Origin: an uncultured Acidobacteriota bacterium
Lineage (GTDB): Bacteria; Acidobacteriota; Blastocatellia; RBC074
Direction of reading: 5' to 3'
Assembly: GCA_963796275.1 (NCBI GenBank)
Contig: CAWCKY010000004.1
Location: 672,001 to 736,000, forward strand
Length of the DNA: 64,000 bases
Within the stretch, counting starts at the first letter, position 1; each line of letters opens with the position of its first letter. The notes beneath the pieces are model-generated. The model saw nothing but the letters and a program-made list of their open reading frames with translations. It was not told where the DNA came from and ran no database searches. The translations under genes and the position numbers were made by a program. This document shows positions 1 through 64,000 of the stretch, one piece after another.

Positions 1-13
1 AACGATTGGTCAT
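1..13 (-). CDS. 5' end of a gene running off the window edge (MTNR...)
   Basis: Minus strand reads GAGGAACAAAATGACCAATCGTT: RBS plus ATG just downstream of the sulfatase; only 4 codons visible. Confidence 0.35.
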
Positions 14-65
14 TTTGTTCCTCGAGTTTTGGTTATCATCAAATGTGCTTCGGATGTGAAGTATG

Positions 66-1460
66 TCATTTTTTTTCGCCCCAGACTTTCGGTGATTTGA
101 AATCCGGCGCCTTCGGTTTGCTCTTCGGCGGAATAGCCTGCGCCGCCATCCGGTCATAGCGCGCTTGCAGATCCTTCACTTTGTCGGGGTGGCTCTTGGC
201 CAGGTTATTTTTCTCGTACGGATCGCTGACCAGGTTATATAACTCTATTGACAAGCGCCCGGCTTTCCCGTCATTTTCATCGTCTTCACCGGAATTAACA
301 TCGCCGGTCAGCACCAGCTTCCAATCGCCAACCCGGATCGCTCCTGATTTCGGGGCCGCGTTGAGCAGAATCTCCTGATGAGGCGAGGTCTTGCCTTCCG
401 CAATCGTCGACCAGGCATCGTTACCATCTACCGGCAGTTTCTGCTTAAGCGAACCGCCCGCCAGTTTGAGGAGCGTTGGATACCAGTCCACGGCGTGCAG
501 CGGCTGATTGACGACAGTGCCGGGTTTGATGCGGCCCTCCCAGGAGACGCAGGCGGCCACGCGTACTCCGCCCTCATACAGCGTCCCTTTCCCCGCGCGC
601 AACGGCCCATTGTCAGTCACGCGTCCCGGCGCCGGGCCTCCGTTATCGCTCGAGAAGATGATGATCGTGTTTCGCCGCAGCCCTTTCTCACCGAGAGCCG
701 CGACGATCTGCCCGATGGCTTCGTCCATCGCCGCCAGCATCCCGGCGTATGTTCGGCGTGGCTCCGATAATTGCGTATATGGCGTTATGTATCTCTCAGG
801 AACCTGATGCGGCGCGTGGACCGCGTTGAACGGCACGTAAAGGAAAAACGGTTGTCGACTGGCTGTCCCTTCGATGAATTTCACAGCGTCTTTGGCGATT
901 AGCTGCGTGCTGTAACCTTCGTCATAACTCGCATTGTCGTCGCGATGCCAGTCGTGCCCTCCATCGCGGTCGTGACGGAAATAATCGATCGCCCCATTGT
1001 AATGGCCGTACTGATGATCGAAGCCGCGGGCGGTCGGCAGGTAAGCCCGCTCGAAGTGCCCCAGATGCCACTTGCCGGCGATCGCGGTCGCGTAACCGGC
1101 CTCTTTCAACGCCTGCGGGAGCGTACGTTCATCCAGCGGCAGTCCGTATTGCGCCCACGGCCTGACCACGCCGACCTGCAACCCATGGCGCATCGGGTAT
1201 CGCCCCGTCATCAGAGCGGCGCGTGTAGGCGAACAGACCGGCTGCACGTAAAATTGGTCCAGCCGCGCGCCACTCGCCGCCAGCCTATCGATGTTGGGCG
1301 TTTTGATCTCCTTGCCTCCGTTGAATCCCACATCCGCGCGCCCCAGATCGTCGGCTAGAATGATGACGATATTCGGCTTGTTCGGCTGCGTCTGCGGATA
1401 GCCGGGAATACTCCCGAAGCTCATCGCGATAAAAAGAGCTAGAAACACGTGCCTCATCAT
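66..1460 (-). CDS. arylsulfatase (Cys-type formylglycine sulfatase), exported
   Basis: PNIVIILADDLG, CSPTR (CxPxR), GKWHLG, SDNG, KGTLYEGGVR motifs; signal peptide from ATG 1460, preceded by GGAGG RBS. Confidence 0.93.
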   Translation of the reverse strand: MMRHVFLALFIAMSFGSIPGYPQTQPNKPNIVIILADDLGRADVGFNGGKEIKTPNIDRLAASGARLDQFYVQPVCSPTRAALMTGRYPMRHGLQVGVVRPWAQYGLPLDERTLPQALKEAGYATAIAGKWHLGHFERAYLPTARGFDHQYGHYNGAIDYFRHDRDGGHDWHRDDNASYDEGYSTQLIAKDAVKFIEGTASRQPFFLYVPFNAVHAPHQVPERYITPYTQLSEPRRTYAGMLAAMDEAIGQIVAALGEKGLRRNTIIIFSSDNGGPAPGRVTDNGPLRAGKGTLYEGGVRVAACVSWEGRIKPGTVVNQPLHAVDWYPTLLKLAGGSLKQKLPVDGNDAWSTIAEGKTSPHQEILLNAAPKSGAIRVGDWKLVLTGDVNSGEDDENDGKAGRLSIELYNLVSDPYEKNNLAKSHPDKVKDLQARYDRMAAQAIPPKSKPKAPDFKSPKVWGEKK

Positions 1461-1598
1461 TTTAATTTCCTCCGTCAATTGGCGCAGCTCAGACCGCGCG
1501 CTATGAGTGCTCTGAAAGCGCACAAGCTCTCGGCCATTGTTTTGCGGGCAGTAGCGGTTCGCACACCGGAACAATGCGAGACCCTGACGCCCTTCCTC

Positions 1599-3626
1599 TC
1601 ATTCGCTATCGCGCCAGCGTTCGGTGCGCACGTTGCGCCCGGTGCGATTTTGCTGTCCGCCGCGCGGAGTAATTCCCAGCTGGTCCAATATGTGCTCTAC
1701 CAGCCTCGGGATGTAGCCATTCGTGCGCTGATCCGCTAACGATCCCTGTTGTGGCATGGCCTTAATCAGGTCAGCCAGGCTGGCAGCCTTTTTGCCCAGC
1801 ACATCCACCGCATTGAGAGCCTCCATCGAAGCGAACAACCCATTCTTATCCGGAGGCATCAATTCACGCAGTACGGTTAAGGTAAGCTTCAGATCATCGT
1901 TGGAACCGTGCAATCCCAATGCCCTTGCGGACGCGATTCGGACGGCTGGCGCTTCATCCTTCAATGCCTCGCGCAACTCGGCGCGCGTACGCGCGACCGC
2001 ATTCCGGCCACGAATCAGCAGACCCATCGCCGCCCAATAACGCACGCCGCTGTCGTTGTCTTTCAACCCATCACGGAGTTGCGATACCGCATCAGGGTTC
2101 ATCATCGATGCCAGGTCAGCCATGGCCAGGATTTTTTCGAGCGGATATTTCTCCGGGTCGTGGCCGAGATCGTACATCGTCATTCCGATTGACCTGCGAT
2201 GCTGTTCGGATTCCGGCAGGAATCCGACATCGCGAATCTTCAGCGCGAGCGCCCTCTGCGCCGCGCGCAGCTTGGTCAGCGTGGTCCGGTGTCTGGGCGA
2301 AGCGGCGAGATTCTTCACTTCGTCACGATCATTCTGCAAATCGTAAAGCTCCTCTGCCGGCTTCTTCTCCCAGAAATAGGTCTGAGGTCGTTTCAGCCTT
2401 CCCTCGTCGTAAAGCCGCCGCCAGACGCGCGTCGTCGGAGTCTGGAACATGTAATCCAGGTATTGCCCGTAGATCAGGTGCGGCATGTAATTGCGAATGT
2501 ATACGAACTGCCCGTCGGTCACGCTGCGCACCAGGTCATAACGTTCGTCCATACGGCCACGAAAGCCATAAACAAAGGGTTGCGGCGGCGCTTGATGCCT
2601 ACCCATAAAGGCATGGCCCTGCAACCATTGGGGCGGCCTGAGGCCGGCGAGACTGAGGACAGTCGGCGCCAGATCAACGAAGCTGACCAGCCGGTCAGAC
2701 TTGCCTCCCGCTTTGTATTCGGGCGGGGCGAGATGTTTGAACTTCTCCGGTATGTATACGATGAGCGGCACTTGCAGGCCGGAGTTATAGGGCCAGCGTT
2801 TGTTGCGCGGCATGCCCGATCCGTGATCGGCGTAGTAAAAAACTATGGTCTCTCCGGCCAGACCATCGTCAGCAAGCTCCTTCAAACGCATGCCCGCATC
2901 CGCGTCTGCTTCGCTCACAACATCGTAATACTGCGCCCAATCCTGCCGGACCTCGGGCGTGTCGGGGTGATAGGCGGGGATAGGCGCCTGCGCCGGATCG
3001 TGAATCGGCTTATGCGGGCGGATGCGGATTTGGCTCTCGTGGCTCTTCGTGGAATTGAAAACGGCGAAAAAGGGCTGACTCTCCGCGCGCTTTCGCCAAT
3101 GTGCCCTTGGCGAAGACTCGTCCCAGACCCGGCTGGCCTCTCTTGCCTCGTTTGCCCCATTTGCCCCGTTTGCCCCGTTTGGTGGTTCGAGGTTGTAATC
3201 TTCTTTGGCATTATTCGTGCAGTAATAACCGGCCTGGCGGAGCAGCTGCGGGAACATTTGTTTCCCCCGCGGATACTGAATGCGGCTGCGCATATGCTCG
3301 CTGCCGGTCGACGGCGGATACATTCCCGAAATGATGGTGGTGCGGGCCGGCGCGCAGACCGGGGCGTTCGACCACGCCAGCCTGTAAAGCATCCCTTTTG
3401 CCGCCAGCCCATCAACATTCGGCGTAGTCGCGAAGCGGTCGCCGTAACATCCGAGGTGCGGGCCGTGGTCTTCGCTGGTGATCCATAAGATGTTGGGTAG
3501 CTGTTCTGCAGCGCCGTCGTGTCGAGCCGGAAGACTAAATAATCCGGCGGCCAGAACCAGACTGCAACCAAATATTCTGAGCAATATTCTGAACATCGGA
3601 TCGGTCTGCTTATTTCTATTATTCAT
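1599..3626 (-). CDS. sulfatase with C-terminal HEAT-like repeats, exported
   Basis: PNILWITSED, CAPAR, ADHG motifs; C-terminal LKDNDSGVRYWAA / LKDEAPAVRIASARAL repeats; N-terminal hydrophobic leader. Confidence 0.9.
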   Translation of the reverse strand: MNNRNKQTDPMFRILLRIFGCSLVLAAGLFSLPARHDGAAEQLPNILWITSEDHGPHLGCYGDRFATTPNVDGLAAKGMLYRLAWSNAPVCAPARTTIISGMYPPSTGSEHMRSRIQYPRGKQMFPQLLRQAGYYCTNNAKEDYNLEPPNGANGANGANEAREASRVWDESSPRAHWRKRAESQPFFAVFNSTKSHESQIRIRPHKPIHDPAQAPIPAYHPDTPEVRQDWAQYYDVVSEADADAGMRLKELADDGLAGETIVFYYADHGSGMPRNKRWPYNSGLQVPLIVYIPEKFKHLAPPEYKAGGKSDRLVSFVDLAPTVLSLAGLRPPQWLQGHAFMGRHQAPPQPFVYGFRGRMDERYDLVRSVTDGQFVYIRNYMPHLIYGQYLDYMFQTPTTRVWRRLYDEGRLKRPQTYFWEKKPAEELYDLQNDRDEVKNLAASPRHRTTLTKLRAAQRALALKIRDVGFLPESEQHRRSIGMTMYDLGHDPEKYPLEKILAMADLASMMNPDAVSQLRDGLKDNDSGVRYWAAMGLLIRGRNAVARTRAELREALKDEAPAVRIASARALGLHGSNDDLKLTLTVLRELMPPDKNGLFASMEALNAVDVLGKKAASLADLIKAMPQQGSLADQRTNGYIPRLVEHILDQLGITPRGGQQNRTGRNVRTERWRDSE

Positions 3627-3812
3627 AAAACGGCTCGCCCTTCTGTTTTACGAGAGTTACTTACCGGCGCTGCGGCGCTAGAACGCGGCGCTAGAACATG
3701 GTTGAAAAGCTCGAAATCAGGTGCACTGGCGAAAAGTAAAACCGCATGTGAGTTTGCGTCGTTATTTTAGAACATTCAGTCATTAAAGCCACTAAATCGA
3801 AACAACGAACAA

Positions 3813-3901
3813 TGGTGCATACGGAAGCGTGAGCGACCGTTGCCTGCGGGAATGGGAGATTCATCAAGGCTCAGGTTCGCTAAGGCTCCCCACACTGCAC
3901 C
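3813..3901. repeat. degenerate palindromic intergenic element
   Basis: GGTGCA...TGCACC ends enclosing GGAAGCGTGAGCGACC...GGTTCGCTAAGGCTCCC imperfect inverted repeat. Confidence 0.4.
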
Positions 3902-4220
3902 GGCGGTATATGCCACCGATGTTGTCTGGTTTGATTTATTAGTTACTCGATTGGCGTTGGCAGAGAGCGGAAGATTACTGATAATGGCGTTTCAGATTTC
4001 AGTTTTTTAGTTTTCAGATTAAAGTAATCGATCATTCTCACAAAATTACAAAATACATGGATGGGATATTCTCTTCTAGATTTTCATCGGCAATTTTGTG
4101 GTGAACATTATCCCATCATTAAATGAAATCTGAATTAAATGAAGCACCGGGGATAGACGCTCAGCGCGTTAAGCTACGATAAGCATCACACAAATCACAC
4201 CAGTTTAGGAGGAAGAATAC

Positions 4221-6885
4221 ATGTCGAATGTGTCTAGAATCACCCTGTTTCGAGCAGCCACGCTGACCGCGATCTGTCTGATCGTTGCATTCGGAATACT
4301 GAAGATAGGTGGGCCCGGCATTTCCACACATGCACAATCAAACACGAATTATAGGTGGCGAAATGTGACGATCAACGGAGGCGGTTATGTCCCCGGCATC
4401 GTCTTCAATACGAAGGAACCGAACCTCATCTATGCCCGCACCGATATAGGCGGAGCGTACCGTTGGGATGAAGAGACCCAGAGTTGGATTCCGCTGATGG
4501 ATTTCATCAGCCGTGATGACTGGAACCTGACCGGAGTCGACACTCTGGCCACCGATCCGGTCGAACCGAACCGCCTCTATATTCAAGGCGGAACTTACAC
4601 CAATGAATGGACTAATCAGAACGGCGCCATCTATCGCTCAATTGATCGGGGCAACACTTTTCAACGTACCGACCTGCCATTCAAGGCTGGAGGCAACATG
4701 CCCGGCCGATCGATGGGTGAGCGCCTGGCAATCGATCCCAACCGGAACAGCATTCTCTATCTGGGCGCGCGCAGCGGAAACGGCCTGTGGCGGAGTACCG
4801 ATTACGGCGCGACGTGGTCGAAAGTCAACAGTTTCCCCAACGCGGGAAATTATATAGAGAGCCCCGACAGTTCATACACGAGCGATAACCAGGGCGTGGT
4901 GTGGGTGACCTTCGATCCGCGAACCGGGACTCACGGAAATCCGACCCAGACCATCTACGTTGGCGTTGCGGATATGGCCACCAGTATATATCGCAGCACA
5001 GATGCCGGCGCCACATGGGAGGCGGTACCGGGTCAACCGTCGGGATACCTGCCACATCACGGCAAATTGGCATCAACCGGCATGCTGTATATTAGTTACA
5101 GCGATGGTGGCGGCCCATACGATGGCGAGAAGGGCGACCTCTGGAAGTACGACACGGCGAACGCCACATGGACGAACATCAGTCCCGTACCATCGAGCAG
5201 CAGCGATAATAATTTTGGGTACGGCGGCCTGACGATCGATGCGCAACATCCCGACGTAATCATGGTCGCAGCTCTGAATTCCTGGTGGCCGGATACCATC
5301 TTTTTCCGCAGCCTGAACGGTGGTGCGACCTGGACCAGAATCTGGGACTGGGCGGACTATCCCAATCGGACGCTACATTACACGCAGGATATTTCGGCAT
5401 CGCTCTGGTTGAGATTCAACACGGAGACGGTTCTACCGGAACTCTCGCCGAAGCTGGGCTGGATGGTGAGCGCTCTTGAGATCGACCCGTTCAACTCCGA
5501 CAGATTGATGTACGGCACCGGCGCTACTCTCTACGGCACGAATAACCTCACAGAATGGGATTCAGGCCGTCAAATCGACATCAAGGTTATGGTGCAGGGG
5601 CTGGAAGAGACTGCTGTGCTGGACATTATCAGCCCGCCGACCGGCGCGCACCTGCTCAGCGCTATGCTAGATATCACGGGATTTCGGCACGACGACCTGG
5701 GTGTTGCGCCTGCCCGGATGTTTGACGACCCGCGGGACACGCCTCTCTTTCTGGACTATGCCGAACGCAGCTCGAACTTCATCGTCCGTGTAGGCGAGGG
5801 CAACGCCAATCATATCGCCTTCTCTTTAGACGGCGGCATTACGTGGGCGCCGGCGAATACCGAACCGGCTGGCGCAACCGGCGGATCGGTCGCGGCGGCA
5901 GCCGATGCCAGTCGAGTCGTGTGGAGCCCGGCGGGCGCCGCGGTATCGTTCTCGACCAACAATGGCGCCTCCTGGACAGCATCTGTGGGGATTCCCGCAG
6001 GAGCCCGGGTGAGCTCCGACCGGGTCAATCCGATGAAATTTTATGGGCTCGCCAACGGCACATTCTATGTCAGCACAAACGGCGGTGCGAATTTCACCGC
6101 GACAGCAGCAACCGGGCTTCCGGATTTCGCCAGGTTCAAAGCCATTCCGGGGCGAGAGGGAGACATCTGGCTGGCTGGCGGCGGAAGCGGCCTTTGGCAT
6201 TCGGTAAACGGCGGGGCGACATTCAACAGGCTGGGAGATGTCGAGGAAGCCGCCGTCATCGGATTCGGCAAGCCCGCGCCGGGACGAAGTTATATGGCGC
6301 TCTTCACACTGGCCCGGATCAATGGAATTCAGGGCATCTTCCGTTCGGATGATGCGGGAAGGTCGTGGATTAGAATTAACGATGACCGGCACCAGTTCGG
6401 AACATCGGGTGAGTCCATCACCGGAGATCCCGCGCGTATATGGGCGCGTTTATATAGGCACAAACGGTCGCGGAATCATACAGGGTGACAATCACGGACC
6501 CAATGGCGGCTGCACCGTTACCCCGGTGGTCTATGCGAACACGCCCTGGTACAACGAACAGGTTATCCGATTGGAAAATGGCGGAAGCGTGGATATCACA
6601 GCGCTCTCGGTCACGATCACCATTCAGCGCACCGGGGGCTTGAACCACACGGGCCAGTACAACAATGTGGGCGGGAGCCAGATTCTGCAGAGCCATAGCA
6701 GTACGGCAACGGCGATGTCCTACCAGTTCACACTTGCACCCGGACAAACGCTGAGAGCGGGCAGCAATTTCGCGTTCGCCGCTCAAACCGGCGGTTCAGG
6801 TACCGCGCACCCGATAAACGGGGATACGTACACCGTGAATTATAAAGCCGGCGGCACGAGCTATACGCTGACTGGCAGCTTCTAA
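4221..6885 (+). pseudogene. GH74 xyloglucanase-like enzyme with C-terminal beta-rich domain; +1 frameshift near 6430 (real or sequencing error)
   Basis: GGGYVPGI, ARTDIGGAYRW, GRSMGERLAIDP and many SxDxGxTW (BNR) repeats; ITGDP is in one frame and RVYGRVYIGTNGRGI continues in the frame of ORF 6238..6885. Confidence 0.88.
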
Positions 6886-6913
6886 CTGGTGATCCAGATG
6901 CGAGGTAGTTAGC

Positions 6914-7112
6914 GAAGGAGGATTTGAGATTTGAATCTGCTGACTGGCGGATTTATGGATTTGACATTTGGGGCGCCAGCGGCGCGCAAATCCGCAGCAG
7001 GGGCTGATCACAGAATCCGTGCGGTCAGGAAATTTGAGTTTGAGATTCGCCCGAGAATCGGTCTTTCAGTGCGAATCTCAAATTTCAAATCGGATGTCTC
7101 AAATCCTTCTTC
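6914..7112. mobile_element. MITE-like element with 16-bp terminal inverted repeats and internal ATTTGAG-type repeats
   Basis: GAAGGAGGATTTGAGA ... TCTCAAATCCTTCTTC (15/16 complementary); internal GAAATTTGAGTTTGAGATTCGC ... GCGAATCTCAAATTTC palindrome. Confidence 0.55.
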
Positions 7113-7290
7113 GAGGACCGAGCGGCTACGGATGCTCGAAGCCGAGGGATGGGTGTCGCGGGACTACAAACCCACTATCCCGCCGGAGGTTACTTATGCC
7201 ATAACAAAAAAGGTGCTGGAGTTGGACGGCGTGATGATCGAACTCGACCGGATCGCCGAACGGTGGTACGGGAAAGGTCGGGGTTCGTAG
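7113..7290 (+). pseudogene. 3' half of an HxlR-family winged-helix regulator
   Basis: TERLRMLEAEGWVSRDYKPTIPPEVTYAIT matches the HxlR wing motif; the N-terminal helices are absent and replaced by repeat sequence. Confidence 0.75.
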
Positions 7291-7638
7291 ATTATCTCGG
7301 CTGAAAAATACCCGGGCGACGTCGAACCAGCTGCTGAACCTGATCGAGACTGCCATCCTACCTTCGCGCGGCATCACGATCTTAGAACTCGAGCGCTTTA
7401 ACCGGTGTTTTAAGAGAAAGGGCGGAGACGGTGGATGTCCTCTTCGGCGATTGCCAAGATGTTTTTTCAGCGAGAAAAGACTCACTCGATGCGCTTGATT
7501 GATGCCGCGCGGCAGGTCTCTGAGACGACTGGCAGTCACGACTTTATTTACTCGTGTTTTTCTCAGGCAGGGCAAAATGCGAAATGAGGCGTGCCGCGCC
7601 TCCGTAGCAGGCGTTTACAACAGTCGTTAAACACAATG

Positions 7639-10422
7639 TCAGAATTTGAAGCGTATTCCGGCCCAGGCCCCGCGAGGCGCTCCCGGCGCTAGAAAGGTTG
7701 CGTGTTGGAGTGGGAATTCACCATCAACCGCCGCAAACGGCTGCGCAATGAAGTTGCCCTCCGCGGTAAATCCGGTCGGACCCAGTTGCGCGCCCGTGTA
7801 ATACCGCCTGTTGAATAGATTGTTGATGCGGACGAACAGTTCGAGTCGCGGCTGTATCTGATAGCGTGCTCCCAGATGGGCGACCGTGTATGCGGGTGAG
7901 GTGCCGGAGCCGATGTAATATGTCCCATCAGGCTCGTGCTCATTGTTCTCATTGCCCCGCGCGTAGGAACTCGAGAGGGCCAGCACACCGAAATTAACGG
8001 AGAATTTTGAGGTGGCGCGCAGATCGGTAAAAACCTTGAGCAGATGTTGCGGGATGAGCGGGATTCGCGCACCCGGCACAATTTCGATCAATCCGTCGAG
8101 ACCCGGCGCCGCGGCATCGCTGCTGCTGTTGCTTGAACCGTTGACGCTCTCTTCGCTTTGATAGGTAGCGTCGAGAAAGGTGTAATTGCCGCCCAGGCTG
8201 AAAAGCCATATGCGCGTGTTGATGCCCGCTTCCAATCCCTCACGCCGCGTTTTACCGAAGTTCCGGAAATAGCCGAAACCGGTCTGTTCCGACGAGACGA
8301 AAAGTATGTCATTGCGGTTTTCACCGCGGAACAATCCGATATTCCAGCTCACGCGGCTCTCCTCGCTGCTGCGAATCCCGGCTTCGATCGTGCGCGCGAC
8401 GACTTGCTCGAGCGGCGGATCGCCAGCCATCGCATTGGGCAATTTGCAAGGCTCCTCTGGGTCAGCGCAACCGAGTTCGACGGATGTCGGCGCACGGCTG
8501 CCTTCGCTGTAACTGGCATAGGCATTCAGGTATCGCACGGGTCTGAATGTGAGGCCGACCGCCGGGTTGAATCGATCGAATTTATGGCGCCCGTCGAGCG
8601 ATCCCGGACCGCCGCCGGGCATGATGCGATCACGGTTATCTATCGTAGTCCGGTTATAACGTCCCGAGAGCGTAACGTTCAGTCGGTCGCTCACAGCCAG
8701 CGTGTCGGTAGCGTAAAAGCTAAACGTTCGAATACGCCCATTGAGATCGACACGCGTATCAAAAGGTTCACCATCCGCTTCGCCGCCGGTCACGCCATCT
8801 CCATACGAATCGACGCCGGTCACGCTGCGATCAGGATTGAGATAACCCAGTTGGGTGGTTTGCCGGAAATTCAGATGGCTGCGGTCATAAACTGTTCCCG
8901 CCGTCATCTGGTTGCGATGGCCGTGCGGAAAGCCCACCCACGTCAGTTGCCATGCTGTTCCGTAATTATATTGGTCACCGCGCGTGCGGTTGAGGAGCCC
9001 GTTGCAGTTCTCAGCGGGCTCGTCTCTTTGCAACGATTGTGCGATGCAACGCCAGGACGGGAAAGGCGAATTCGCCGCCGTCTCACCGCTCTCCGGGAAT
9101 CCGGTATAACCCGCAGCCGCCAAAGCCTCGCGGTCGTCCGCGCTCGGTTGATAGACCGGCTGATCTAATGAATCTTCGTTGATGTCGCCGTTCAGCGTAT
9201 TGGCGCGGATGGCACGGTAATATGCGTTGCCGGAGACCGTCATTCTCGTATTGAGTCCGTGCCGGACGCTGAAGTTGAAAAATGGAGCGCGATTGGCGGT
9301 AATATCCGGTTTTGTATATATGCTGGCGTAATCGCGACTGAGAAATCGTTGCTCTTGTAGCCCGTTGCCGATGAGAGAATTGTTGGCGAAAGCCGCGGTA
9401 AAGCCGATCATTGTACGGTCGCGTTGCCGCCCCACCTTGCCGAAGAATTGGCGAACGTTCGAAGGCGAATCTGTGCGCCAACCATCTTCGAAGAAGAAGC
9501 TGCTTGCGAGATACCAGTGAAAACCGCCGGCGTTAGAGCCGCCGTGTTCGACATCGGCGCCCAGACGTCCGAAACTCCCGCCGCCCAGTTCCATTGCGGT
9601 GCCGTGCGCATTACGCCCATCTTTCGTCTGGATTGAGACTGCGCCGCCGAGAGTGTTCAAACCGAAAAGCGGATTCGAACCCGGCGAGAGCGCGACTTCT
9701 GAGATCGCAATTCGTGGGATAAGGTCCCAACCGACTACATCGCCAAACGGCTGATTGAGCCGCACACCATCCAGATAAACGGAAAGCCCCTGCGGCGTTC
9801 CCAGCAGCGGTGATGCGGTGTAGCCGCGATAATTGAGGTCGCCCTGATAGGGGTTTCCTTGAATCTCATTCAAGTGGACGCCTTTGAGACGACGATTCAG
9901 AAAATCGGAAATATCGAGCGCATTGCTGGCCCGAATATCACCCACCTGCGCGGCCTGTACCGGCGCTGGTATCTCATCGGCCGCGAGATCGCTGCCGGCT
10001 AAGGGAGTGGATGCAATAACGTCCACGCTGAACGCCAGACTACTCACGGTCAGCGTAACAGTGCGTGTAACGGCAGTCGTTGATTCCACATCGATCAATA
10101 AAGACTGCGTGGCAAATCCGTCGCAGCCGACTTCCAGCCGGTACCGTCCGAAAGGCAATCTATCCAGAATATAGCTGCCTTGCGAATCGGTCCGAAAACT
10201 CCGCTCGATCCCGGTGGTAAGATTGAACAGCTTTCCCGCCGCCGCGACCGCCTTTCCCGATGGATCCCTTACTTCCAGATGGAATTCGCCGGTCGGGATT
10301 TGAAAGAGCCCGATGGTCGCGTCGCTCGCGAAAACACTGACCTTGTGCTGTATGTAGCTCTGCATCAAAACGGGACCGCTCGTGAGCGAATATAAAAGCA
10401 AACCTAACAATCCGTTGCTCAT
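7639..10422 (-). CDS. TonB-dependent receptor with N-terminal carboxypeptidase-regulatory-like domain
   Basis: Plug (LNYRG...[27 protein letters not shown]), barrel strands, INNLFN, C-terminal aromatic (GIRFKF). Confidence 0.93.
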
Positions 10423-10772
10423 GGATCGTGTTGACCTTTCGGTAATTGTGCGTCGGCGATGCCTAATTCGAAACAGCCCTTCCCCTCGAGGACTATAGTT
10501 GCACCATGGGGTAGCGCTTCAGCTGTGCAACATTTATTTCTTTTTTTTCTCTTTTTTATCTCGAGTACTCTTTAGAATTAGAAATAAACACCAAATAGCC
10601 ATCAAAGTAAATACGTTAGAGACGTCGCCTACTCGATCGCCACGGATCTGCATATCCGCCTTTCTCGATCGCGGAGCGCATATAAATTCTACACGCCCGG
10701 CGCTGCACGGACATTTATCGCTCTGATATTGAAACCTGCCCGCACTCAAAGGGCCGGGTTCGCCTTCGCAAT

Positions 10773-13334
10773 CTACTCATACCCAATTGCCTCGACTACC
10801 TTTAGGTTCACCGCTTTCCGCGCTGGCCACCACGCAGCCAGCAGTGCGATCGCTAGCACAATCGGCGATGCGATAAGGACGATCGGTACCGGGAATGCGA
10901 AGGGGATCGTGTATCCCCCGATCATCGCCGAGGCCGTTCGCGTCAAAAAGTAGGTGTTGAAGGCGCCCGCGATAGCCCCGGTCACTATCCCGATTACGGC
11001 GATCACCACGGCTTCGAGCAGGATCATCTTGCGCAACTGGCCGCGCAATCCGCCGATCGCGCGGATCACACCAAGCTCGCGTTTACGCTCGGCGGTCGAG
11101 ATGATTAGGGCGTTGACAATGCCTAACGCGGCAGTGAAGATCGCGACTAGCATCTGCATATGCATCATAGCGAAAAACTGGTCGAGCAATCTCAATATCC
11201 ACGCGCGCCATTCCTCCTGCGTGTAAATGAACGCGCGTTGACTCCCATTGAGTGCGCGCTGCAACTCGCTCTTGAACGTGAGGCGCTCGATGCCCGTCTC
11301 AAGGTTGATGTTGATGATGTCTATCGCCGCGTCGTTCCAATATCGCTTGTAGAGGTCGCGATCAAGAAAGATCGTGCCCTTCTCGGAGGAGTAATCTTCG
11401 ATGACGCCGACGATGGGGCGATCGAACGACTCGGTCGGGGTTTGTAATCTGATGCGGTCGCCCACCCACAGGCCGTAGCGTGTGGCGAAATTGTGCGCGA
11501 CCAACACGCCTTCACCTTTCGTTGTCTGCTCGCGGGCGGTCGCCATGTCGGCGCCCTGGATTTCGAGCCTCATACGCGCGAACCATCCGTCAAACTCCAG
11601 CGCGACGAGCGCAATCGAATCATCCGCGTATGGTAGAAAAGTGAAGCGGACGCTTTCGGTACGTTTAACGCCCGGCAACGCCGCTATCTTACGTGCCAAC
11701 GCTTCATCGAAATGCCAAGTCCTGGATCGCGCGCTTTCGGTCGTGGTCACCACCAGATCGGCGTTGACCGCACGTCTCAGCCATCGATCGAAGACCTCTC
11801 TCTCACTCTCTATGTAAGCAGCAGTGGCGAAGACTGACATCAACCCGATCATCAGCGCGCCGACCGTCGCCGAAGTCCGGCGCGGCGCCTGTATCATCGA
11901 ATCCACCGCCAGAGCGCCCTCCGCACCGAAGAGTCGATCCATCAAGGGCCGCAATGCTCGCGCCGTCAATTCCGACAGCTTCGGCAGCATGGCGACCATT
12001 CCGAGAACGATCAGAACCGCGTAGGAGAATTGAATATAGAGATCGGCGCGTATCGGCGCGAACCGGATCAAGGCCAGGCCTGTCAATACCATCGCCGCGC
12101 CAGCGACCAGCCGCGCCGGCCCGAGCACCGATTCGCGCTGCCTGGTTTCGATGTTGTGCAGCGCCAGCACCGGATTGAGTTGCGCAGCAGCTCGCGCCGG
12201 CATCCACGCGGCGATAATCGAGGCCACCACGCCAAGCGTGAACGACAACATTGCGAAATCCCAGCGAAAGACTGGCGCCTGCCGCGTCGAGACCAGCCCG
12301 TATAGCTGACTTGCGACCGAGCCCATTACCAATTCGACAACCACCGAGAGCCAGAAGCCGAGCGCTATCCCGAGAGCGCTTCCGATCAACCCCATCACCG
12401 CCGCTTCGCTCAGAAACATTCGGCGAACGTTCTTACGCTCGACTCCGATGGCGCGGAGCACGCCGATCTCCTTCCAGCGTTGATTGACCGAGATGCTGAA
12501 TGTGTTGAAGATGATGAACATCCCGACTAGCAGCGCTAGCAGGCTGGTCACGGTCATTCCGATGTTCATCCCCTTGACGGCACTCTCAAGCCCCTGCTCG
12601 CGCGAGGACGGGCGTTCGATTGCCAAACCGGCGGGCAATCGCTCACGCAACCGCTGCCGTAACTCTTCGACTGACACGTCAGGCTCGTTCATCACATCGA
12701 TTCGATCGAAGTTTTCACCGCGTCCGAAAACGAATTGCGCATTTAAGACGTCCATCACAGCAATCTGACCACCGAAGACCTCGCCCATCCCCGACGGCTT
12801 GAAGACTCCGCCGATGGTGAAATCCTTCCTGCCCTGTGAGGTAAACAGAGGCAATCGATCGCCTTCTTTCAATCCGTGTTTTTCGGCGAACGCGCGAGAG
12901 ATGAGAATCGAATCGGGCTGAGTAAGCGCAAGGAGAGGATTACTGATCTCGCTGCTTGAATCATCGAATTGATATTCGCGCAACTCGCCGTCGCCCAGCA
13001 TATTTATGCCGACGATCAGCAGATTGCTTCCGTCTCCCAACGCCGTGTGGGCGATGACCTCGATGGCCGGCTCGGCTATCTTTACGCCCGGCGTGTCCTT
13101 CACCTTCTCCCAGACGCTTGCGGGAAAGCCCGCTTCGCCACCCGATATTTGCAGCGTTGCCTTGCCAGCGATCTTTTCGATGGTGGTCGTCAGCGAATTG
13201 ATCAGCGTCACGTTGGCCGTGCGGACGGCGAAGAATACGGCCACGCCCAACGCGATGCCCAGGAGTGTCAAAAGAGTGCGGAGCGCGTGTTGTCGCCATT
13301 GTTTCCAGGTGATGTTCGCGAACGCTGAAATCAT
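10773..13334 (-). CDS. MacB/FtsX-family ABC transporter permease (duplicated domains)
   Basis: RTLLTLLGIALGVA, two EIGVLRAIG/ELGVIRAIG motifs, PARAAA/PARKA motifs. Confidence 0.92.
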   Translation of the reverse strand: MISAFANITWKQWRQHALRTLLTLLGIALGVAVFFAVRTANVTLINSLTTTIEKIAGKATLQISGGEAGFPASVWEKVKDTPGVKIAEPAIEVIAHTALGDGSNLLIVGINMLGDGELREYQFDDSSSEISNPLLALTQPDSILISRAFAEKHGLKEGDRLPLFTSQGRKDFTIGGVFKPSGMGEVFGGQIAVMDVLNAQFVFGRGENFDRIDVMNEPDVSVEELRQRLRERLPAGLAIERPSSREQGLESAVKGMNIGMTVTSLLALLVGMFIIFNTFSISVNQRWKEIGVLRAIGVERKNVRRMFLSEAAVMGLIGSALGIALGFWLSVVVELVMGSVASQLYGLVSTRQAPVFRWDFAMLSFTLGVVASIIAAWMPARAAAQLNPVLALHNIETRQRESVLGPARLVAGAAMVLTGLALIRFAPIRADLYIQFSYAVLIVLGMVAMLPKLSELTARALRPLMDRLFGAEGALAVDSMIQAPRRTSATVGALMIGLMSVFATAAYIESEREVFDRWLRRAVNADLVVTTTESARSRTWHFDEALARKIAALPGVKRTESVRFTFLPYADDSIALVALEFDGWFARMRLEIQGADMATAREQTTKGEGVLVAHNFATRYGLWVGDRIRLQTPTESFDRPIVGVIEDYSSEKGTIFLDRDLYKRYWNDAAIDIININLETGIERLTFKSELQRALNGSQRAFIYTQEEWRAWILRLLDQFFAMMHMQMLVAIFTAALGIVNALIISTAERKRELGVIRAIGGLRGQLRKMILLEAVVIAVIGIVTGAIAGAFNTYFLTRTASAMIGGYTIPFAFPVPIVLIASPIVLAIALLAAWWPARKAVNLKVVEAIGYE

Positions 13335-14041
13335 TTGGCCGCCTCCGCTGAGAGGCTCGCGCGATCCTCATTTACTACCCGGCCGTCGCGCAATCGCAAG
13401 ACGCGGTCGCAATGCGCGGCGGCCTCTTCGTTATGCGTGACCATAAGGATCGTAGTATTAAATTCACCATGAAGATCGTCGAGCAACCCCAATATCTCCT
13501 CGCCGGTCTTCGAATCGAGGTTACCCGTAGGTTCGTCGGCCAGCAGGATCGGCGGTTGGAAGATCAATGCTCGCGCGATTGCGATTCGCTGCCGCTCACC
13601 GCCCGACAATTCATCGGGGCGATGCATGATGCGTCCGCCCAATCCGACTCTCTCGATCATTGCTTTGGCGCGCTGATCAGCTTCTCGACGCGACTGCCCC
13701 TGAAGTCTGAGAGGAAGCGAGATGTTTTCAAGTGCTGTCAGTGTTGGCAGCAGGTTGAACGTCTGAAAGACCATTCCGATCTTTTCGCGGCGCAATCTGG
13801 TCCGCGCATCGTCATCGAGCAAAGCGATATTCACCCCTTCAATATTGACCGCGCCAGACGTCAGATCGTCCAGACCGCAGATCAGATTGAGCAGCGTCGA
13901 TTTGCCCGACCCCGACGGCCCCATCACCGCGATGCGTTCGCCGCGATCAATCTTGAGGCTCACGTTGTCGAGAGCGCGCACGCCCTTGGCGTCGTCGTAA
14001 TAGCGAGAGACTTTTTCGAGTTGAATCATAACATCTATCAT
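13331..14041 (-). CDS. LolD/MacB-type ABC ATP-binding protein
   Basis: Walker A GPSGSGKS, LSGGERQR signature, LLADEPTGNLD, H-loop VTHN; ATGA overlap with the permease. Confidence 0.96.
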   Translation of the reverse strand: MIDVMIQLEKVSRYYDDAKGVRALDNVSLKIDRGERIAVMGPSGSGKSTLLNLICGLDDLTSGAVNIEGVNIALLDDDARTRLRREKIGMVFQTFNLLPTLTALENISLPLRLQGQSRREADQRAKAMIERVGLGGRIMHRPDELSGGERQRIAIARALIFQPPILLADEPTGNLDSKTGEEILGLLDDLHGEFNTTILMVTHNEEAAAHCDRVLRLRDGRVVNEDRASLSAEAAK

Positions 14042-14578
14042 AAATTAAACACTGGCGCTTCCAAATGCCGATGGTTGGCTACTCTGACGTTGACCAGATT
14101 GATTCCTTATCTCTTTAGGAACTGGAGAACGACCGGCGCGGTTCGCTTCCCCAGATCGAATCAATAACCGGTACGTTGCACAAGTTCCGTCACATTTATC
14201 CCAATCGATTGCTTGAAAACGGTTGCGACACCGTCACACTGCAACATCGGCCATGGCATCTATTGGCACAAATTCGCTTAATACTCATTCTGTATAAATT
14301 CGCCCGTTTTCATAAATTCTCCCTGTCAATTTGATAAGCGCCATTGAATGGATTGAATCAATTGGTTTATAAAGCAAAAGTCATTCCGTGTGGAGTCTGC
14401 GAAATTAGAAAGCCCGTCGCGGGCGTTTTGAAGGCTCCAATTGGGAAACGCCTATTTATATCCCCTTCCCCCGAGGGTGGCGGCCCCTCTGGCAATCAAA
14501 TCATCGTTCGTAAGACATCGGCGCGGCTTTCTCGGTATGGCGCGGTGATGTTCACTGTCCTTAAGCAGAGGAGGAACC

Positions 14579-15613
14579 ATGGTTCAACAATTCCTGCGCG
14601 GGCGAATCAAGTCGAGTTATCGATGGCTGACCGCCGTCGCGCTCTTTTTGACTGTGAGCTTTCACTGTGCCGATGCGCGGACGCCGCGCGAACGCAGCTT
14701 TTCTTTCGAGTACGTAGCGGCCGTGAAGAATATCCCGGCGGGCGCCAAAGTGCTGGAGCTTTGGCTGCCTATCCCACACAACGACCCTTACCAGGCGATT
14801 GCAGACCTTCGTATCGAATCGTCACAACCTTACCGGATGCACTCGGCACAGTACGGCAATAAAATGCTGAATATCGAAGTGAAAGACCCTCAGCCGGCCG
14901 GCTTCACCGTCACCCTCAGCTTCAAGGCCACGCGCCGGGAGCACATCAACCCTCTCGTTGGTCAGAGCCATCCAACCGCTTCGCCGAATGAAGAGACTGA
15001 CCGCGACATGGCCAGGTGGCTTCAACCGGACCGTCTGGTGCCTCTCGATGACAAGATCAAAAATTGGGCGGTGGAAGTAGTCGAAGCAGCGCAGGCCAAG
15101 ACCGATTTGGAAAAGACTCGAGCCATCTATCAGCACATCGTTGCGACGGTGAAGTATGACAAGTCCGGGCAAGGTTGGGGACGCGGGGACATTTACTATG
15201 CCTGCGACGCCCGGCGAGGTAACTGCACCGATTTTCATGCGATCTTCATTGGTTATTGCCGAGCGTTGGGTATTCCGGCGCGCTTTGCCATCGGCTTTCC
15301 TTTGCCGTCGGAACGCGGGGCCGGCGAGATCAGCGGTTATCACTGCTGGGCGGAGTATTACGTGAAAGGCCTGGGATGGGTCCCCGTTGACGCTTCAGAA
15401 GCGGCGAAAGACCCCCAACGGCGAGACTATTTCTTCGGAGCGCACGACGAAAACCGCATTGAATTCACGCGCGGGCGCGACCTCACACTCACCCCCAAAC
15501 AGAAAGGCGACGCGCTCAATTATTTCATCTACCCGTACGCTGAGGTAGATGGGAAGCCCTTCTCCGGTGTCGATCGAATCTTCAAATATCGTGATCTGAG
15601 GCAGACACAATAA
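14579..15613 (+). CDS. exported transglutaminase-like (Cys-His-Asp) protein
   Basis: GNCTDFH, YHCWAEYY, GWVPVD triad motifs; hydrophobic leader; GAGGAGG RBS. Confidence 0.88.
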   Translation: MVQQFLRGRIKSSYRWLTAVALFLTVSFHCADARTPRERSFSFEYVAAVKNIPAGAKVLELWLPIPHNDPYQAIADLRIESSQPYRMHSAQYGNKMLNIEVKDPQPAGFTVTLSFKATRREHINPLVGQSHPTASPNEETDRDMARWLQPDRLVPLDDKIKNWAVEVVEAAQAKTDLEKTRAIYQHIVATVKYDKSGQGWGRGDIYYACDARRGNCTDFHAIFIGYCRALGIPARFAIGFPLPSERGAGEISGYHCWAEYYVKGLGWVPVDASEAAKDPQRRDYFFGAHDENRIEFTRGRDLTLTPKQKGDALNYFIYPYAEVDGKPFSGVDRIFKYRDLRQTQ

Positions 15614-15673
15614 GCTCGCTCTGTTTACTCAGTGCCGACATATGTCTCCTCCTCAGATTTGGCTATCCTGTGA

Positions 15674-16372
15674 TTATGGTTTTGCGACGGACTCTAACGC
15701 TTTAGCTAGTAGCTCCGTCTTGAAACCAAATGGACCGGCCTCACTTTTGAAAGCTATCTGCCCGCGACTGTCTATAAGGTAAAGCCTATCCGGCCAGGCG
15801 GTGTAAGCGACCTCCGTCTTATTATCTATAGTGTCGACTAACGCCGGAAATTCTATGCCCAGTTTGGTTGAGCATGTGTCAGCTAAATTCAAGCGCTCAT
15901 CATAGTCCTTCGGATAGTCATACACTACCTTCTCCTTCTCGTTCACTTCCATTTGCCACCCATCGCCGGCATGCGCTTCTTGAATGTACACCAGATAGAA
16001 TTCCACCTGATTTCTATACTGCTGATAGAGTTGGTTGAGAGCGGGAACCTCCCGCCGAAATGGCGGTCAAGTATAGCTACCAAAAACTAATACGACCGGC
16101 TTTTTACCCCTGAAGGCAGAAAGCTGTACTCTTGATTGCCGGTCAAATGTTTCCAAAGAGAAATCGGGAGCGATGTCCCCAGCCTGCAGACTGCCTTTTC
16201 TGGCCGATAACCACATCTTCCTGAAAGGGAAGATCGGGAAAACGACGTTGGATGTTTTAGACATGATCCCGCTAAAAACTTCCGGGCTCTGGCACATCGC
16301 AATGTAGAATCCAACGAACAAGAGCGGATATAACAGCAACAAGGGGAAGGTAATTTTCAATACTCGTCGCAT
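15674..16372 (-). CDS. iodothyronine deiodinase-like selenoprotein (232 aa, Sec at UGA 16069-16067), N-terminal membrane anchor
   Basis: ORFs 16067..16372 and 15674..16006 are in the same frame and join as VLVFGSYT-UGA-PPFRREVPALNQLYQQYRNQVEFYLVYIQEAHAGDGW; APDF, YTAWPDRLY and GPFGF motifs also present. Confidence 0.92.
16041..16066 (-). promoter_or_regulatory. bacterial SECIS-like element
   Basis: UGA, 11-nt spacer CCGCCAUUUCG, then GCGGGA-GGU-UCCCGC perfect stem with GU in the loop; same geometry as the E. coli fdhF SECIS. Confidence 0.75.
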
Positions 16373-16522
16373 ATACTCCTCCCAATTGATTAATAACCGA
16401 CCAGCGGACGCGAGCGATACCGCTCCATCAAGCCGCGCAGCTTCTCATCAGCTTCTTCCTATTAACTCATCCCTGCCGCTACGCGGCAATTCGGCATGGG
16501 CGTTAAACGACCAGACTGAATG

Positions 16523-17809
16523 TCAATAGTTCTTTAGCTGGCGGAGTCCCTCGTAACTCTTGCCATACGTCTCCTGGTAAGTCTTGATCGCTTCGTCTTC
16601 GGAAGGCAGGCGCAGCCCGTCGGTGAAGCGGTTCATATACGCGAAATTGCCGCATTGCAGCAACACTTCCAATGCGCCCTGTTCTTTGAATTCGGCGACC
16701 AGCGCCGCGTAATCGCTCTTCGTCAGTTTCGCCGGCTCGCGCGTGATCTTACGAGCGAAGGTAACCGCCGTCAGTTCGCGCCGAGTCAGCGCTGAATCGT
16801 CTTTCGCCATCGCCATCAGCTTCGACGGATCAACGCCGAGCCGTCGCAGCCCCAAGACCTGATGCAGTGTGCAGTAGCGGCAGCCGTTCGCCATTGAAAT
16901 GGCGAACGAGACGTGCAACTTGATTTCGCGGCTGACGCTCTCGTATTTACGCGTCGTCGTCGTGTAGGCCCGCCACAGGCGACTGATCCCGGGCACCAGT
17001 AAAAACGCGCGCTGCGAATTGGCGATGCCGATATTCCAGTTGTTGGTTGGTGTTTTCGCCCCATTCAATGTCTCGGTAACTGCATTCATTTGATCGTCGG
17101 AGACAAGCGCCACGCGCGCGGGCAGCGGTTCAAATTTTGCCGGAGCGACCTGCGCGACGGGTTCCTTCAAGGCCCATTTCTCGACGGGCAGGTTTGCGCC
17201 TTCACAGAAGCGGAGGAAGTAGTTGAAGAAACAGGTCGTCATCGTCAGTTCGACGATCTGCGAATCGTTGAAGAGAGAGCGCGTCTTTTGAAACTCCGCC
17301 TCGTTGACGCCATGAATGTCGCGGGTCAGCAATTCGGCGTAACTCACTGCCGCCCGTTCGCTCGCGGACATTGCCGCGAAGTCGTTCGCCTGCATCTGCG
17401 CGAGCAGCTTCTGCCCTTTCTCCGAGGCGCGCAGCAATCGCTGCAGATGAATAGCCGGATACGCGCTGCCATAGACCTGTGCGATGCGCAGTCCCATTGC
17501 CATTTTGGCCTCAGGGGCAATTGTGCCGCCGTAAAGATAGGCCTCGAATGCCGCGGCGAAAGGTTTCGCAGCGGCGGGAAGTAATGCCAGAGCCCGAACG
17601 TAATTCGGAATCCTGCCCGCCTCCAATACATCCGCGCCGTTGCAGATGTCGGAGTTTTCATCAGCCAGCGGGACGTTTGGTTGCGCGTTGAGCTTCTGTT
17701 TGGCAGTCTCATTGAGCGCCTCCAGAGAGGTCAGTGAATCTTTCTCCTTCGCGAATGAGGTTGCAAACGATGCAGCGATGATAAGCAATGAGGTGATTAA
17801 GAGTTTCAT
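16523..17809 (-). CDS. exported protein with tandem AhpD/carboxymuconolactone decarboxylase-like domains
   Basis: Signal peptide; two CMD-like repeats; second has ISMANGCRYCTLH (CxxC..H), first has YGSAYPAIH without the cysteines. Confidence 0.85.
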   Translation of the reverse strand: MKLLITSLLIIAASFATSFAKEKDSLTSLEALNETAKQKLNAQPNVPLADENSDICNGADVLEAGRIPNYVRALALLPAAAKPFAAAFEAYLYGGTIAPEAKMAMGLRIAQVYGSAYPAIHLQRLLRASEKGQKLLAQMQANDFAAMSASERAAVSYAELLTRDIHGVNEAEFQKTRSLFNDSQIVELTMTTCFFNYFLRFCEGANLPVEKWALKEPVAQVAPAKFEPLPARVALVSDDQMNAVTETLNGAKTPTNNWNIGIANSQRAFLLVPGISRLWRAYTTTTRKYESVSREIKLHVSFAISMANGCRYCTLHQVLGLRRLGVDPSKLMAMAKDDSALTRRELTAVTFARKITREPAKLTKSDYAALVAEFKEQGALEVLLQCGNFAYMNRFTDGLRLPSEDEAIKTYQETYGKSYEGLRQLKNY

Positions 17810-17875
17810 AAATCTCCAGGGATGGTTATCTACGGCAGCCTCCCCAGACTGCCATACAGGTAATTGAACCCCGCT

Positions 17876-20800
17876 TCAAAAAATAAACCGTGCGCCAATT
17901 TGCAGCGTGCGCGCTTCGAACGCCTGCGTCGACTTGCCGAAATTGCCCAATGAGAGATCAGCGTTCGGCAGGTAGAGATTCACGTTGTTGAACGCATTGA
18001 ACGCCTCAAAACGAAGCTGGATTTGCTTGCCTTCCAGCACCGTAAAGCTGCGCGCGAGCGACAGATCCACGGTTGAATAGTTCGGCCCGCGGAACGTGTT
18101 TCGGCCGAGCGTGCCGGACTGCCCGGGCGCCGGAGCCGGAAAAGCCCCGGCGGGAAATAGCCCGTCGAGAAAGTCTTTCTTCTCGGGCGACGTCTTGATT
18201 GCGCCAGACGCCGATGCGTTCGGGCGGTCATAAAAACCGCCGCCGACCGCGCCGCCGCCGCCATCGCGGTTGTAATCGCCGCCTGCGGTCGAAGCCGCTC
18301 CGTTCCAGACCGAAAACGGTCGACCCGATTGCATCGTGAAGATTGTCGCCAGCTGCCAGCCGTTGACCGCATAAGATATCCATTTGTTTCCGGTCGTCCA
18401 TGACGGCAGCCATAACAATTGCCCCGAGAAGCGATGTGGGATGTCGAAAAGCGAAGGCCCCCGCTCGCAACCCAAACAATCTATATCGACCGCGCCTTTG
18501 CCGGGCTCGGAGTTGTCGGCGAATTGTCCCGTCGAAGTATCGGACGATGTGTCCAACCATTTCGACCGGCGGTAATTCGCCTGCAGCGAAAACCGCTGCG
18601 AGAGATTACGGCGCACTTCCAGGGTCATCGCGTGATAGATCGAATTCACGCCGTTCGTCACAAACAGCAATGTGCTGAAGTTCGGATTGATGCGGTCTTC
18701 CTTGCCGTCGAGCAGATCGCCCGCAAAACGATTGACATCATCGATGCGCTCCAGGTTGACGCCTCTCGTCCCGGTGTATCCGGCTTCGACGACCAGACCA
18801 TCCAATACCTCGCGTTGCAGGTTTACAAACCAGCTCTCGCTGTATTGCGTTTTGATCGTCGGGTTGACGACGAAACCCGTGGGGCGAATAGCGTTCTGCC
18901 CCGGAGGCGTATTGACGCCTCCCTGCGCGTTCAGGCCGCGCCCGAAGTCCGGATTGTACGGCACCGGAATGCCATACAGGATCGTCGTGCCGATCTTATT
19001 GGAAGGCTGCACGACCCCCTGCAACGCATCGGGCGGGAGGGCCCGCGCGCCGGAGATCGATTGGCCGTGATGCGGTTGATACGCGAGGCTGAAGCCCGCG
19101 CGAATCGCCGATTTGCCATCGCCGAAAGGGTCGTAAGCGAGACCGATGCGCGGAGAGAAATTCGTCTTTTCAGGTGTGTAGAGCCGGTCAACGCGAGTCA
19201 GGCTGGCGTTGGCCAATCGTTCGCGGAAGCTGTCGCCCGGGCCGTAGACGATGGAAGACAACCTGCCTTCGCGTTCGCTCGCGTCGCCGAAGTAATCGTG
19301 GCGCAGGCCCAGATTCAGATTGAGTTTTGACGTGACCTTCCAATCGTCCTGAAAGAAAAAGGCGGTCTCGACCTGGGTGAAGTAACGCGGAAAGTTCGTC
19401 CGCTCGCCGGTGTTCGGGTTGACCGTCAGGGTTTGACGAAAGGGCTGATCGGCGATGAAGCTGGCGATGCTCGTGAAGGTATATGTTCCCGCGTCCGGAT
19501 CCGCGATGGATAGCCCTTTGAACAGACGGCGAAATTCTCCGCCTACGCGCAGCACGTGCCGCCCTCGATCCAGCGTCATCACGTCGCGCAATTCGTAGGT
19601 GCGAATCTTCGTCGCCGAGTTGAAGAAATCTCCCCAGCCGGCCGTGAAGCCCGTCGCCGTAATCTGCGGAACGACGGCATCGTCATTGCCGCGATTGGTG
19701 TAGATGGTTTGAAACGCGAATCGCGCGTCGTTGACGGCGCGCGTGAAGACTTTGGTATAGCCCAGATTGGTGTTCGAAAACCTCCCCTCAAATCCGCCTT
19801 TCATTCCACGCATCACGCGGCCCAGCCCTGACTGGTTGACGCTGCCGCTGGTCGCGCCGCTGTCGTCGGCCTGATCTTCAAAAATATAGCGCCCGTAAAT
19901 TTTGTCTTTGCCCTCGTTGAACGAATGATCCACACGCCCCAAAAACTGGCTGTAGCGAACGTAATCACTGATCGTCGTGAAGAGCGTTCCGTTCGTCGGG
20001 ATGAGTTGTCCGTTACCGATATTCAGGCAGTCGTTGTTGGCGACCGCGCAAGCGCCGACTCGCTGCGGCGCGGGCGCGCTATATTGGGTCAGCAGTCGAT
20101 TGGCTATGCTGTTCGGAGCGGTACGACTGACATATTCGCGCAGTTGCGGAGTTTCGACCTGAAAGGACGCCGGGCGACCCGCGGCGTTGCGCGTGCCTTC
20201 ATAACTGCCGAAGAAAAAGGTCTTATCCTTGAGGATCGGCCCGCCCATATTGCCGCCGAACTGATTGAAAACCAGCGGAGGAGTGCCCGTCGCAAAAAAG
20301 TTGCGCGCGTTGAGTGCCGCATTGCGATGGAATTCCCACAGGCGACCATGGAATTGATTCGTCCCGGATTTCGTTCGCAGGTTGATGACGGCCCCGTTGC
20401 CGCGCCCAAACTCGCTGGAAAAATTGTTGGTCTGGATCTGCGCTTCCTCTATCGCCTCGATACTCGGCACGATCGCAGGTTCGCCGGAATTGTTCGAGTT
20501 AGAGTTCATCGCTCCGTCCAGCACGTAGTTATTGCCGCGATAGCGATTGCCGTTGACCGTCACAACCGGCGAATTGGTGAGCTTCGTCGAGTTCGCCGCG
20601 CCGGGAATAAACGTTGCGCCGGAGCTGAGTTTCGGGAGCGCGTATACGTCGCGCTGCGGAATCGGCAACTCGGAGACTTTCTTCTGATCCAGCGTATCCG
20701 CGACGCGCCCTTCCGTGGCGATCTGTAACTGCGTTGTCCCCGCCTCGATGTTGATGACCTCTTCCACATCTCCGACGCTCAATTGAATCTTTAACTCCGC

Positions 20801-21112
20801 CATCTGCCCGACGTTGAGCTTGAGATTCTTGTGCGAGAAGGCTTTGAAGCCGTTCGTTTTCAACGATACGGCGTAGCTGCCGGATGGCAATCCTGCAATT
20901 GTGGCCTGGCCGTTGTTGTCCGTGACAGCCGTTCGCTTAATGCCGGTCTCTTCGTTTGTGACCTCAACCGAAGCCCCGGTGACGGAATTGCCCTGTATAT
21001 CAGCCACACTCAATTTGAGTGTCGCATCTGTGACCTGGGCGATAGTTGCGGGCGAGAGCAGAGCCAAAAGCAATGCAAAGAGAAAAATATGACTTGGGGG
21101 AAGCAGTTTCAT
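17876..21112 (-). CDS. Oar-like TonB-dependent receptor with carboxypeptidase-regulatory-like N-domain
   Basis: Signal peptide, VTNEETG, PSIEAIEE, TKSGTNQFHG, QDDWKVT..LNLGLR, PRIGLAYD, LRFEAFNAFN, terminal RFIF. Confidence 0.94.
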   Translation of the reverse strand: MKLLPPSHIFLFALLLALLSPATIAQVTDATLKLSVADIQGNSVTGASVEVTNEETGIKRTAVTDNNGQATIAGLPSGSYAVSLKTNGFKAFSHKNLKLNVGQMAELKIQLSVGDVEEVINIEAGTTQLQIATEGRVADTLDQKKVSELPIPQRDVYALPKLSSGATFIPGAANSTKLTNSPVVTVNGNRYRGNNYVLDGAMNSNSNNSGEPAIVPSIEAIEEAQIQTNNFSSEFGRGNGAVINLRTKSGTNQFHGRLWEFHRNAALNARNFFATGTPPLVFNQFGGNMGGPILKDKTFFFGSYEGTRNAAGRPASFQVETPQLREYVSRTAPNSIANRLLTQYSAPAPQRVGACAVANNDCLNIGNGQLIPTNGTLFTTISDYVRYSQFLGRVDHSFNEGKDKIYGRYIFEDQADDSGATSGSVNQSGLGRVMRGMKGGFEGRFSNTNLGYTKVFTRAVNDARFAFQTIYTNRGNDDAVVPQITATGFTAGWGDFFNSATKIRTYELRDVMTLDRGRHVLRVGGEFRRLFKGLSIADPDAGTYTFTSIASFIADQPFRQTLTVNPNTGERTNFPRYFTQVETAFFFQDDWKVTSKLNLNLGLRHDYFGDASEREGRLSSIVYGPGDSFRERLANASLTRVDRLYTPEKTNFSPRIGLAYDPFGDGKSAIRAGFSLAYQPHHGQSISGARALPPDALQGVVQPSNKIGTTILYGIPVPYNPDFGRGLNAQGGVNTPPGQNAIRPTGFVVNPTIKTQYSESWFVNLQREVLDGLVVEAGYTGTRGVNLERIDDVNRFAGDLLDGKEDRINPNFSTLLFVTNGVNSIYHAMTLEVRRNLSQRFSLQANYRRSKWLDTSSDTSTGQFADNSEPGKGAVDIDCLGCERGPSLFDIPHRFSGQLLWLPSWTTGNKWISYAVNGWQLATIFTMQSGRPFSVWNGAASTAGGDYNRDGGGGAVGGGFYDRPNASASGAIKTSPEKKDFLDGLFPAGAFPAPAPGQSGTLGRNTFRGPNYSTVDLSLARSFTVLEGKQIQLRFEAFNAFNNVNLYLPNADLSLGNFGKSTQAFEARTLQIGARFIF

Positions 21113-21210
21113 GTTCTATCTACCGATTCAATGTTGTCGTTTATCGTTGAATACCACTTAGTTGGTTAGGATAGGATTTCCCTTTGTGGAAACTTTACGG
21201 CTGGTTCATT

Positions 21211-21226
21211 AGCAATTTCTCCGCCA
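21211..21226 (-). promoter_or_regulatory. candidate sigma54 (-24/-12) promoter of the TBDR-AhpD-selenoprotein operon
   Basis: Minus strand TGGCGGAGAAATTGCT has GG-N10-GC with TGGC and TTGCT, about 100 bp upstream of ATG 21112. Confidence 0.45.
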
Positions 21227-21991
21227 CGGTTTGCAAAGAAGAGGCGCTCCTTTGGCAACTTATTCACACCATAAAAAATAAGAAGTTTTTGCCTTCTAAA
21301 ATTCGGAAGAAGAATACGAATCCAGGTGGCGAGATTTAACGAGGGTGGCGACATATCGCCAATAGACGCGATATATTGCGCCTTTTTAAGAGGGAGTTCC
21401 GCGATCTATGAACATCGACAGTACGGCCAGAATCAGGTTATGGCCGTACTGACAGACATTTTCACCGAGCGGAGAATTGTAAGCGAAATTGTGGAACTTC
21501 TTGGCCGGCCACTCTGCCTATTTTGGTGTAATGCGATGCAGGACGGACGGAAAACGAGGGCTTGGGCCTGTCGTATAGGTTGGACTCTGCACCTTCGCTT
21601 TTGTAACTTGTAAATTTAGAACGGCAAGGACTGATTCTCTAGCAGGTTCACATGCTATTCAGTTCTACACGCTGATAGTCTTCGATGTCTTGCACGCTGT
21701 TCAGGAAATTCAGATCACCACTAAAATGCAGCTCGAATTCACTCAGCCGGGCGGTTATGTTCCAAGTCTCAGCCGGGCGCGTAATGTGTGATTATCCAGG
21801 CTATGAACTTTGGCATTGGAAATCGCCGTGAAGAGCACAATATGTTGTTGTTTCAACCTACAAGGGCTTGATAACGGTTCTGTTGCAAATAAATTTTCAG
21901 CCACAATCTGTGGTAGCATGAATTAGCAGATCACATAAAAATCTTGTGTATTCGGGGCATTTTGCAACAGACCCGAATTGAATATAACCAA

Positions 21992-23005
21992 ATGACCACC
22001 AAGCCGATTGAATTCTTACTGGAAAATGCCCTGGCTTTCCGCGCCACATTATTTGATGAGCGGCACGAAACGGCGTTTCGACTCTTCAATGGATTTACCG
22101 AAGGCGCTCCGGATCTGGTGGCGGACATTTACGCCAAAACGCTGCTCATTCATAACTATGCTGAACGGCCGGAAGACGGGGTGGCCTTGGTGCGCGCAGC
22201 TCAACAGTTTCTGCTGGCCAGCTTACCCTGGATTCGGACGGTGATTGTTAAGACGCGCCACAGCCAGTCCTCAGAGGGAAAGCGCGGCAGCATAGTCTAT
22301 GGAGAAATTGCGGATCGGAAGATCCGCGAAAACGGTATCTGGTATGCGATTGATCTGATGATCAATCGCGACGCCAGCTTCTATCTGGATACGCGCCCGG
22401 TTCGGCATTGGGCGCAACAACAGCTCAAAGACAAATCCGTTCTCAATACCTTTGCCTATACCGGCAGTCTCGGAGTCTCGGCTCGAGCGGGCGGGGCGGA
22501 GCGGGTAGTCCATCTGGATTTGAACCGAAATTTTTTGAATTTGGCTAAAACTTCATACACGCTGAATGGTTTCCCGATCGACAAAAAAGATTTTAAAGCC
22601 GGTGACTTCTGGTCTCAAATCAATCGCCTGAAAGCAACTGATGAAGGTTTCGACTGCGTTTTTCTCGATCCGCCTCTCTATTCAGCTACTCGGAAAGGCG
22701 TCGTGGATCTCTTGCAAAGCTACGCGCGACTGATCAATAAAGTGCGCCCCTTGATTAACCACGGCGGCTTCCTAGTGGCGATTAATAATGCGCTCTTTCA
22801 TTCTGGCGCGGCGTACCTCAAGGAGATCGAACAATTATGCGCCGACGGATACTTGACGGTTCAAGAGTTGATTCCGGTACCGGAGGATTTTGTCGGCGCC
22901 CAACAGACACCCGCTGCCGCACTGGCAGCCGATCCAACGCCCTTCAACCATTCAACCAAAATCGTCGTTCTTAAAGTCCGTCGCAAAGCTTCGTCGAGCG
23001 GCTGA
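21992..23005 (+). CDS. RlmI/RlmK-like class I SAM-dependent methyltransferase
   Basis: FRLFNGFTEG, FYLDTR, VLNTFAYTGSLGV, FDCVFLDPP motifs. Confidence 0.85.
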   Translation: MTTKPIEFLLENALAFRATLFDERHETAFRLFNGFTEGAPDLVADIYAKTLLIHNYAERPEDGVALVRAAQQFLLASLPWIRTVIVKTRHSQSSEGKRGSIVYGEIADRKIRENGIWYAIDLMINRDASFYLDTRPVRHWAQQQLKDKSVLNTFAYTGSLGVSARAGGAERVVHLDLNRNFLNLAKTSYTLNGFPIDKKDFKAGDFWSQINRLKATDEGFDCVFLDPPLYSATRKGVVDLLQSYARLINKVRPLINHGGFLVAINNALFHSGAAYLKEIEQLCADGYLTVQELIPVPEDFVGAQQTPAAALAADPTPFNHSTKIVVLKVRRKASSSG

Positions 23006-23297
23006 GATATATCCCCTTCGGAGCCGTTTGAACGCTCCAGCCATAAGTCGTCAGGTAACGCTGACATGGCCGGGTCTTTAACTCTATTCACCCGCGCCTC
23101 TGGAGCTGAGTTCCTCGGTTGCGATGAAATACCACACGCCCGGATGAGGCGCGAAATAGGAGAGACTAAACTAAGCCATTAATTTAGGCCGTTAATTAAT
23201 GATGACTTCCTTGGAGCCTATCGTCGCAAAGCTTAGACACGGTATAGCTATCGCATTCCACAATGCGCTGGCAATACACAACTTAAGGAAGTATTAG

Positions 23298-23381
<84 letters not shown>

Positions 23382-23654
23382 CAAACATTCAAAGACCGGC
23401 AAGTTTATTACAGCCACACGAAGAACTCAAATTTTTCGGCCATCGATCATCGCCTACATCAAGGGGCGGGATAAGTGAGAAAAGTCTTTTCCAAGTCTTT
23501 TCGCAGATACTGCTTCGCGCAGTTTACAGATATCACCGGATTTAATAGCATGGTAGTATATTCTAAGTGATGCGCTGTTAATTGGGTTAATAGTTGACAC
23601 TGATATAAATTCCAAATCCAAGTAGGCGAGTAATACCAGGAATGGAGGATTCAT

Positions 23655-24506
23655 ATGTTGGTTTGTGCCGTCTGCCGCAGTCAAAACATGGACTCTGCAA
23701 AGTTTTGTGGCAATTGTGGCAATGCATTTTCACGTAATTCGGAGCCGGCCTCTTCACTAATCGATTGCCCGCAAGGGCACATATACAGCGCAGCCTATCC
23801 AAATTGCCCCTATTGCCCGCAGACGGAAGCGAGTGGAGCTTCAGCGTTTAACAGACGGATAGAAGATCAGTTCGGTGCTATCGATCAACTGAGTGCTGCG
23901 AGTTTGCAATCATCAATGCCCAAGCGATTCGACCGGTCGGATTCCCGTGGGTTCGATCAGCTGGATTCGCCTGCGAATCGTAATTCGACCTCACGGGGGA
24001 CGAAGAGCGTATCCCCACAATCATTTCAACACAGCGCGCCGACCGAAGCACTGGGGGAATCGGTCAGGACGCAGCCTGATATGTCGCCCATCATAGATGG
24101 ACAGAAATCCTCTGCCGCTGCCGCACTATTGACCTCCGATGGCGACCGCCGATCAGTGAATATGGATGAAGAAGACGCGCCGGCGCGCGGGTCGAAAGGT
24201 AAGATCGTCGGCTGGTTGATCACTTACAACCGTAATCCGGATGGCGAAGACTTCCGCATCTACGCCGGATATAACAGGATCGGCGCCAATCCGGTCTGCG
24301 ATATTATGGTCGAGGATGAAACCGTCAGCGGCTCGCACGCCATCATCGTCTATCGCGATGGCCGATGCCTGATTAAAGACGATCTTTCGCGTAATGGGAC
24401 TTTCGTCAATGGCCGAGAGATCACCGAAGCTCACCCCCTGCAAAATTACGACCAGATACGGCTGGGTAACACATACCTGACTTACATTTCTGCGCGACGC
24501 ACATAA
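23655..24506 (+). CDS. zinc-ribbon + C-terminal FHA domain protein
   Basis: CAVC...FCGNCG and CPQGH...CPYC; FHA motifs VSGSHA, SRNGTFVNG; GGAGG RBS. Confidence 0.88.
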   Translation: MLVCAVCRSQNMDSAKFCGNCGNAFSRNSEPASSLIDCPQGHIYSAAYPNCPYCPQTEASGASAFNRRIEDQFGAIDQLSAASLQSSMPKRFDRSDSRGFDQLDSPANRNSTSRGTKSVSPQSFQHSAPTEALGESVRTQPDMSPIIDGQKSSAAAALLTSDGDRRSVNMDEEDAPARGSKGKIVGWLITYNRNPDGEDFRIYAGYNRIGANPVCDIMVEDETVSGSHAIIVYRDGRCLIKDDLSRNGTFVNGREITEAHPLQNYDQIRLGNTYLTYISARRT

Positions 24507-24531
24507 TGCGGTTATCGCTACGGCAATTGAA

Positions 24532-25140
24532 GTGGTCGAAGCACGAATCCGAGACCTCCTGGTCGCAACTTCCAACAAAGGCAAAATCGCCGAAATCTCC
24601 GATCTTCTCGCGGGATCGAAATGGCATCTGTTGAGCCTTGACGATCTGCCCCGTTCAATCCCTACAGTCGAAGAGACAGCCACGACATTTGTGGGAAACG
24701 CTCTGATAAAAGCTGAATACTATTTTGCTCAGTCAGGGTTGGTCACGCTCGCAGATGATTCCGGTCTCGAGGTGGACGCGCTGGCAGGAAGGCCCGGAGT
24801 CTTATCAGCACGCTATGGCGGTGAAGGATTGAGCAGCATCGAACAAATAAATTTGCTGCTCGATGAGTTGAAGGATGTGCCCGAAGAGAAACGTACAGCT
24901 CGATTCGTCTGTTGCATCGCAATCGCGATGCACGGCCGAATCGAGACTTTTACTGGCCGATGCGATGGTTCCATCGCATTTTCACCTCGCGGCACTTCCG
25001 GATTCGGATATGATCCGATCTTCATTGATCCTCAGATAGGCCGTACTTTCGCTGAGCTGACCCGAGATGAAAAGGCCGCTCGCAGCCATCGCGGAATTGC
25101 CCTCAGAGAGGTGCTCAAATTCCTAACCGATAATAAATAA
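24532..25140 (+). CDS. rdgB: non-canonical purine NTP pyrophosphatase (RdgB/HAM1)
   Basis: ATSNKGK, ADDSGLEVDAL, PGVLSARY, GFGYDPIF, SHR motifs. Confidence 0.96.
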   Translation: MVEARIRDLLVATSNKGKIAEISDLLAGSKWHLLSLDDLPRSIPTVEETATTFVGNALIKAEYYFAQSGLVTLADDSGLEVDALAGRPGVLSARYGGEGLSSIEQINLLLDELKDVPEEKRTARFVCCIAIAMHGRIETFTGRCDGSIAFSPRGTSGFGYDPIFIDPQIGRTFAELTRDEKAARSHRGIALREVLKFLTDNK

Positions 25141-25143
25141 AAT

Positions 25144-25243
25144 AATTGATAATTGATAATTGATAATTGATAATTTTACTTCATCACCGATGACTGCCCA
25201 CCCATCCATGACTGGCTATCGATTACCAATTAGCGATTATCAA
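25144..25243. repeat. (AATTGAT)x4 heptamer tract with degenerate inverted arm
   Basis: Four exact units at 25144-25171; ATCGATTACCAATTAGCGATTATCAA counterpart near 25218-25243, between convergent genes. Confidence 0.75.
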
Positions 25244-25250
25244 CCATTCT

Positions 25251-25652
25251 TCAACCTGCATGGATAAGCGTTTTCAGATCTCTCCCGAACTTCACATCGA
25301 TTTTCACCGATCTAACCTCGACGACGACACCGAGTCCGAACTTGGGGTGTTCGACCCGATCGCCCACGTCGAAGCTCTCCTGCATCGAATAGGCGCGTAA
25401 TGGGCCGTTCCCTTCAACTGACCGAGATGAGTCTTTCTTTGATGATCTGGTCGAGCCACGCGTCGCGGAGGTTTGCGGCTGGCGCTCGCGATAAAGATGA
25501 TTGCTTTGACAAGTCCGGCATTGAACACGCTCTATTTTGTCGGGTCCTTTTAATGCGGCAATGACGTGTTCGCGAATTTCCTTACATTTACCACAATATG
25601 CGTCTACATCTCCGCCCAATTGAGGGCGATTAATAATTCCTAGTGGGTTCAT
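25251..25652 (-). CDS. conserved hypothetical protein (zinc ribbon + small C-terminal beta domain)
   Basis: CGKC and CRTC pairs; C-terminal FDVGDRVEHPKFGLGVV. Confidence 0.75.
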   Translation of the reverse strand: MNPLGIINRPQLGGDVDAYCGKCKEIREHVIAALKGPDKIERVQCRTCQSNHLYRERQPQTSATRGSTRSSKKDSSRSVEGNGPLRAYSMQESFDVGDRVEHPKFGLGVVVEVRSVKIDVKFGRDLKTLIHAG

Positions 25653-26002
25653 ATTGATCCGTTCATCTACTCTCAATACAGCTTTTAAATAAGTTTCTTA
25701 TCCGAAAGTGTTTTGGAAACAAAAATGGCAAAAAGTGCAAAATCAAAAATATCAGGCTTTTGCCTCTCAGCACTTTTTGCCTTCTTCGATTCACGTTCTT
25801 CATTGTAACCGTCAATCGTCCGGTCTGCCAGCCAAGATCAGATTGATCGTGCTAAAACCTGGGAATTCAATGAAAGAACCAATAAAATTGGTCTATCGCG
25901 AAGACAAATAGCATGCTGAATGGTATGATTCACCCATAAGTTTTACCAAAGGTTTCATTGCAATACCTCGCCCCGTTTCTCTAAATCGAGATTCGAACCC
26001 AC

Positions 26003-27625
26003 ATGAAACTGACAAAAGCGAAATTGATAAGCTCCTTTGTATATCCGCTGGCCTGGGCGCTCATCGCATTCAACGTTCAGGCGCAAACAGGATATGCAAT
26101 ACAAGTCGCCTCTCCGCCTTCTCTATCAGAAGCGCAGGCCATCGTCGACGATCTGAAGGTGAAGGAAGTCGATGCTTATATTATAAAAACGGTAGTGCCG
26201 AAGAGAGGCACTCGCTTCCGCGTCCGGATCGGGCGCTTCGCTACTCAAGCCGAAGCGAAAAAGGCTGGTGAACTATCGCTCAACCAGGGATTCATCGGTG
26301 AGTTTATCGTTACAAAATACGATCCGCCTGCGATCGACCAGTTAGCAGCGAAAGATGAAAAGTCGAAGCCGGTGACTCCTCAACCAACACCAAACCAACC
26401 GGCACCGGCAAAAGCCGAACCGCCCCCAGCCGACATTGTGGCCGCGGATAAACAACCGATCGCGGATAAACAGCCGATCAAAGATTTAGTCGACGTTACT
26501 CCCGAGCCGCCCGCCCGAGAAACCGTATCGGAACCCGCCAGCGATTATGCACCGCCCGTTGAGGCGATGATCGATCTAGCGTTCAATAATCGCGACTGGC
26601 GAATCGCCCGTCGCGGCGGCGGTAAGGACAAGGACCTGAAGGCGGTATTTTTTTTCGATTCCATCACCGGTTGGGCTGCCGGCGATGACGGAGCTACATT
26701 TCGCACGACTGATGGCGGTCGAAGCTGGAAACCATTGGTGAGCGGGGCTCCTGCAAATATCGACTTTATCTATTTCGCCGATTGGAGCAATGGCTGGATG
26801 CTGGGCGAACCGGATAAAAATCCGGATAAAAATAAGGAATCCGGTAGGCTCCTTTTCACTACGAACAATGGCGGCCGCAGTTGGAGGCATAAACCACTGC
26901 CGAAAGTTATAAGCCTGCACTTCATCGATAAGCTGAACGGTTGGGCCGTGGGGAATGATGCGACCGTGCTTAAAACCACAAATGGCGGAGAAGAATGGTC
27001 TGCGATACCCGGTTTTGAAAAGCTGAGCGGCATTTCGGTCGAGTCGTCCAACGGCAATCTCGGTTTCCGAGACGTCTACTTTCTCAATAACGAGAATGGG
27101 TGGATCATCGGAAATTTCTACGGGCGCGAGAGCAGCAGCATCGGCGTCATGTTTGTAACTTCCGACGGCGGAAAGTCATGGAAACAGGTGTCTCTGAACA
27201 TAGCGGATTCATCGGGCCGGTTGATCCCGGGCGAGTTGCATTCGGTTCGCTTCAGTGATGTCAATAGGGGTTCGGTTACCGGTGAGCTTTATGACGGCGA
27301 CGCCCGCTTCTTCTTTGCCCTGCACACGCGCAATGGCGGCCAGACCTGGGAGCAAAATCGCACACCGAGCCGCGCGGCTCACAGCACACGATTCATCAAT
27401 CTATCGAACGGCTGGAGTTCGGCAGTCGCCCCGCGAGATAGCAGCGCCGAATCAATCATCTACGATACTACGCTCATGCGCACAGATAGCGGGGGAAAGA
27501 CCTGGAAGGATGATTTCGTCGCTCGTGGTGGGCGAATCCATGACCTTTTTTTCCTGTCACCCATAGAAGGCTGGGCCGTAGGCGACCACGGGATGATCCT
27601 GCGTTATGAGGAGAAATTGAAATAG
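26003..27625 (+). CDS. exported SPOR domain + YCF48/BNR beta-propeller protein
   Basis: YAIQVAS...FRVRIGRF (SPOR), Pro-rich linker, repeated GWAVG...TxDGGxxW motifs. Confidence 0.88.
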   Translation: MKLTKAKLISSFVYPLAWALIAFNVQAQTGYAIQVASPPSLSEAQAIVDDLKVKEVDAYIIKTVVPKRGTRFRVRIGRFATQAEAKKAGELSLNQGFIGEFIVTKYDPPAIDQLAAKDEKSKPVTPQPTPNQPAPAKAEPPPADIVAADKQPIADKQPIKDLVDVTPEPPARETVSEPASDYAPPVEAMIDLAFNNRDWRIARRGGGKDKDLKAVFFFDSITGWAAGDDGATFRTTDGGRSWKPLVSGAPANIDFIYFADWSNGWMLGEPDKNPDKNKESGRLLFTTNNGGRSWRHKPLPKVISLHFIDKLNGWAVGNDATVLKTTNGGEEWSAIPGFEKLSGISVESSNGNLGFRDVYFLNNENGWIIGNFYGRESSSIGVMFVTSDGGKSWKQVSLNIADSSGRLIPGELHSVRFSDVNRGSVTGELYDGDARFFFALHTRNGGQTWEQNRTPSRAAHSTRFINLSNGWSSAVAPRDSSAESIIYDTTLMRTDSGGKTWKDDFVARGGRIHDLFFLSPIEGWAVGDHGMILRYEEKLK

Positions 27626-27748
27626 TTGGCGGTAGGCGGTTGCTGGCAATCGGTAGGCGGTAATCGGTAGTCGGTTGTCGGTTGGCGGTTTTACAAGTTA
27701 TCACCTGGGAGCTTTCGACTCACAACCGCCTACCGACAACCGACACCT
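27626..27748. repeat. palindromic element built from CGGTWGK-like heptamers
   Basis: GGCGGTAGGCGGTTG...TCGGTAGTCGGTTGTCGGTTG then inverted CAACCGCCTACCGACAACCGAC. Confidence 0.75.
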
Positions 27749-27753
27749 GTCAC

Positions 27754-28839
27754 CTAGTTCCCGATAAATGCCAGCGCGAGTTCGACTAGAATCAGCAGAA
27801 CTATGATCGCTTCGAGCGTCTGGCTCTGTGCGGTATGGACTCGATCGGTCAGTAATTCGTAAAAGTCCGAGATTATTTCGAGCTTCCGCAAGATAATTCG
27901 ATCCCATTCCTGCAAGTAAAACCTGCTCGCCGCGGCCGAGTACAGTCTGGCCAGATATAGGTCGCCCACCAGTTTGAGCGCGTTATCGACTCGCTCGGAG
28001 AGCAGCGATGATTCAAATCGTAATTCGGCCAGGTCCTCGATCGCGCGCCTGTATGGTCGACGAAACGGGATCGGTAATTCTGGCCTTTGACGAGCCAGGG
28101 TCTCGTAGTCGGCGATACGACGGTCTAGCCGGTTGTCGATATAGCGTGCTTCCAATAACTCGACGTTGACCAGTTCTAGAACGTTCGCTGTGTCTTCGTA
28201 GTCGGGGTCGTAGATGATCGCTGCATTCCAGTCGACCAGAGCGAGGTCATTTTCGTAATAGGAGATGGCCTGACCTAGCGCCTCGTCCTGCTGTGAGCGG
28301 CTGATGCTTTTGGTTTCAAATCTCAGCGTTTGCGCCAGCGTCGAGCGGAACTCGGATATCAACTCATCGGCGTTCAATGCTCGATCGAGTTCCTCGATTA
28401 TGAACAGATAATAGTCTTCAACAAGATGGGCGAGCCGCGGGCGCACGATGGCAGGCTCGATCTTCTTCATCAGATTTTCCACCTGCTCTCTGGCATGTGG
28501 TTCCAGATTGAAGTTGTAAAGATCATGACTGATCCGCGGGAGATCACCCAGTAAGGTCGCATCCAATGACCAGCGGTATGAGATGCTCACCGCACCGAAA
28601 TCGAATACCGTCGCCCGAATATTACCGGGCGTAGCGAAATGTCCCGATGTCAATCCCAGATGTAGGATTTGCGGCGGCTTCGTGTACTGTAAATATGTCG
28701 GCGTCTTCTTCTTTCGCGAGAGCGGTTGAACCGGCGTCGTCGCTACCATTGCGCTCAGATTATCCAGCAATACTTCATACCCTATATCGAACGCGAACAT
28801 CGCTGCAACCTGACCCTGTACGATATGTATCATAATCAA
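27754..28839 (-). CDS. conserved hypothetical protein, RMD1/DUF155-like with C-terminal TM
   Basis: FAFDIG, FDFGAVS, ALKLVGDLYLARLY, LEAIIVLLILVE end. Confidence 0.7.
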   Translation of the reverse strand: MIMIHIVQGQVAAMFAFDIGYEVLLDNLSAMVATTPVQPLSRKKKTPTYLQYTKPPQILHLGLTSGHFATPGNIRATVFDFGAVSISYRWSLDATLLGDLPRISHDLYNFNLEPHAREQVENLMKKIEPAIVRPRLAHLVEDYYLFIIEELDRALNADELISEFRSTLAQTLRFETKSISRSQQDEALGQAISYYENDLALVDWNAAIIYDPDYEDTANVLELVNVELLEARYIDNRLDRRIADYETLARQRPELPIPFRRPYRRAIEDLAELRFESSLLSERVDNALKLVGDLYLARLYSAAASRFYLQEWDRIILRKLEIISDFYELLTDRVHTAQSQTLEAIIVLLILVELALAFIGN

Positions 28840-29112
28840 ACTTCCCTAATGCGCCGCAAGAACCTTCGGGACGACTATTAATCTCACGTAAATACCCAAA
28901 AAGGAAGAACTTTCTCACATGATATCACCCATTTATGACTTTCCCGTTTTCATAAAAACGAGTTACATCTACGTAAAGTGTGCAACTTCTTCCTACCAAT
29001 ACTGTAAGAATTACCTATGATCCAGATAAGTAAAGACAACTTAAATCTCTCTCATACGCGTAAATCTCCGGAACAGAATGATTTGCGCATTACATCTAAA
29101 ACGAAGCGGAGA

Positions 29113-29128
29113 TGGCATCAGGTTTGCA
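29113..29128 (+). promoter_or_regulatory. sigma54 (-24/-12) promoter
   Basis: TGGCATCAGGTTTGCA closely matches TGGCAC-N5-TTGCW with exact GG-N10-GC spacing; AT-rich upstream region. Confidence 0.65.
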
Positions 29129-29131
29129 TTT

Positions 29132-29263
<132 letters not shown>

Positions 29264-29495
29264 GCCTACTCGGAAAAATCCGGGGGGGTAAACTGAAAGT
29301 CTGGGTAGAAATTCTCGAGCCGCCAGCCATAAAAAGACTATTAATTCACCTACCACCGCGAATCGGGTCGCGATATAATTCAAAAACTGCATTAAGAGTT
29401 CTGTATGTACGGAGCCTCGCGCGTACACTCAGGAATTCTCCGAATAACCGTCAAGTCGTCACGTGCGACTACGTCCTTAAACAAATACGCCCGAG

Positions 29496-30365
29496 GTGAG
29501 TGCATTGGGGCGTTTGCAGAGGAACCGCCAAATGACCGCTGATATTTTCAAAACGTGGGAACGGACCATCGCCCAGGTGGCCAAGATGTTTTTAATTACT
29601 GTTGTACTCGTTGCGCTGACCATATTTGCCAATGCTCAAAAAGCCGATCCGAAAGAGCCGATTAATGTCCGCAAAGGTCAGGAGCTGATAAAGCAGGCGA
29701 TCGAGGCACGCGGTGGGCGTTATTTGACCTTCAGATCGGTGATGGCTAGTGGACAATATACGCCGTACGAGAAAGGCATTTCGCAGATTCCCATTCAATT
29801 CATCGACATCATCGTCTATCCCGATAAAGAGCGAGTCGAGTTCGGCAAGGGCAAGAAGAAGAATAAACGAATACAGGTCAATGTCGGAAAGACGGGATGG
29901 ATATATGATGGTGACGCGGAGACTATAAAGGATCAAACAGATAAGCAGATTCAGGCGCATATCGATGGGCTCGAGTTCGATCTCGACCGTTTGTTGAGAG
30001 TTGGCTGGAAAGGGGACGGGGTTGAAGTCGGCTATGCCGGCCGGGAAGAAACGCGTCCCGGAGAGCGTGCGGATGTCGTCGCCGTTGAATTGCCATCAGA
30101 CCGTCGAGTCAATCTTCTGCTCGACCAGAATACACATCTGCCATTGAGCCTGATCTTCGAGAAACCCGGTGATGAAGGGCTGGTCAAGCACGAAGTGCGA
30201 TTCAATCAATATGTCTCCTATGACGGCGCATTATTTCCGAATATAGTGGATTTTTATCGGAACGGAATTCAGGAGAGCCGCCTCAATTATCAATCGGTGA
30301 GGCTGGATCCGGAGCTCGAGGAGGACATTTTCAGCAAACCAGCCAGCGTCAAGGCGATTAAATGA
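29496..30365 (+). CDS. exported hypothetical protein (possible LolA-like sorting fold); likely start 29586
   Basis: Signal peptide MFLITVVLVALTIFANA; IKQAIEARGG start; FNQYVSYDG..FP and ELEEDIFSKP end. Confidence 0.75.
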   Translation: MSALGRLQRNRQMTADIFKTWERTIAQVAKMFLITVVLVALTIFANAQKADPKEPINVRKGQELIKQAIEARGGRYLTFRSVMASGQYTPYEKGISQIPIQFIDIIVYPDKERVEFGKGKKKNKRIQVNVGKTGWIYDGDAETIKDQTDKQIQAHIDGLEFDLDRLLRVGWKGDGVEVGYAGREETRPGERADVVAVELPSDRRVNLLLDQNTHLPLSLIFEKPGDEGLVKHEVRFNQYVSYDGALFPNIVDFYRNGIQESRLNYQSVRLDPELEEDIFSKPASVKAIK

Positions 30366-30482
30366 AAATTACGGAGCGCTGGAGCAAATTCCCGGTCATT
30401 AGCATCCCTGGATTTCCAGGAACATTTCCTCCGCTCATCTCGTTAGGCAGTTCGGAGACAGGGTTTATATACGGGTGCTACC

Positions 30483-31097
30483 TTGATCAGGAGAGAACAA
30501 CCTACAGTGGGAGCCAATGCGGCTTTGATTAAATCGGATGCAGAATTGGTGCGGCGATGCCGTGCCGGAGACAGCGCAGCTTGGGAGCAGGTGGTTCACG
30601 ATTACTCCCGGCGTGTCTACAACCTCGCGTACCGATTCACGGGTCGTCATGAATCGTCGGAGGATCTGACACAGGAGGTTTTCGTGCGCGTCTACCGTTC
30701 CTTGGAACAGTATGATCCGCAAGCAGGCGACCTGGCGAACTGGCTCATGCGGCTGGCGCGTAACCTGGTGATCGACGATTACCGTCGTCGCGGTCGCACA
30801 CCGACCGATCTCGGGGAGGATATCGTCGACCACGAGTATCATCTTGAGAGCCGTCACGATGCGCCGGACAGCGGCGTCGAACGATTCGAGCGATCGAAGC
30901 AGGTTCATGTAGCGATCGCAAAACTTCCGCCGGACCTCCGAGAATGCGTAATTCTCCGGGACATCGAGGAATTGACCTATCAGGAGATAGTCGACATCCT
31001 CAATATCCCCATCGGCACGGTAAAGTCTCGCATCAACCGCGGGCGCATCGAGCTGGCCAAAATCTTGAGGCGGATGAAGGTCGTCGAGACGTATTGA
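30483..31097 (+). CDS. ECF sigma-70 factor (start uncertain)
   Basis: DAELVRRC, EDLTQEVFVRVY, WLMRLARN, LTYQEI...IPIGTVKSRINRGR. Confidence 0.95.
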   Translation: MIRREQPTVGANAALIKSDAELVRRCRAGDSAAWEQVVHDYSRRVYNLAYRFTGRHESSEDLTQEVFVRVYRSLEQYDPQAGDLANWLMRLARNLVIDDYRRRGRTPTDLGEDIVDHEYHLESRHDAPDSGVERFERSKQVHVAIAKLPPDLRECVILRDIEELTYQEIVDILNIPIGTVKSRINRGRIELAKILRRMKVVETY

Positions 31098-31196
31098 AAT
31101 CGGTTATCGGTTGTCGGTAGCCGGTTGTCGGAGAAGAAGAACATTTGTCTTCCGTACGGCAACCGGCTACCGACAACCGATAACCGGCAACCGATT
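31098..31196. repeat. palindromic heptamer element inside the ECF operon
   Basis: CGGTTATCGGTTGTCGGTAGCCGGTTG ... CAACCGGCTACCGACAACCGATAACCG perfect arms; same family as 27626-27748. Confidence 0.8.
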
Positions 31197-31199
31197 GTG

Positions 31200-32063
31200 A
31201 TGGATTGTAACAAGTTTCAGGATTCAATTTCAGATTATCTTGATTGCGCGCTAGATGCGCGCACACGAGCGGAGTGTGCCGCACATCGTCTTATTTGCCG
31301 CGGGTGCCGTGAACTTTACAACGATGTGCGCGCGGCGGTACAGGCGCTCAGTTCAGTAGCCCAGCGCCCCCTGGCCGAACCTGCGGGACTCGAGCATCGA
31401 ATCATCGCCGCGACTTCCGCGGGTGAGATGTTGAGTTGCGGCGATTTCGACAAACTGATCGAGCGTTATTTCGACGGTGTCATTCTCGCTCCGACTTTTC
31501 AGACTTTTCAAGCTCATTTTGAAAAATGCCTCAAGTGCCGCCGCCTGATGGGCGGAATTGAAGAAGCTATCGCCACCTGCCGAGAGATCAAGGAGACCGA
31601 GATCGAAATGCCGGAGTCTCTTCACGATCGTATCGTTGCGGCTACCGTGGGTGCTACGCATTCCGGCAACTGGTACCGGCGGCGGAGAGATGCCTTGGCT
31701 CTATTCCTGAGCGGCCAGGTGCGCCCGCTATGGACAGCGCAGATGGCAGTCGCTGCCCTTATCTTTGCTGCGAGCAGTCTCTTGATCCTCTCGCGCTTCG
31801 GCAGCGTCAAAGGGATGGCAACTCAGGCCGGCGTCCGGGCGGAGTCCCTGTTCAATCATGGACAGCGGGCGATCAGTAGTACCAGCGCGATGGCTCGCAC
31901 CGGTTTCCAGCGGGTCTCATTCCTGTTCGACGAGGGAGCGGCGCAACCCGATCCTATCAAACCGCCTCCGTCGCCGAACGGCTCAGAAGATCAGCCTCCC
32001 CTCCCCCAAAAAACCGAACCCACTCCCACCACAGAACGCTACGGCAAGGAAAATAAGAGATGA
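31200..32063 (+). CDS. anti-sigma factor with two zf-HC2 (ZAS) domains and a TM helix
   Basis: AHRLICRGC and AHFEKCLKC (HxxxCxxC twice); TM MAVAALIFAASSLLIL. Confidence 0.88.
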   Translation: MDCNKFQDSISDYLDCALDARTRAECAAHRLICRGCRELYNDVRAAVQALSSVAQRPLAEPAGLEHRIIAATSAGEMLSCGDFDKLIERYFDGVILAPTFQTFQAHFEKCLKCRRLMGGIEEAIATCREIKETEIEMPESLHDRIVAATVGATHSGNWYRRRRDALALFLSGQVRPLWTAQMAVAALIFAASSLLILSRFGSVKGMATQAGVRAESLFNHGQRAISSTSAMARTGFQRVSFLFDEGAAQPDPIKPPPSPNGSEDQPPLPQKTEPTPTTERYGKENKR

Positions 32064-32785
32064 AATGCGCTTACCATCCAACAAAAATCGCGAGCGCGCG
32101 CTGCAGTTCGTGCGAAGGTCACCTCTGCGCTGCCTGTGATCATCGGATAAAGGGGTATCCCTATTGTCAGGATTGCATCGTCGCAGGCATCGAAATGTTG
32201 CGGGTTAGCGCTCCCCAACTCCGCGGCGTAAAAGCGCGCGCCCGGGGGAAATCGGCGCTGATCGCCCTCATACTCGGCCTTATTCCGGGCCTCGGGGCGG
32301 CATACAACGGGCAGAACGTCAAAGCCCTGGTCCACTTCGTTGTCACGGTAGGACTATGGACGCTCGCCGATACATTCCACTCACCGCTCGGGATTTTCAT
32401 CGCTCTTTCAGGTGCGGCTATATATTTTTATTCGCTCTACGATGCATTTGCGTCGGCGAAGCGTCATTCGGCCGGAGTAGATATGGAGGCGGAAGAGGAC
32501 AGGCTCAGACAATTCTTGCGTGAGCGAACACTCGCGTGGGGTAGCCTGTTGGTTGGAATCGGCACTCTGGCAATCCTGAATCGCTATTTTCCGAATCAAG
32601 TCCACAGCCTCTGGCCGCTGCTGCTGGTGGCGGCTGGAATTTATATCATCCTTCGCGGATATCAGCGCGAAGGAGAGAGTAGCAATACCGGCTATCGTAC
32701 CCCGCCACCTTCCGTGATTCCGCCGTCGATTTATGATCGCTCAACGAGCGACCTCGCGCAGGCTGAGAGCAGGTACGACCGTTAG
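32060..32785 (+). CDS. B-box-like zinc finger membrane protein with LiaF-like TM segment
   Basis: CAYHP...CSSC...CAAC...CQDC, IPGLGAAYNGQ, LWPLLLV; ATGA overlap. Confidence 0.82.
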   Translation: MKCAYHPTKIASARCSSCEGHLCAACDHRIKGYPYCQDCIVAGIEMLRVSAPQLRGVKARARGKSALIALILGLIPGLGAAYNGQNVKALVHFVVTVGLWTLADTFHSPLGIFIALSGAAIYFYSLYDAFASAKRHSAGVDMEAEEDRLRQFLRERTLAWGSLLVGIGTLAILNRYFPNQVHSLWPLLLVAAGIYIILRGYQREGESSNTGYRTPPPSVIPPSIYDRSTSDLAQAESRYDR

Positions 32786-32875
32786 TAGATGGTCGTCGAT
32801 GTCAATTGTTGATAAGGAAGAATCTTCTTTCACTATCAACTCTCAACTATCAATTCTCGACTAGCAACCGAAGAG

Positions 32876-34291
32876 ATGTTCAAACGAATCGTCACATTGC
32901 TATTGGGAATCGGGCTGATCGGTGTCGGTCTGCTATTTTTTATCGGGCAGGAGCGGCACTACGCCGTCGAGATACTGACCCGGTACTGGCCTCTATTTTT
33001 GATCATCGCGGGATTGGTCAGGGTCACCGGCTACCTCATCGACCGTCACCCGCGATCCCCCCTCGGTGGAATGATCATCATAGCGTTGGGTGGGATACTA
33101 CTTTCGGCCAATCTGCGGGGTGAGCAGTCTATCATTCGGATTTTCGGCCATTATTGGTTCTGGGTGTTATTGGCATTGATCATTGGCCGGATCCTACATC
33201 AGTACACACATCGACTCGAAGACGGTCCCCGGCCGGCGGCATTCTCGGTTGCCGCGATAGTATTAATGATGTTCATAGCCGGCAGCGGGCTGGCAGCCAA
33301 TTATCTGGCGAAAAAGGCGCAAAATGTATCACCTATGAATCTGGGCGCAGCGCATATCGGTGACTTGCGGGATTACGTCTTTGGGAGGCAGGTGGCTATC
33401 GAAGACGAACCGCCGCGGACCTTTGCCCTGGCACCAGATTCACGGTTGATCGTCGATGGCACGAATGGCGACGTGGAAATCGCTGCGGCCGACCAAGCAC
33501 AAGCCAGCGTGCGTATTATCAAAAGGATAAGGGCTCTCGGTGACGACGAGGCCCGGGCATTCGCACCAAATATCCAGCTGCAAATCTACCAGGATGGCGA
33601 TGACCAGCGAATCGGCGTCAGGGCTTCGTCCGAATTGAAGCAGGATTTCAGCACCTCGATACTATTGGTTCTCCCGCGAAACATCGAACCAGATGTCGAG
33701 GTGATCGATTGCAGCGGGTCGGTCAAATTAACCGGCCTCAAAGGCGATCACACCATCCGTAACGGGCGGGACATCGAAGTGAGAGACCACACGGGCCGCG
33801 TCAGGATAGAGAGCCCGCGGGGTCTGGTCGAGCTCAGACAGATTCACGGCGGAATCGAACTGGTCGACGCCCGTACCGGCAGCGTCACTATTGAAGACCT
33901 TGATGGCCCCGCATCGATCGATACGAGAGGTGATGTTACCGTTCGGAATTTCCACGATATCATCAATGTCAGTACGGCGGACGGCACGATCAGGCTTGCG
34001 ACAAACGGAAGGGTCGGCGCAGATATCAAAGCGATAACCGATAAGGGCCGAATAAACCTCTCCCTCCCGGATGACACTGGCTTCCGTCTCGATGCCGAGA
34101 CGTATCGCGGCCGCGTCCGAGTGAGCGGTTTTAACCGGATCAATCTCCAACGAAGCAGCCGGTCTAACGCCCTCGGATACAATGTTTCGAACGCTGCACC
34201 CAATGTCATCCTGCGCGCGAAAAATGGCGATATCCGGGTGCAATCTGCTGATATGAGGATCGCCAACCGGGAAAATAATGGAGATAAATGA
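32876..34291 (+). CDS. membrane protein with DUF4097-like beta-repeat domain
   Basis: N-terminal TMs with YWPLFLI; repeated NGDV/SGSV/DGTI/KGRI/NGDI strands. Confidence 0.85.
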   Translation: MFKRIVTLLLGIGLIGVGLLFFIGQERHYAVEILTRYWPLFLIIAGLVRVTGYLIDRHPRSPLGGMIIIALGGILLSANLRGEQSIIRIFGHYWFWVLLALIIGRILHQYTHRLEDGPRPAAFSVAAIVLMMFIAGSGLAANYLAKKAQNVSPMNLGAAHIGDLRDYVFGRQVAIEDEPPRTFALAPDSRLIVDGTNGDVEIAAADQAQASVRIIKRIRALGDDEARAFAPNIQLQIYQDGDDQRIGVRASSELKQDFSTSILLVLPRNIEPDVEVIDCSGSVKLTGLKGDHTIRNGRDIEVRDHTGRVRIESPRGLVELRQIHGGIELVDARTGSVTIEDLDGPASIDTRGDVTVRNFHDIINVSTADGTIRLATNGRVGADIKAITDKGRINLSLPDDTGFRLDAETYRGRVRVSGFNRINLQRSSRSNALGYNVSNAAPNVILRAKNGDIRVQSADMRIANRENNGDK

Positions 34292-34509
34292 TTTATATGG
34301 CTTTTATCTTTAAAATTCTTGCCCTCATATCTTCGCTCGTGAGCACCATCTATCTGATCATCTGGGGAGTTCGTAGCGGCCTGCTGGTTATAGCGACGAT
34401 CTTCGGCCTGGTAAAAATTATAATCTTGCTGGCTTTTTTCACCCTGCTCGTGTATATTTTCTATCTAATGTTGCCCTCAAAAAATCGCCCCTCCCCCAAA
34501 GAAAGCTGA
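34288..34509 (+). CDS. small membrane protein
   Basis: 73-aa hydrophobic ORF with ATGA overlap and GGAG RBS. Confidence 0.6.
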   Translation: MIYMAFIFKILALISSLVSTIYLIIWGVRSGLLVIATIFGLVKIIILLAFFTLLVYIFYLMLPSKNRPSPKES

Positions 34510-34752
34510 TTAATCCATTTTACGATCTCGCCCGTACGTGCAAGTGAAGATCAGCGGCCCTATCCACGCTGTGAAAAATCGGCGCTGGTAACCCATTAAA
34601 TTTTCCGACCCGTAAATATCGATGTGCAATTAGTTTTGCTTGCAAGAATAATATTGCAGCGATTCACAAGTTAACATCTATTTAACAATTCCGATTATGC
34701 TGTCTGCGCCATCTGTTGTAGACAGTCTAACCCCACTTGGAGGCAAATACAG

Positions 34753-35277
34753 ATGATGAATTACAAGACTCTGGTAATGAGCTTTGCATTGGGGGCAGCG
34801 TTTTCCGTCACATCGCTGGCCCAAGACACTAGAACACTTTATGAACGACTGGGCGGACAGACCGCTGTTTCAGCAGTGGTTGATGAATTTGCTGGTATCG
34901 TACTCAAAGACGACCGCATCAACAGGAAGTTCTCAAAAAGCGATCCGACACGTCTCGTCACAAACCTCAAAGCATTTGTGTGCAGCGCGACTGGCGGACC
35001 TTGCGCATATAATGGCAGGGACATGAAGACCTCGCACAAGGGCATGGCTACGACCGCCGGCGAGTTCAATGCGCTGGTAGAGGACCTGGTTAAGGCTCTC
35101 GATAAATTCAAAGTTCCAGAGCGCGAAAAGAACGAACTGCTCGGCGCGTTGGGCGGGTTGAAGGGCGACGTAGTTGAAGTCGAATCTCAAGCTACCGGAA
35201 CCGAACTGCCCAAGAAGTTCGATCCAGCTCCGCCGCTCGGCGAGAAGGACAAAAAGATCAAGAAGAAGAAGAAGTAA
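34753..35277 (+). CDS. group I truncated (2/2) hemoglobin with signal peptide
   Basis: [17 protein letters not shown]...H (proximal His); signal peptide ending SLA-QD; GGAGG RBS. Confidence 0.92.
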
Positions 35278-35454
35278 ATTAGTTCATATATTTTTCTTTA
35301 ATGGTTCGCAAGTATCTGCTTCAGCCGGAAGGTTATGGTTATCAGGCTATCGCGGCTGGAATAGTTACACGAATGAGAACCTTTCATCGATTATAATGGG
35401 TAGGACAGGTTACTAACTTGTCCTACCCATTTTTCATTCTTAACCGAGGGAAAT

Positions 35455-35826
35455 ATGAAAAACAGTATAACAATGAAACTTCTCCCGATCGTATGGCTGC
35501 TTCTCTGTTCGATAGCAACGCTTCCCGATCAAACGATCCGATCGGCGGTCTCGGCTCAATCGAACAACCAAATATCTATCACAAACAGCAAGTTCGAACC
35601 GAAAAAGTTAACTGTGACTGAAGGTACCACAGTGACATGGAGCAATTCTGAAGGTGTCCACACTGTTAAATCAGATACAGGCGCATTCGTCTCAGCGACT
35701 CTGAGCGCCGGCGACAAATTCACCTATCAGTTTACCAAGGCCGGGTCCTACCCCTACCACTGTACTTTTCACGGGCAAAAAGAAGGGCATGGGATGGCAG
35801 GAACGATAGTTGTAAAGAAGAAGTGA
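35455..35826 (+). CDS. exported cupredoxin (plastocyanin/amicyanin-like)
   Basis: FEPKKLTV..GTTVTWSN..HTV, YHCTFH.......MAGTIVV type-1 copper ligands. Confidence 0.9.
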   Translation: MKNSITMKLLPIVWLLLCSIATLPDQTIRSAVSAQSNNQISITNSKFEPKKLTVTEGTTVTWSNSEGVHTVKSDTGAFVSATLSAGDKFTYQFTKAGSYPYHCTFHGQKEGHGMAGTIVVKKK

Positions 35827-35995
35827 GCGGTACAGGAGACAGAAAGTCGGAAAAATAAAATCTCTATTGATCTAACAAAAAGTTTCACACTTCAGCCTAA
35901 CATTTTCTGTCTCCTGAAATCCGACCTCACACAGCTAGTCAAAAGATAATCGCCTTAACGATGCCATCGCGTTTCAGATCGCGCTCAGAGATCGC

Positions 35996-36067
35996 GTTTG
36001 GAGTTCCGCGTTTACGCGGTCTTCTTTTCGATTAATTTTCTGACCGCCTGAAGGCGTAACTCCGAAC
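35996..36067. repeat. REP-like doublet (REPIN-type)
   Basis: TTGGAGTTCCGCGTTTACGCGGTC and GACCGCCTGAAGGCGTAACTCCGAAC in inverted arrangement; near-identical copies at 48565-48628. Confidence 0.75.
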
Positions 36068-36191
36068 GGTTGTCGATCGACTCGCGTGTCAAAAATGTTT
36101 GTTAGCAATCACTGGAAAAGCTCGTTTTGCCAGATCGAAAAGAGATTGTCGGTAAATTCGGAGAGGAGGTGTTCAATACAGCAACCGATGG

Positions 36192-36842
36192 TCACTTATC
36201 CAGCGGGAGGATTCCCCGTTTCAGAGCATAACGAACTAGCTCCGCGTTATTCTGCACACCCAGTTTTCGCATCAAATTTGCGCGATGCCCTTCGGCTGTC
36301 CTGGGGCTGATGAAGAGTTGTTGCGCTATCTCTATACTGGTGCGGCCCTCGGCCACCAACTGCAGGACTTCACGCTCACGCGTCGTCAGCAGTTCATAAG
36401 GATCGTTGGAAACCGACTCGAATCTCTGAGCATACAACTCGAGTTCTCTTTCGGAGAGCGGCGGACTGAGATATCGTCTACCTGCCGCGACTTCACGTAT
36501 TGCTTGTATCAGATCTGTGGCTTGAGAATCTTTGAGCACGTAGCCGGTCGCGCCATTCTTGAGCGCTTCCAGAACATACGAGTCATCGGTGTACATTGAA
36601 AGGATGACTACCTTGGTTTGCGGTAAGCTCTTCGTTACTTGCCGTGTAACCTCCAATCCGTTGAGGCCCGGCATCATAACATCGGTGATCAGAACATCCG
36701 GTTTCAATCTGATGGCTAAACGTACTGCTTCGAGCCCATCTCCCGCCTCGCCAACCAGGTGGAAGTTCTGCTCACTTTCTAAAAGAGCTCGTAAACCCTG
36801 CCGGACGATGGGATGATCATCAGCCAGCATAATGTTTATCAT
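36192..36842 (-). CDS. NarL/LuxR-family response regulator (no adjacent kinase)
   Basis: LADDHPIVRQG, DVMMPGLNG, GYVLK, LTTREREVLQLVAEG...HRANLMRKL. Confidence 0.95.
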   Translation of the reverse strand: MINIMLADDHPIVRQGLRALLESEQNFHLVGEAGDGLEAVRLAIRLKPDVLITDVMMPGLNGLEVTRQVTKSLPQTKVVILSMYTDDSYVLEALKNGATGYVLKDSQATDLIQAIREVAAGRRYLSPPLSERELELYAQRFESVSNDPYELLTTREREVLQLVAEGRTSIEIAQQLFISPRTAEGHRANLMRKLGVQNNAELVRYALKRGILPLDK

Positions 36843-37708
36843 CTGAGTATGGTTGTTTCCTTAGCCTCAGCTTCTTTTTTCTGCTTTTTCTCCGCTTCCC
36901 TCTTCTGCAGCAAGGTAGATGCCTGCTCGTTGAGCTTCAATGCTATCTCACCCAATTCTTTGCGTTTTACCGGATCCTTGGTCAACATCTGACGCTCGCG
37001 ATAGAGCAATCCCTTGTAGAATAATGAATTACTATCCTCCGGGTCTTGTTCTAAAGCCTTCTCGATAAACTCGAGGCCTTTGGTGACGCAATCCTCCGAT
37101 TTCCGCTTATCCGCCAGCGCTGCGGGATAATCCATATCACGGTAATGCCAGACGTCGCTTGCATTGGTCTTATTCTGGTACCGATTAGTCTGGTCGTGCG
37201 AACAATTGAAGTATCTGACTGCGATGTGATAGTAGCTGGTGAGCCGGGTCTCCTTAGAGGAGCAGCTATCCTCCGCCCGCTTCAATATCCAGGTGCGCCA
37301 GGAGTCATTATCACTCAGGTCATCGTAGATGACTGCGATATTACTGATGGCATTGTCTCTGTTCGTACAATTGCTGCCGGAGAGAGATAGAGCCTTCTCA
37401 AAAACCTGGAGCGCTTGATTCGCAATCTCCTTCTTCTTGCCCTCGTCTTTATCCTGTTCCTTGTAATCCCTGACCAGGGTCGCTCCATAATAGAGCCAGG
37501 CTACCGAGTTGGAGGGATCGTATTCAGTAGCTTCCAGGAAGAAAGTTTTGGCCGCTTCCCTGTCTCCCGTGTTGAATTTAAGAACACCCTGGTTGAGCTT
37601 ATCCTTGGCCAGGACTTTACGTGCATAATCGCAACCGGAACCGAATAAGGCGAATGCCACGATTCCGGCTAAGACGAACGCGGATGATATATTTCTCAAG
37701 AGTTTCAT
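36839..37708 (-). CDS. TPR-repeat lipoprotein associated with the Ton/Tol motor operon
   Basis: Lipobox-like FGSG-C; TPR-like helices (AWLYYG, EKALEQDP..SLFYKGLLY). Confidence 0.8.
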   Translation of the reverse strand: MKLLRNISSAFVLAGIVAFALFGSGCDYARKVLAKDKLNQGVLKFNTGDREAAKTFFLEATEYDPSNSVAWLYYGATLVRDYKEQDKDEGKKKEIANQALQVFEKALSLSGSNCTNRDNAISNIAVIYDDLSDNDSWRTWILKRAEDSCSSKETRLTSYYHIAVRYFNCSHDQTNRYQNKTNASDVWHYRDMDYPAALADKRKSEDCVTKGLEFIEKALEQDPEDSNSLFYKGLLYRERQMLTKDPVKRKELGEIALKLNEQASTLLQKREAEKKQKKEAEAKETTILR

Positions 37709-37736
37709 AGTTACTCTGACCACAAAATGAGCTGGC

Positions 37737-38171
37737 TCACTGATCGAGGCCTTCAATCTGAAGGCCGATGGGCTGTGCCCCCGTCTTTTTGACTACGTCT
37801 ATCACTTTAACAACTTCTCCGAACGGAATCCCGGTCGGAGCTTTGATGAATACCGACCGGCGATCCAGCGGACGTTTATCGATATTAAAGAAGAGCCGTT
37901 CGTAGAGCAGCGGCAGCCCTTTCAACTCCTCTGTGTTCAGTTTGTAGACGTCACCTTCCCTCGGGACTATCACAACGAGGGCTAACACATCGGGTTGTAC
38001 ATCAGGCTGATTCTCAGGTGGCTTCTCCGGTATCTTCGCTTCGAACCGGTGCGGTTTCTGTGGGCTGATCACCATGAAGATGATCAACAACACTAACAAG
38101 ACATCGATCAGAGGCGTCATATTAATGTAAGGGGTTGCTTCAGTCTGACTCCCCCCACCGCCCATTGCCAT
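37737..38171 (-). CDS. exbD: ExbD/TolR family protein
   Basis: INMTPLIDVLLVLLIIFMV. Confidence 0.9.
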   Translation of the reverse strand: MAMGGGGSQTEATPYINMTPLIDVLLVLLIIFMVISPQKPHRFEAKIPEKPPENQPDVQPDVLALVVIVPREGDVYKLNTEELKGLPLLYERLFFNIDKRPLDRRSVFIKAPTGIPFGEVVKVIDVVKKTGAQPIGLQIEGLDQ

Positions 38172-38215
38172 GGTTTTTCTCCTTTTCGCTAAAAACTTTC
38201 AACAGGGTGAGATTA

Positions 38216-38680
38216 TTACTCCTGCCTCTTCCTCTCAGCCACGAGCCCGATCTGTTGAATACCGGCCTCACGTATCGCGTTAACTACCTCCACAATCTCA
38301 CCATAATTCACATTGGTTCCACCTTTGATGTAGACGATGCGCGGGACGCCTTCAGGAAGCTTCTGAACGAGAGAATCGATCGTTGAAACCAAACTGTCTT
38401 TTCCCTGTACCTGGTCACGATTTACGTAATAGATACCGTCTGTCGGGATCGAGACTATTATGGAATCCTCTCTCGTGATGTTATCGTCCTGATCGGGATT
38501 ATCGCCTCTCGGCAAAGTCACCGCCACGCCTTGTTGAAGCAGCGGAGTAACGACCATGAAGATAATCAGCAAGACGAGCATGATATCGACCATCGGTGTG
38601 ACGTTGATATCCGCTGCAAGGCTACCTGCTGCCCCTCCCTGTGATCCTGCTGGACCCATGCCCATAACTAATTCCTCCAA
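38216..38680 (-). CDS. exbD: ExbD/TolR family protein
   Basis: INVTPMVDIMLVLLIIFMVVTP; C-terminal AGIQQIGL. Confidence 0.9.
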   Translation of the reverse strand: MEELVMGMGPAGSQGGAAGSLAADINVTPMVDIMLVLLIIFMVVTPLLQQGVAVTLPRGDNPDQDDNITREDSIIVSIPTDGIYYVNRDQVQGKDSLVSTIDSLVQKLPEGVPRIVYIKGGTNVNYGEIVEVVNAIREAGIQQIGLVAERKRQE

Positions 38681-38830
38681 AGAATATATGCGTCAGGTTG
38701 TCTTATAAACGACATCGAATAAATGACATCGGACTATGACATCGACCCTCAAACCTGGAGACCGAAACCCGGACTCCAGGCCTGAGTATAGAACCAACCC
38801 TACTGAAGGACTCTTATCAAGAGTGGAGGC

Positions 38831-39604
38831 TTACCGCCTGCCACGTTGTTTGAGGAAGAAATCGATCAACTCCGCCGAAGAGTTATCCATTTCCACCACA
38901 AAATTATCTACTTTGCTGACGAAGTAGTTGAAGAGCCAGACTGCCGGCACAGCCACCGCAAGTCCGACGGCCGTGGTCACCAGGGCCTCGGCGATGCCGC
39001 CCGCCACTGACGAGAGTCCGGCTGATGCCGTCTGCTTCATTCCGACGAATGCGTTGATGATTCCAAACACAGTCCCGAACAAACCCACGAACGGCGCGGT
39101 CGAGCCGATGGTGGCCAGGCCGGAAAGGCCGCGTTTGAATTCGGATACCTTGATCGCTTCCGCCCGCTGGCAGGCCCGTTTGGATGCGTCTATCACGTCT
39201 CCCGATAGATCGGTGGCCATCTGGTGGGCGCGGAATTCCTGCAGACCCGCATTGACGACCATCGCGAGATGACTCTTCTTGTATTTATCCGAGAGCGCGA
39301 TCGCTTCATCGATCTTCTGACTTCTGAGCGACGTTGCAACTTTCGGCGCGAACTCGCGCGATTGACTCCTCGCCGCGCTGAATGTCAGATAGCGCTCGAC
39401 CATGATCGCTATCGACCACATCGACATAATCAACAGAATGGCAAGCACCACGCGCGCCACCCATCCCATGTTTCGCCAGATACCCGGCAACGACCAGTCG
39501 AAAACCTCCGCTCCTTCAGGTTCCTGTAAAAACATGAATGCGAAAGGAGCTACCGATAACCAGATTTGACTTAGCAAAATCATCATGATTCTGAAATCCT
39601 CCAA
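38831..39604 (-). CDS. exbB: ExbB/TolQ/MotA proton channel (likely start near 39586)
   Basis: LATIGSTAPFVGLFGTVFGI, GIAEALVTTAVGLAVAVPA. Confidence 0.92.
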   Translation of the reverse strand: MEDFRIMMILLSQIWLSVAPFAFMFLQEPEGAEVFDWSLPGIWRNMGWVARVVLAILLIMSMWSIAIMVERYLTFSAARSQSREFAPKVATSLRSQKIDEAIALSDKYKKSHLAMVVNAGLQEFRAHQMATDLSGDVIDASKRACQRAEAIKVSEFKRGLSGLATIGSTAPFVGLFGTVFGIINAFVGMKQTASAGLSSVAGGIAEALVTTAVGLAVAVPAVWLFNYFVSKVDNFVVEMDNSSAELIDFFLKQRGRR

Positions 39605-39857
39605 TTGAGTGGTTAGTAAACTTTGATTACTCTAAAAGCCAACAACCTTAACGTCCGCCTCAACGTCCGTCAGATCGTGTCGATGGCTTTGAAACTTACA
39701 GGCTTCATCTGCACCTGCTTTGACACCGCCAGGAGTATTTATGTTCCGGGGTAGCTCTCCGGGCATTCCGCGCACCATACAGACAGAGCGATGTGGTATG
39801 AGCAATAAACAATAAATATGAGCGATCTATCGGAATAAACTGGCAGCGAGACGCTCT

Positions 39858-39929
39858 GAAAATAGACGGGATTTACCGAAAATTCAAGATTCACACTGAT
39901 CAAAAAATCCGGTAAATCCTGTCTATTTC
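39858..39929. repeat. palindromic element of the TAGACAGGATTTAC family
   Basis: AAATAGACGGGATTTACCG ... CGGTAAATCCTGTCTATTT; related copy TAGACAGGATTTACAG...TTCAAGATTCAC at 47381-47412. Confidence 0.65.
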
Positions 39930-40018
39930 AATATTCTTCATAATTCATTCTTCTAGATATATACGCCTCAATGCGTCATCCGCGTGCTTATACGCGACTT
40001 ATATAAAGAACGACGGCA

Positions 40019-40793
<775 letters not shown>

Positions 40794-41205
40794 TTGCCGA
40801 TGGGCGGGAGAGTCACTACTCCCGATAAAATACCATCTACCTGAACAGATATTGTATTTATGAAATTATTTATTTGAGGCGAATTGCCTCTCACCGAACC
40901 ATTGCTACAGCACTCCGGCCCGTAGCTCCACTTCCCTACAGTTCAAATACAAATATATCCACTTAAACTTGCGAGTTGGACAAGGGTCATTCCAGAAATG
41001 AATCACGCCTTAGTCCAAGCACCCGCTTGTTGAACTGCAAGACTTCGACTTGCTCTTTATTTTCCAGTGACAATCCTGAGTACAACTATAGTTTTATAGA
41101 AGGGTCAGCAACGATTTGGAGTCTACTATCTGAATTTATTCCAGTCAAGACATCTTACAAACTTTTGTTAGAGCTGACTACAAATTTATCTTTATCTGCC
41201 CTTCT

Positions 41206-42618
41206 TTATCTGCCTTTCTTTCGCGGCTTGCGTCGTGCGGTTGACACGCCTGCAGCGGCCAGCATCTGAGGCGTTACTCCCGCAGACCCGACTTCCGAAG
41301 TCACCCCCGACGTCGGTCTGGACGAAGGCTTGGGAGACTCGACGACCGCCGCTCGCACTCTGCCTCTCCAACCTTCCCACCACAGCATCACCGGGCTCGC
41401 GATGTAAACGGTGGAGTAGGTGCCGACGACCACTCCGATGAACAGAGCCCACGAGAAGCTCCTCAGAACTTCGCCCCCGAAGAGCACCAGTGCGAGGACC
41501 GTCAGAAAGGCAGTCCCGTTGGTAATAACCGTCCGCGACAAGGTCTCATTGACCGCATCGTTTGTGATCTTGACCAGACCTTCCCGCCGTTTGGTCCGCA
41601 TTATTTCGCGGATGCGGTCGAAGATAACAATCGTGTCATTCATCGAGAATCCGACCAGCGTGAGCAATGCGGCGATCACCGTCAGATTGACCTCCCACTG
41701 CATGATCGAGAAGATGCCGAGCGTCAACAAAACGTCGTGGAAGACCGCCGTGACGCCACCGATGCCATAGCCCCACGATTTGAACCGGAAAGCGACGAAA
41801 ATCAGTATTCCCGCGCATGCGAAGAGGGTAGCGTAGATCGCGCGATTGCGGAGCTCGCTGCCCACCTGCGGGCTCACCGCCTCGGTACTCTTGATGGCGG
41901 CCTCCCCGGCGAAGAAGTTCTGATCAAACGTCGGCCCGAGTTGCGGGTCGATGCCGCTCAGGTTCTTGATCTCGTCAATGCTTCCGATCAACCCGCTTCG
42001 ATCTTTTTCGCGGTAGTCGACGATCCGGTTAGCGATCTCTCCGTAACGCTCGTCGGCTGATTGTTGACCGCCCGCCCCAAGCTTGAGCGGGTCCAGCTCC
42101 AACAGCTTGGCCTTCAAATCGGTCCGCCCGATAGCGTTGATATCGGTTTTATTCTGCGCGACCGCGGGATCATTGAGCGAGGCAAGCGCAGCGCGAATTA
42201 TCTTCCCGCCGTAGTCCGCGTCGTCCACCGCACTGGCCGCAGTCTGTGATTGCGGCGTGGCAGACTGATCTTTCTCGATCTGCGGTTTATTAGGCAAGCG
42301 GATGAGCACCTCATTCTTAGGCGCCCGGCCGATCTCGTCGCCCACCGGCTGAATGGTGATTTTCTCGCCTTGAATTCCCTGTTTTTCGATCGCCTCGCGG
42401 ATCACCCCGGGGTTCGGAGTCTGCTTGAACTTCGCGTTCACAATGGTGCCGCCCGAAAAATCGACGCCCATATTGAATGGATGGGTGTTAGGGTTGCCAT
42501 CCAGAGCGCGCCACGCAATCGATGCCAGGCCGAGCAATAACACGCCACACGAGATGGCGATGCATATCCATTTCTTGCTCAGGAAATCGTAATTCGTCTG
42601 TTTGAAAATCTCGATCAT
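41206..42618 (-). CDS. secF: protein translocase subunit SecF with periplasmic insertion
   Basis: GVDFSGG, AVFHDV, GFSMNDTIVIFDRIRE, TLSRT, GTYST. Confidence 0.95.
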   Translation of the reverse strand: MIEIFKQTNYDFLSKKWICIAISCGVLLLGLASIAWRALDGNPNTHPFNMGVDFSGGTIVNAKFKQTPNPGVIREAIEKQGIQGEKITIQPVGDEIGRAPKNEVLIRLPNKPQIEKDQSATPQSQTAASAVDDADYGGKIIRAALASLNDPAVAQNKTDINAIGRTDLKAKLLELDPLKLGAGGQQSADERYGEIANRIVDYREKDRSGLIGSIDEIKNLSGIDPQLGPTFDQNFFAGEAAIKSTEAVSPQVGSELRNRAIYATLFACAGILIFVAFRFKSWGYGIGGVTAVFHDVLLTLGIFSIMQWEVNLTVIAALLTLVGFSMNDTIVIFDRIREIMRTKRREGLVKITNDAVNETLSRTVITNGTAFLTVLALVLFGGEVLRSFSWALFIGVVVGTYSTVYIASPVMLWWEGWRGRVRAAVVESPKPSSRPTSGVTSEVGSAGVTPQMLAAAGVSTARRKPRKKGR

Positions 42619-42625
42619 AAGCTTA

Positions 42626-44284
42626 TTAGATGCTGATAGTCTCCGCCCTTCTTCCCCCGCGGTTGAGCACCCAGAGGAACATGGTACGCGAGACGAAGAC
42701 TGCAGTGAAGAGGTTCGCCAACAGACCGATGACGAGGGTTACCGCGAAGCCGCGAATCGGACCGGTGCCGAACAGGTAGAGGATCGCCGCCGAGACCACG
42801 GTGGTCACGTGCGTATCGATGATCGTCACGAAGGCTTTGTTGAAACCCATCTCCATCGAGGCCGATGCAACTCTGCCCACGCGCAATTCGTCGCGGATCC
42901 GCTCGAAGACCAGCACGTTGGCGTCCACCGCCATACCGATGCCGAGAATCACACCCGCGATGCCGGGCAACGTCAGGGTTGCGCCGAACGCGGCGAGCCC
43001 CGCCAGCAGAAGCAATAGGTTGAGAATGAGCGCGATCACGGCATTGAGACCGGAGAGTCGATAGTAAAAGAGCATGAAGCCGGCCACGAAGATCACGCCG
43101 GCGATCAGGGCTATCATCCCCTGTCTGATAGAGTCAGCCCCCAGCGATGGGCCGACGGTTCGCTCCTCGAGATACGCGATCTTTGCCGGCAGGGCGCCTG
43201 ACCTGAGAACCAACCCCAGGTCTTCGGCCTCCTCCCGCGTGAAATTGCCCTCGATCTGGCCGCTGTCAGAAATTCTGTTTTTAATTACAGCCACACTCAT
43301 AAGCTGACCGCCCAGGTCGACGGCGAGGTAGTTGCCGATATTCTTCTCGGTCCATGCCCCAAATATCTCATCGGCTCCCGGCTTGATGCTGAAGGAAACG
43401 TGATGGCCCAGGCCTTGCTGTGAAGGTACGCCGCGCGCATCGCGCAGGTCTGACCCGGAGATGATCGGTGTTTTCTCGAGAATGTAGTACCCCTGATTTA
43501 CGCGCCCGTCCGAGCGCTTTTCATTCAGCGGCAGAACCTCGCGGTCGCTGGGGATCGTTCCACCGAGCGAAGCAACCGCCTCTTCCATCGTGGGATAAAG
43601 CTGCGTACCCGGAACGACCGCTTTCAAGGATAGTTTGGCTTCGACCTTCAGAAGCTCCTTGACCCTCTCGGGATTATCGACGCCGGGCATCTGCACGAGA
43701 ATCTGATGATTCTCCTGGCGGCCGTGCAATTGGATAGTCGGTTCAGCGACCCCGAATTGATCGATTCGCTGTTCAATGATCCGTTTCGCCTGATCGGTCG
43801 CTTCGCGGCGGAATAGATCGGCGGCTGAATTTATGAGCTTGAAACTCACCGTCGGCGGAGAGTCGCTTTGCGTCACTTCCCAGATATCGCTGCCGAATCG
43901 CGGCAGCAACTTGTCTTTGATCTCGGTTTGTCTACTCGCATCGGGAGTCTCGACCACCAGCAGACCATTGGCCACTACCTTGACATCTTTGAATGGGATG
44001 TTCTCTTTCCGCAGCTCGTCGACCGCTTTTTGACGATTGCTCTCAGTGATCGATCCGATATATTCGTCGGCCTTGACCTGCATCAAAAGATGCGTGCCGC
44101 CACGAAGGTCGAGCCCGAGCCGAATATTCTCGGAAAGATTTTGTTTGAGCTTCGCCGGTCTGAAAAAATCGGCTGCCTGTCTCTTATATTCTTTCGGTTT
44201 ATGCCAGGGTCCGAACAAGATGACGAAACAGCTGAGAGTAACAATAACAATTGCGAGTGTACGTGTACGAATATTTTTGCCCAC
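42626..44284 (-). CDS. secD: protein translocase subunit SecD
   Basis: LGLDLRGG, LRSGALPA, VGPSLG, GMAVDANVLVFERIRDE, GPIRGFA. Confidence 0.97.
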   Translation of the reverse strand: MGKNIRTRTLAIVIVTLSCFVILFGPWHKPKEYKRQAADFFRPAKLKQNLSENIRLGLDLRGGTHLLMQVKADEYIGSITESNRQKAVDELRKENIPFKDVKVVANGLLVVETPDASRQTEIKDKLLPRFGSDIWEVTQSDSPPTVSFKLINSAADLFRREATDQAKRIIEQRIDQFGVAEPTIQLHGRQENHQILVQMPGVDNPERVKELLKVEAKLSLKAVVPGTQLYPTMEEAVASLGGTIPSDREVLPLNEKRSDGRVNQGYYILEKTPIISGSDLRDARGVPSQQGLGHHVSFSIKPGADEIFGAWTEKNIGNYLAVDLGGQLMSVAVIKNRISDSGQIEGNFTREEAEDLGLVLRSGALPAKIAYLEERTVGPSLGADSIRQGMIALIAGVIFVAGFMLFYYRLSGLNAVIALILNLLLLLAGLAAFGATLTLPGIAGVILGIGMAVDANVLVFERIRDELRVGRVASASMEMGFNKAFVTIIDTHVTTVVSAAILYLFGTGPIRGFAVTLVIGLLANLFTAVFVSRTMFLWVLNRGGRRAETISI

Positions 44285-44619
44285 TATTTCTTCTCCTCGG
44301 GACCCTCCTGCAGGCCTGTGACGGAGGATCGCGCGACTTCGATCCGCACGACCGGGTTCTCGGAAATCTTGAGGACAAGCTTCCGCTTGTCATCGTTCAG
44401 GCTGACGATTGTCCCGTAGATCCCCCCGCCGGTAACAACCTTATCACCAGGCTTGAGGTCATTGAGCATCTGATCGATGGCGCGTTGTCGTTTACGCTGC
44501 GGAATGATGATCAGAAAGTAAAATAGCACAAAGACCATCAGCATCGGGATCAGTAATTGGAACAGGCCACCACCAGCACCTGTTTGGAACAGAAGCAGAA
44601 CGATTTGTTGTGACATCAC
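44284..44619 (-). CDS. yajC: preprotein translocase subunit YajC
   Basis: FYFLIIIPQRKRQ...LKPGDKVVTGGGIYG; lies between tgt and secD. Confidence 0.95.
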   Translation of the reverse strand: MMSQQIVLLLFQTGAGGGLFQLLIPMLMVFVLFYFLIIIPQRKRQRAIDQMLNDLKPGDKVVTGGGIYGTIVSLNDDKRKLVLKISENPVVRIEVARSSVTGLQEGPEEKK

Positions 44620-44663
44620 CGGGCGGGTTCAACCTTTTCTTCAAACGATATTTGATTTCACCG

Positions 44664-45818
<1,155 letters not shown>

Positions 45819-45924
45819 TGAATGTTGGGAATGATAAACAGGGCAAATAGAAAAGGAACCACGAGAACCACCATTCTGCCCAAATCCATAGACAGATAAA
45901 AAATGTATCTGCTGCGGTCGATCT

Positions 45925-47310
45925 TCATTTTTTTCTGCTCCGCTGTTTGATGCGGATCGGAGTTGCGAAGAAATCGAATGACTCGCGCAGGCGATTGATC
46001 AAGTATCGTTCATAGGAGAAATGGATTTTGGTCTTCGTCCCGCTCGTGAAAAGAACGAAGGTCGGCGGCCGCGTACCCGCCTGCGTCAGATACAGAACCT
46101 TCAATCTGTGGCGAGATGAAATGGTCGCCTTCGGTTGTTCGAGGTGCTCGTGAAAGAATTGGTTCAATTCGCCGGTCGGTATCCGCAGGTTGCGCGCCCG
46201 ATTCGCCTTCGCAATCAGAGCCGGCAATTTCAATACTCGTTGCCCGGTAAGTGCAGACACGAAGGCGAGGGGCGCATATTCGAGAAACTTCATCGCATCA
46301 CGAATCTTTCTTTCGTACTCATTGACGGTGTAGGTATCCTTCTCGATTACATCCCATTTATTTACGACGATTATGAGCGAGCGGCCAGCCTCGTGAGCAT
46401 AGCCGGCTATATGAGCATCGAGGGCGGTCACGCCTTCGACTGCATCGATCAATATCAGCACGACATCGGCCCGCTCAATATGTTTGCGGGCCATGACGAC
46501 CGAGAGTTTCTCGGCCATCTCGCTGGGCTTGCCTTTGCGGCGCATGCCGGCGGTGTCGATCACTCGAAGCCGGAGCGCGCTGCCATCTTCGTCGTGGGTC
46601 TCGAAGACGCTGTCGACTGCGTCGCGGGTGGTGCCCGGGATGGGCGTAACTATCACGCGCTCTTGACCCAGAAGTTTATTGATCAAGGAAGATTTGCCTA
46701 CATTAGGCCGGCCGATGATCGCGACTTTTATCTCGTTCCGATCCTCTGCTATCAACTCGACCTGAGGCAACTGTTCGATGACGGCATCGAGGAGCTCGCC
46801 CATCCCCGCCCCGTGTTCGGCCGAGACCGGAAAAACATCGGCGAATCCGAACCGGTGGAATTCGGCCGCGTGGTCGGCGACGCGCGCCGTGTCGGCTTTG
46901 TTGGCCACCACGAAGACTGGTTTAGCGAGCGTCCGCAAGATTTGCGCGAGTTCTTCATCGAGGGGAGAAATTCCATCCCGAACATCGACGATGAACAATA
47001 GCAGGCCAGCTTCATCGATCGCCGCGCGCGCCTGCTTGAAAATGTTTAAGGGGATCACGGCCTCGTCATCGGGGACTATGCCGCCTGTGTCGATCAGCCT
47101 GAAAGCGGTACCCTGCCATTCGGCTTCGCCATAAATCCGGTCGCGCGTGATCCCCGGCAGGTCGCCGACAATTGATCGGCGCGACCCGATAATACGGTTG
47201 AAAAGAGTCGATTTTCCGACATTCGGGCGGCCGATTATGGCGACGGCGGGCAGCCTGGCGTTCCCGGTCTTAGATTTTTCCTCAGATTCCTGTGGTGCGA
47301 CTTGCGTCAT
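45925..47310 (-). CDS. der: ribosome biogenesis GTPase Der (EngA)
   Basis: Two GRPNVGKS G-domains, DTGG/DTAG, NKAD/NKWD, PPTF KH-like tail. Confidence 0.97.
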   Translation of the reverse strand: MTQVAPQESEEKSKTGNARLPAVAIIGRPNVGKSTLFNRIIGSRRSIVGDLPGITRDRIYGEAEWQGTAFRLIDTGGIVPDDEAVIPLNIFKQARAAIDEAGLLLFIVDVRDGISPLDEELAQILRTLAKPVFVVANKADTARVADHAAEFHRFGFADVFPVSAEHGAGMGELLDAVIEQLPQVELIAEDRNEIKVAIIGRPNVGKSSLINKLLGQERVIVTPIPGTTRDAVDSVFETHDEDGSALRLRVIDTAGMRRKGKPSEMAEKLSVVMARKHIERADVVLILIDAVEGVTALDAHIAGYAHEAGRSLIIVVNKWDVIEKDTYTVNEYERKIRDAMKFLEYAPLAFVSALTGQRVLKLPALIAKANRARNLRIPTGELNQFFHEHLEQPKATISSRHRLKVLYLTQAGTRPPTFVLFTSGTKTKIHFSYERYLINRLRESFDFFATPIRIKQRSRKK

Positions 47311-47460
47311 AATAACTCTTGCATTATCACTATCGTCATAACTCTTGCATTATAGCTATCGATAAAACTATCGATAAATTTAGACAGGATTTACAGGTTT
47401 TTCAAGATTCACCTCGATCCGTTTTTCCTGACAAATGATGTCTATACCAAGGAGAATGAA

Positions 47461-48450
47461 ATGTGCAACCCGAAACTCTTCCCTGCACTGCTGCTCGTTT
47501 TCTTGATCCAGGCAACGGCATTGTCTCAGAACAATGATGCTAAGGCCACCGAGATTCTCAACCAGGCGCGGGCAGCGATAGGCGATCAAGCGAAGTTGAA
47601 TTCACTGCAAAGCCTATCGTTTTCCGGGGCCTCGCGACGCGTGTTCGGCGAGCGCGAGGTGAACGGCGAAATCGAGTTTGAATTGTTGATGCCCGATAAA
47701 ATTAAACGTACCACCACGATCTCATCTGTGTTCCCGGGAACTGATGCTACAACGACCGAAGTTATCAACGGGGACCAGGTGTGGTTCGACTTCATTTCAA
47801 GTAATCCACCGGGAGCCAACGGCCCCGGGGGCGGCCCGCGCGGTCGCATGGGAGGTCCTGGCGGCCCGGGAGGCCCGATCGGGCCGGGAGGAGGCAATCC
47901 GGAAGCGCGCCAGAATATTACCCGCACCGACATTCTTCGGATGTTGCTCGGTATTCTGGTTATCGCACCTATAAAGGCGGATTACTATTACGCCGGCGAA
48001 GCGAAAGCTCCGGATGGGACGGCCCACGTGATCGAGGTCAAAGGGCCGGGCCATTCCGTTTCGCGGGTTTATGTCGACCAGAAAACGCATCGGGTCCTGA
48101 TGGTCAGTTATCGCGGCAGAAATTTTCAAATGATACGCGGCGGTCGAGGTGGCTCTCCCGGTCAAGACCAGGAGCAGGAGCAGGGGCAGGGGCAAAGACA
48201 GGAACCGACGCCGGAAGAGATCGAGAAGAGGCGAAAAGAGAGAGCAGAACAGATGGCCAAGATTCCCGAGGTCGACATTTTCATACGCTTCGGAGAATAC
48301 AAGAACGTCAACGGCCTCAACTTACCTCATCTGATCACGCGTTCGACGGGGAGCAATATCAATGAAGAGCTGACGATCGATAAATACAAGATAAATCCCA
48401 AGCTCAACCCCGACAGGTTTGTAAATCAGGATAAAGAAAAAGCTCCATAG
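47461..48450 (+). CDS. exported hypothetical protein with Gly/Pro-rich inserts
   Basis: Signal peptide, ILNQARAAIG, FGEYKNVNGLNLPH...YKINPKL; overall layout similar to 29496..30365; AGGAG RBS. Confidence 0.8.
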   Translation: MCNPKLFPALLLVFLIQATALSQNNDAKATEILNQARAAIGDQAKLNSLQSLSFSGASRRVFGEREVNGEIEFELLMPDKIKRTTTISSVFPGTDATTTEVINGDQVWFDFISSNPPGANGPGGGPRGRMGGPGGPGGPIGPGGGNPEARQNITRTDILRMLLGILVIAPIKADYYYAGEAKAPDGTAHVIEVKGPGHSVSRVYVDQKTHRVLMVSYRGRNFQMIRGGRGGSPGQDQEQEQGQGQRQEPTPEEIEKRRKERAEQMAKIPEVDIFIRFGEYKNVNGLNLPHLITRSTGSNINEELTIDKYKINPKLNPDRFVNQDKEKAP

Positions 48451-48564
48451 AGGGATTTCCCAAAACACAAGGGGGAACAAAAAGCACGAATCCTCTCGTT
48501 CGTGGTTTTTGCCTTGCGTGTTGCCCGGCGTTCAGGCAGTCAGAAATCGCGTGCGGAAGGGAAA

Positions 48565-48628
48565 GACCGCGTAAACGCGGAACTCCAAGCGAATTCTCGA
48601 ACGATGTTCGGAGTTCCGCCTTCAGGCG
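48565..48628. repeat. REP-like units, same family as 35996-36067
   Basis: GACCGCGTAAACGCGGAACTCCAA is the exact reverse complement of 35998-36021; GTTCGGAGTTCCGCCTTCAGGCG follows. Confidence 0.75.
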
Positions 48629-48659
48629 CGGTGATCCCCCGATCTGGGTAGCGTATGCT

Positions 48660-49706
48660 TCAATGGACTTGCAATTCTTCTCTGACCTTCATCACGCCGC
48701 GCACCATATTCTGTAATTTCATGCGCGCAGCCCAGCGCGCAGTCTGGCTCAAACCGCAATCCGGCGCGAACGACAATCGTTCGGGCGGCGCATGTTTCAA
48801 GCATAAGCGCACCCGATCGGCGACATCATCGGCTCTCTCGATGTAATAACTCTTCACATCGATAATGCCGACCGCAACGTCACGCCGTTCGGCAATTTGT
48901 TTGATAATTTCGATCTCGGCAAATTCGCGGCTCGCCATCTCGAGGTGTAGCTCATCGACGTCGATCTCGAGAAAGGCGGGAATCATCGGCGCATAACTCC
49001 GCCGTCCGACCGCGCGGCCTTTGTAGTTGCCGAAGCAGAGATGGGTCGAAAGCCTGCACCGGCCGACCACCGGCGCCACGGTACGATTGAAAATCTCCAC
49101 GAAGCGCCGCGGGTCTTCCCGGTGCGCGTAGCAGCTCATCGAAGGCTCATCCACCGTGATCTCACGGCATCCGGCGGCAACCAGAGCTTCGAGTTCAGCG
49201 CGCACGATCGGCAACAGAGCCTCGGCGACGGCATAACGATCGGGATATCGTTCGTTCGGAACGAGTCTTCCGCTCAACGTATATGGCCCCGGTACGCTGG
49301 CCTTGAGCGCCGGACCGAAAGGGCCGGAAATTGCGAGCCGCTTGAGACGCTGCCACTCCTCGACGACGCCGAGACCGCGCGCGGCCTTCAATTCGCCGGT
49401 TATCCGGTGTCTGCCGCGCTGATCGTGCGCCGGCGGCCCGAAACGGCGGGCCTGTCCCCTTTCTATTTCCAGCCCTTCCACAAAGCCATAAAACGATAGA
49501 TTGAAATCGAGCCGCGTCTGCTCGCCATCGCTTATGACATCCAAACCAGCCGCGATCTGATCGTGGATCGCCGCAATCACAGCATCTTCCTGCAATTCAA
49601 TCCGGTCATCTACCCCGAACCGGTCGAGATGCGAACAGGCGAATTCGAGCCATCCCGGAAACGGGTAGCTGCCGATGACTGTGGTTCGTAGTGGTCTCTC
49701 TTTCAT
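48660..49706 (-). CDS. cobalamin-independent methionine synthase II-like (single catalytic barrel)
   Basis: TTVIGSYP, GLDVISDGEQ.R, PGPYTL, VDEP, HLCFGN, APDCGL zinc ligands. Confidence 0.88.
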   Translation of the reverse strand: MKERPLRTTVIGSYPFPGWLEFACSHLDRFGVDDRIELQEDAVIAAIHDQIAAGLDVISDGEQTRLDFNLSFYGFVEGLEIERGQARRFGPPAHDQRGRHRITGELKAARGLGVVEEWQRLKRLAISGPFGPALKASVPGPYTLSGRLVPNERYPDRYAVAEALLPIVRAELEALVAAGCREITVDEPSMSCYAHREDPRRFVEIFNRTVAPVVGRCRLSTHLCFGNYKGRAVGRRSYAPMIPAFLEIDVDELHLEMASREFAEIEIIKQIAERRDVAVGIIDVKSYYIERADDVADRVRLCLKHAPPERLSFAPDCGLSQTARWAARMKLQNMVRGVMKVREELQVH

Positions 49707-49831
49707 TCGATAAAAACGCCTCAATCAAAAGTTATAAGAATCCGACAAAAACGAAATGCCGCGGAACAAACGGAACATCACAACATTTCGTCGTTTCGTC
49801 TCGTTTATTTTCGTAATTCACTCCGAGGCTA

Positions 49832-50612
49832 TCAGCTTATGCGCCATCCCGCGTCAACTGTCATCACCTCACCGGTGACAAAACGAGATTCATCGCTCAA
49901 TAAAAACAGGGCTGTGCGCGCGACATCCTCCGGTTCCAGCAAATCCTCACTGAGCGGCTGTTTAATCTTAATGAATTCGAGTATCTCCTGATTCTGTTGC
50001 GCGCGTTCGCTCATCGGCGTGCGCGTGAGGGCGGGCGCGATGGCGTTGACGCGGTATCTTGTGCGGCGCATAGTAGGCCGCCATCGCCTGAGTCAATCCG
50101 ATGATCGCGCTCTTGCTGGTCGCATAGGCATGCGCGGCGAAAAATTTCGGCTCGGGCGAAAAAGCCAGAACGCTCGCCATATTTAAAACAGTTCCGCGGA
50201 ATCCGCATTCATTCACCGTTTGATTGAGCATTACGCGAACGACCTCGCGGGACATCAGAAACGTGCTCTTGAGGTTTGTCTCTATCGTGATATCCCACCC
50301 CGCTTCGCTGCAGTCGTGCAGAGGCCCGTCGCCGAATCTGCGGCCGCTGATTCCGGCAACATTGAAGAGAGCATCGATGCGTTCGTAGCGCGCTACGCAT
50401 CGTTCGACAGCATCAGCCACTTCATCGCTGCGCTTCAGATCAGCCACGTGATACGCGCATCCGAGCTCGCCGGCGAGCGCCCGACAACCAGGCTCGTCCT
50501 GGCCGGCTATGAAGACCTGCGCGCCTTCGCTCACCGCCAATCTGGCAGTGGCGGCGGCTATGCCGGTCGACCCGGTGATCAAACAAATCTTGTTTGGTAG
50601 CCTTTCCCTCAT
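49832..50612 (-). pseudogene. SDR oxidoreductase with +1 frameshift near 50054 (real or sequencing error)
   Basis: ITGSTGI, NVAG, YATSK in one frame; RVNAIAP...VTGEVMTVDAG in the next; AAG ATA C CGC GTC AAC shows one extra base. Confidence 0.85.
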
Positions 50613-50623
50613 CCCTTCTCTCC

Positions 50624-51394
50624 TCACCGATAGAGATGCGCCTGGCTGCGCCGATATGCCTCGTAGAAGCGTTCGAGTTGCTCGGCCGCCCGAGTATCGC
50701 CGACGAACTGATGGCTGGGCAACAGAACGGGCTCAACGCCGCGCTGCACGAGTAACTCAGCGACGCGGCAGCGCAACATATTGATGATCATTCCGCCATT
50801 GACGGTCGAAGTGGGTCCTGTGCGCCACTCCAGGCCTTCGAGCTCAACCACACAATCGCCCGGCGGAGAGCAGTTGTCGATCACCACGTCGGTCACGTCG
50901 ATCAGTTTTTTGCCGGAAGAGTGTGCCGGAACGGACTGCTCGCAATGCAACCGCGAGCAGATTCCGATCACGGGCAATCCGCGTTCACGCGCGCCCATCG
51001 CCATCTCGACTACGACCGGGCGGATGCCGCTCGTTGAAATAACGATGAATGCATCGTGAGGGCCAAACTTAAAGCCCTTCAATATCTCTTCGGCATAGCC
51101 TTCATATTTCTCCAGATATAGCGGGGCGCGCAGGCCGTTCGCGCCGACGATGGAGGCGTGATTCGAAAGCGAGAGTTCAACGAGCGCCACCCACCCCACG
51201 TAACATCCCTGACGCGGCGTCATCTCTTCGCACATCATGCGCGAGTGTCCGTTGCCGAAGAGGAAGACCAGGCCGCCCTGGGCGATGCTACCGGCGCAGA
51301 TTTCCGCCGCTCGCTCGATATTCCCGAGCTGGTTTTCGCGTATCCGATTTAAAAGCGAAATGGTTTGGTCGAAGTAATTAATTCCTGCATTCAT
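50624..51394 (-). CDS. SIS-domain sugar-phosphate isomerase-like protein
   Basis: FLFGNGHS, ISTSG, DVVIDN..PPGD, GPTST. Confidence 0.88.
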   Translation of the reverse strand: MNAGINYFDQTISLLNRIRENQLGNIERAAEICAGSIAQGGLVFLFGNGHSRMMCEEMTPRQGCYVGWVALVELSLSNHASIVGANGLRAPLYLEKYEGYAEEILKGFKFGPHDAFIVISTSGIRPVVVEMAMGARERGLPVIGICSRLHCEQSVPAHSSGKKLIDVTDVVIDNCSPPGDCVVELEGLEWRTGPTSTVNGGMIINMLRCRVAELLVQRGVEPVLLPSHQFVGDTRAAEQLERFYEAYRRSQAHLYR

Positions 51395-51550
51395 AAAGAT
51401 AAAATCAGGGCAAAAACAAAAACACAGAGATCGATTTGTGGATTATATGGGTAAACCAGATTAACAGCGGGAACAAAAGGTTGCGTATGATCTCTTGGTC
51501 GTTGTCCTGTTGTTCCCCATTGAAAGAAGCCATCTTCGGCTCCTCCAGCT

Positions 51551-52621
<1,071 letters not shown>

Positions 52622-52697
52622 AGTTATGTCTTTCCTCGACCGTCTGATCTATTCGAGTATAATCAATTTAGAAAAATTTGGCTCCCAGGAAAACCCG

Positions 52698-54071
52698 ATG
52701 AAAATGCATCTTCTCCTTGTTTTTGCTTTGTATATAGGTTTTATCTCCATAATCGCATCACCCGAGCGGCCACAAACAGCCGGGGCTCAACAATCTGGCA
52801 GAATCAAAGCTCTCGTCGGCGGCACGTTGATCGATGGTTACAGCGGCATGCCGCTGCGCAACAGCGTGGTCATCATTGAAGGCGATCGCATCAAATCCAT
52901 CGGCCAGGCAGGTGCGCTCGCTATCCCGGAGGAGGCCGAAGTGATCTCGACCGAAGGAATGTCAGTAATGCCCGGGCTCTGGGATATGCACGTGCATTTG
53001 ATGATCAACGGCCACAGCGACTATGCGCATTGGGATAAAACCTATCCGCCGATCTTCGGTTCGGTGATCATGCCATCCTCTGCTAAACAACTGTTGTTGG
53101 CGGGTGTCACGAGCGCGCGCGATCTGGGCGGACCTTTGAAGGAGAGCATCGCAGTGCGCGATGCGATCAAGGCGGGCAAGCTCCCCGGCCCGACGATCTA
53201 TGTTTCGGGGCCGTTCATTCAACATGAACCTTACCCCGGGACTGAACAGTTCCGCTGGGGCGTGAGCGGCGCTGACGATGCGCGCGCGAAGGTCCGCAAA
53301 CTGGCGGTAGCTGGGGTCAATTGCATCAAGTTGATCGACCAGGATCAGATGACCATGGATGAGGTTCGCGCCATAGTGGACGAGGCGCACAGGCATAAGC
53401 TACCGGTGGTCGCTCACGCGCACCGGCCGGAAGAGATACGGCGCGGGTTGCAGGTGGGCGTCGATTGTTTCGAGCACACGGGTCTTTCATCCGCCCCCGA
53501 ATATCCAGCGGATGTCATTTCTATGATCCGCGAGCGGACGTCCCAGATGAGCCGGGGACCGCTGTTTTGGACGCCGACGATCGAAGGGCTGTTCAACTAC
53601 GAGTACATCCGCGACAACCCCGAACAATTGGACGATCCGGCCTGGCAAGAAGGGCTGCCACCCAATATCATCGCCGACATCCGGCAGTCTATCGCGCACC
53701 CGGACCGTTTAAGCTATTTTCAACTCAATCCGATTCGCCGCCCTACCCTGGCCAGGAAATTTCATCAACTACGCGAATCGGGAGTTGTTCAATTGATCGG
53801 CACCGACAGCGGCATCCCTATGAAGTTCCACAGCTCGTCGACGTGGAGAGAACTAGATGCCTGGGTGAATATTTTGGAGGTCGACCCGATGCTGACAATT
53901 CGCGCGGCTACCTATTGGCCGGCCGTGGCGATGAAAGCGGAGAAAGACTACGGAACTATCACCGAAGGCAAGTATGCGGACATCATTGCCGTGCGCGGCG
54001 ATGTGCTGCGTTATATTGCGCTGCTCCAGCGCGTGGACATAGTGATCAAACACGGAGTGCGGTATAAATAG
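52698..54071 (+). CDS. exported metal-dependent amidohydrolase
   Basis: PGLWDMHVHL, AGVTSARDLG, VVAHA, FEH, GTDSG, GKYADII; signal peptide from ATG 52698. Confidence 0.9.
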   Translation: MKMHLLLVFALYIGFISIIASPERPQTAGAQQSGRIKALVGGTLIDGYSGMPLRNSVVIIEGDRIKSIGQAGALAIPEEAEVISTEGMSVMPGLWDMHVHLMINGHSDYAHWDKTYPPIFGSVIMPSSAKQLLLAGVTSARDLGGPLKESIAVRDAIKAGKLPGPTIYVSGPFIQHEPYPGTEQFRWGVSGADDARAKVRKLAVAGVNCIKLIDQDQMTMDEVRAIVDEAHRHKLPVVAHAHRPEEIRRGLQVGVDCFEHTGLSSAPEYPADVISMIRERTSQMSRGPLFWTPTIEGLFNYEYIRDNPEQLDDPAWQEGLPPNIIADIRQSIAHPDRLSYFQLNPIRRPTLARKFHQLRESGVVQLIGTDSGIPMKFHSSSTWRELDAWVNILEVDPMLTIRAATYWPAVAMKAEKDYGTITEGKYADIIAVRGDVLRYIALLQRVDIVIKHGVRYK

Positions 54072-54129
54072 TTTTCAGTTTTCAGTTGTGTGGTCTCGCT
54101 TGAAACCGAGAACTGAGAACTGAAAACTA
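54070..54129. repeat. palindromic (GTTTTCA)n heptamer element
   Basis: AGTTTTCAGTTTTCAGTT ... AACTGAGAACTGAAAACT; related to the flanks of 54956-55327. Confidence 0.7.
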
Positions 54130-54147
54130 TTTTCCGAGGAGTGTTTG

Positions 54148-54942
54148 ATGGATATGTCAGGCGGCTATGATGCGCGTGCATTCGTGGCGGAGCTCTATGA
54201 CTATGTTACGCCATACCATAACCGGCAAGACGCTGCATTCTTTGTCGAGATGGCGCGCCAATCGTCAGGCCCGGTGTTGGAAGTCGGATGCGGAACCGGG
54301 CGCGTTTTGATTCCGACTGCGCAGGCGGGTATCGAGATCACAGGACTGGATCTCTCTTCTTCGATGCTATCGGTTTGCCGTGATAAATTATCGCGTTTAC
54401 CTCAAGTCGTCCAAGAGAAAGTACAACTCCACCATGCTGACATGCGTAAGTTCGATCTCGGACGGGAGTTCCAACTCGCCACCATACCTTTCCGCCCATT
54501 TCAACATTTAACCACCGTTGAAGATCAACTTTCCTGTCTGGATTGCATTCACCGCCATCTCGCGCACGAGGGAAGATTGGTCCTCGATCTTTTCAATCCT
54601 GCACTAAAATTCCTGATCGATGACGATGCTTCGGCCGAAATATTAGATGTTCCGGAGTTTGTTATGCCCGATGGCCGGAAGATCACCCGATACCACCGAA
54701 TAGCTGCGAGAGACCTGTTTAATCAGATTCAAGATGTGGAACTGATCTATTACGTTACTCACGCGGATGGACGCGTTGAGCGATTGTTGCACGGTTTCCC
54801 CATGAGGTATCTGTTCAAATTCGAGGTTGAACATCTATTGGCACGATGCGGATTCAAAGTAGAACACGTATATGCTGATTACGACTGGAGTCCTTATGGA
54901 TCAAAATACCCTGGCGAATTGATCTTCGTCGCTAAGAAATGA
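54148..54942 (+). CDS. class I SAM-dependent methyltransferase
   Basis: VLEVGCGTGR, TGLDLSSSML, ADMRKFDL; GAGGAG RBS. Confidence 0.92.
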   Translation: MDMSGGYDARAFVAELYDYVTPYHNRQDAAFFVEMARQSSGPVLEVGCGTGRVLIPTAQAGIEITGLDLSSSMLSVCRDKLSRLPQVVQEKVQLHHADMRKFDLGREFQLATIPFRPFQHLTTVEDQLSCLDCIHRHLAHEGRLVLDLFNPALKFLIDDDASAEILDVPEFVMPDGRKITRYHRIAARDLFNQIQDVELIYYVTHADGRVERLLHGFPMRYLFKFEVEHLLARCGFKVEHVYADYDWSPYGSKYPGELIFVAKK

Positions 54943-54955
54943 AACAGCATAAAAA

Positions 54956-55327
54956 CAGTTATCAGTTTTTAGTTTTCATTTGGGAGGTCTCGATAAGCAA
55001 CTGAAAACTAAAAACTGATAACTGATAACTGATAATTGCGACGGCTCAGCCTCTTCGCCGCGTTAGCGGTGATGCCCTCTTCGCCGCGTTAGCGGTGATG
55101 CCCTCTTCGCCGCGTTAGCGGCGGTTGATTGTAGCCGTGGGTTTTAACCCACGGGAGGCTTGAAGGATATTCCCGCGTCGCGTTAGCGACGCCTGAATCC
55201 AATCGTCTGACGCGACGTGAAAATCTACCGCCGCTAACGCGGCGAAGAGGCTGAGCAGTTAATTTCAGTTTTTAGTTTTTTGCTGAGCTGTCTCGATAAG
55301 CAGCTGAAAACTAAAAACTGATAACTG
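54956..55327. repeat. nested composite repeat: heptamer palindromes flanking a 26-bp inverted-repeat unit with a GTAG-type REP core
   Basis: GCTCAGCCTCTTCGCCGCGTTAGCGG (55044) and its exact complement (ends 55256); 26-bp tandem units 55050-55121; GTAGCCGTGGGTTTTAACCCACGG at 55131. Confidence 0.85.
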
Positions 55328-57199
55328 TTATGGCAAAGCGAAGGCAATAAACGAATCGCCCGACTTCGTCTGCAACTTCCCTCCTCCGCCCGCTGCAATA
55401 ACGACAAACTGTTTGCCCCTGACTTCATAGGTGCACGGCGTCGCATAACCACCTGCGGGAAGCTGGTGCTCCCACAATACCTTGCCAGACCCCTTGCCGA
55501 ACGCGCGAAACTTTTCGTCCTTTGTGCCTCCGATAAAGATCAACCCACCCGCGGTAACTATCGCGCCACCTAAAGTTTCGGTCCCGGTCGGCGGGACGCC
55601 GCGCTCGCTCAGTTCCGCATATTCACCCAATGTCACCCGCCAGCGAATCTCGCCGCTATTGAGATCGATGGCGTTCAACATCCCCCAGGGAGGTTTGACC
55701 GCGGGATAACCATCTTGATCGACGAAGCGATCATAACCGCTGATGCGATAGGGATGCGGTTTACCCGGCGTCGGAATCAAATTCATCACGCGCGGAATAT
55801 TGTTGGTATTCGCGTAGAGCAGACCGGTCTCCGGATCGAAAGCTGCTCCCGCCCAACTGAACCCTCCGTGAAGCCCCGGCAACACGATTGTGCCCTTCAC
55901 GCCGATCGGCGTGAAGATCGGCCCGAGGCGCAATGTCTTTAGTCTCTCGAGCACGTATGCGCGCGACTCTTTCGAAATGTCGGTTACCATCTCTTCCGTG
56001 TATCTCTGCGGGACTAGCGGCGGCGGTTTAACCGGAAATCGCTGCGTCGTCGCTGCCTGCTCGCCGGGCACGTCTGAGGCGGTAACAGGGCGTTCGACGA
56101 TGTCGAACAGCGGATTGCCCGTCACGCGATCGAACAGAAAGAGATGACCGGTCTTGGTGACCTGCGCGACAGCATCGACCTGCCGGCCTGAGTGATTTAC
56201 CGCCACCAGAATCGGCGGCGCGGGCAGATCGTAATCCCAGATGTCGTGTTTGATGATCTGGTAATGCCAGATGCGTTTGCCCGTGCGCGCATCGAGCGCC
56301 ACGATCGAATTGGCGAAAAGATTGTCGCCGTGCCGGTCTCCGCCATAAAAATCGAAAGCCGCTGAACCCAATGCGACAAAGGCCATTCCGCGCTGAACGT
56401 CTACGGTGACGCCGCTCCAAGGGTTCGCTCCGCCGCGGTCCCGCCACGAATCGCCTTTCCAGGTCTCATTTCCGAACTCGCCGGGTCGCGGGACGGTATG
56501 AAAGCGCCAGAGCTCTTTCCCAGATCGCAGGTCGAAGGCGCGCACATCCCCGGGGGCAGAGGGTCCAGGCCCTTCTCCGACCGAAAATCCGACGATGACG
56601 CTATCTTCAAAGATCGCAGGCGGCGATGTCGCGCCGTAAGTAGACTGGCTCAGATCGCGATCCATCCCTCGTCGCAGATCGAGAGCGCCGTTTTCGCCGA
56701 ACTTTGAATCAGGCTTGCCGGTGCGCGCATCGAGCGAGATCAAACGGCCATCGCTCGTTGCCATCACTACTCGGGCAAAGCTTTTCCCCTGTTTGCCCTG
56801 TTTGCCCTGTTCGCCCTGCCAGTAAGCCAAACCGCGATTGACGCCGCCGCCGGCAGCATAGATTTTCGACGACTGAAGCTTCGAGAACGGGTCGAATTTC
56901 CAGATCTCGCGGCCCGTCGCCGCATCGAGCGCGACGACTTTTGCTTTTACCGTGGTGAGATACATTACTCCGTCGACGACGATCGGCGTGCATTCGATAG
57001 TGGTCTGGTTGCCCCCATCTCCGGTGTGATAAGTCCAGGCGGGTTTCAAATCTCTGACATTGCTTAGGTTGATCTGCTTGAGCGTCGAATAGCGCATCCC
57101 TCCTCTATCATTGCCATAGTTAGGCCAATCGGCCTGCGCAAACACAGTTGAGCAAAAAGAGAATAGAAAGAGGAATATCAAAGAGGCATTTATTTTCAT
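55328..57199 (-). CDS. PQQ-dependent (glucose/quinate-type) dehydrogenase, exported
   Basis: DWPNYG...RYSTL.QIN, TPIVVDG, NRG, HDIWDYD, GGFSW.G, PPWG, ATPCTY motifs. Confidence 0.92.
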   Translation of the reverse strand: MKINASLIFLFLFSFCSTVFAQADWPNYGNDRGGMRYSTLKQINLSNVRDLKPAWTYHTGDGGNQTTIECTPIVVDGVMYLTTVKAKVVALDAATGREIWKFDPFSKLQSSKIYAAGGGVNRGLAYWQGEQGKQGKQGKSFARVVMATSDGRLISLDARTGKPDSKFGENGALDLRRGMDRDLSQSTYGATSPPAIFEDSVIVGFSVGEGPGPSAPGDVRAFDLRSGKELWRFHTVPRPGEFGNETWKGDSWRDRGGANPWSGVTVDVQRGMAFVALGSAAFDFYGGDRHGDNLFANSIVALDARTGKRIWHYQIIKHDIWDYDLPAPPILVAVNHSGRQVDAVAQVTKTGHLFLFDRVTGNPLFDIVERPVTASDVPGEQAATTQRFPVKPPPLVPQRYTEEMVTDISKESRAYVLERLKTLRLGPIFTPIGVKGTIVLPGLHGGFSWAGAAFDPETGLLYANTNNIPRVMNLIPTPGKPHPYRISGYDRFVDQDGYPAVKPPWGMLNAIDLNSGEIRWRVTLGEYAELSERGVPPTGTETLGGAIVTAGGLIFIGGTKDEKFRAFGKGSGKVLWEHQLPAGGYATPCTYEVRGKQFVVIAAGGGGKLQTKSGDSFIAFALP

Positions 57200-57293
57200 T
57201 GTATGATGCGATGTGGAGGGGAGAACCGGAGGCTGGAGGCTGGGGTTAGAGCCACGAATAGAGAACCCCGGCCCCAGCCGATTCTTTTCTAGC

Positions 57294-58610
57294 TTATCTC
57301 GACGATTGCAGGACTTCGACGGGCTTATCGGTCACTCGTTCCGTTGCCTCGTTGAAATAGATCGCTTTGCCTTCTCGATAAGATTGAACGGCCATACCGA
57401 TCGTCGTCATCGCTTTGTAAGCCGTTAAGGCATCCAGGACCGGTTTCTCACGGGATTTGATGCAACCCAGGAAGTTCTCCATATGACTTTCACGCGGGCC
57501 GGTTTCGATGACCAATTCCTGCTTACCCCACTTCTCGACGAAGGTCTTCTTGGCAATCCCCTCGGCGGTGACGGTGATGTGTTTGACCTTCCCCTCGAAG
57601 CGGCCATCGGGAACCATCATGATCGTGCCTTCGTGACCGCGCACGAGACCCGGGATATGCTGGCTGTTGGCCAGCGATGAGCTGAGAACGAGCGAATGAC
57701 CTTTCGGGAATTCGGCGATGAGGTGGAAAGTGTCCGGCACTTCACGGCCATCCTTAAAAACGTAAATTCCTCCGGATGCCATCACTTTCTGCGGGAATTG
57801 CGGTTCGCCCCAGCAGATATTGAGCGGCGCGACCACGTGATAGAAAAGGTCCGTCGCGATGCCTCCCGAATAGTCCCAATACTTGCGGAAGCGGAAGAAT
57901 CGATCCGCGTCGAATGCGCGCTCCGGGGCGGAACCCAGCCACATCTTCCAATCGATGAAGCCTTCTCCGCCGGCATCAGGCCCCGCCTCAGGATCGATCG
58001 GCCAATTCCATTCCCCTTCCTTCGAATTGCGATGATACGAACCCTGGCTCATCAGCAACTGGCCGATCATCCCATCCTGTATCGCTTTGCGCGCTTTCCA
58101 CCACTGATCGCTCGAAGTCGTATGCGATCCCACCTGGACGATGCGCCTGGTCGCCTTCTGCGTCTCGTAGACGGCCTTCGCCTCCTCGACGGTGCGCGTC
58201 ATGGGCTTCTCCAGATAGATATCTTTACCCGCTTTCATCGCCTCAATCGCCATCTGCGCATGCCAGTGGTCCGGTGTCGCGATGACCACGGCGTCAATAT
58301 CCTTGCGATGAAGGACTTCGCGGTAATCGAGGGTGGTAAATTCGGCGCCGCTCACCTCTTTCGCCTTGGTGACTCGCTTACGATAGACATCGCAGACGGC
58401 GACCACCTGGGCGGGCCGTGATGTTTTACCGACCTCCATCACCCATCGTAAGACGTCGCTCCCACGTCCGCCGACACCGATGATGCCGACGTTGATGCGC
58501 TCATTTGCGCCGAGAATTCGCGTGTGCGCATTGCGAGGGGACACTGTCGTGGCGCCGGCGGCGACGAGGCCAGCCTTGACGAATCGTCTTCGTGCGATTT
58601 TGTCACTCAT
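57294..58610 (-). CDS. Tat-exported Gfo/Idh/MocA oxidoreductase
   Basis: ARRRFVK Tat motif, [21 protein letters not shown]. Confidence 0.92.
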
Positions 58611-58930
58611 AAATTTCTCCTAAGCTTTGGGGACAACAGACGGCGTGATATTACAATTGCCGTTCCTTCAGATCAACTGAATCTTAGAAACCGAGCCAGA
58701 TGGTGCGATTAAAAATAGTTCTGACACTGGAGACCGCTATGAGATGGGACTCAGACTACCCGACTATCTCGGAGGTCTTGAAGTTGCGAAAACTAGCTAA
58801 TTGTTCTATTTTTCGCAGAGCAACCCGTAATATCTAAAATCTGTAATCAATACATTGGTGTTGTCGAGTTCTCACAAACTCATATCAACTCGTATCAACT
58901 TGTATCAACCTGTATCAAGGAGACAAAACA

Positions 58931-59791
58931 ATGACCACCTTCTCCCGTCGCGATCTGCTCATGACCGGCGCGCTGGCTGCTGCCGCAATCCCGACCGTCA
59001 ACCTGTCGTCATTTGCTGCGCCCGCGACTGAAGAGACCGATCCATGGCTGGGCCTGAAGATCGGCGTCGCAACCTACACCGTACGCGAGCTGCCCATTGA
59101 AGAGGCGATCAAGGCCATACAACGAGTCGGATTGAAATACATTTCGATCAAGAATGTAAAAAACCACATCGATCTCAGTCATACGCCCGAGGAGCGCAAG
59201 CAGCGCGCGCAGATGTTCAAGGACGCCGGCCTGATTCCACTGAGCGTCGGCAACGTAGGGATGAAGAATGACGAAGCCGATATCCGCCGCGCTTTCGAAT
59301 ATGCCCGCGACGTCGGCGTTACGACGATGGTCTGTGCGCCGCAGAAAGACTCTATTCCGATCCTCGACAAGATGGTCAAGGAATTCGACATCAAACTCGC
59401 CATTCACAATCACGGGCCGGAGGATAAGCAATTCCCGTCACCATACGACGTATGGAAGGCCGTCGAGAAATACGACAAGCGCATCGGCCTCTGCATCGAC
59501 GTCGGCCACACCGCCCGCGCAAACGTCGATCCGGCCGAGTCCATAATTAAATGCAGCGCGCGTCTTTACGACGTGCACATGAAAGACATCTCCGCGCTCG
59601 GCAATCGCAATACGCCGATCGAAGGCGGACGAGGAATACTCAATACTAAATCTATTCTCGCCGCCCTGCTGAAGATCAAGTACAAGGGCCTGGTCGGTTT
59701 TGAATATGAAAAAGATGCGAAGGATCCGGTGCCCGGACTGGCCGAATCGGTGGGCTACACCAGAGGAGTGCTCGCCGGATTGAAATCGTAA
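58931..59791 (+). CDS. Tat-exported sugar phosphate isomerase/epimerase (xylose isomerase-like TIM barrel)
   Basis: [30 protein letters not shown]. Confidence 0.9.
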
Positions 59792-59816
59792 AACAGCTGA
59801 GAAAGCAGTTGTAAAA

Positions 59817-59910
59817 CCAGTTGATAGTTGATAATTGTATAGTTGATAGTTGCGCTTCGCTCCCGAAACCAAACAATCAACTCCAAACTATCAACTATCA
59901 ACCTACCAAT
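59817..59910. repeat. palindromic (TTGATAG)n heptamer element
   Basis: AGTTGATAGTTGATAATTG...AGTTGATAGTT and inverted AACTATCAACTATCAA between convergent genes. Confidence 0.75.
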
Positions 59911-61259
59911 TATAGGGCGCCGTTCTCCCACGGTCCCCAGATCGCGAGAGTGATACCGGGAGTCTGGATGTTGACGAACAACGTCTCGCCATCTGGACTG
60001 AAGGTTGCTCCGGCGAATTCGGATCCCGTGAACCCCGGTACCGTATTCATTGCGAATTTGAAAATCTCTCCGCGCCTCGTCAAACCGTGGAGGAATTCTT
60101 GACCGCCACCGTCCTCACAGAGCACCAATCCCCCACCCGGGCTGACGCAGACGTTATCGGGACTATCGAGCACATCGGCGCTCGGCGATTCAAAGAGCAG
60201 CTCCAACTCGCCCCCCGATCTGCCTCGGGGCGTGTATTGCCATACTTGTCCGCTCCCGACATTGCCGCCGTTGGTTGAGATGAAAAAGACGCTCCCGTTG
60301 CCATACCATGCGCCTTCCAGCCTCGTGAAGATGGCTCCACCTTTGGCAGCTCCCTGTTTGTAGACAGCGAGGGGATCCGTTTCGGCATTGGCGGGATCGG
60401 GATCATCGATATCCACCCAGGTGACGCGCAGAGGCTCTTGCGGCTGCTGGCCCGTCCTCGTGTCGTAGTTCGGCTGATCTTTGATCGCCAGCATCTGCAG
60501 ACGGCCGCCTGCCGCGAGCTGTTTCCGGCGGCGTGGAGTGTACCGATAGAACCCGCACTCCGGATTTCGGTCTTCAGTCTCATAAACAATGCCCGTGTGG
60601 GAATCGATGGCGATGGCCTCGTGAACGAAGCGTCCCATCGCTTTGATAGGAACCGGAATGACCGTGCGGTTGGATTTCGCGGATACTTCAAAGACATATC
60701 CGTGAGGTTTACTTAAGCCGCTGGCGAGCCCCGCAACCGTCTCTTCGCACGTGATCCATGAATCCCAGGGCGTTCGGCCTCCGGCGCAGTTGGTCAGCGT
60801 TCCACTGATGCTGACGAAATCCCTGATCGGCAATCGCGTATCCGGATCGATGATAAGCGTGGTGGTTCCGCCGCCGGTCATCATGTCATAGGCTCTCGAT
60901 GGATCGATAGCAGCGCCCGCCCCCTCCTCGTGATTGCGAACCAACCTGATCTTGCAGTCGTCGTCTTCGAAAGCTGCCATTCCATCGTGTGACCCCGGCG
61001 TCGGTCTGCCATCTGACATAATCGTGCCGGTCCTTCCGAACGCGTTGTATTTGAATCCCGCGGGCAGAGCCAGGAGAATCTCACCGGTATTTTCTGAAGG
61101 CGTGGGTATGAGCTCTCCGTAATCCCCCGCACGCTCGTCCTTCTTCTTATGATGATCGTTCGTTGCCGCCAATGCGCCACGCGCGGCGAAGCTTTGCATC
61201 GCCAGTGCAACTCCCGTCGTCTGAACAGTCCGACTCAAAAATTTTCTGCGATTTATCAT
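59910..61259 (-). CDS. phoX: PhoX/DUF839-family alkaline phosphatase, Tat-exported
   Basis: NRRKFL, HDGM, LVRNHE, NCAGG.TPW.SWITCEE, MGRFVHEA, RLEG, SPDN, LCEDG, EFAG, NIQTPG. Confidence 0.9.
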   Translation of the reverse strand: MINRRKFLSRTVQTTGVALAMQSFAARGALAATNDHHKKKDERAGDYGELIPTPSENTGEILLALPAGFKYNAFGRTGTIMSDGRPTPGSHDGMAAFEDDDCKIRLVRNHEEGAGAAIDPSRAYDMMTGGGTTTLIIDPDTRLPIRDFVSISGTLTNCAGGRTPWDSWITCEETVAGLASGLSKPHGYVFEVSAKSNRTVIPVPIKAMGRFVHEAIAIDSHTGIVYETEDRNPECGFYRYTPRRRKQLAAGGRLQMLAIKDQPNYDTRTGQQPQEPLRVTWVDIDDPDPANAETDPLAVYKQGAAKGGAIFTRLEGAWYGNGSVFFISTNGGNVGSGQVWQYTPRGRSGGELELLFESPSADVLDSPDNVCVSPGGGLVLCEDGGGQEFLHGLTRRGEIFKFAMNTVPGFTGSEFAGATFSPDGETLFVNIQTPGITLAIWGPWENGAL

Positions 61260-61774
61260 ATGCCTCCTACGAATGATAAGTTGTTCGATTACTTTTCCGT
61301 GAATTTTACAGTCGTCTTGGTTAAACCGGCGGTACCCAGTTTAACCGTGAGTAAAGAATCGAGTGGAATGAAAGAAGCCTGTGTAACAGATTATATTTAA
61401 ATATTGATCAGGAGCGCGTAAAATCTCTGTAAAATTAAGAAGTAGTAACCGGCGAGTTTCAGCTTTCAAATAGCAAATAGAAGTTAAAATCGCCAGCTTT
61501 ATACAGCATCCGGCTCATATCGAATTATGGTTTTTAAATCCCCCGCGACGCCCGCCGCGCAGCCAATCCCCCTTCGTTTTGTAACTTTTTTGTGATTTTC
61601 ATCGTGGTAGATGGCATGTTTTGGAGGTCTCCATTCACTGAAGAATTGAGAAGGATACTTCAGAATGGATTCACAATTGTGGTTAGATTGGCTTCTCCAC
61701 CAGCTGTGCCTTTGTTGAAGACATCTAAATCCGGGAGGAGTGGCAAAGAGCTCATTCGAGGAAGGAAATTGTAG

Positions 61775-63259
61775 ATGGCTGGTTCGTACAAGCCCGGTCC
61801 CCTAGGCCGGGATCCAGAGATTCAAGATTTGAATGATGGAACGTTGATCCGGAGACTATCGCCATGTCCTGGACCCATTGGAACCAAGGCCGCTTCGATT
61901 GCCGGCTGCCGAGGTAATCCTACCGTCTCTTCACTCACCACACCGCCCTTCCGCAGGAGAGCTTCACGAAGTACGCCGCAAGTACTGCGGCAAGGAAGTC
62001 GAGGTTTAGATGTTCAAAAACTTCAAAGGCTGATCAATGCACGCTTGACACCGACACCGAATCTCACTATCGATGGCGTTTTCAGCCCTTCCACTCATCA
62101 AGCGGTGCTCCAGTACCAACAAGGTATCTCCCTTCTTGCTGACGGAATCGTAGGGAAGGACACCTGGTACTACCTTTTGAAGGGTGACAGGGCCACTGCC
62201 CGTCCAGTATCTGTTCTGAATATGCAATCTACCGTCGGTGGACCGAATGCTATTCCGAGGAGCCCTACAGCGTCTCAGCCGTCCACCGCTGCGCCCTTGT
62301 TCGCGGTAGCAGGGGGAGTTTGGGAATGGCCTCTGGAAGATAAATTCGCTGAGGTTTTGCATCGTACTCTGGATAAGCTGCCTGGCAGCATGCGTCACGA
62401 ATTCGAAGCGCTCTTGCGCCCTACCAGTCTCGCGATCATGGCGGGTATTCTGGTTATTTGGGCGGGATCACATGCGTTCGGCGTCGGGGAAATTGTCGAT
62501 GTCATACTTCTGGTTGGGGGGGTATTTTACCTCGGGATGGCTGTTTTTGATGTCGCGGGAGAGTTAGGCGATTTTCTTGTCGTAACGTCCACCGCAGAGG
62601 ATGAAAATGATCTCGATGAGGCAGCATCACATTTGGCGAGAGCGATAGCCATCATCGGTGTCGCCGCCTTCATCGCGCTGCTCACAAAGTTTATCAGAGG
62701 AAGAGGGGGCAAGAGCGCCGCTGAGGAGACTTCACGGAAGCCGTCAATGACCGAGCCATCGCCTGAAGCAGCTCGTCCAAAATCTTATGCGAAATCGATG
62801 CCCAGGCCCAAGACTGCGAGGAAGGTTCCCCCCGGTCACACAAAACCGACCGGATCACCGGGCGGGAAGCCCACAGGCAAGCGCACAAAAATCCGCGATC
62901 GGGATGACCCGGACACCAAGCGGTCCTTGCAACGGGAAAACGATTCCGCCGACGTGCTGGCGAACGCGGGATACAGGGTTGAACAGAACCCGAAGGTGCC
63001 CGGTGGTAAGAACCCTGACTATCTAATCGAGGGGAAGCGATTCGATAACAAGGCTCCGAAGACCGCGCGCCCACGAAATGCCGCGAGCGAGATGGAGGAA
63101 GCAGTTAATGAGGGGCAAGCCGACCGAATCGTGTTAAATCTTGAAGACAGTCCGATTCAACTGGGCGCGATGAAGAAGCAGTTGGACGACTGGCAGATCG
63201 AGGGGCTCAAGGAAGTAATCGTCATCAAGGATGGGCAGGTCATTCCCTTCTGGCCCTAA
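61775..63259 (+). CDS. polymorphic toxin: PG-binding domain, hydrophobic helices, CdiA_C-like PD-(D/E)xK nuclease tip
   Basis: LRQGSRG.DVQKLQ..L...DGVFSPST.QAV..YQ....L.ADGIVG..TW; C-terminal RENDSADVLA..GY.VEQNP....KNPDYLIEGKRFDNKAP...GQADRIVLNL. Confidence 0.82.
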   Translation: MAGSYKPGPLGRDPEIQDLNDGTLIRRLSPCPGPIGTKAASIAGCRGNPTVSSLTTPPFRRRASRSTPQVLRQGSRGLDVQKLQRLINARLTPTPNLTIDGVFSPSTHQAVLQYQQGISLLADGIVGKDTWYYLLKGDRATARPVSVLNMQSTVGGPNAIPRSPTASQPSTAAPLFAVAGGVWEWPLEDKFAEVLHRTLDKLPGSMRHEFEALLRPTSLAIMAGILVIWAGSHAFGVGEIVDVILLVGGVFYLGMAVFDVAGELGDFLVVTSTAEDENDLDEAASHLARAIAIIGVAAFIALLTKFIRGRGGKSAAEETSRKPSMTEPSPEAARPKSYAKSMPRPKTARKVPPGHTKPTGSPGGKPTGKRTKIRDRDDPDTKRSLQRENDSADVLANAGYRVEQNPKVPGGKNPDYLIEGKRFDNKAPKTARPRNAASEMEEAVNEGQADRIVLNLEDSPIQLGAMKKQLDDWQIEGLKEVIVIKDGQVIPFWP

Positions 63260-63275
63260 GGAAAGGAGCAGAACA

Positions 63276-63716
63276 ATGTCAATCAGTTATACACTTAGGA
63301 TATCAGGGCAGACACAGTTCAGCGAACTGGCAAAACGGCTCTGCAGCGTGCCGGAGTACCAGCAAGCCGCCGAAGGCATTATCGTCCCCGGTCTGCAAGT
63401 ACATATCGACCCGGTAAGTCCACTGGAGATAGAGATGATCGTAGAGGAGTTTGGGTTTACGCCCACAGCATGTGTGTCGTTTCGTTGGGACAAGGAGACC
63501 GAACTTGTGTCGGTGCGCACCAGCTTACTGCGGGGATGCGTTGCCCTATTGGAAGGCAACACTGACGACGCCGTCCTGTTGTTCAATGGCGAGATCGTCA
63601 TTTTGCTGCGCCGAAACGGCAGACTCGTGCTCAACCCGTTGGAGGGATTCTGGACTGATGAGATGCTTAAGGTGATCCCTGCACCTATCGAGTTCGAGTC
63701 CCTCCCGAGTATCTGA
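63276..63716 (+). CDS. cognate immunity protein (SitI3-like)
   Basis: Small acidic ORF 16 bp after the toxin with AAGGAG RBS; VSFRWDK...DDAVLLFNGE..LLRRNG.L.LN pattern. Confidence 0.75.
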   Translation: MSISYTLRISGQTQFSELAKRLCSVPEYQQAAEGIIVPGLQVHIDPVSPLEIEMIVEEFGFTPTACVSFRWDKETELVSVRTSLLRGCVALLEGNTDDAVLLFNGEIVILLRRNGRLVLNPLEGFWTDEMLKVIPAPIEFESLPSI

Positions 63717-63834
63717 TCTCGGGCATCGTCGCTCGAACACCAGAGATGATCGAGGAGATCAATCAACGGGTGGAGTCCTGCGCGAGCAGGCTTGAACGTA
63801 ATTGACGCGACATCGCGTCGCACCACGTTGCGCG

Positions 63835-63948
63835 CTATTCATATCTCAGCGCTACTATCGGATCGACTTTCGCCGCCCAGCGCGCAGGAGCCGGCTTCTT
63901 GAACGACATCCGCAGACCAAAGCGCACGTAATGAAAGAAGCTTCGCAT
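63835..63948 (-). pseudogene. internally deleted ADOP-type ABC permease (37 aa: N-terminal and C-terminal motifs fused)
   Basis: AGGAGG RBS then MRSFFHYVRFGLRMSFKKP-A-PARWAAKVDPIVALRYE-stop; not in the ORF track. Confidence 0.8.
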
Positions 63949-64000
63949 CAAATACCTCCTGAAGATATTGGATAATTGATAATTCGTGTACACCGTGGCA

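Follow-up and report, generated by a model that had tools for sequence, protein, structure and literature searches.

A gene called as two ORFs in an uncultured Acidobacteriota bacterium very probably encodes a selenocysteine-containing, membrane-anchored relative of the thyroid hormone deiodinases

The window analysed in our study, a stretch of 64,000 nucleotides of DNA from an uncultured Acidobacteriota bacterium, carries on its minus strand a frame (15674..16372) that we read as the coding sequence of a deiodinase-like selenoprotein; it begins with an ATG at 16372-16370 and comprises 232 codons followed by a TAA stop at 15676-15674. The sole in-frame TGA of this frame lies at 16067..16069 (minus strand) and constitutes codon 102; its proposed reading as selenocysteine, within the motif FGSYT-U-PPF, is based on the frame itself and on the corresponding column of the orthologues. 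Default ORF calling yields two ORFs at this locus, a 101-aa N-terminal one (16372..16067) that closes at the TGA, past which the frame runs on to the TAA, and a 110-aa one that starts from a GTG at 16006. When the TGA is taken as U, a single product of 232 residues is obtained, which contains the segments ...VLVFGSYT-U-PPFRREV... and YIQEAHAGDGW. The initial annotation had described these two fragments as one frame interrupted only by the TGA, and re-reading the frame confirmed this description. The start codon is preceded, at a spacing of 3 nt, by the Shine-Dalgarno-like sequence GGGAGGAG (16376..16383, minus strand), which is read directly from the DNA and presumably acts in translation initiation. 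A scan for promoters and terminators between 15300 and 21500 returned sites that were no more numerous than in shuffled sequences. Among the sequencing runs listed, the sequence was traced to no RNA run and to only two DNA runs, each with a small share (0.08 and 0.05). Judging from the sequence, both ORF fragments are one gene, a bacterial membrane-anchored relative of the thyroid hormone deiodinases whose internal TGA stands for selenocysteine. We consider it very probable both that the codon is decoded in this way and that the product belongs to the deiodinase family, as one PF00837 protein of 232 residues with a single anchor.

Downstream of the UGA, after 11 nt (CCGCCAUUUCG), the coding sequence contains a candidate bacterial SECIS hairpin (16040..16056, minus strand), formed by GCGGGA at 16055-16050, a GGU loop at 16049-16047 and UCCCGC at 16046-16041, with an optional G.U pair between 16056 and 16040 that lengthens the stem (6-7 bp); its sequence and distance from the UGA are exactly those first proposed for it. 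Among 17 near orthologues, 94.1% of the cells of this helix are paired and both sides have changed in three of the six pairs, a result that none of 500 shuffles reached, and registers slid along the helix pair in only 43-60% of the cells. The far clade possesses a GCGCUC/GAGCGC helix at the same place. All 33 Sec-form orthologues present a G in the hairpin loop, 30 of them as GU, and the loop begins at nucleotide 18 after the UGA in 23 of the 33 and at 17-18 nt in the near clade. RNAalifold, applied to an ungapped alignment of the 33 Sec forms, returned zero consensus pairs, since neither the length of the loop nor the register is uniform between the clades, and therefore we used sub-alignments and a covariance model. 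The model of the near clade recovers 15 of the 16 far Sec forms; when applied to the homologues that carry cysteine at the site, it gives no match in L075 and L162 and only 12.4 bits in L163. The model-fitted alignment presents compensatory changes in four of the six pairs, in an alignment that keeps the helix letters for only 8 of its 17 rows and is biased towards structure.

The hairpin by itself is only modestly unusual: its 21-nt region folds at -11.1 kcal/mol against a mean of -5.1 kcal/mol, and 4% of 2000 synonymous recodings fold as well. In a single-sequence minimum free energy fold of 71 nt, with a z of only -1.57, a different hairpin is favoured, CCGCC-AUUUC-GGCGG, located directly after the UGA; we rejected this candidate, as it exhibits no covariation and is unpaired in 5 and 4 of the 17 sequences at two of its pairs. 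The position of the GCGGGA/UCCCGC hairpin, the G in its apical loop and its covariation all agree in supporting the reading as a bacterial SECIS, as had been suggested at the outset. It resembles the SECIS of Escherichia coli fdhF, which also lies immediately 3' of the UGA, in frame, and has G and U in its apical loop; in comparison with that element, the stem is short here (6-7 bp) and the loop has 3-5 nt.

The genome contains the machinery that the decoding of UGA as selenocysteine would employ, and whose presence had been set as a check on the initial annotation: selB (335.9 bits, cut-off 242), selA (559.8 bits, cut-off 268), selD (358.7 bits, cut-off 125) and a tRNA-Sec (62.6 bits, cut-off 47) to which ARAGORN assigns the anticodon tca. 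In the selD gene of this genome, too, the frame contains a TGA, and a CCCAG-GUU-CUGGG hairpin follows it. Above-cut-off matches to selB were obtained in all five Sec-form genomes tested; we also looked for a loss of the machinery in Cys-form genomes and found none, selB being above its cut-off in the three of them. UGA codon 102 is thus very probably not a stop; by the established bacterial mechanism, SelB carrying Sec-tRNA(Sec) would bind the hairpin and supply selenocysteine when the UGA occupies the A site of the ribosome.

The conservation of the TGA column in homologous loci constitutes further evidence. Of 34 loci sampled in the phylum and its near relatives, 33 have TGA at this column and one has TGC; all of the 80 best loci of the genome collection have TGA as well, and the codon is conserved down to approximately 35% protein identity. 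Sixteen related metagenome loci comprise 13 with TGA, one with TGG (L178) and two without the motif, so that TGA accounts for 13 of the 14 motif-bearing ones. Cysteine is found at the column in three homologues (L075, L162 and L163), two of which are the other stop-free homologues of the phylum sample. The expectation that homologues should have either TGA or cysteine here is borne out, with L178 as the single exception at the DNA level. Nucleotide differences from six orthologues pile up at the third codon position on both sides of the TGA (16/12/65 in the case of L083), and coding constraint resumes directly 3' of the TGA, ahead of any start codon.

These observations bear on two other readings of the TGA. 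That it is a genuine stop, leaving either a pseudogene or two small genes of 101 aa and of 110 aa from the GTG at 16006, is very improbable: default calling does yield both ORFs and the public records do include such fragments, two N-terminal ones, annotated as 'hypothetical protein' (P0099 and P0112), whose last residues are precisely FGSYT and a C-terminal one (P0086), in line with the earlier statement that standard pipelines would split the gene into hypotheticals, but a stop is difficult to reconcile with a TGA column preserved across all three sets of loci, with cysteine in its place in three homologues, with constraint that continues before any start codon, with a thioredoxin fold that the structural model places on both sides of the codon and that would be split at its active site, and with a genome that has the full Sec machinery. 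Equally hard to credit is the reading of the TGA as a standard amino acid, either Trp or Gly by an alternative code or through near-cognate read-through. Public translations do present other residues at this site (W in 27, R in 2, G in 1 and S in 1 of the 120 listed entries), those with W or G being named 'peroxiredoxin' or 'thiol-disulfide isomerase', and the TGG of L178 is real. Nevertheless, there is no global recoding of TGA, since 15 of the 31 long frames of the window end in it, and the sense replacement found in genomic loci is cysteine, in three cases, which is the pattern expected of Sec and not of Trp. The W entries come from short metagenome contigs of approximately 0.9 to 2.7 kb; the DNA contig of one of them, P0003, was sought and not found, and its relatives are the 13 TGA, one TGG and two motif-less loci described above. 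Given that 13 of the 14 motif-bearing relatives have TGA, the W is most simply the gene-caller's choice of code. The covarying SECIS, together with selA, selB, selD and tRNA-Sec, also argues against a standard amino acid and for selenocysteine.

Read through in this manner, the protein matches the T4_deiodinase family (PF00837) with an E value of 3.3e-30 and 105.6 bits (cut-off 27), over residues 51-228 and profile positions 63-235 of 237, in an alignment that spans the TGA. The Pfam range, the PDB alignment and a structural model together delimit a predicted deiodinase-type thioredoxin-fold catalytic domain at residues 51-228 (15689..16222, minus strand), which contains S99, T101, U102, Y129, E132, H134, W139, R196 and the clade-specific C167. 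The best PDB sequence matches are mouse Dio3 (4tr3, E 8.6e-21) and mouse Dio2 (9h48, E 4e-19), and the third lies at 4e-5. An AlphaFold2 model of the read-through protein has a pLDDT of 92.6, and its top two Foldseek matches are the same structures, 9h48 (185 columns, TM 0.79 by target) and 4tr3 (0.75), in agreement with a thioredoxin fold that has the deiodinase-type insertion; mouse Dio2 and Dio3 are thus the nearest solved relatives in both sequence and predicted fold. Both vertebrate motifs reported at the outset occur in this protein and line up with those of mouse Dio3 and Dio2: FGSxTUPPF, found here as FGSYTUPPF, and YIxEAHxxDGW, with the equivalents of its Tyr, Glu, His and Trp; the Ser and Thr that take part in the proton relay are kept as well. 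In 29 aligned rows, the Sec column, F105, S99, T101, Y129, E132, H134 and R196 are invariant (29/29) and W139 is conserved in 28; the residues invariant 3' of the TGA in the orthologue alignment are D180, P194, R196, K209, G213 and P214.

The catalytic roles of these residues in Dio2 and Dio3, including the proposed proton relay of Ser, Thr, Tyr, Glu and His, are described in the accessible part of PMC11592359. Other positions differ from those of the vertebrate enzymes. The distal relay His (Dio2 His182, Dio3 His219) aligns to Pro154, a column that is Pro in 26 of the 29 rows and never His, and Arg275 of Dio3 (Lys241 of Dio2), the basic residue that clamps the carboxylate of the substrate's amino-acid moiety, aligns to Ala212, in a column whose residues in the 29 rows are P, A, M, T, V and L and never basic; in column 211, beside it, 12 of the 29 rows have K or R. 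In addition, Cys239 and Cys168 of Dio3 correspond to Pro176 and Tyr100. One would not expect thyroid hormones to be substrates of this protein.

The N-terminus consists of MRRVLK followed by approximately 20 hydrophobic residues. The AlphaFold2 model forms a helix at residues 2-26, and Kyte-Doolittle hydropathy in 19-residue windows is highest at residues 9-27, where its mean is 2.1; three K/R precede this window and the net charge after it is zero; a basic and then hydrophobic N-terminus is also found in most of the aligned orthologues. Model helix and hydropathy thus delimit a predicted single membrane anchor at approximately residues 4-27 (16292..16363, minus strand). This segment would anchor the protein and, by the positive-inside rule, leave the catalytic domain in the periplasm, an orientation predicted from charge bias only. 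Vertebrate deiodinases have a single N-terminal membrane anchor as well. They differ from the present protein in the predicted orientation of the domain, which lies here outside the cytoplasm, and in the location of their SECIS, which is in the 3' UTR and not in the coding region just past the UGA.

The protein may be a periplasm-facing Sec reductase. The selenolate of Sec102 would act as the nucleophile, aided by the deiodinase-type network of Ser99, Thr101, Tyr129, Glu132 and His134; the clade-specific Cys167 probably resolves the oxidised selenium, after which a thiol donor would re-reduce it. This second cysteine differs by clade, each clade having its own. As for the chemistry, we tentatively favour a reductive dehalogenase that would act on a halogenated phenolic other than an iodothyronine, a proposal that we regard as quite possible while still somewhat short of probable; the clamp Arg275 and the distal His219 of Dio3 are both replaced here. 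The same two replacements count against a dehalogenase, as does the fact that the protein passes the cut-offs of the AhpC/TSA and Redoxin profiles. We searched the homologous loci for a conserved neighbour that would indicate the substrate and found none.

The strongest competing explanation accepts the decoding and the family and contests only the chemistry: the protein could be an envelope peroxidase of peroxiredoxin type or a ResA/TlpA-like thiol-disulfide oxidoreductase that involves no halogens, in which Sec102 would serve as peroxidatic or redox-active residue and be resolved by Cys167. We judge this to be a real possibility, albeit not the expected outcome. AhpC/TSA (PF00578) matches the same residues with 49.5 bits (cut-off 26) and Redoxin with 42 bits (cut-off 26.6), ResA, AhpE and Bcp are the next Foldseek neighbours after Dio2 and Dio3, and the distal His and carboxylate clamp of the deiodinases are absent. 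The Ser at position -3 from Sec and the invariant Arg196 fit what we take to be the layout of a peroxiredoxin-type active site. Moreover, the same strand encodes, 150 nt upstream, an exported CxxC protein of the CMD/AhpD family, and in mycobacteria AhpC is reduced by AhpD. A redox function was also proposed for the bacterial family in the accessible text of PMC1088965. On the other hand, the deiodinase-specific loop YIxEAHxxDxW, with its Tyr, Glu, His and Trp, is near-invariant and separates the family from ResA and Prx, the AhpC/TSA score is less than half that of PF00837, and the CMD/AhpD-like gene is retained in none of 33 loci with 1.5-kb flanks and in one of 80 loci.

Other neighbours of the gene are equally variable. 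A transglutaminase-like gene is kept in one of the 33 and one of the 80 loci. A gene resembling TonB-dependent receptors lies within approximately 4 kb in 20 of the 80 loci; this association is at chance level, because such a gene, of which the gene's own genome has approximately 174 (at least 65 by another count), is also present in 20% of the 8.7-kb windows drawn at random from that genome.

The initial annotation had mentioned that bacterial deiodinase-like selenoproteins were noted before, and they are in print: Zhang, Fomenko and Gladyshev described such a family from the Sargasso Sea in 2005 (PMC1088965), and the available portions of two reviews, from 2022 (PMC9312934) and 2026 (PMC13188914), list it. 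In the part of PMC1088965 accessible to us, the suggested role of the family is a redox one. The present protein shares with that family, as far as the same text describes it, the homology to PF00837, the in-frame UGA at the active site, the replacement by Cys in some homologues, and, immediately 3' of the UGA, a bacterial SECIS whose small apical loop contains a G. It differs from the tables seen in PMC9312934 and PMC13188914, which give the family motif as UxxC, in that U-P-P-F is found here, with Phe105 in 29 of 29 rows, as in the vertebrate enzymes; and whereas the examples in the accessible text of PMC1088965 are marine, the present clade derives chiefly from Acidobacteriota MAGs. Our literature search found no paper combining deiodinase, Acidobacteria and selenocysteine. 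Among profile families, the C-terminal deiodinase domain of NCBIfam NF038285 ('deiodinase family protein', a hypothetical equivalog of 347 positions) also matches, with an E value of 3e-61 over profile positions 177-340 and 207.8 bits, which is below the cut-off of 250; unlike in that family, nothing here corresponds to the first 176 positions of the profile, at its N-terminal end. The longer EF-hand relatives with Cys at the site (P0094 and P0120) probably represent the NF038285 form.

We conclude that this is a real selenoprotein gene of the already known bacterial deiodinase-like family and that it adds no new principle. Among bacterial proteins, the family is the nearest relative of the enzymes by which thyroid hormones are activated and inactivated, and the residue map, with the catalytic network kept and the clamp and distal His replaced, narrows the substrates worth testing. 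An extended proposal, which we consider unlikely, is that soil Acidobacteriota possess a widespread periplasm-facing selenoenzyme that dehalogenates natural halogenated phenolics with the Sec/Ser/Thr/Tyr/Glu/His machinery of the deiodinases; if it were true, deiodinase chemistry would be older than thyroid signalling, and soils would have a selenium-dependent, corrinoid-free route of dehalogenation.

With regard to its distribution, the clade is common in Acidobacteriota: matches at E <= 1e-20 were obtained in 43 of the 401 genomes of the phylum sample, at least 597 matching stretches are present in the species-genome collection, and its members come for the most part from MAGs that bear the label Acidobacteriota (Blastocatellia, Terriglobia and Bryobacterales). 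Public calls split or mistranslate the gene and, because it recurs widely, its correct reading repairs many records.

Default ORF calling splits the gene on the minus strand into an N-terminal ORF of 101 aa (16372..16067) and a C-terminal ORF of 110 aa (16006..15674), which share one frame whose sole interruption is a TGA at 16069..16067. The initial annotation had described one frame broken only by the TGA in FGSYT-U-PPF, and our analysis confirms it at these coordinates: when the TGA is read as U, the product has 232 residues and contains VLVFGSYT-U-PPFRREV and YIQEAHAGDGW. The sequence GGGAGGAG is read 3 nt upstream of the ATG on the same strand, and the stop codon is TAA. The Pfam T4_deiodinase match covers residues 51-228, spanning the TGA, and scores 105.6 bits (cut-off 27), and AhpC/TSA, Redoxin and Thioredoxin_8 match the read-through product more weakly. 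In a search of all PDB sequences, the two best matches were mouse Dio3 (4tr3, E 8.6e-21) and Dio2 (9h48, E 4e-19), followed by ResA-type thioredoxins at E 4e-5 or worse. An AlphaFold2 model built with 29 orthologues as input reaches a mean pLDDT of 92.6 and shows a helix over residues 2-26 at the N-terminus; Foldseek again placed 9h48 and 4tr3 on top, then ResA, AhpE and Bcp. The NCBIfam model NF038285 ('deiodinase family protein') scores below threshold (207.8 against a cut-off of 250), with a match limited to the C-terminal half of its 347-position profile. Longer relatives (320-406 aa) among the matches listed have EF-hand N-terminal domains fused to the deiodinase domain (public entries P0094, P0095, P0098, P0103, P0116, P0118, P0120 and P0121) and probably represent the full-length NF038285 form; in P0094 and P0120, the two fusions whose sequences were inspected, the site is Cys (FGNFTCGPF).

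The TGA is conserved well beyond this genome. Five strong orthologues, each with one internal TGA, were identified in 61 related genomes besides the window's own gene, and 43 of 401 genomes sampled across the phylum match at E <= 1e-20, with a TGA inside in 40 and none in 3. At the Sec column, 33 of the 34 fetched loci have TGA and one (L075; L-numbers are loci in genomes or metagenomes) has TGC, while the remaining two stop-free homologues have Cys (L162, FGSYTCPKL; L163, FGSATCPFT). A species-genome collection contributed at least 597 related stretches, and in the best 80 of them, nearly all from MAGs labelled Acidobacteriota with Blastocatellia closest (86% identity), the column is TGA in every case: 74 matched the initial motif pattern, and the remaining 6 read FGSHTUPPF. 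The alignments bear out the expectation of Cys or TGA at this position. It is important to note that genomes flagged as unpublished supply three of the 34 column loci (L054, L058 and L068), which are also among the 33 loci whose flanks were compared and whose genomes are three of the 43 that match; all three are rows of the 33-row Sec-form RNA alignment, and the 29-row protein alignment and the structure model leave them out. Downstream of the TGA, differences from six orthologues pile up at third codon positions (16/12/65 for L083), just as they do upstream of it, and several invariant residues of the protein alignment are located after the TGA. Among sixteen metagenome relatives of a public 'W' protein, 13 have TGA, one (L178) has TGG and two lack the motif. 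The TGG of L178 is genuine (FGSYTWPPL), with a GGCCCA-GGU-GGGCC hairpin still just downstream, in a short match (40% identity) to a locus whose sequence stops right after it.

The search for selA, selB, selC and selD proposed in the initial annotation found all four parts above their cut-offs in the genome (9.46 Mb in 7 contigs, 94.7% complete): selA at 559.8 bits, selB at 335.9, selD at 358.7 and tRNA-Sec at 62.6, the last called tRNA-SeC(tca) by ARAGORN. The selD gene (L011, G000:C7:302299-303228, in the window's own genome) has an in-frame TGA of its own near the N-terminus (...VDCAG-U-ASK...), followed by a CCCAG-GUU-CUGGG hairpin. A sub-threshold match to the tRNA-Sec model (40.9 bits) at window positions 23297-23381 on the minus strand is an ordinary tRNA-Leu(taa). 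Beyond this genome, selB is above cut-off in all five Sec-form genomes tested and in all three Cys-form genomes too. TGA terminates 15 of the window's 31 long frames, so there is no global recoding of this codon. Of the 120 relatives listed in public databases, 79 have C at the Sec site, 27 have W, 2 have R, and G and S occur once each; 10 lack the motif. That pipelines would divide the gene into hypotheticals, as the initial annotation foresaw, is seen both in the two default ORFs and in public N-terminal fragments that stop at FGSYT under the name 'hypothetical protein', while the full-length W forms are annotated as 'peroxiredoxin' or 'thiol-disulfide isomerase'. The W/G entries (P0003-P0012 and others) lie mostly on short JGI contigs, and W or G at this column most likely reflects a gene caller that applied another genetic code to a TGA. 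Arg stands there (FGSYT-R-PPF) in P0002, which shares 84% identity with the window protein, and in one further entry. Given the conserved TGA column, the Sec machinery, the lack of recoding and the coding constraint after the TGA, a pseudogene or a pair of separate genes is very unlikely, as is decoding of the TGA as Trp or Gly.

The hairpin GCGGGA-GGU-UCCCGC lies 11 nt after the TGA (16055..16041, minus strand), exactly as first described. Such hairpins are bound by SelB with Sec-tRNA(Sec), which decodes UGA. Taken alone, the hairpin is only suggestive as a SECIS: the 71-nt single-sequence fold (z = -1.57) favours a competing CCGCC/GGCGG hairpin, and when the peptide is recoded with synonymous codons, 4% of the recoded sequences fold equally well over the 21-nt hairpin region. 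Comparison across orthologues decided the matter. In the 17 near orthologues, L054 and L058 included, 94.1% of cells in the helix are paired, three of the six pairs have both partners changed (G-C to U-G, G-C to C-G and A-U to C-G), none of 500 shuffles reaches the helix score, and with the register slid only 43-60% of cells are paired. The competing hairpin lacks covariation and is disrupted by variation among orthologues. At the same place, the far clade has a different helix, GCGCUC-GGUC-GAGCGC. In all 33 Sec forms the UGA is followed by a hairpin whose loop contains G (GU in 30), with the loop starting at nt 18 in 23 and a spacer of 10-12 nt in 26, and the loop is GGU in 72 of the 74 collection loci scanned. 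RNAalifold predicted no pairs in the ungapped 33-row alignment because the registers differ. A covariance model of the near clade, in a search that included L068, detects 15 of 16 far Sec forms; the Cys forms L075 and L162 were not found by it, and L163 reached only 12.4 bits. The model-fitted alignment, which also includes L068 and is biased towards the model, has 97.9% of cells paired in the 8 rows with letters and four of six pairs compensatory. The sole Sec form missed, L073, has an unusual U-N-I-F motif. Frame, family, Sec machinery, a conserved TGA with Cys replacements and a covarying hairpin, all read from sequence, support Sec decoding; the initial finding is correct, and the evidence for it is strong.

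Because a hydrophobic stretch (residues 9-27, Kyte-Doolittle 2.1) has three basic residues ahead of it and zero net charge behind it, the positive-inside rule predicts that the catalytic domain would face the periplasm. All 29 rows keep Ser99, Thr101, Tyr129, Glu132, His134 and Arg196, and Trp139 is present in 28; the first five are counterparts of Dio2/Dio3 proton-relay residues as given in PMC11592359. Relative to Dio3, Arg275 aligns to Ala212, in a column that is never basic in the 29 rows, His219 (Dio2 His182) is replaced by Pro154, and Cys239 aligns to Pro176. We tentatively propose reductive dehalogenation of a halophenol other than an amino acid. The main rival, peroxiredoxin-like or thiol-disulfide chemistry, is a close second. 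A second cysteine is clade-specific, kept at a different position in each clade: Cys167, a candidate resolving residue, occurs in 15 of 29 rows, all of the near clade, where 13 far-clade rows have Phe, and 8 far-clade rows have Cys at the Val150 column (VCY). The position corresponding to Cys167 (65 residues after Sec, ungapped count) is Cys in all 80 collection loci. Bacterial deiodinase-like selenoproteins were indeed on record, as the initial annotation noted: a 2005 Sargasso Sea study describes them with bacterial SECIS elements, and its authors considered the function probably not thyroid-related and possibly redox (PMC1088965). Reviews of 2022 and 2026 still assign the family no function and tabulate UxxC as its motif (PMC9312934, PMC13188914), in contrast to UPPF here. 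Our literature search, which covered sources other than subscription journals, found no paper that combines deiodinase, Acidobacteria and selenocysteine, and no functional work on bacterial deiodinases.

With regard to dehalogenation or any other chemistry, no substrate clue was found in the neighbours of the best 80 collection loci set beside a random-window control. The selenoprotein gene is the third in a row on the minus strand, after a TonB-dependent-receptor-like gene (17876-21112) and an exported CMD/AhpD-like CxxC protein of 428 aa (16523-17809), the latter 150 nt upstream of it and carrying a signal-like N-terminal segment, a CMD/AhpD-family domain (PF02627, E 6.6e-09) and a CRYC motif. 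Neither neighbour is conserved beside the selenoprotein in those 80 loci: the CMD/AhpD-like gene adjoins it in just 1 of the 80, that of the closest relative (L082, 83% identity), and in none of the 33 loci compared with 1.5-kb flanks, and a receptor gene is near it in 20 of 80, in line with the 20% of random 8.7-kb windows that touch such a gene in the window's own genome, where about 174 of them, with a carboxypeptidase-regulatory domain, make up about 5% of the sequence. The related genomes also contain many weaker thioredoxin-fold matches with exactly one TGA in the region aligning to residues ~58-135 (among them G024:C748:7640-7864, G019:C134:135759-135983 and G012:C21:7775-8053), which probably represent further selenoprotein genes of the thioredoxin-like type, in which Sec would occupy the redox position.

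Follow-up and report, generated by a model that had tools for sequence, protein, structure and literature searches.

A receptor and tandem AhpD-fold gene pair joined by a deiodinase-family selenoprotein gene as the probable remnant of a longer redox gene array in an acidobacterial genome

Three neighbouring genes of an uncultured Acidobacteriota bacterium encode a TonB-dependent receptor (TBDR-A), an exported tandem AhpD-fold protein (AhpD2x) and a membrane-anchored deiodinase-family selenoprotein (dio). We propose that these genes are probably the remnant of a longer array, in which the receptor and AhpD2x would form a functional unit, dio would be a late joiner, and AhpD2x is not indicated as a dedicated reductant of dio. 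The proposal draws on gene neighbourhoods, sequence relics and fold predictions.

The genes occupy 15674-21112 on the minus strand of the window, by which we mean the whole 64,000-nucleotide stretch of DNA that was analysed, and were identified from ORF lists made with translation table 11 and with TGA read as U, and by translation (Table 1). As the original prediction had stated, they are co-oriented, with a spacer of 66 bp between the receptor and AhpD2x genes (17810-17875) and one of 150 bp between the AhpD2x and dio genes (16373-16522); ORF lists and translation agree on this layout. The further claim of an export or anchor signal on each product also agrees with the N-termini, from which signals and topologies were read by eye: the receptor begins with the signal peptide MKLLPPSHIFLFALLLALLSPATIAQ, AhpD2x with the export signal MKLLITSLLIIAASFATSFA, and dio with MRRVLK, which leads into a hydrophobic stretch of 20 residues. 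None of the three genes is disrupted, and all evolve under purifying selection (dN/dS 0.09-0.17), with values of 0.09-0.12 for the receptor, 0.14-0.17 for AhpD2x and 0.13-0.15 for dio.

Table 1. Features of the three-gene locus, in positions counted from the first nucleotide of the window
Feature	Position	Strand	Basis
TonB-dependent receptor, CarboxypepD_reg/Oar-like, orthogroup TBDR-A, 1078 aa	17876..21112	-	Pfam, orthologues
AhpD2x, exported tandem AhpD/CMD-fold protein, 428 aa	16523..17809	-	Pfam, alignment, model
CRYC redox-motif codons of AhpD2x, Cys form here	16871..16882	-	Orthologue alignment
dio, deiodinase-family selenoprotein, 232 aa, N-terminal membrane anchor at residues ~7-26	15674..16372	-	Pfam, homologues
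In-frame UGA of dio, codon 102, read as Sec	16067..16069	-	Translation, homologues, Sec machinery
SECIS-like hairpin GGCGGGA-GGU-UCCCGCU	16040..16056	-	Minimum-free-energy fold
AhpD1 relic, 50 bp (from the 5' portion of a lost gene for a single-domain AhpD-like selenoprotein), within the 150-bp spacer	16410..16459	-	Homology
mem199 start relic (199-aa membrane-protein gene), stop after 19 codons	15617..15673	-	Homology
Sigma54-type -24/-12 element TGGCGGAGAAATTGCT, possible receptor-gene promoter	21211..21226	-	Pattern search

At deeper divergence only the receptor and AhpD2x are still found together, and it is for this reason that we regard these two as a likely functional unit. Of 29 assessable genome loci, 25 have an orthologous receptor (57-91% identity) immediately 5' of AhpD2x, as do all 4 sampled genomes, and this co-conservation makes an uptake and periplasmic-redox pair plausible. 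Dio has not travelled with them. In none of 29 other Acidobacteriota genomes is there an AhpD2x-like gene up to 1.5 kb from the dio homologue, and in the 20 of these that have longer flanks there is none within ~9 kb. All-against-all BLAST revealed no shared neighbour family around the dio homologues, whose neighbours are heterogeneous; Pfam detected no CMD domain among 78 neighbouring ORFs, and no other array gene (see below) lies near the dio homologues of the sampled Acidobacteriota genomes. Seen from the pair, the picture is the same: none of the 4 sampled genomes that carry it has a dio match, and dio lies 3' of it in 2 of 32 genome loci, 24 of which extend at least 2.7 kb downstream. At this frequency dio does not amount to a conserved peroxiredoxin-fold neighbour of AhpD2x, such as a pair of the AhpC/AhpD type would have. 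The loci gathered by peptide patterns are skewed towards close relatives. The synteny expected from the original prediction therefore holds in the loci compared for the receptor and AhpD2x, and fails for dio. Judged from these neighbourhoods, all three genes occur together solely in a shallow, roughly genus-level clade, mostly with other genes between them; dio is solitary in most Acidobacteriota and entered the array only in this clade. Dio also has receptors of a different subfamily as direct neighbours in another family (upstream in loci L051, L165 and L166, downstream in L054), and these receptors share 44-82% identity with one another.

The gene order in close relatives indicates what the window has lost. 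The array, found complete in locus L135, runs from TBDR-A through, in some cases, an exported protein of ~170 aa that belongs to no known family, to AhpD2x and a DUF3179 selenoprotein, and on to the Sec form of AhpD1, dio, mem199 (199 aa), a YtkA-like protein and a polyferredoxin-like membrane protein. In 23 of 36 loci, AhpD2x is followed downstream by DUF3179 and/or AhpD1 genes. The close clade provides 17 informative metagenome loci, in which the gene directly 5' of dio is AhpD1 in nine, DUF3179 in three and neither in five, and six close-clade loci with AhpD2x carry a co-oriented dio at the 3' end of the array (L104, L105, L135, L141, L143 and L144). The AhpD1 relic in the window shares 80-86% identity with AhpD1 of L104, AhpD1 of L135 and a segment of contig C7 in the same genome (C7:253791-253830). 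This contig carries AhpD1 and the three membrane genes of the array; AhpD1, mem199, YtkA and a 520-aa protein lie together there. On the other side of dio, homology to L105 and L135 extends ~55 nt beyond the stop codon, and the mem199 relic reads MSALSKQ..., compared with MSVLSKQ... in L105. Read against these relatives, the direct adjacency of AhpD2x and dio is the product of two deletions, which took out DUF3179 and AhpD1 and thereby placed dio 150 bp behind AhpD2x. By the same comparison, the array is a row of genes for redox and selenium enzymes that rearranges quickly, and the window genes are what is left of it. Two further observations concern the array. As a counterpoint to the explanation we favour, dio stayed after the deletions with the receptor and AhpD2x and not with AhpD1, a pattern compatible with a functional link; and within the shallow clade, selection and recent common descent are inseparable as causes of array conservation. 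Section 9 of a 2026 review (PMC13188914) describes selenoprotein gene clusters that pair Prx-like with AhpD-like genes, as well as the Tso and SAO operons. Like these, the array has several adjacent Sec-encoding redox genes; unlike them, it is composed of other families and has a TonB-dependent receptor at its head, and the window copy is short of two selenoprotein genes.

In the receptor, a beta-barrel (PF25183, E 1.5e-152; PF00593, E 3.9e-8) is combined with an N-terminal CarboxypepD_reg domain (PF13620, E 2e-15). Pfam lists no Plug family at E values up to 0.01, and residues ~113-246 lie at the place expected for a plug. The genome encodes at least 65 TonB-dependent receptors (121 loci over 1.8 kb by tblastn), and the best paralogue of TBDR-A among them shares ~30% identity with it.

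AhpD2x contains a CMD domain at residues 275-338 (PF02627, E 6.6e-9, 36.1 bits against a gathering score of 23). Its C-terminal domain carries the motif C310-R-Y-C313-x-x-H316, and the N-terminal domain has no Cys motif, with S115..P118..H121 in its place. C310, C/U313 and H316 are invariant among 36 orthologues (alignment A2); in 9 of these the fourth codon of CRYC is TGA (CRYU), followed by conserved hairpin-forming sequence, and the occurrence of UGA at the second Cys of the CxxC marks a live redox centre. In the NCBIfam profile search the protein scores below all cut-offs, including that of TIGR01926 (77.6 against 81.8 bits). The AF2 model (pLDDT 81.7) has two AhpD folds in a single chain and is matched by Foldseek to 6k40 (AhpD), 6ohj (Bmp8) and 2oyo with TMt values of 0.75-0.80, at E-values of 1.2e-3 to 9e-3, slightly above the tool's 1e-3 line. 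Sestrin2 (5cuf, 5t0n; TMq ~0.5) provides the only full-length fold matches and likewise joins two AhpD-like halves in one polypeptide; Sestrin2 is eukaryotic and cytosolic, with 11% identity and a high rmsd to AhpD2x, and the likeness is architectural only. AhpD is the reductant of AhpC. With AhpD and TIGR01926 proteins (6k40, 2oyo, 3c1l) AhpD2x shares the all-helical AhpD fold (TMt 0.76-0.80) and the CxxCxxH motif in its C-terminal domain, but it differs from AhpD in having two folds per chain, a signal peptide and a Cys-less first domain, and from the AhpC/AhpD system in that no AhpC gene lies beside it. The AhpD/CMD fold is also shared with the tetrabromopyrrole debrominase Bmp8 (6ohi, 6ohj; sequence E 1.8e-5, TMt 0.73-0.75), which dehalogenates reductively by means of thiols, in a way said to run parallel to that of deiodinases. 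Generic AhpD-like proteins give stronger matches than Bmp8, which, unlike AhpD2x, is a single-domain protein encoded in a biosynthetic gene cluster with no receptor.

Dio, which is present in a single copy in the genome, bears out, as far as family membership goes, the original description as a membrane-anchored seleno-deiodinase by its family match, in-frame UGA, SECIS-like hairpin and N-terminal anchor, and by the Sec machinery of the genome. Residues 51-228 align with positions 63-235 of the 237 in PF00837 (E 3.3e-30, 105.6 bits against a gathering threshold of 27), and the active-site motif is FGSYT-U102-PPF. G98, S99, U102, P103, F105, R106, E132, A133, H134, W139, Q140 and R196 are invariant in 21 homologues (alignment A3). 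Dio matches Dio3 (4tr3, E 8.6e-21) and Dio2 (9h48, E 4e-19) in sequence, and its EAHAGDGW aligns with EAHPSDGW of both enzymes, a deiodinase-specific insertion. The NCBIfam model NF038285 (deiodinase_rel, a hypothetical equivalog) is matched at positions 177-340 of 347 only, i.e. in its C-terminal half, with 207.8 bits against a cut-off of 250. Common to Dio3, Dio2 and dio are G-S-x-T-U-P-P-F, the E-A-H-x-x-D-G-W insertion, the R of (D/E)-R-L-Y and a single N-terminal anchor; unlike Dio3, dio has FP and no Cys at the position of the Cys in GAPGCAL, and its only other domain Cys, C167, is confined to one subclade. An iodothyronine substrate, as used by mammalian deiodinases, is not expected in a soil bacterium. 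Bacterial deiodinase-like selenoproteins were first reported from the Sargasso Sea metagenome (PMC1088965) and also appear in the 2026 review (PMC13188914). The family has Sec and Cys forms, and its role is assumed to be redox. Dio resembles other members (PF00837) in its thioredoxin fold, the Sec in its active-site motif and the SECIS hairpin past the UGA, and differs from them in its N-terminal membrane anchor and in its place within an array of receptor and selenoprotein genes in one Blastocatellia clade. From the positive-inside rule, the catalytic domain is predicted to face the periplasm. Dehalogenation at this locus is suggested only by the resemblance of dio to Dio3 (E 8.6e-21) and of AhpD2x to Bmp8 (E 1.8e-5, TM 0.75).

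The dio ORF has one in-frame TGA (codon 102, 16067-16069), and exactly one TGA falls within the match in 41 of 45 homologues from the phylum. A 7-bp hairpin with a GGU loop begins 10 nt 3' of the UGA and is part of the minimum-free-energy fold in a 76-nt context; when the context is cut to 40 nt, a competing hairpin folds best. Hairpins with 5 bp or more and a G/U-containing apical loop, 7-14 nt 3' of the UGA, occur in 19 of 20 dio homologues, with stems that vary between clades, and RNAalifold did not call the one in dio. Because the genome encodes tRNA-Sec, selA, selB and a selD that itself contains a TGA, and because the hairpin lies 10 nt past the UGA, decoding of dio as a Sec-containing member of the bacterial deiodinase-like family is credible.

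A sigma54-type element, TGGCGGAGAAATTGCT, sits ~100 nt 5' of the receptor ATG, with its GG and GC elements at the correct -24/-12 spacing. The window contains three occurrences of the pattern, where 1.05 are expected; since 9 of 100 shuffles reach three matches, the element is weak on its own. It is kept in the two closest relatives with aligned upstream sequence (L101 and L104), and no match was found within 300 bp upstream in the remaining 19 loci examined. rpoN is present in the genome, and no activator gene adjoins the operon in the window; L104 and L145 each have an activator gene in the same locus. No terminator-like site is predicted in the 66-bp or the 150-bp spacer, and dio is therefore probably transcribed by read-through from AhpD2x.

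In the original prediction the layout was taken to reflect one functional operon, in which the receptor would import a compound, dio would reduce it (for example by reductive dehalogenation), and the CxxC of AhpD2x would re-reduce the Sec of dio. The co-orientation and short, terminator-free spacers, the predicted periplasmic location of AhpD2x and dio (from their N-termini), the occurrence of dio downstream of the same array in six related loci besides the window, the resemblance to Dio3 and to the AhpD-fold debrominase Bmp8, and the precedent of AhpD and AhpC are all consistent with it. We consider it decidedly unlikely nonetheless, as co-conservation of dio and AhpD2x is limited to a shallow clade and their adjacency arose by deletion. 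Dio is found without AhpD2x in L145, where a 38-aa receptor relic is followed by AhpD1 and dio, and L147, L140 and L148 show no AhpD2x upstream of dio; the pair, in turn, is found without dio in L101 and more than 20 further loci, and AhpD2x matches Bmp8 less well than it does generic peroxidase-related proteins. A dedicated relay from AhpD2x to dio is possible, because both are predicted to be periplasmic, but unsupported. The true partners of dio could instead be AhpD1, a TIGR01926 protein with a CxxU motif that would form an AhpD/peroxiredoxin-like pair with it, and/or the mem199-YtkA-polyferredoxin module as an electron source, now acting in trans from contig C7. L104 and 9 of the 17 informative metagenome loci have AhpD1 directly 5' of dio, L105 (with overlapping ORFs) and seven metagenome loci have the mem199 module directly 3' of it, AhpD1, mem199, YtkA and the 520-aa protein are kept together on C7, and operonic Prx-like and AhpD-like selenoprotein genes from metagenomes are described in the section of PMC13188914 on gene clusters. 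However, AhpD1 has no signal peptide whereas the dio domain is predicted to be periplasmic, and beyond the close clade (L150-L189 included) dio homologues have none of these partners nearby, so that the association is as shallow as that of dio with AhpD2x; we regard this arrangement as quite unlikely.

That the array consists of otherwise unrelated selenoprotein genes (AhpD2x-U/C, DUF3179-U, AhpD1-U and dio-U), clustered by shared regulation or selenium supply, is unlikely. Relatives have runs of three to four Sec-encoding genes, there is free variation among close relatives in which genes are present and in what order, and operons of adjacent, otherwise unrelated selenoprotein genes are described in the same section of PMC13188914. 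The deep pairing of receptor and AhpD2x, however, extends to Cys forms and to genomes that lack the other array genes, which argues for a shared function of at least these two. Their tight pairing, the receptor being next to the gene of an exported protein, and the CarboxypepD_reg and barrel architecture that TBDR-A has in common with Oar would also fit a receptor that works outwards and delivers AhpD2x onto the cell surface or into the medium. Most of the at least 65 such receptors in the genome are surely importers and, to our knowledge, nearly all characterised TonB-dependent transporters import, which leaves this reading only the slenderest chance. Its precedent is Oar of Myxococcus, which is reported in PMC6434023 to act outwards for the protease PopC.

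If TBDR-A and AhpD2x form a unit, as we favour, the receptor would import a substrate to the periplasm and AhpD2x would act on it. The sestrin-like tandem AhpD fold and the Cys/Sec-switching CxxC(U)xxH motif suggest that AhpD2x probably catalyses a two-electron thiol/selenol reduction, with a peroxide, a disulfide or selenosulfide, or a halogenated compound as candidate substrates. A more far-reaching possibility, to which we assign a very slim chance, is that the ancestral array was one TonB-fed periplasmic pathway of up to four Cys/Sec enzymes (AhpD2x, DUF3179, AhpD1 and dio) and the polyferredoxin module, which would dehalogenate soil aromatics or reduce Se/S-oxidised groups on them. A Bmp8-type AhpD-fold enzyme would then stand beside a deiodinase, and the window would hold a working, minimal three-gene version of the pathway. 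If this single-pathway reading were true, it would provide the first physiological role for bacterial deiodinase-like proteins.

The receptor, the exported tandem AhpD-fold protein (AhpD2x) and the membrane-anchored deiodinase-family selenoprotein (dio) were originally predicted to form one module in which AhpD2x recycles dio. Our comparison divides this module: the receptor–AhpD2x pair is conserved, whereas the association of dio with it is shallow and variable. Gene calls and family assignments confirm the predicted layout, with three co-oriented genes separated by gaps of 66 and 150 bp in an assembly of 9.46 Mb (7 contigs; completeness 94.7%, contamination 5.2%), of which the window is C4:672001–736000. 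The receptor is of the TonB-dependent type abundant in Acidobacteriota, and the dio reading frame is open only if TGA 16067–16069 is read as selenocysteine (Sec). Judged by eye, two of the N-termini resemble cleavable signal peptides and the third a signal anchor.

Features of the window, of contigs C1 and C7 of the same genome (G000), and of related loci (L numbers)
Feature	Location	Strand	Remarks
TonB-dependent receptor	window 17876–21112	-	1078 aa; CarboxypepD_reg, then PF25183 barrel (E 1.5e-152)
AhpD2x	window 16523–17809	-	428 aa; CMD/AhpD match in C-terminal half (PF02627, E 6.6e-9)
AhpD2x CRYC motif	window 16871–16882		Cys form
CRYU-form AhpD2x	L107, L111, L113, L114, L115, L118, L119, L123, L127		Sec form
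dio	window 15674–16372	-	232 aa; PF00837 (E 3.3e-30) with TGA 16067–16069 as selenocysteine
AhpD1 relic	window 16410–16459		50 bp retained
sigma54-like element TGGCGGAGAAATTGCT	window 21211–21226	-	pattern match ahead of receptor gene
Transglutaminase-like genes	window 14579–15613 (+); L054:7245–8333; L190, L193		convergent on or near dio
Complementary array half	G000 C7:253638–257255		199-aa membrane protein, YtkA-like and 520-aa polyferredoxin-like genes last
DUF3179 with TGA (TY-U-TLC)	L101:9290–10582, L105:4707–5987		three predicted N-terminal membrane helices
~170-aa ORF	L097:10381–10893, L098:10292–10882, L099:8474–8977, and 6 of L101–L132		signal peptide, no Cys, no Pfam/NCBIfam match
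Trp_halogenase-family FAD enzyme and sigma54 activator	L104:7198–9411; L148:2134–4335; G000 C1:1229217–1231475		PF04820, 47 bits

Of the 400 other sampled genomes, only four (G050, G149, G211 and G086) have a full-length relative of AhpD2x, each with a co-oriented receptor, 59–63% identical to that of the window, directly upstream; all four are absent from the list of dio matches in the 401-genome sample. A pattern scan with one genome per species yielded 32 further AhpD2x loci, nearly all labeled Blastocatellia or Acidobacteriota, and of the 29 with upstream sequence, 25 have an orthologous receptor (57–91% identity) ahead of AhpD2x. The remaining four (L117, L122, L126 and L131) have regulators or pilin-like proteins upstream, where readable. 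The genome of the window contains at least 65 receptors of this family, and tblastn gives 121 loci above 1.8 kb; the best paralog of the window receptor is only about 30% identical. Given this distance and the pairing at 25/29 loci and in 4/4 sampled genomes, the receptor–AhpD2x pair is therefore specific and conserved, and the predicted co-conservation of its two members is borne out; the pair is a real unit, apparently new to the literature. At four loci (L107, L109, L110 and L128) the Blastocatellia-type pair, at 72–76% identity, lies in contigs titled Heliobacteriaceae or Heliomicrobium; this looks more like mislabeling than a firmicute origin. The distant locus L097 has, upstream of the receptor and on its strand (14545–16254, minus), a gene whose product joins a membrane MauE/DoxX protein to two thioredoxin-like domains and is a candidate donor of electrons to the periplasm.

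C310, C/U313 and H316 are invariant in an alignment of 36 AhpD2x sequences, the equivalent in the N-terminal domain being S..P..H. In nine of these orthologs CRYU replaces the CRYC of the window: the apparent end of the ORF, just past ...GCRY, is a TGA, beyond which come a conserved hairpin-forming stretch and an open frame of about 115 more codons. Exchange of Cys and Sec at one position is the usual sign of a catalytic redox residue, and the alignment suggests that AhpD2x has a live redox center. No curated NCBIfam model exceeds its cut-off on either the Cys or the Sec form, TIGR01926 scoring 77.6 versus 81.8 bits on the window protein. The AlphaFold model (pLDDT 81.7, pTM 0.82) has two helical domains, and its domain-sized Foldseek matches are all AhpD-fold (AhpD 6k40, 2oyo, 3c1l and the debrominase Bmp8; TMt 0.73–0.80), with E-values of 1.2e-3 and weaker, just above the tool's 1e-3 line. 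Sestrin2, which like AhpD2x has two AhpD-like halves, is the only full-length fold match. Bmp8 has been likened to the deiodinases for its thiol-based reductive dehalogenation.

The selenoprotein dio is a genuine member of an already known protein kind. Its motifs FGSYT-U-PPF and EAHAGDGW align with Dio3 and Dio2, whose solved catalytic domains are matched at E 8.6e-21 and 4e-19, respectively. Homologs are present in 45 of 401 sampled Acidobacteriota genomes, that of the window included (E up to 1e-15), with exactly one TGA inside the match in 41, two in one and none in three. The gene is single copy in this genome, with a dN/dS of 0.13–0.15 in comparison with two close relatives; it is therefore not a decaying gene. 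The Sec machinery comprises one tRNA-Sec, selA, selB and selD; selD (C7:302299–303228) itself has an in-frame TGA. Ten bases 3' of the dio UGA, the hairpin GGCGGGA-GGU-UCCCGCU is part of the minimum-free-energy fold in a 76-nt context; single 40-nt folds gave modest z-scores, the best fold of the window there being a competing hairpin. RNAalifold did not call a SECIS-like hairpin on 20 post-UGA stretches, because the pairing in the two clades is offset by one position. The RNAalifold outcome and the competing hairpin both speak against the SECIS reading. In view of this miss and the modest 40-nt results, hairpins were therefore counted by script, and one of at least 5 bp with a G/U-containing apical loop, starting 7–14 nt past the UGA, was found in 19 of 20 homologs. 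The stems are clade-specific (GGCGGGA/UCCCGCC versus GGCGCUC/GAGCGCC), with pairing preserved. In the window and three relatives, the membrane anchor has two to three positive charges before it and fewer after it, a pattern that would place the catalytic domain on the periplasmic side. Tat export, suggested by MRRVLK, was rejected, the RR not being kept in L048 or L053. Since 2005, bacterial deiodinase-like selenoproteins have been without an assigned function (PMC1088965).

Across Acidobacteriota, the deiodinase-like selenoproteins have no conserved gene-context partner. By tblastn, AhpD2x was found within 1.5 kb of a dio homolog in 0 of 29 other genomes and within about 9 kb in 0 of the 20 with longer stretches (0/26 and 0/18 without the unpublished G049, G152 and G024). 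Conversely, only 2 of the 32 pattern-scan loci (L104 and L105) have dio 3' of AhpD2x, 24 of the 32 extending at least 2.7 kb downstream; the predicted co-conservation of dio with the pair thus did not hold. All-against-all BLAST of 149 ORFs, up to four neighbors on each side of dio, found no family common to more than two to four loci, and Pfam searches of the 78 nearest flanking ORFs gave a heterogeneous mix with zero CMD domains. A receptor lies within 1.5 kb of dio in 2 of 29 genomes. Receptors number from 24 to over 51 per genome, with at least 121 loci in that of the window; at this abundance about 1–3 dio-adjacent receptors are expected by chance, and a general receptor–dio linkage was rejected as unsupported. 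The receptors adjoining dio in another family (L051, L165, L166 and L054) are 44–82% identical to each other and so count as about one event. A Trp_halogenase-family gene with a sigma54 activator is found 3' of dio in L104 and, in L148, upstream of it in the opposite orientation; in the genome of the window both genes are on contig C1, they are not near other dio genes, and a halogenase link was set aside. In the window and two metagenome contigs resembling it, a transglutaminase-like gene is convergent with dio, and another, at 31% identity, adjoins dio at an unrelated locus in G259.

In Blastocatellia, the receptor–AhpD2x pair stands first in a series of selenoprotein genes that undergoes rearrangement. 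A gene for DUF3179 and/or a single-domain AhpD-like selenoprotein (AhpD1) lies downstream of AhpD2x in 23 of 36 loci. The DUF3179 genes that were read through (L101 and L105) have an in-frame TGA in the motif TYUTLC, and AhpD1 has a CFYU motif (read in L104) and exceeds the TIGR01926 cut-off at 105 bits. By tblastn, some twelve further loci also have a DUF3179 homolog immediately 3' of AhpD2x. AhpD1-like and DUF3179 proteins are among the selenoprotein families known from PMC13188914, which also describes selenoprotein gene clustering. A metagenome scan with dio gave 62 loci, 23 of them with a dio at least 79% identical to that of the window; in the 17 of these that hold upstream sequence, the gene directly upstream is AhpD1 in nine, DUF3179 in three and neither in five, and AhpD2x is seen in four. 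One locus, L135, has the complete order receptor, AhpD2x, DUF3179, AhpD1, dio. A 199-aa membrane protein follows dio in seven metagenome loci and in L105, usually succeeded by YtkA-like and 520-aa polyferredoxin-like proteins. The array genes are absent near dio in eight loci at 64–69% identity and in more distant loci, apart from L165 and L166, which have a different receptor, L166 also having an AhpD1-like gene (35% identical). Between the receptor and AhpD2x, 3 of 4 sampled genomes and 6 of 32 loci have a conserved exported ORF of about 170 aa that matches no family; in four more of the 32 it lies elsewhere, and it was not found in the genome of the window. In L101, the closest relative without dio, an IS605-type OrfB transposase gene (10525–11658, minus) stands right after DUF3179 and may have caused the rearrangement at that locus.

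In the alignment with L135, the window is missing L135 7061–8390 (DUF3179 with the beginning of AhpD1) and L135 8441–8963 (the remainder of AhpD1), with a short AhpD1 relic retained. Some 55 nt beyond the dio stop are still homologous and include the beginning of the 199-aa gene, a gene truncated in the window. Contig C7 holds a DUF3179 3'-end relic, then an intact AhpD1 (CFYU type), 255 unrelated bases in the place of dio, and three membrane genes; a DUF3179 gene was not found in the genome (E up to 1e-8). The genes and relics in the window and on C7 thus represent two complementary, partly decayed copies of the array in one genome. From the alignment, the 150-bp gap between AhpD2x and dio is a scar of deletions; the adjacency of dio to AhpD2x in the window is recent and secondary.

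The sigma54-like pattern has 3 matches against 1.05 expected, and three or more occurred in 9 of 100 shuffles, a frequency only marginally beyond chance. The element ahead of the receptor is retained in the two closest relatives, with the surrounding spacer diverging, and rpoN is present in the genome; the exact sigma54 core was not found ahead of the receptor in L097–L100, which are distant orthologous loci. An Rfam scan of 14000–23000 (E up to 1) gave zero matches. Between the receptor and a divergent SAM-dependent methyltransferase gene (21944–23005) lie about 830 bp (21113–21943) without a convincing ORF or Rfam match.

A relay from AhpD2x to dio, as first envisaged, has its best point in the predicted periplasmic location of both proteins, which could meet there; however, the close relatives L145, L147, L140 and L148 have dio without AhpD2x, and many relatives keep the receptor–AhpD2x pair without dio. 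AhpD1 would be an alternative donor, being the commonest neighbor of dio, but it has no signal peptide, so that this relay is weakened as well. For the pair itself, we propose that periplasmic AhpD2x acts on a substance imported by the receptor, its CxxC(U) center carrying out a two-electron reduction. In the window, dio would be read through from AhpD2x, because the two spacers between the three genes contain no terminator-like site.

Bacterial deiodinase-like, AhpD-like CxxU and DUF3179 UxxC proteins are listed selenoprotein families (PMC1088965, PMC13188914), and the receptor entry of the review belongs to a different, FCYXU-type family (PMC13188914). In the full-text literature searched, we found neither a receptor-linked exported tandem AhpD-fold (seleno)protein nor the array. 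The lack of a conserved dio partner tempers the idea of an AhpD-recycled seleno-deiodinase, and the decay of the array, split over two contigs, is a clean example of apparent operons arising by deletion. The receptor is tightly paired with a tandem AhpD-fold enzyme whose active-site Cys is exchanged for Sec in a quarter of orthologs, and the pair offers a concrete target for learning which substances soil Acidobacteriota take up and reduce in their periplasm.
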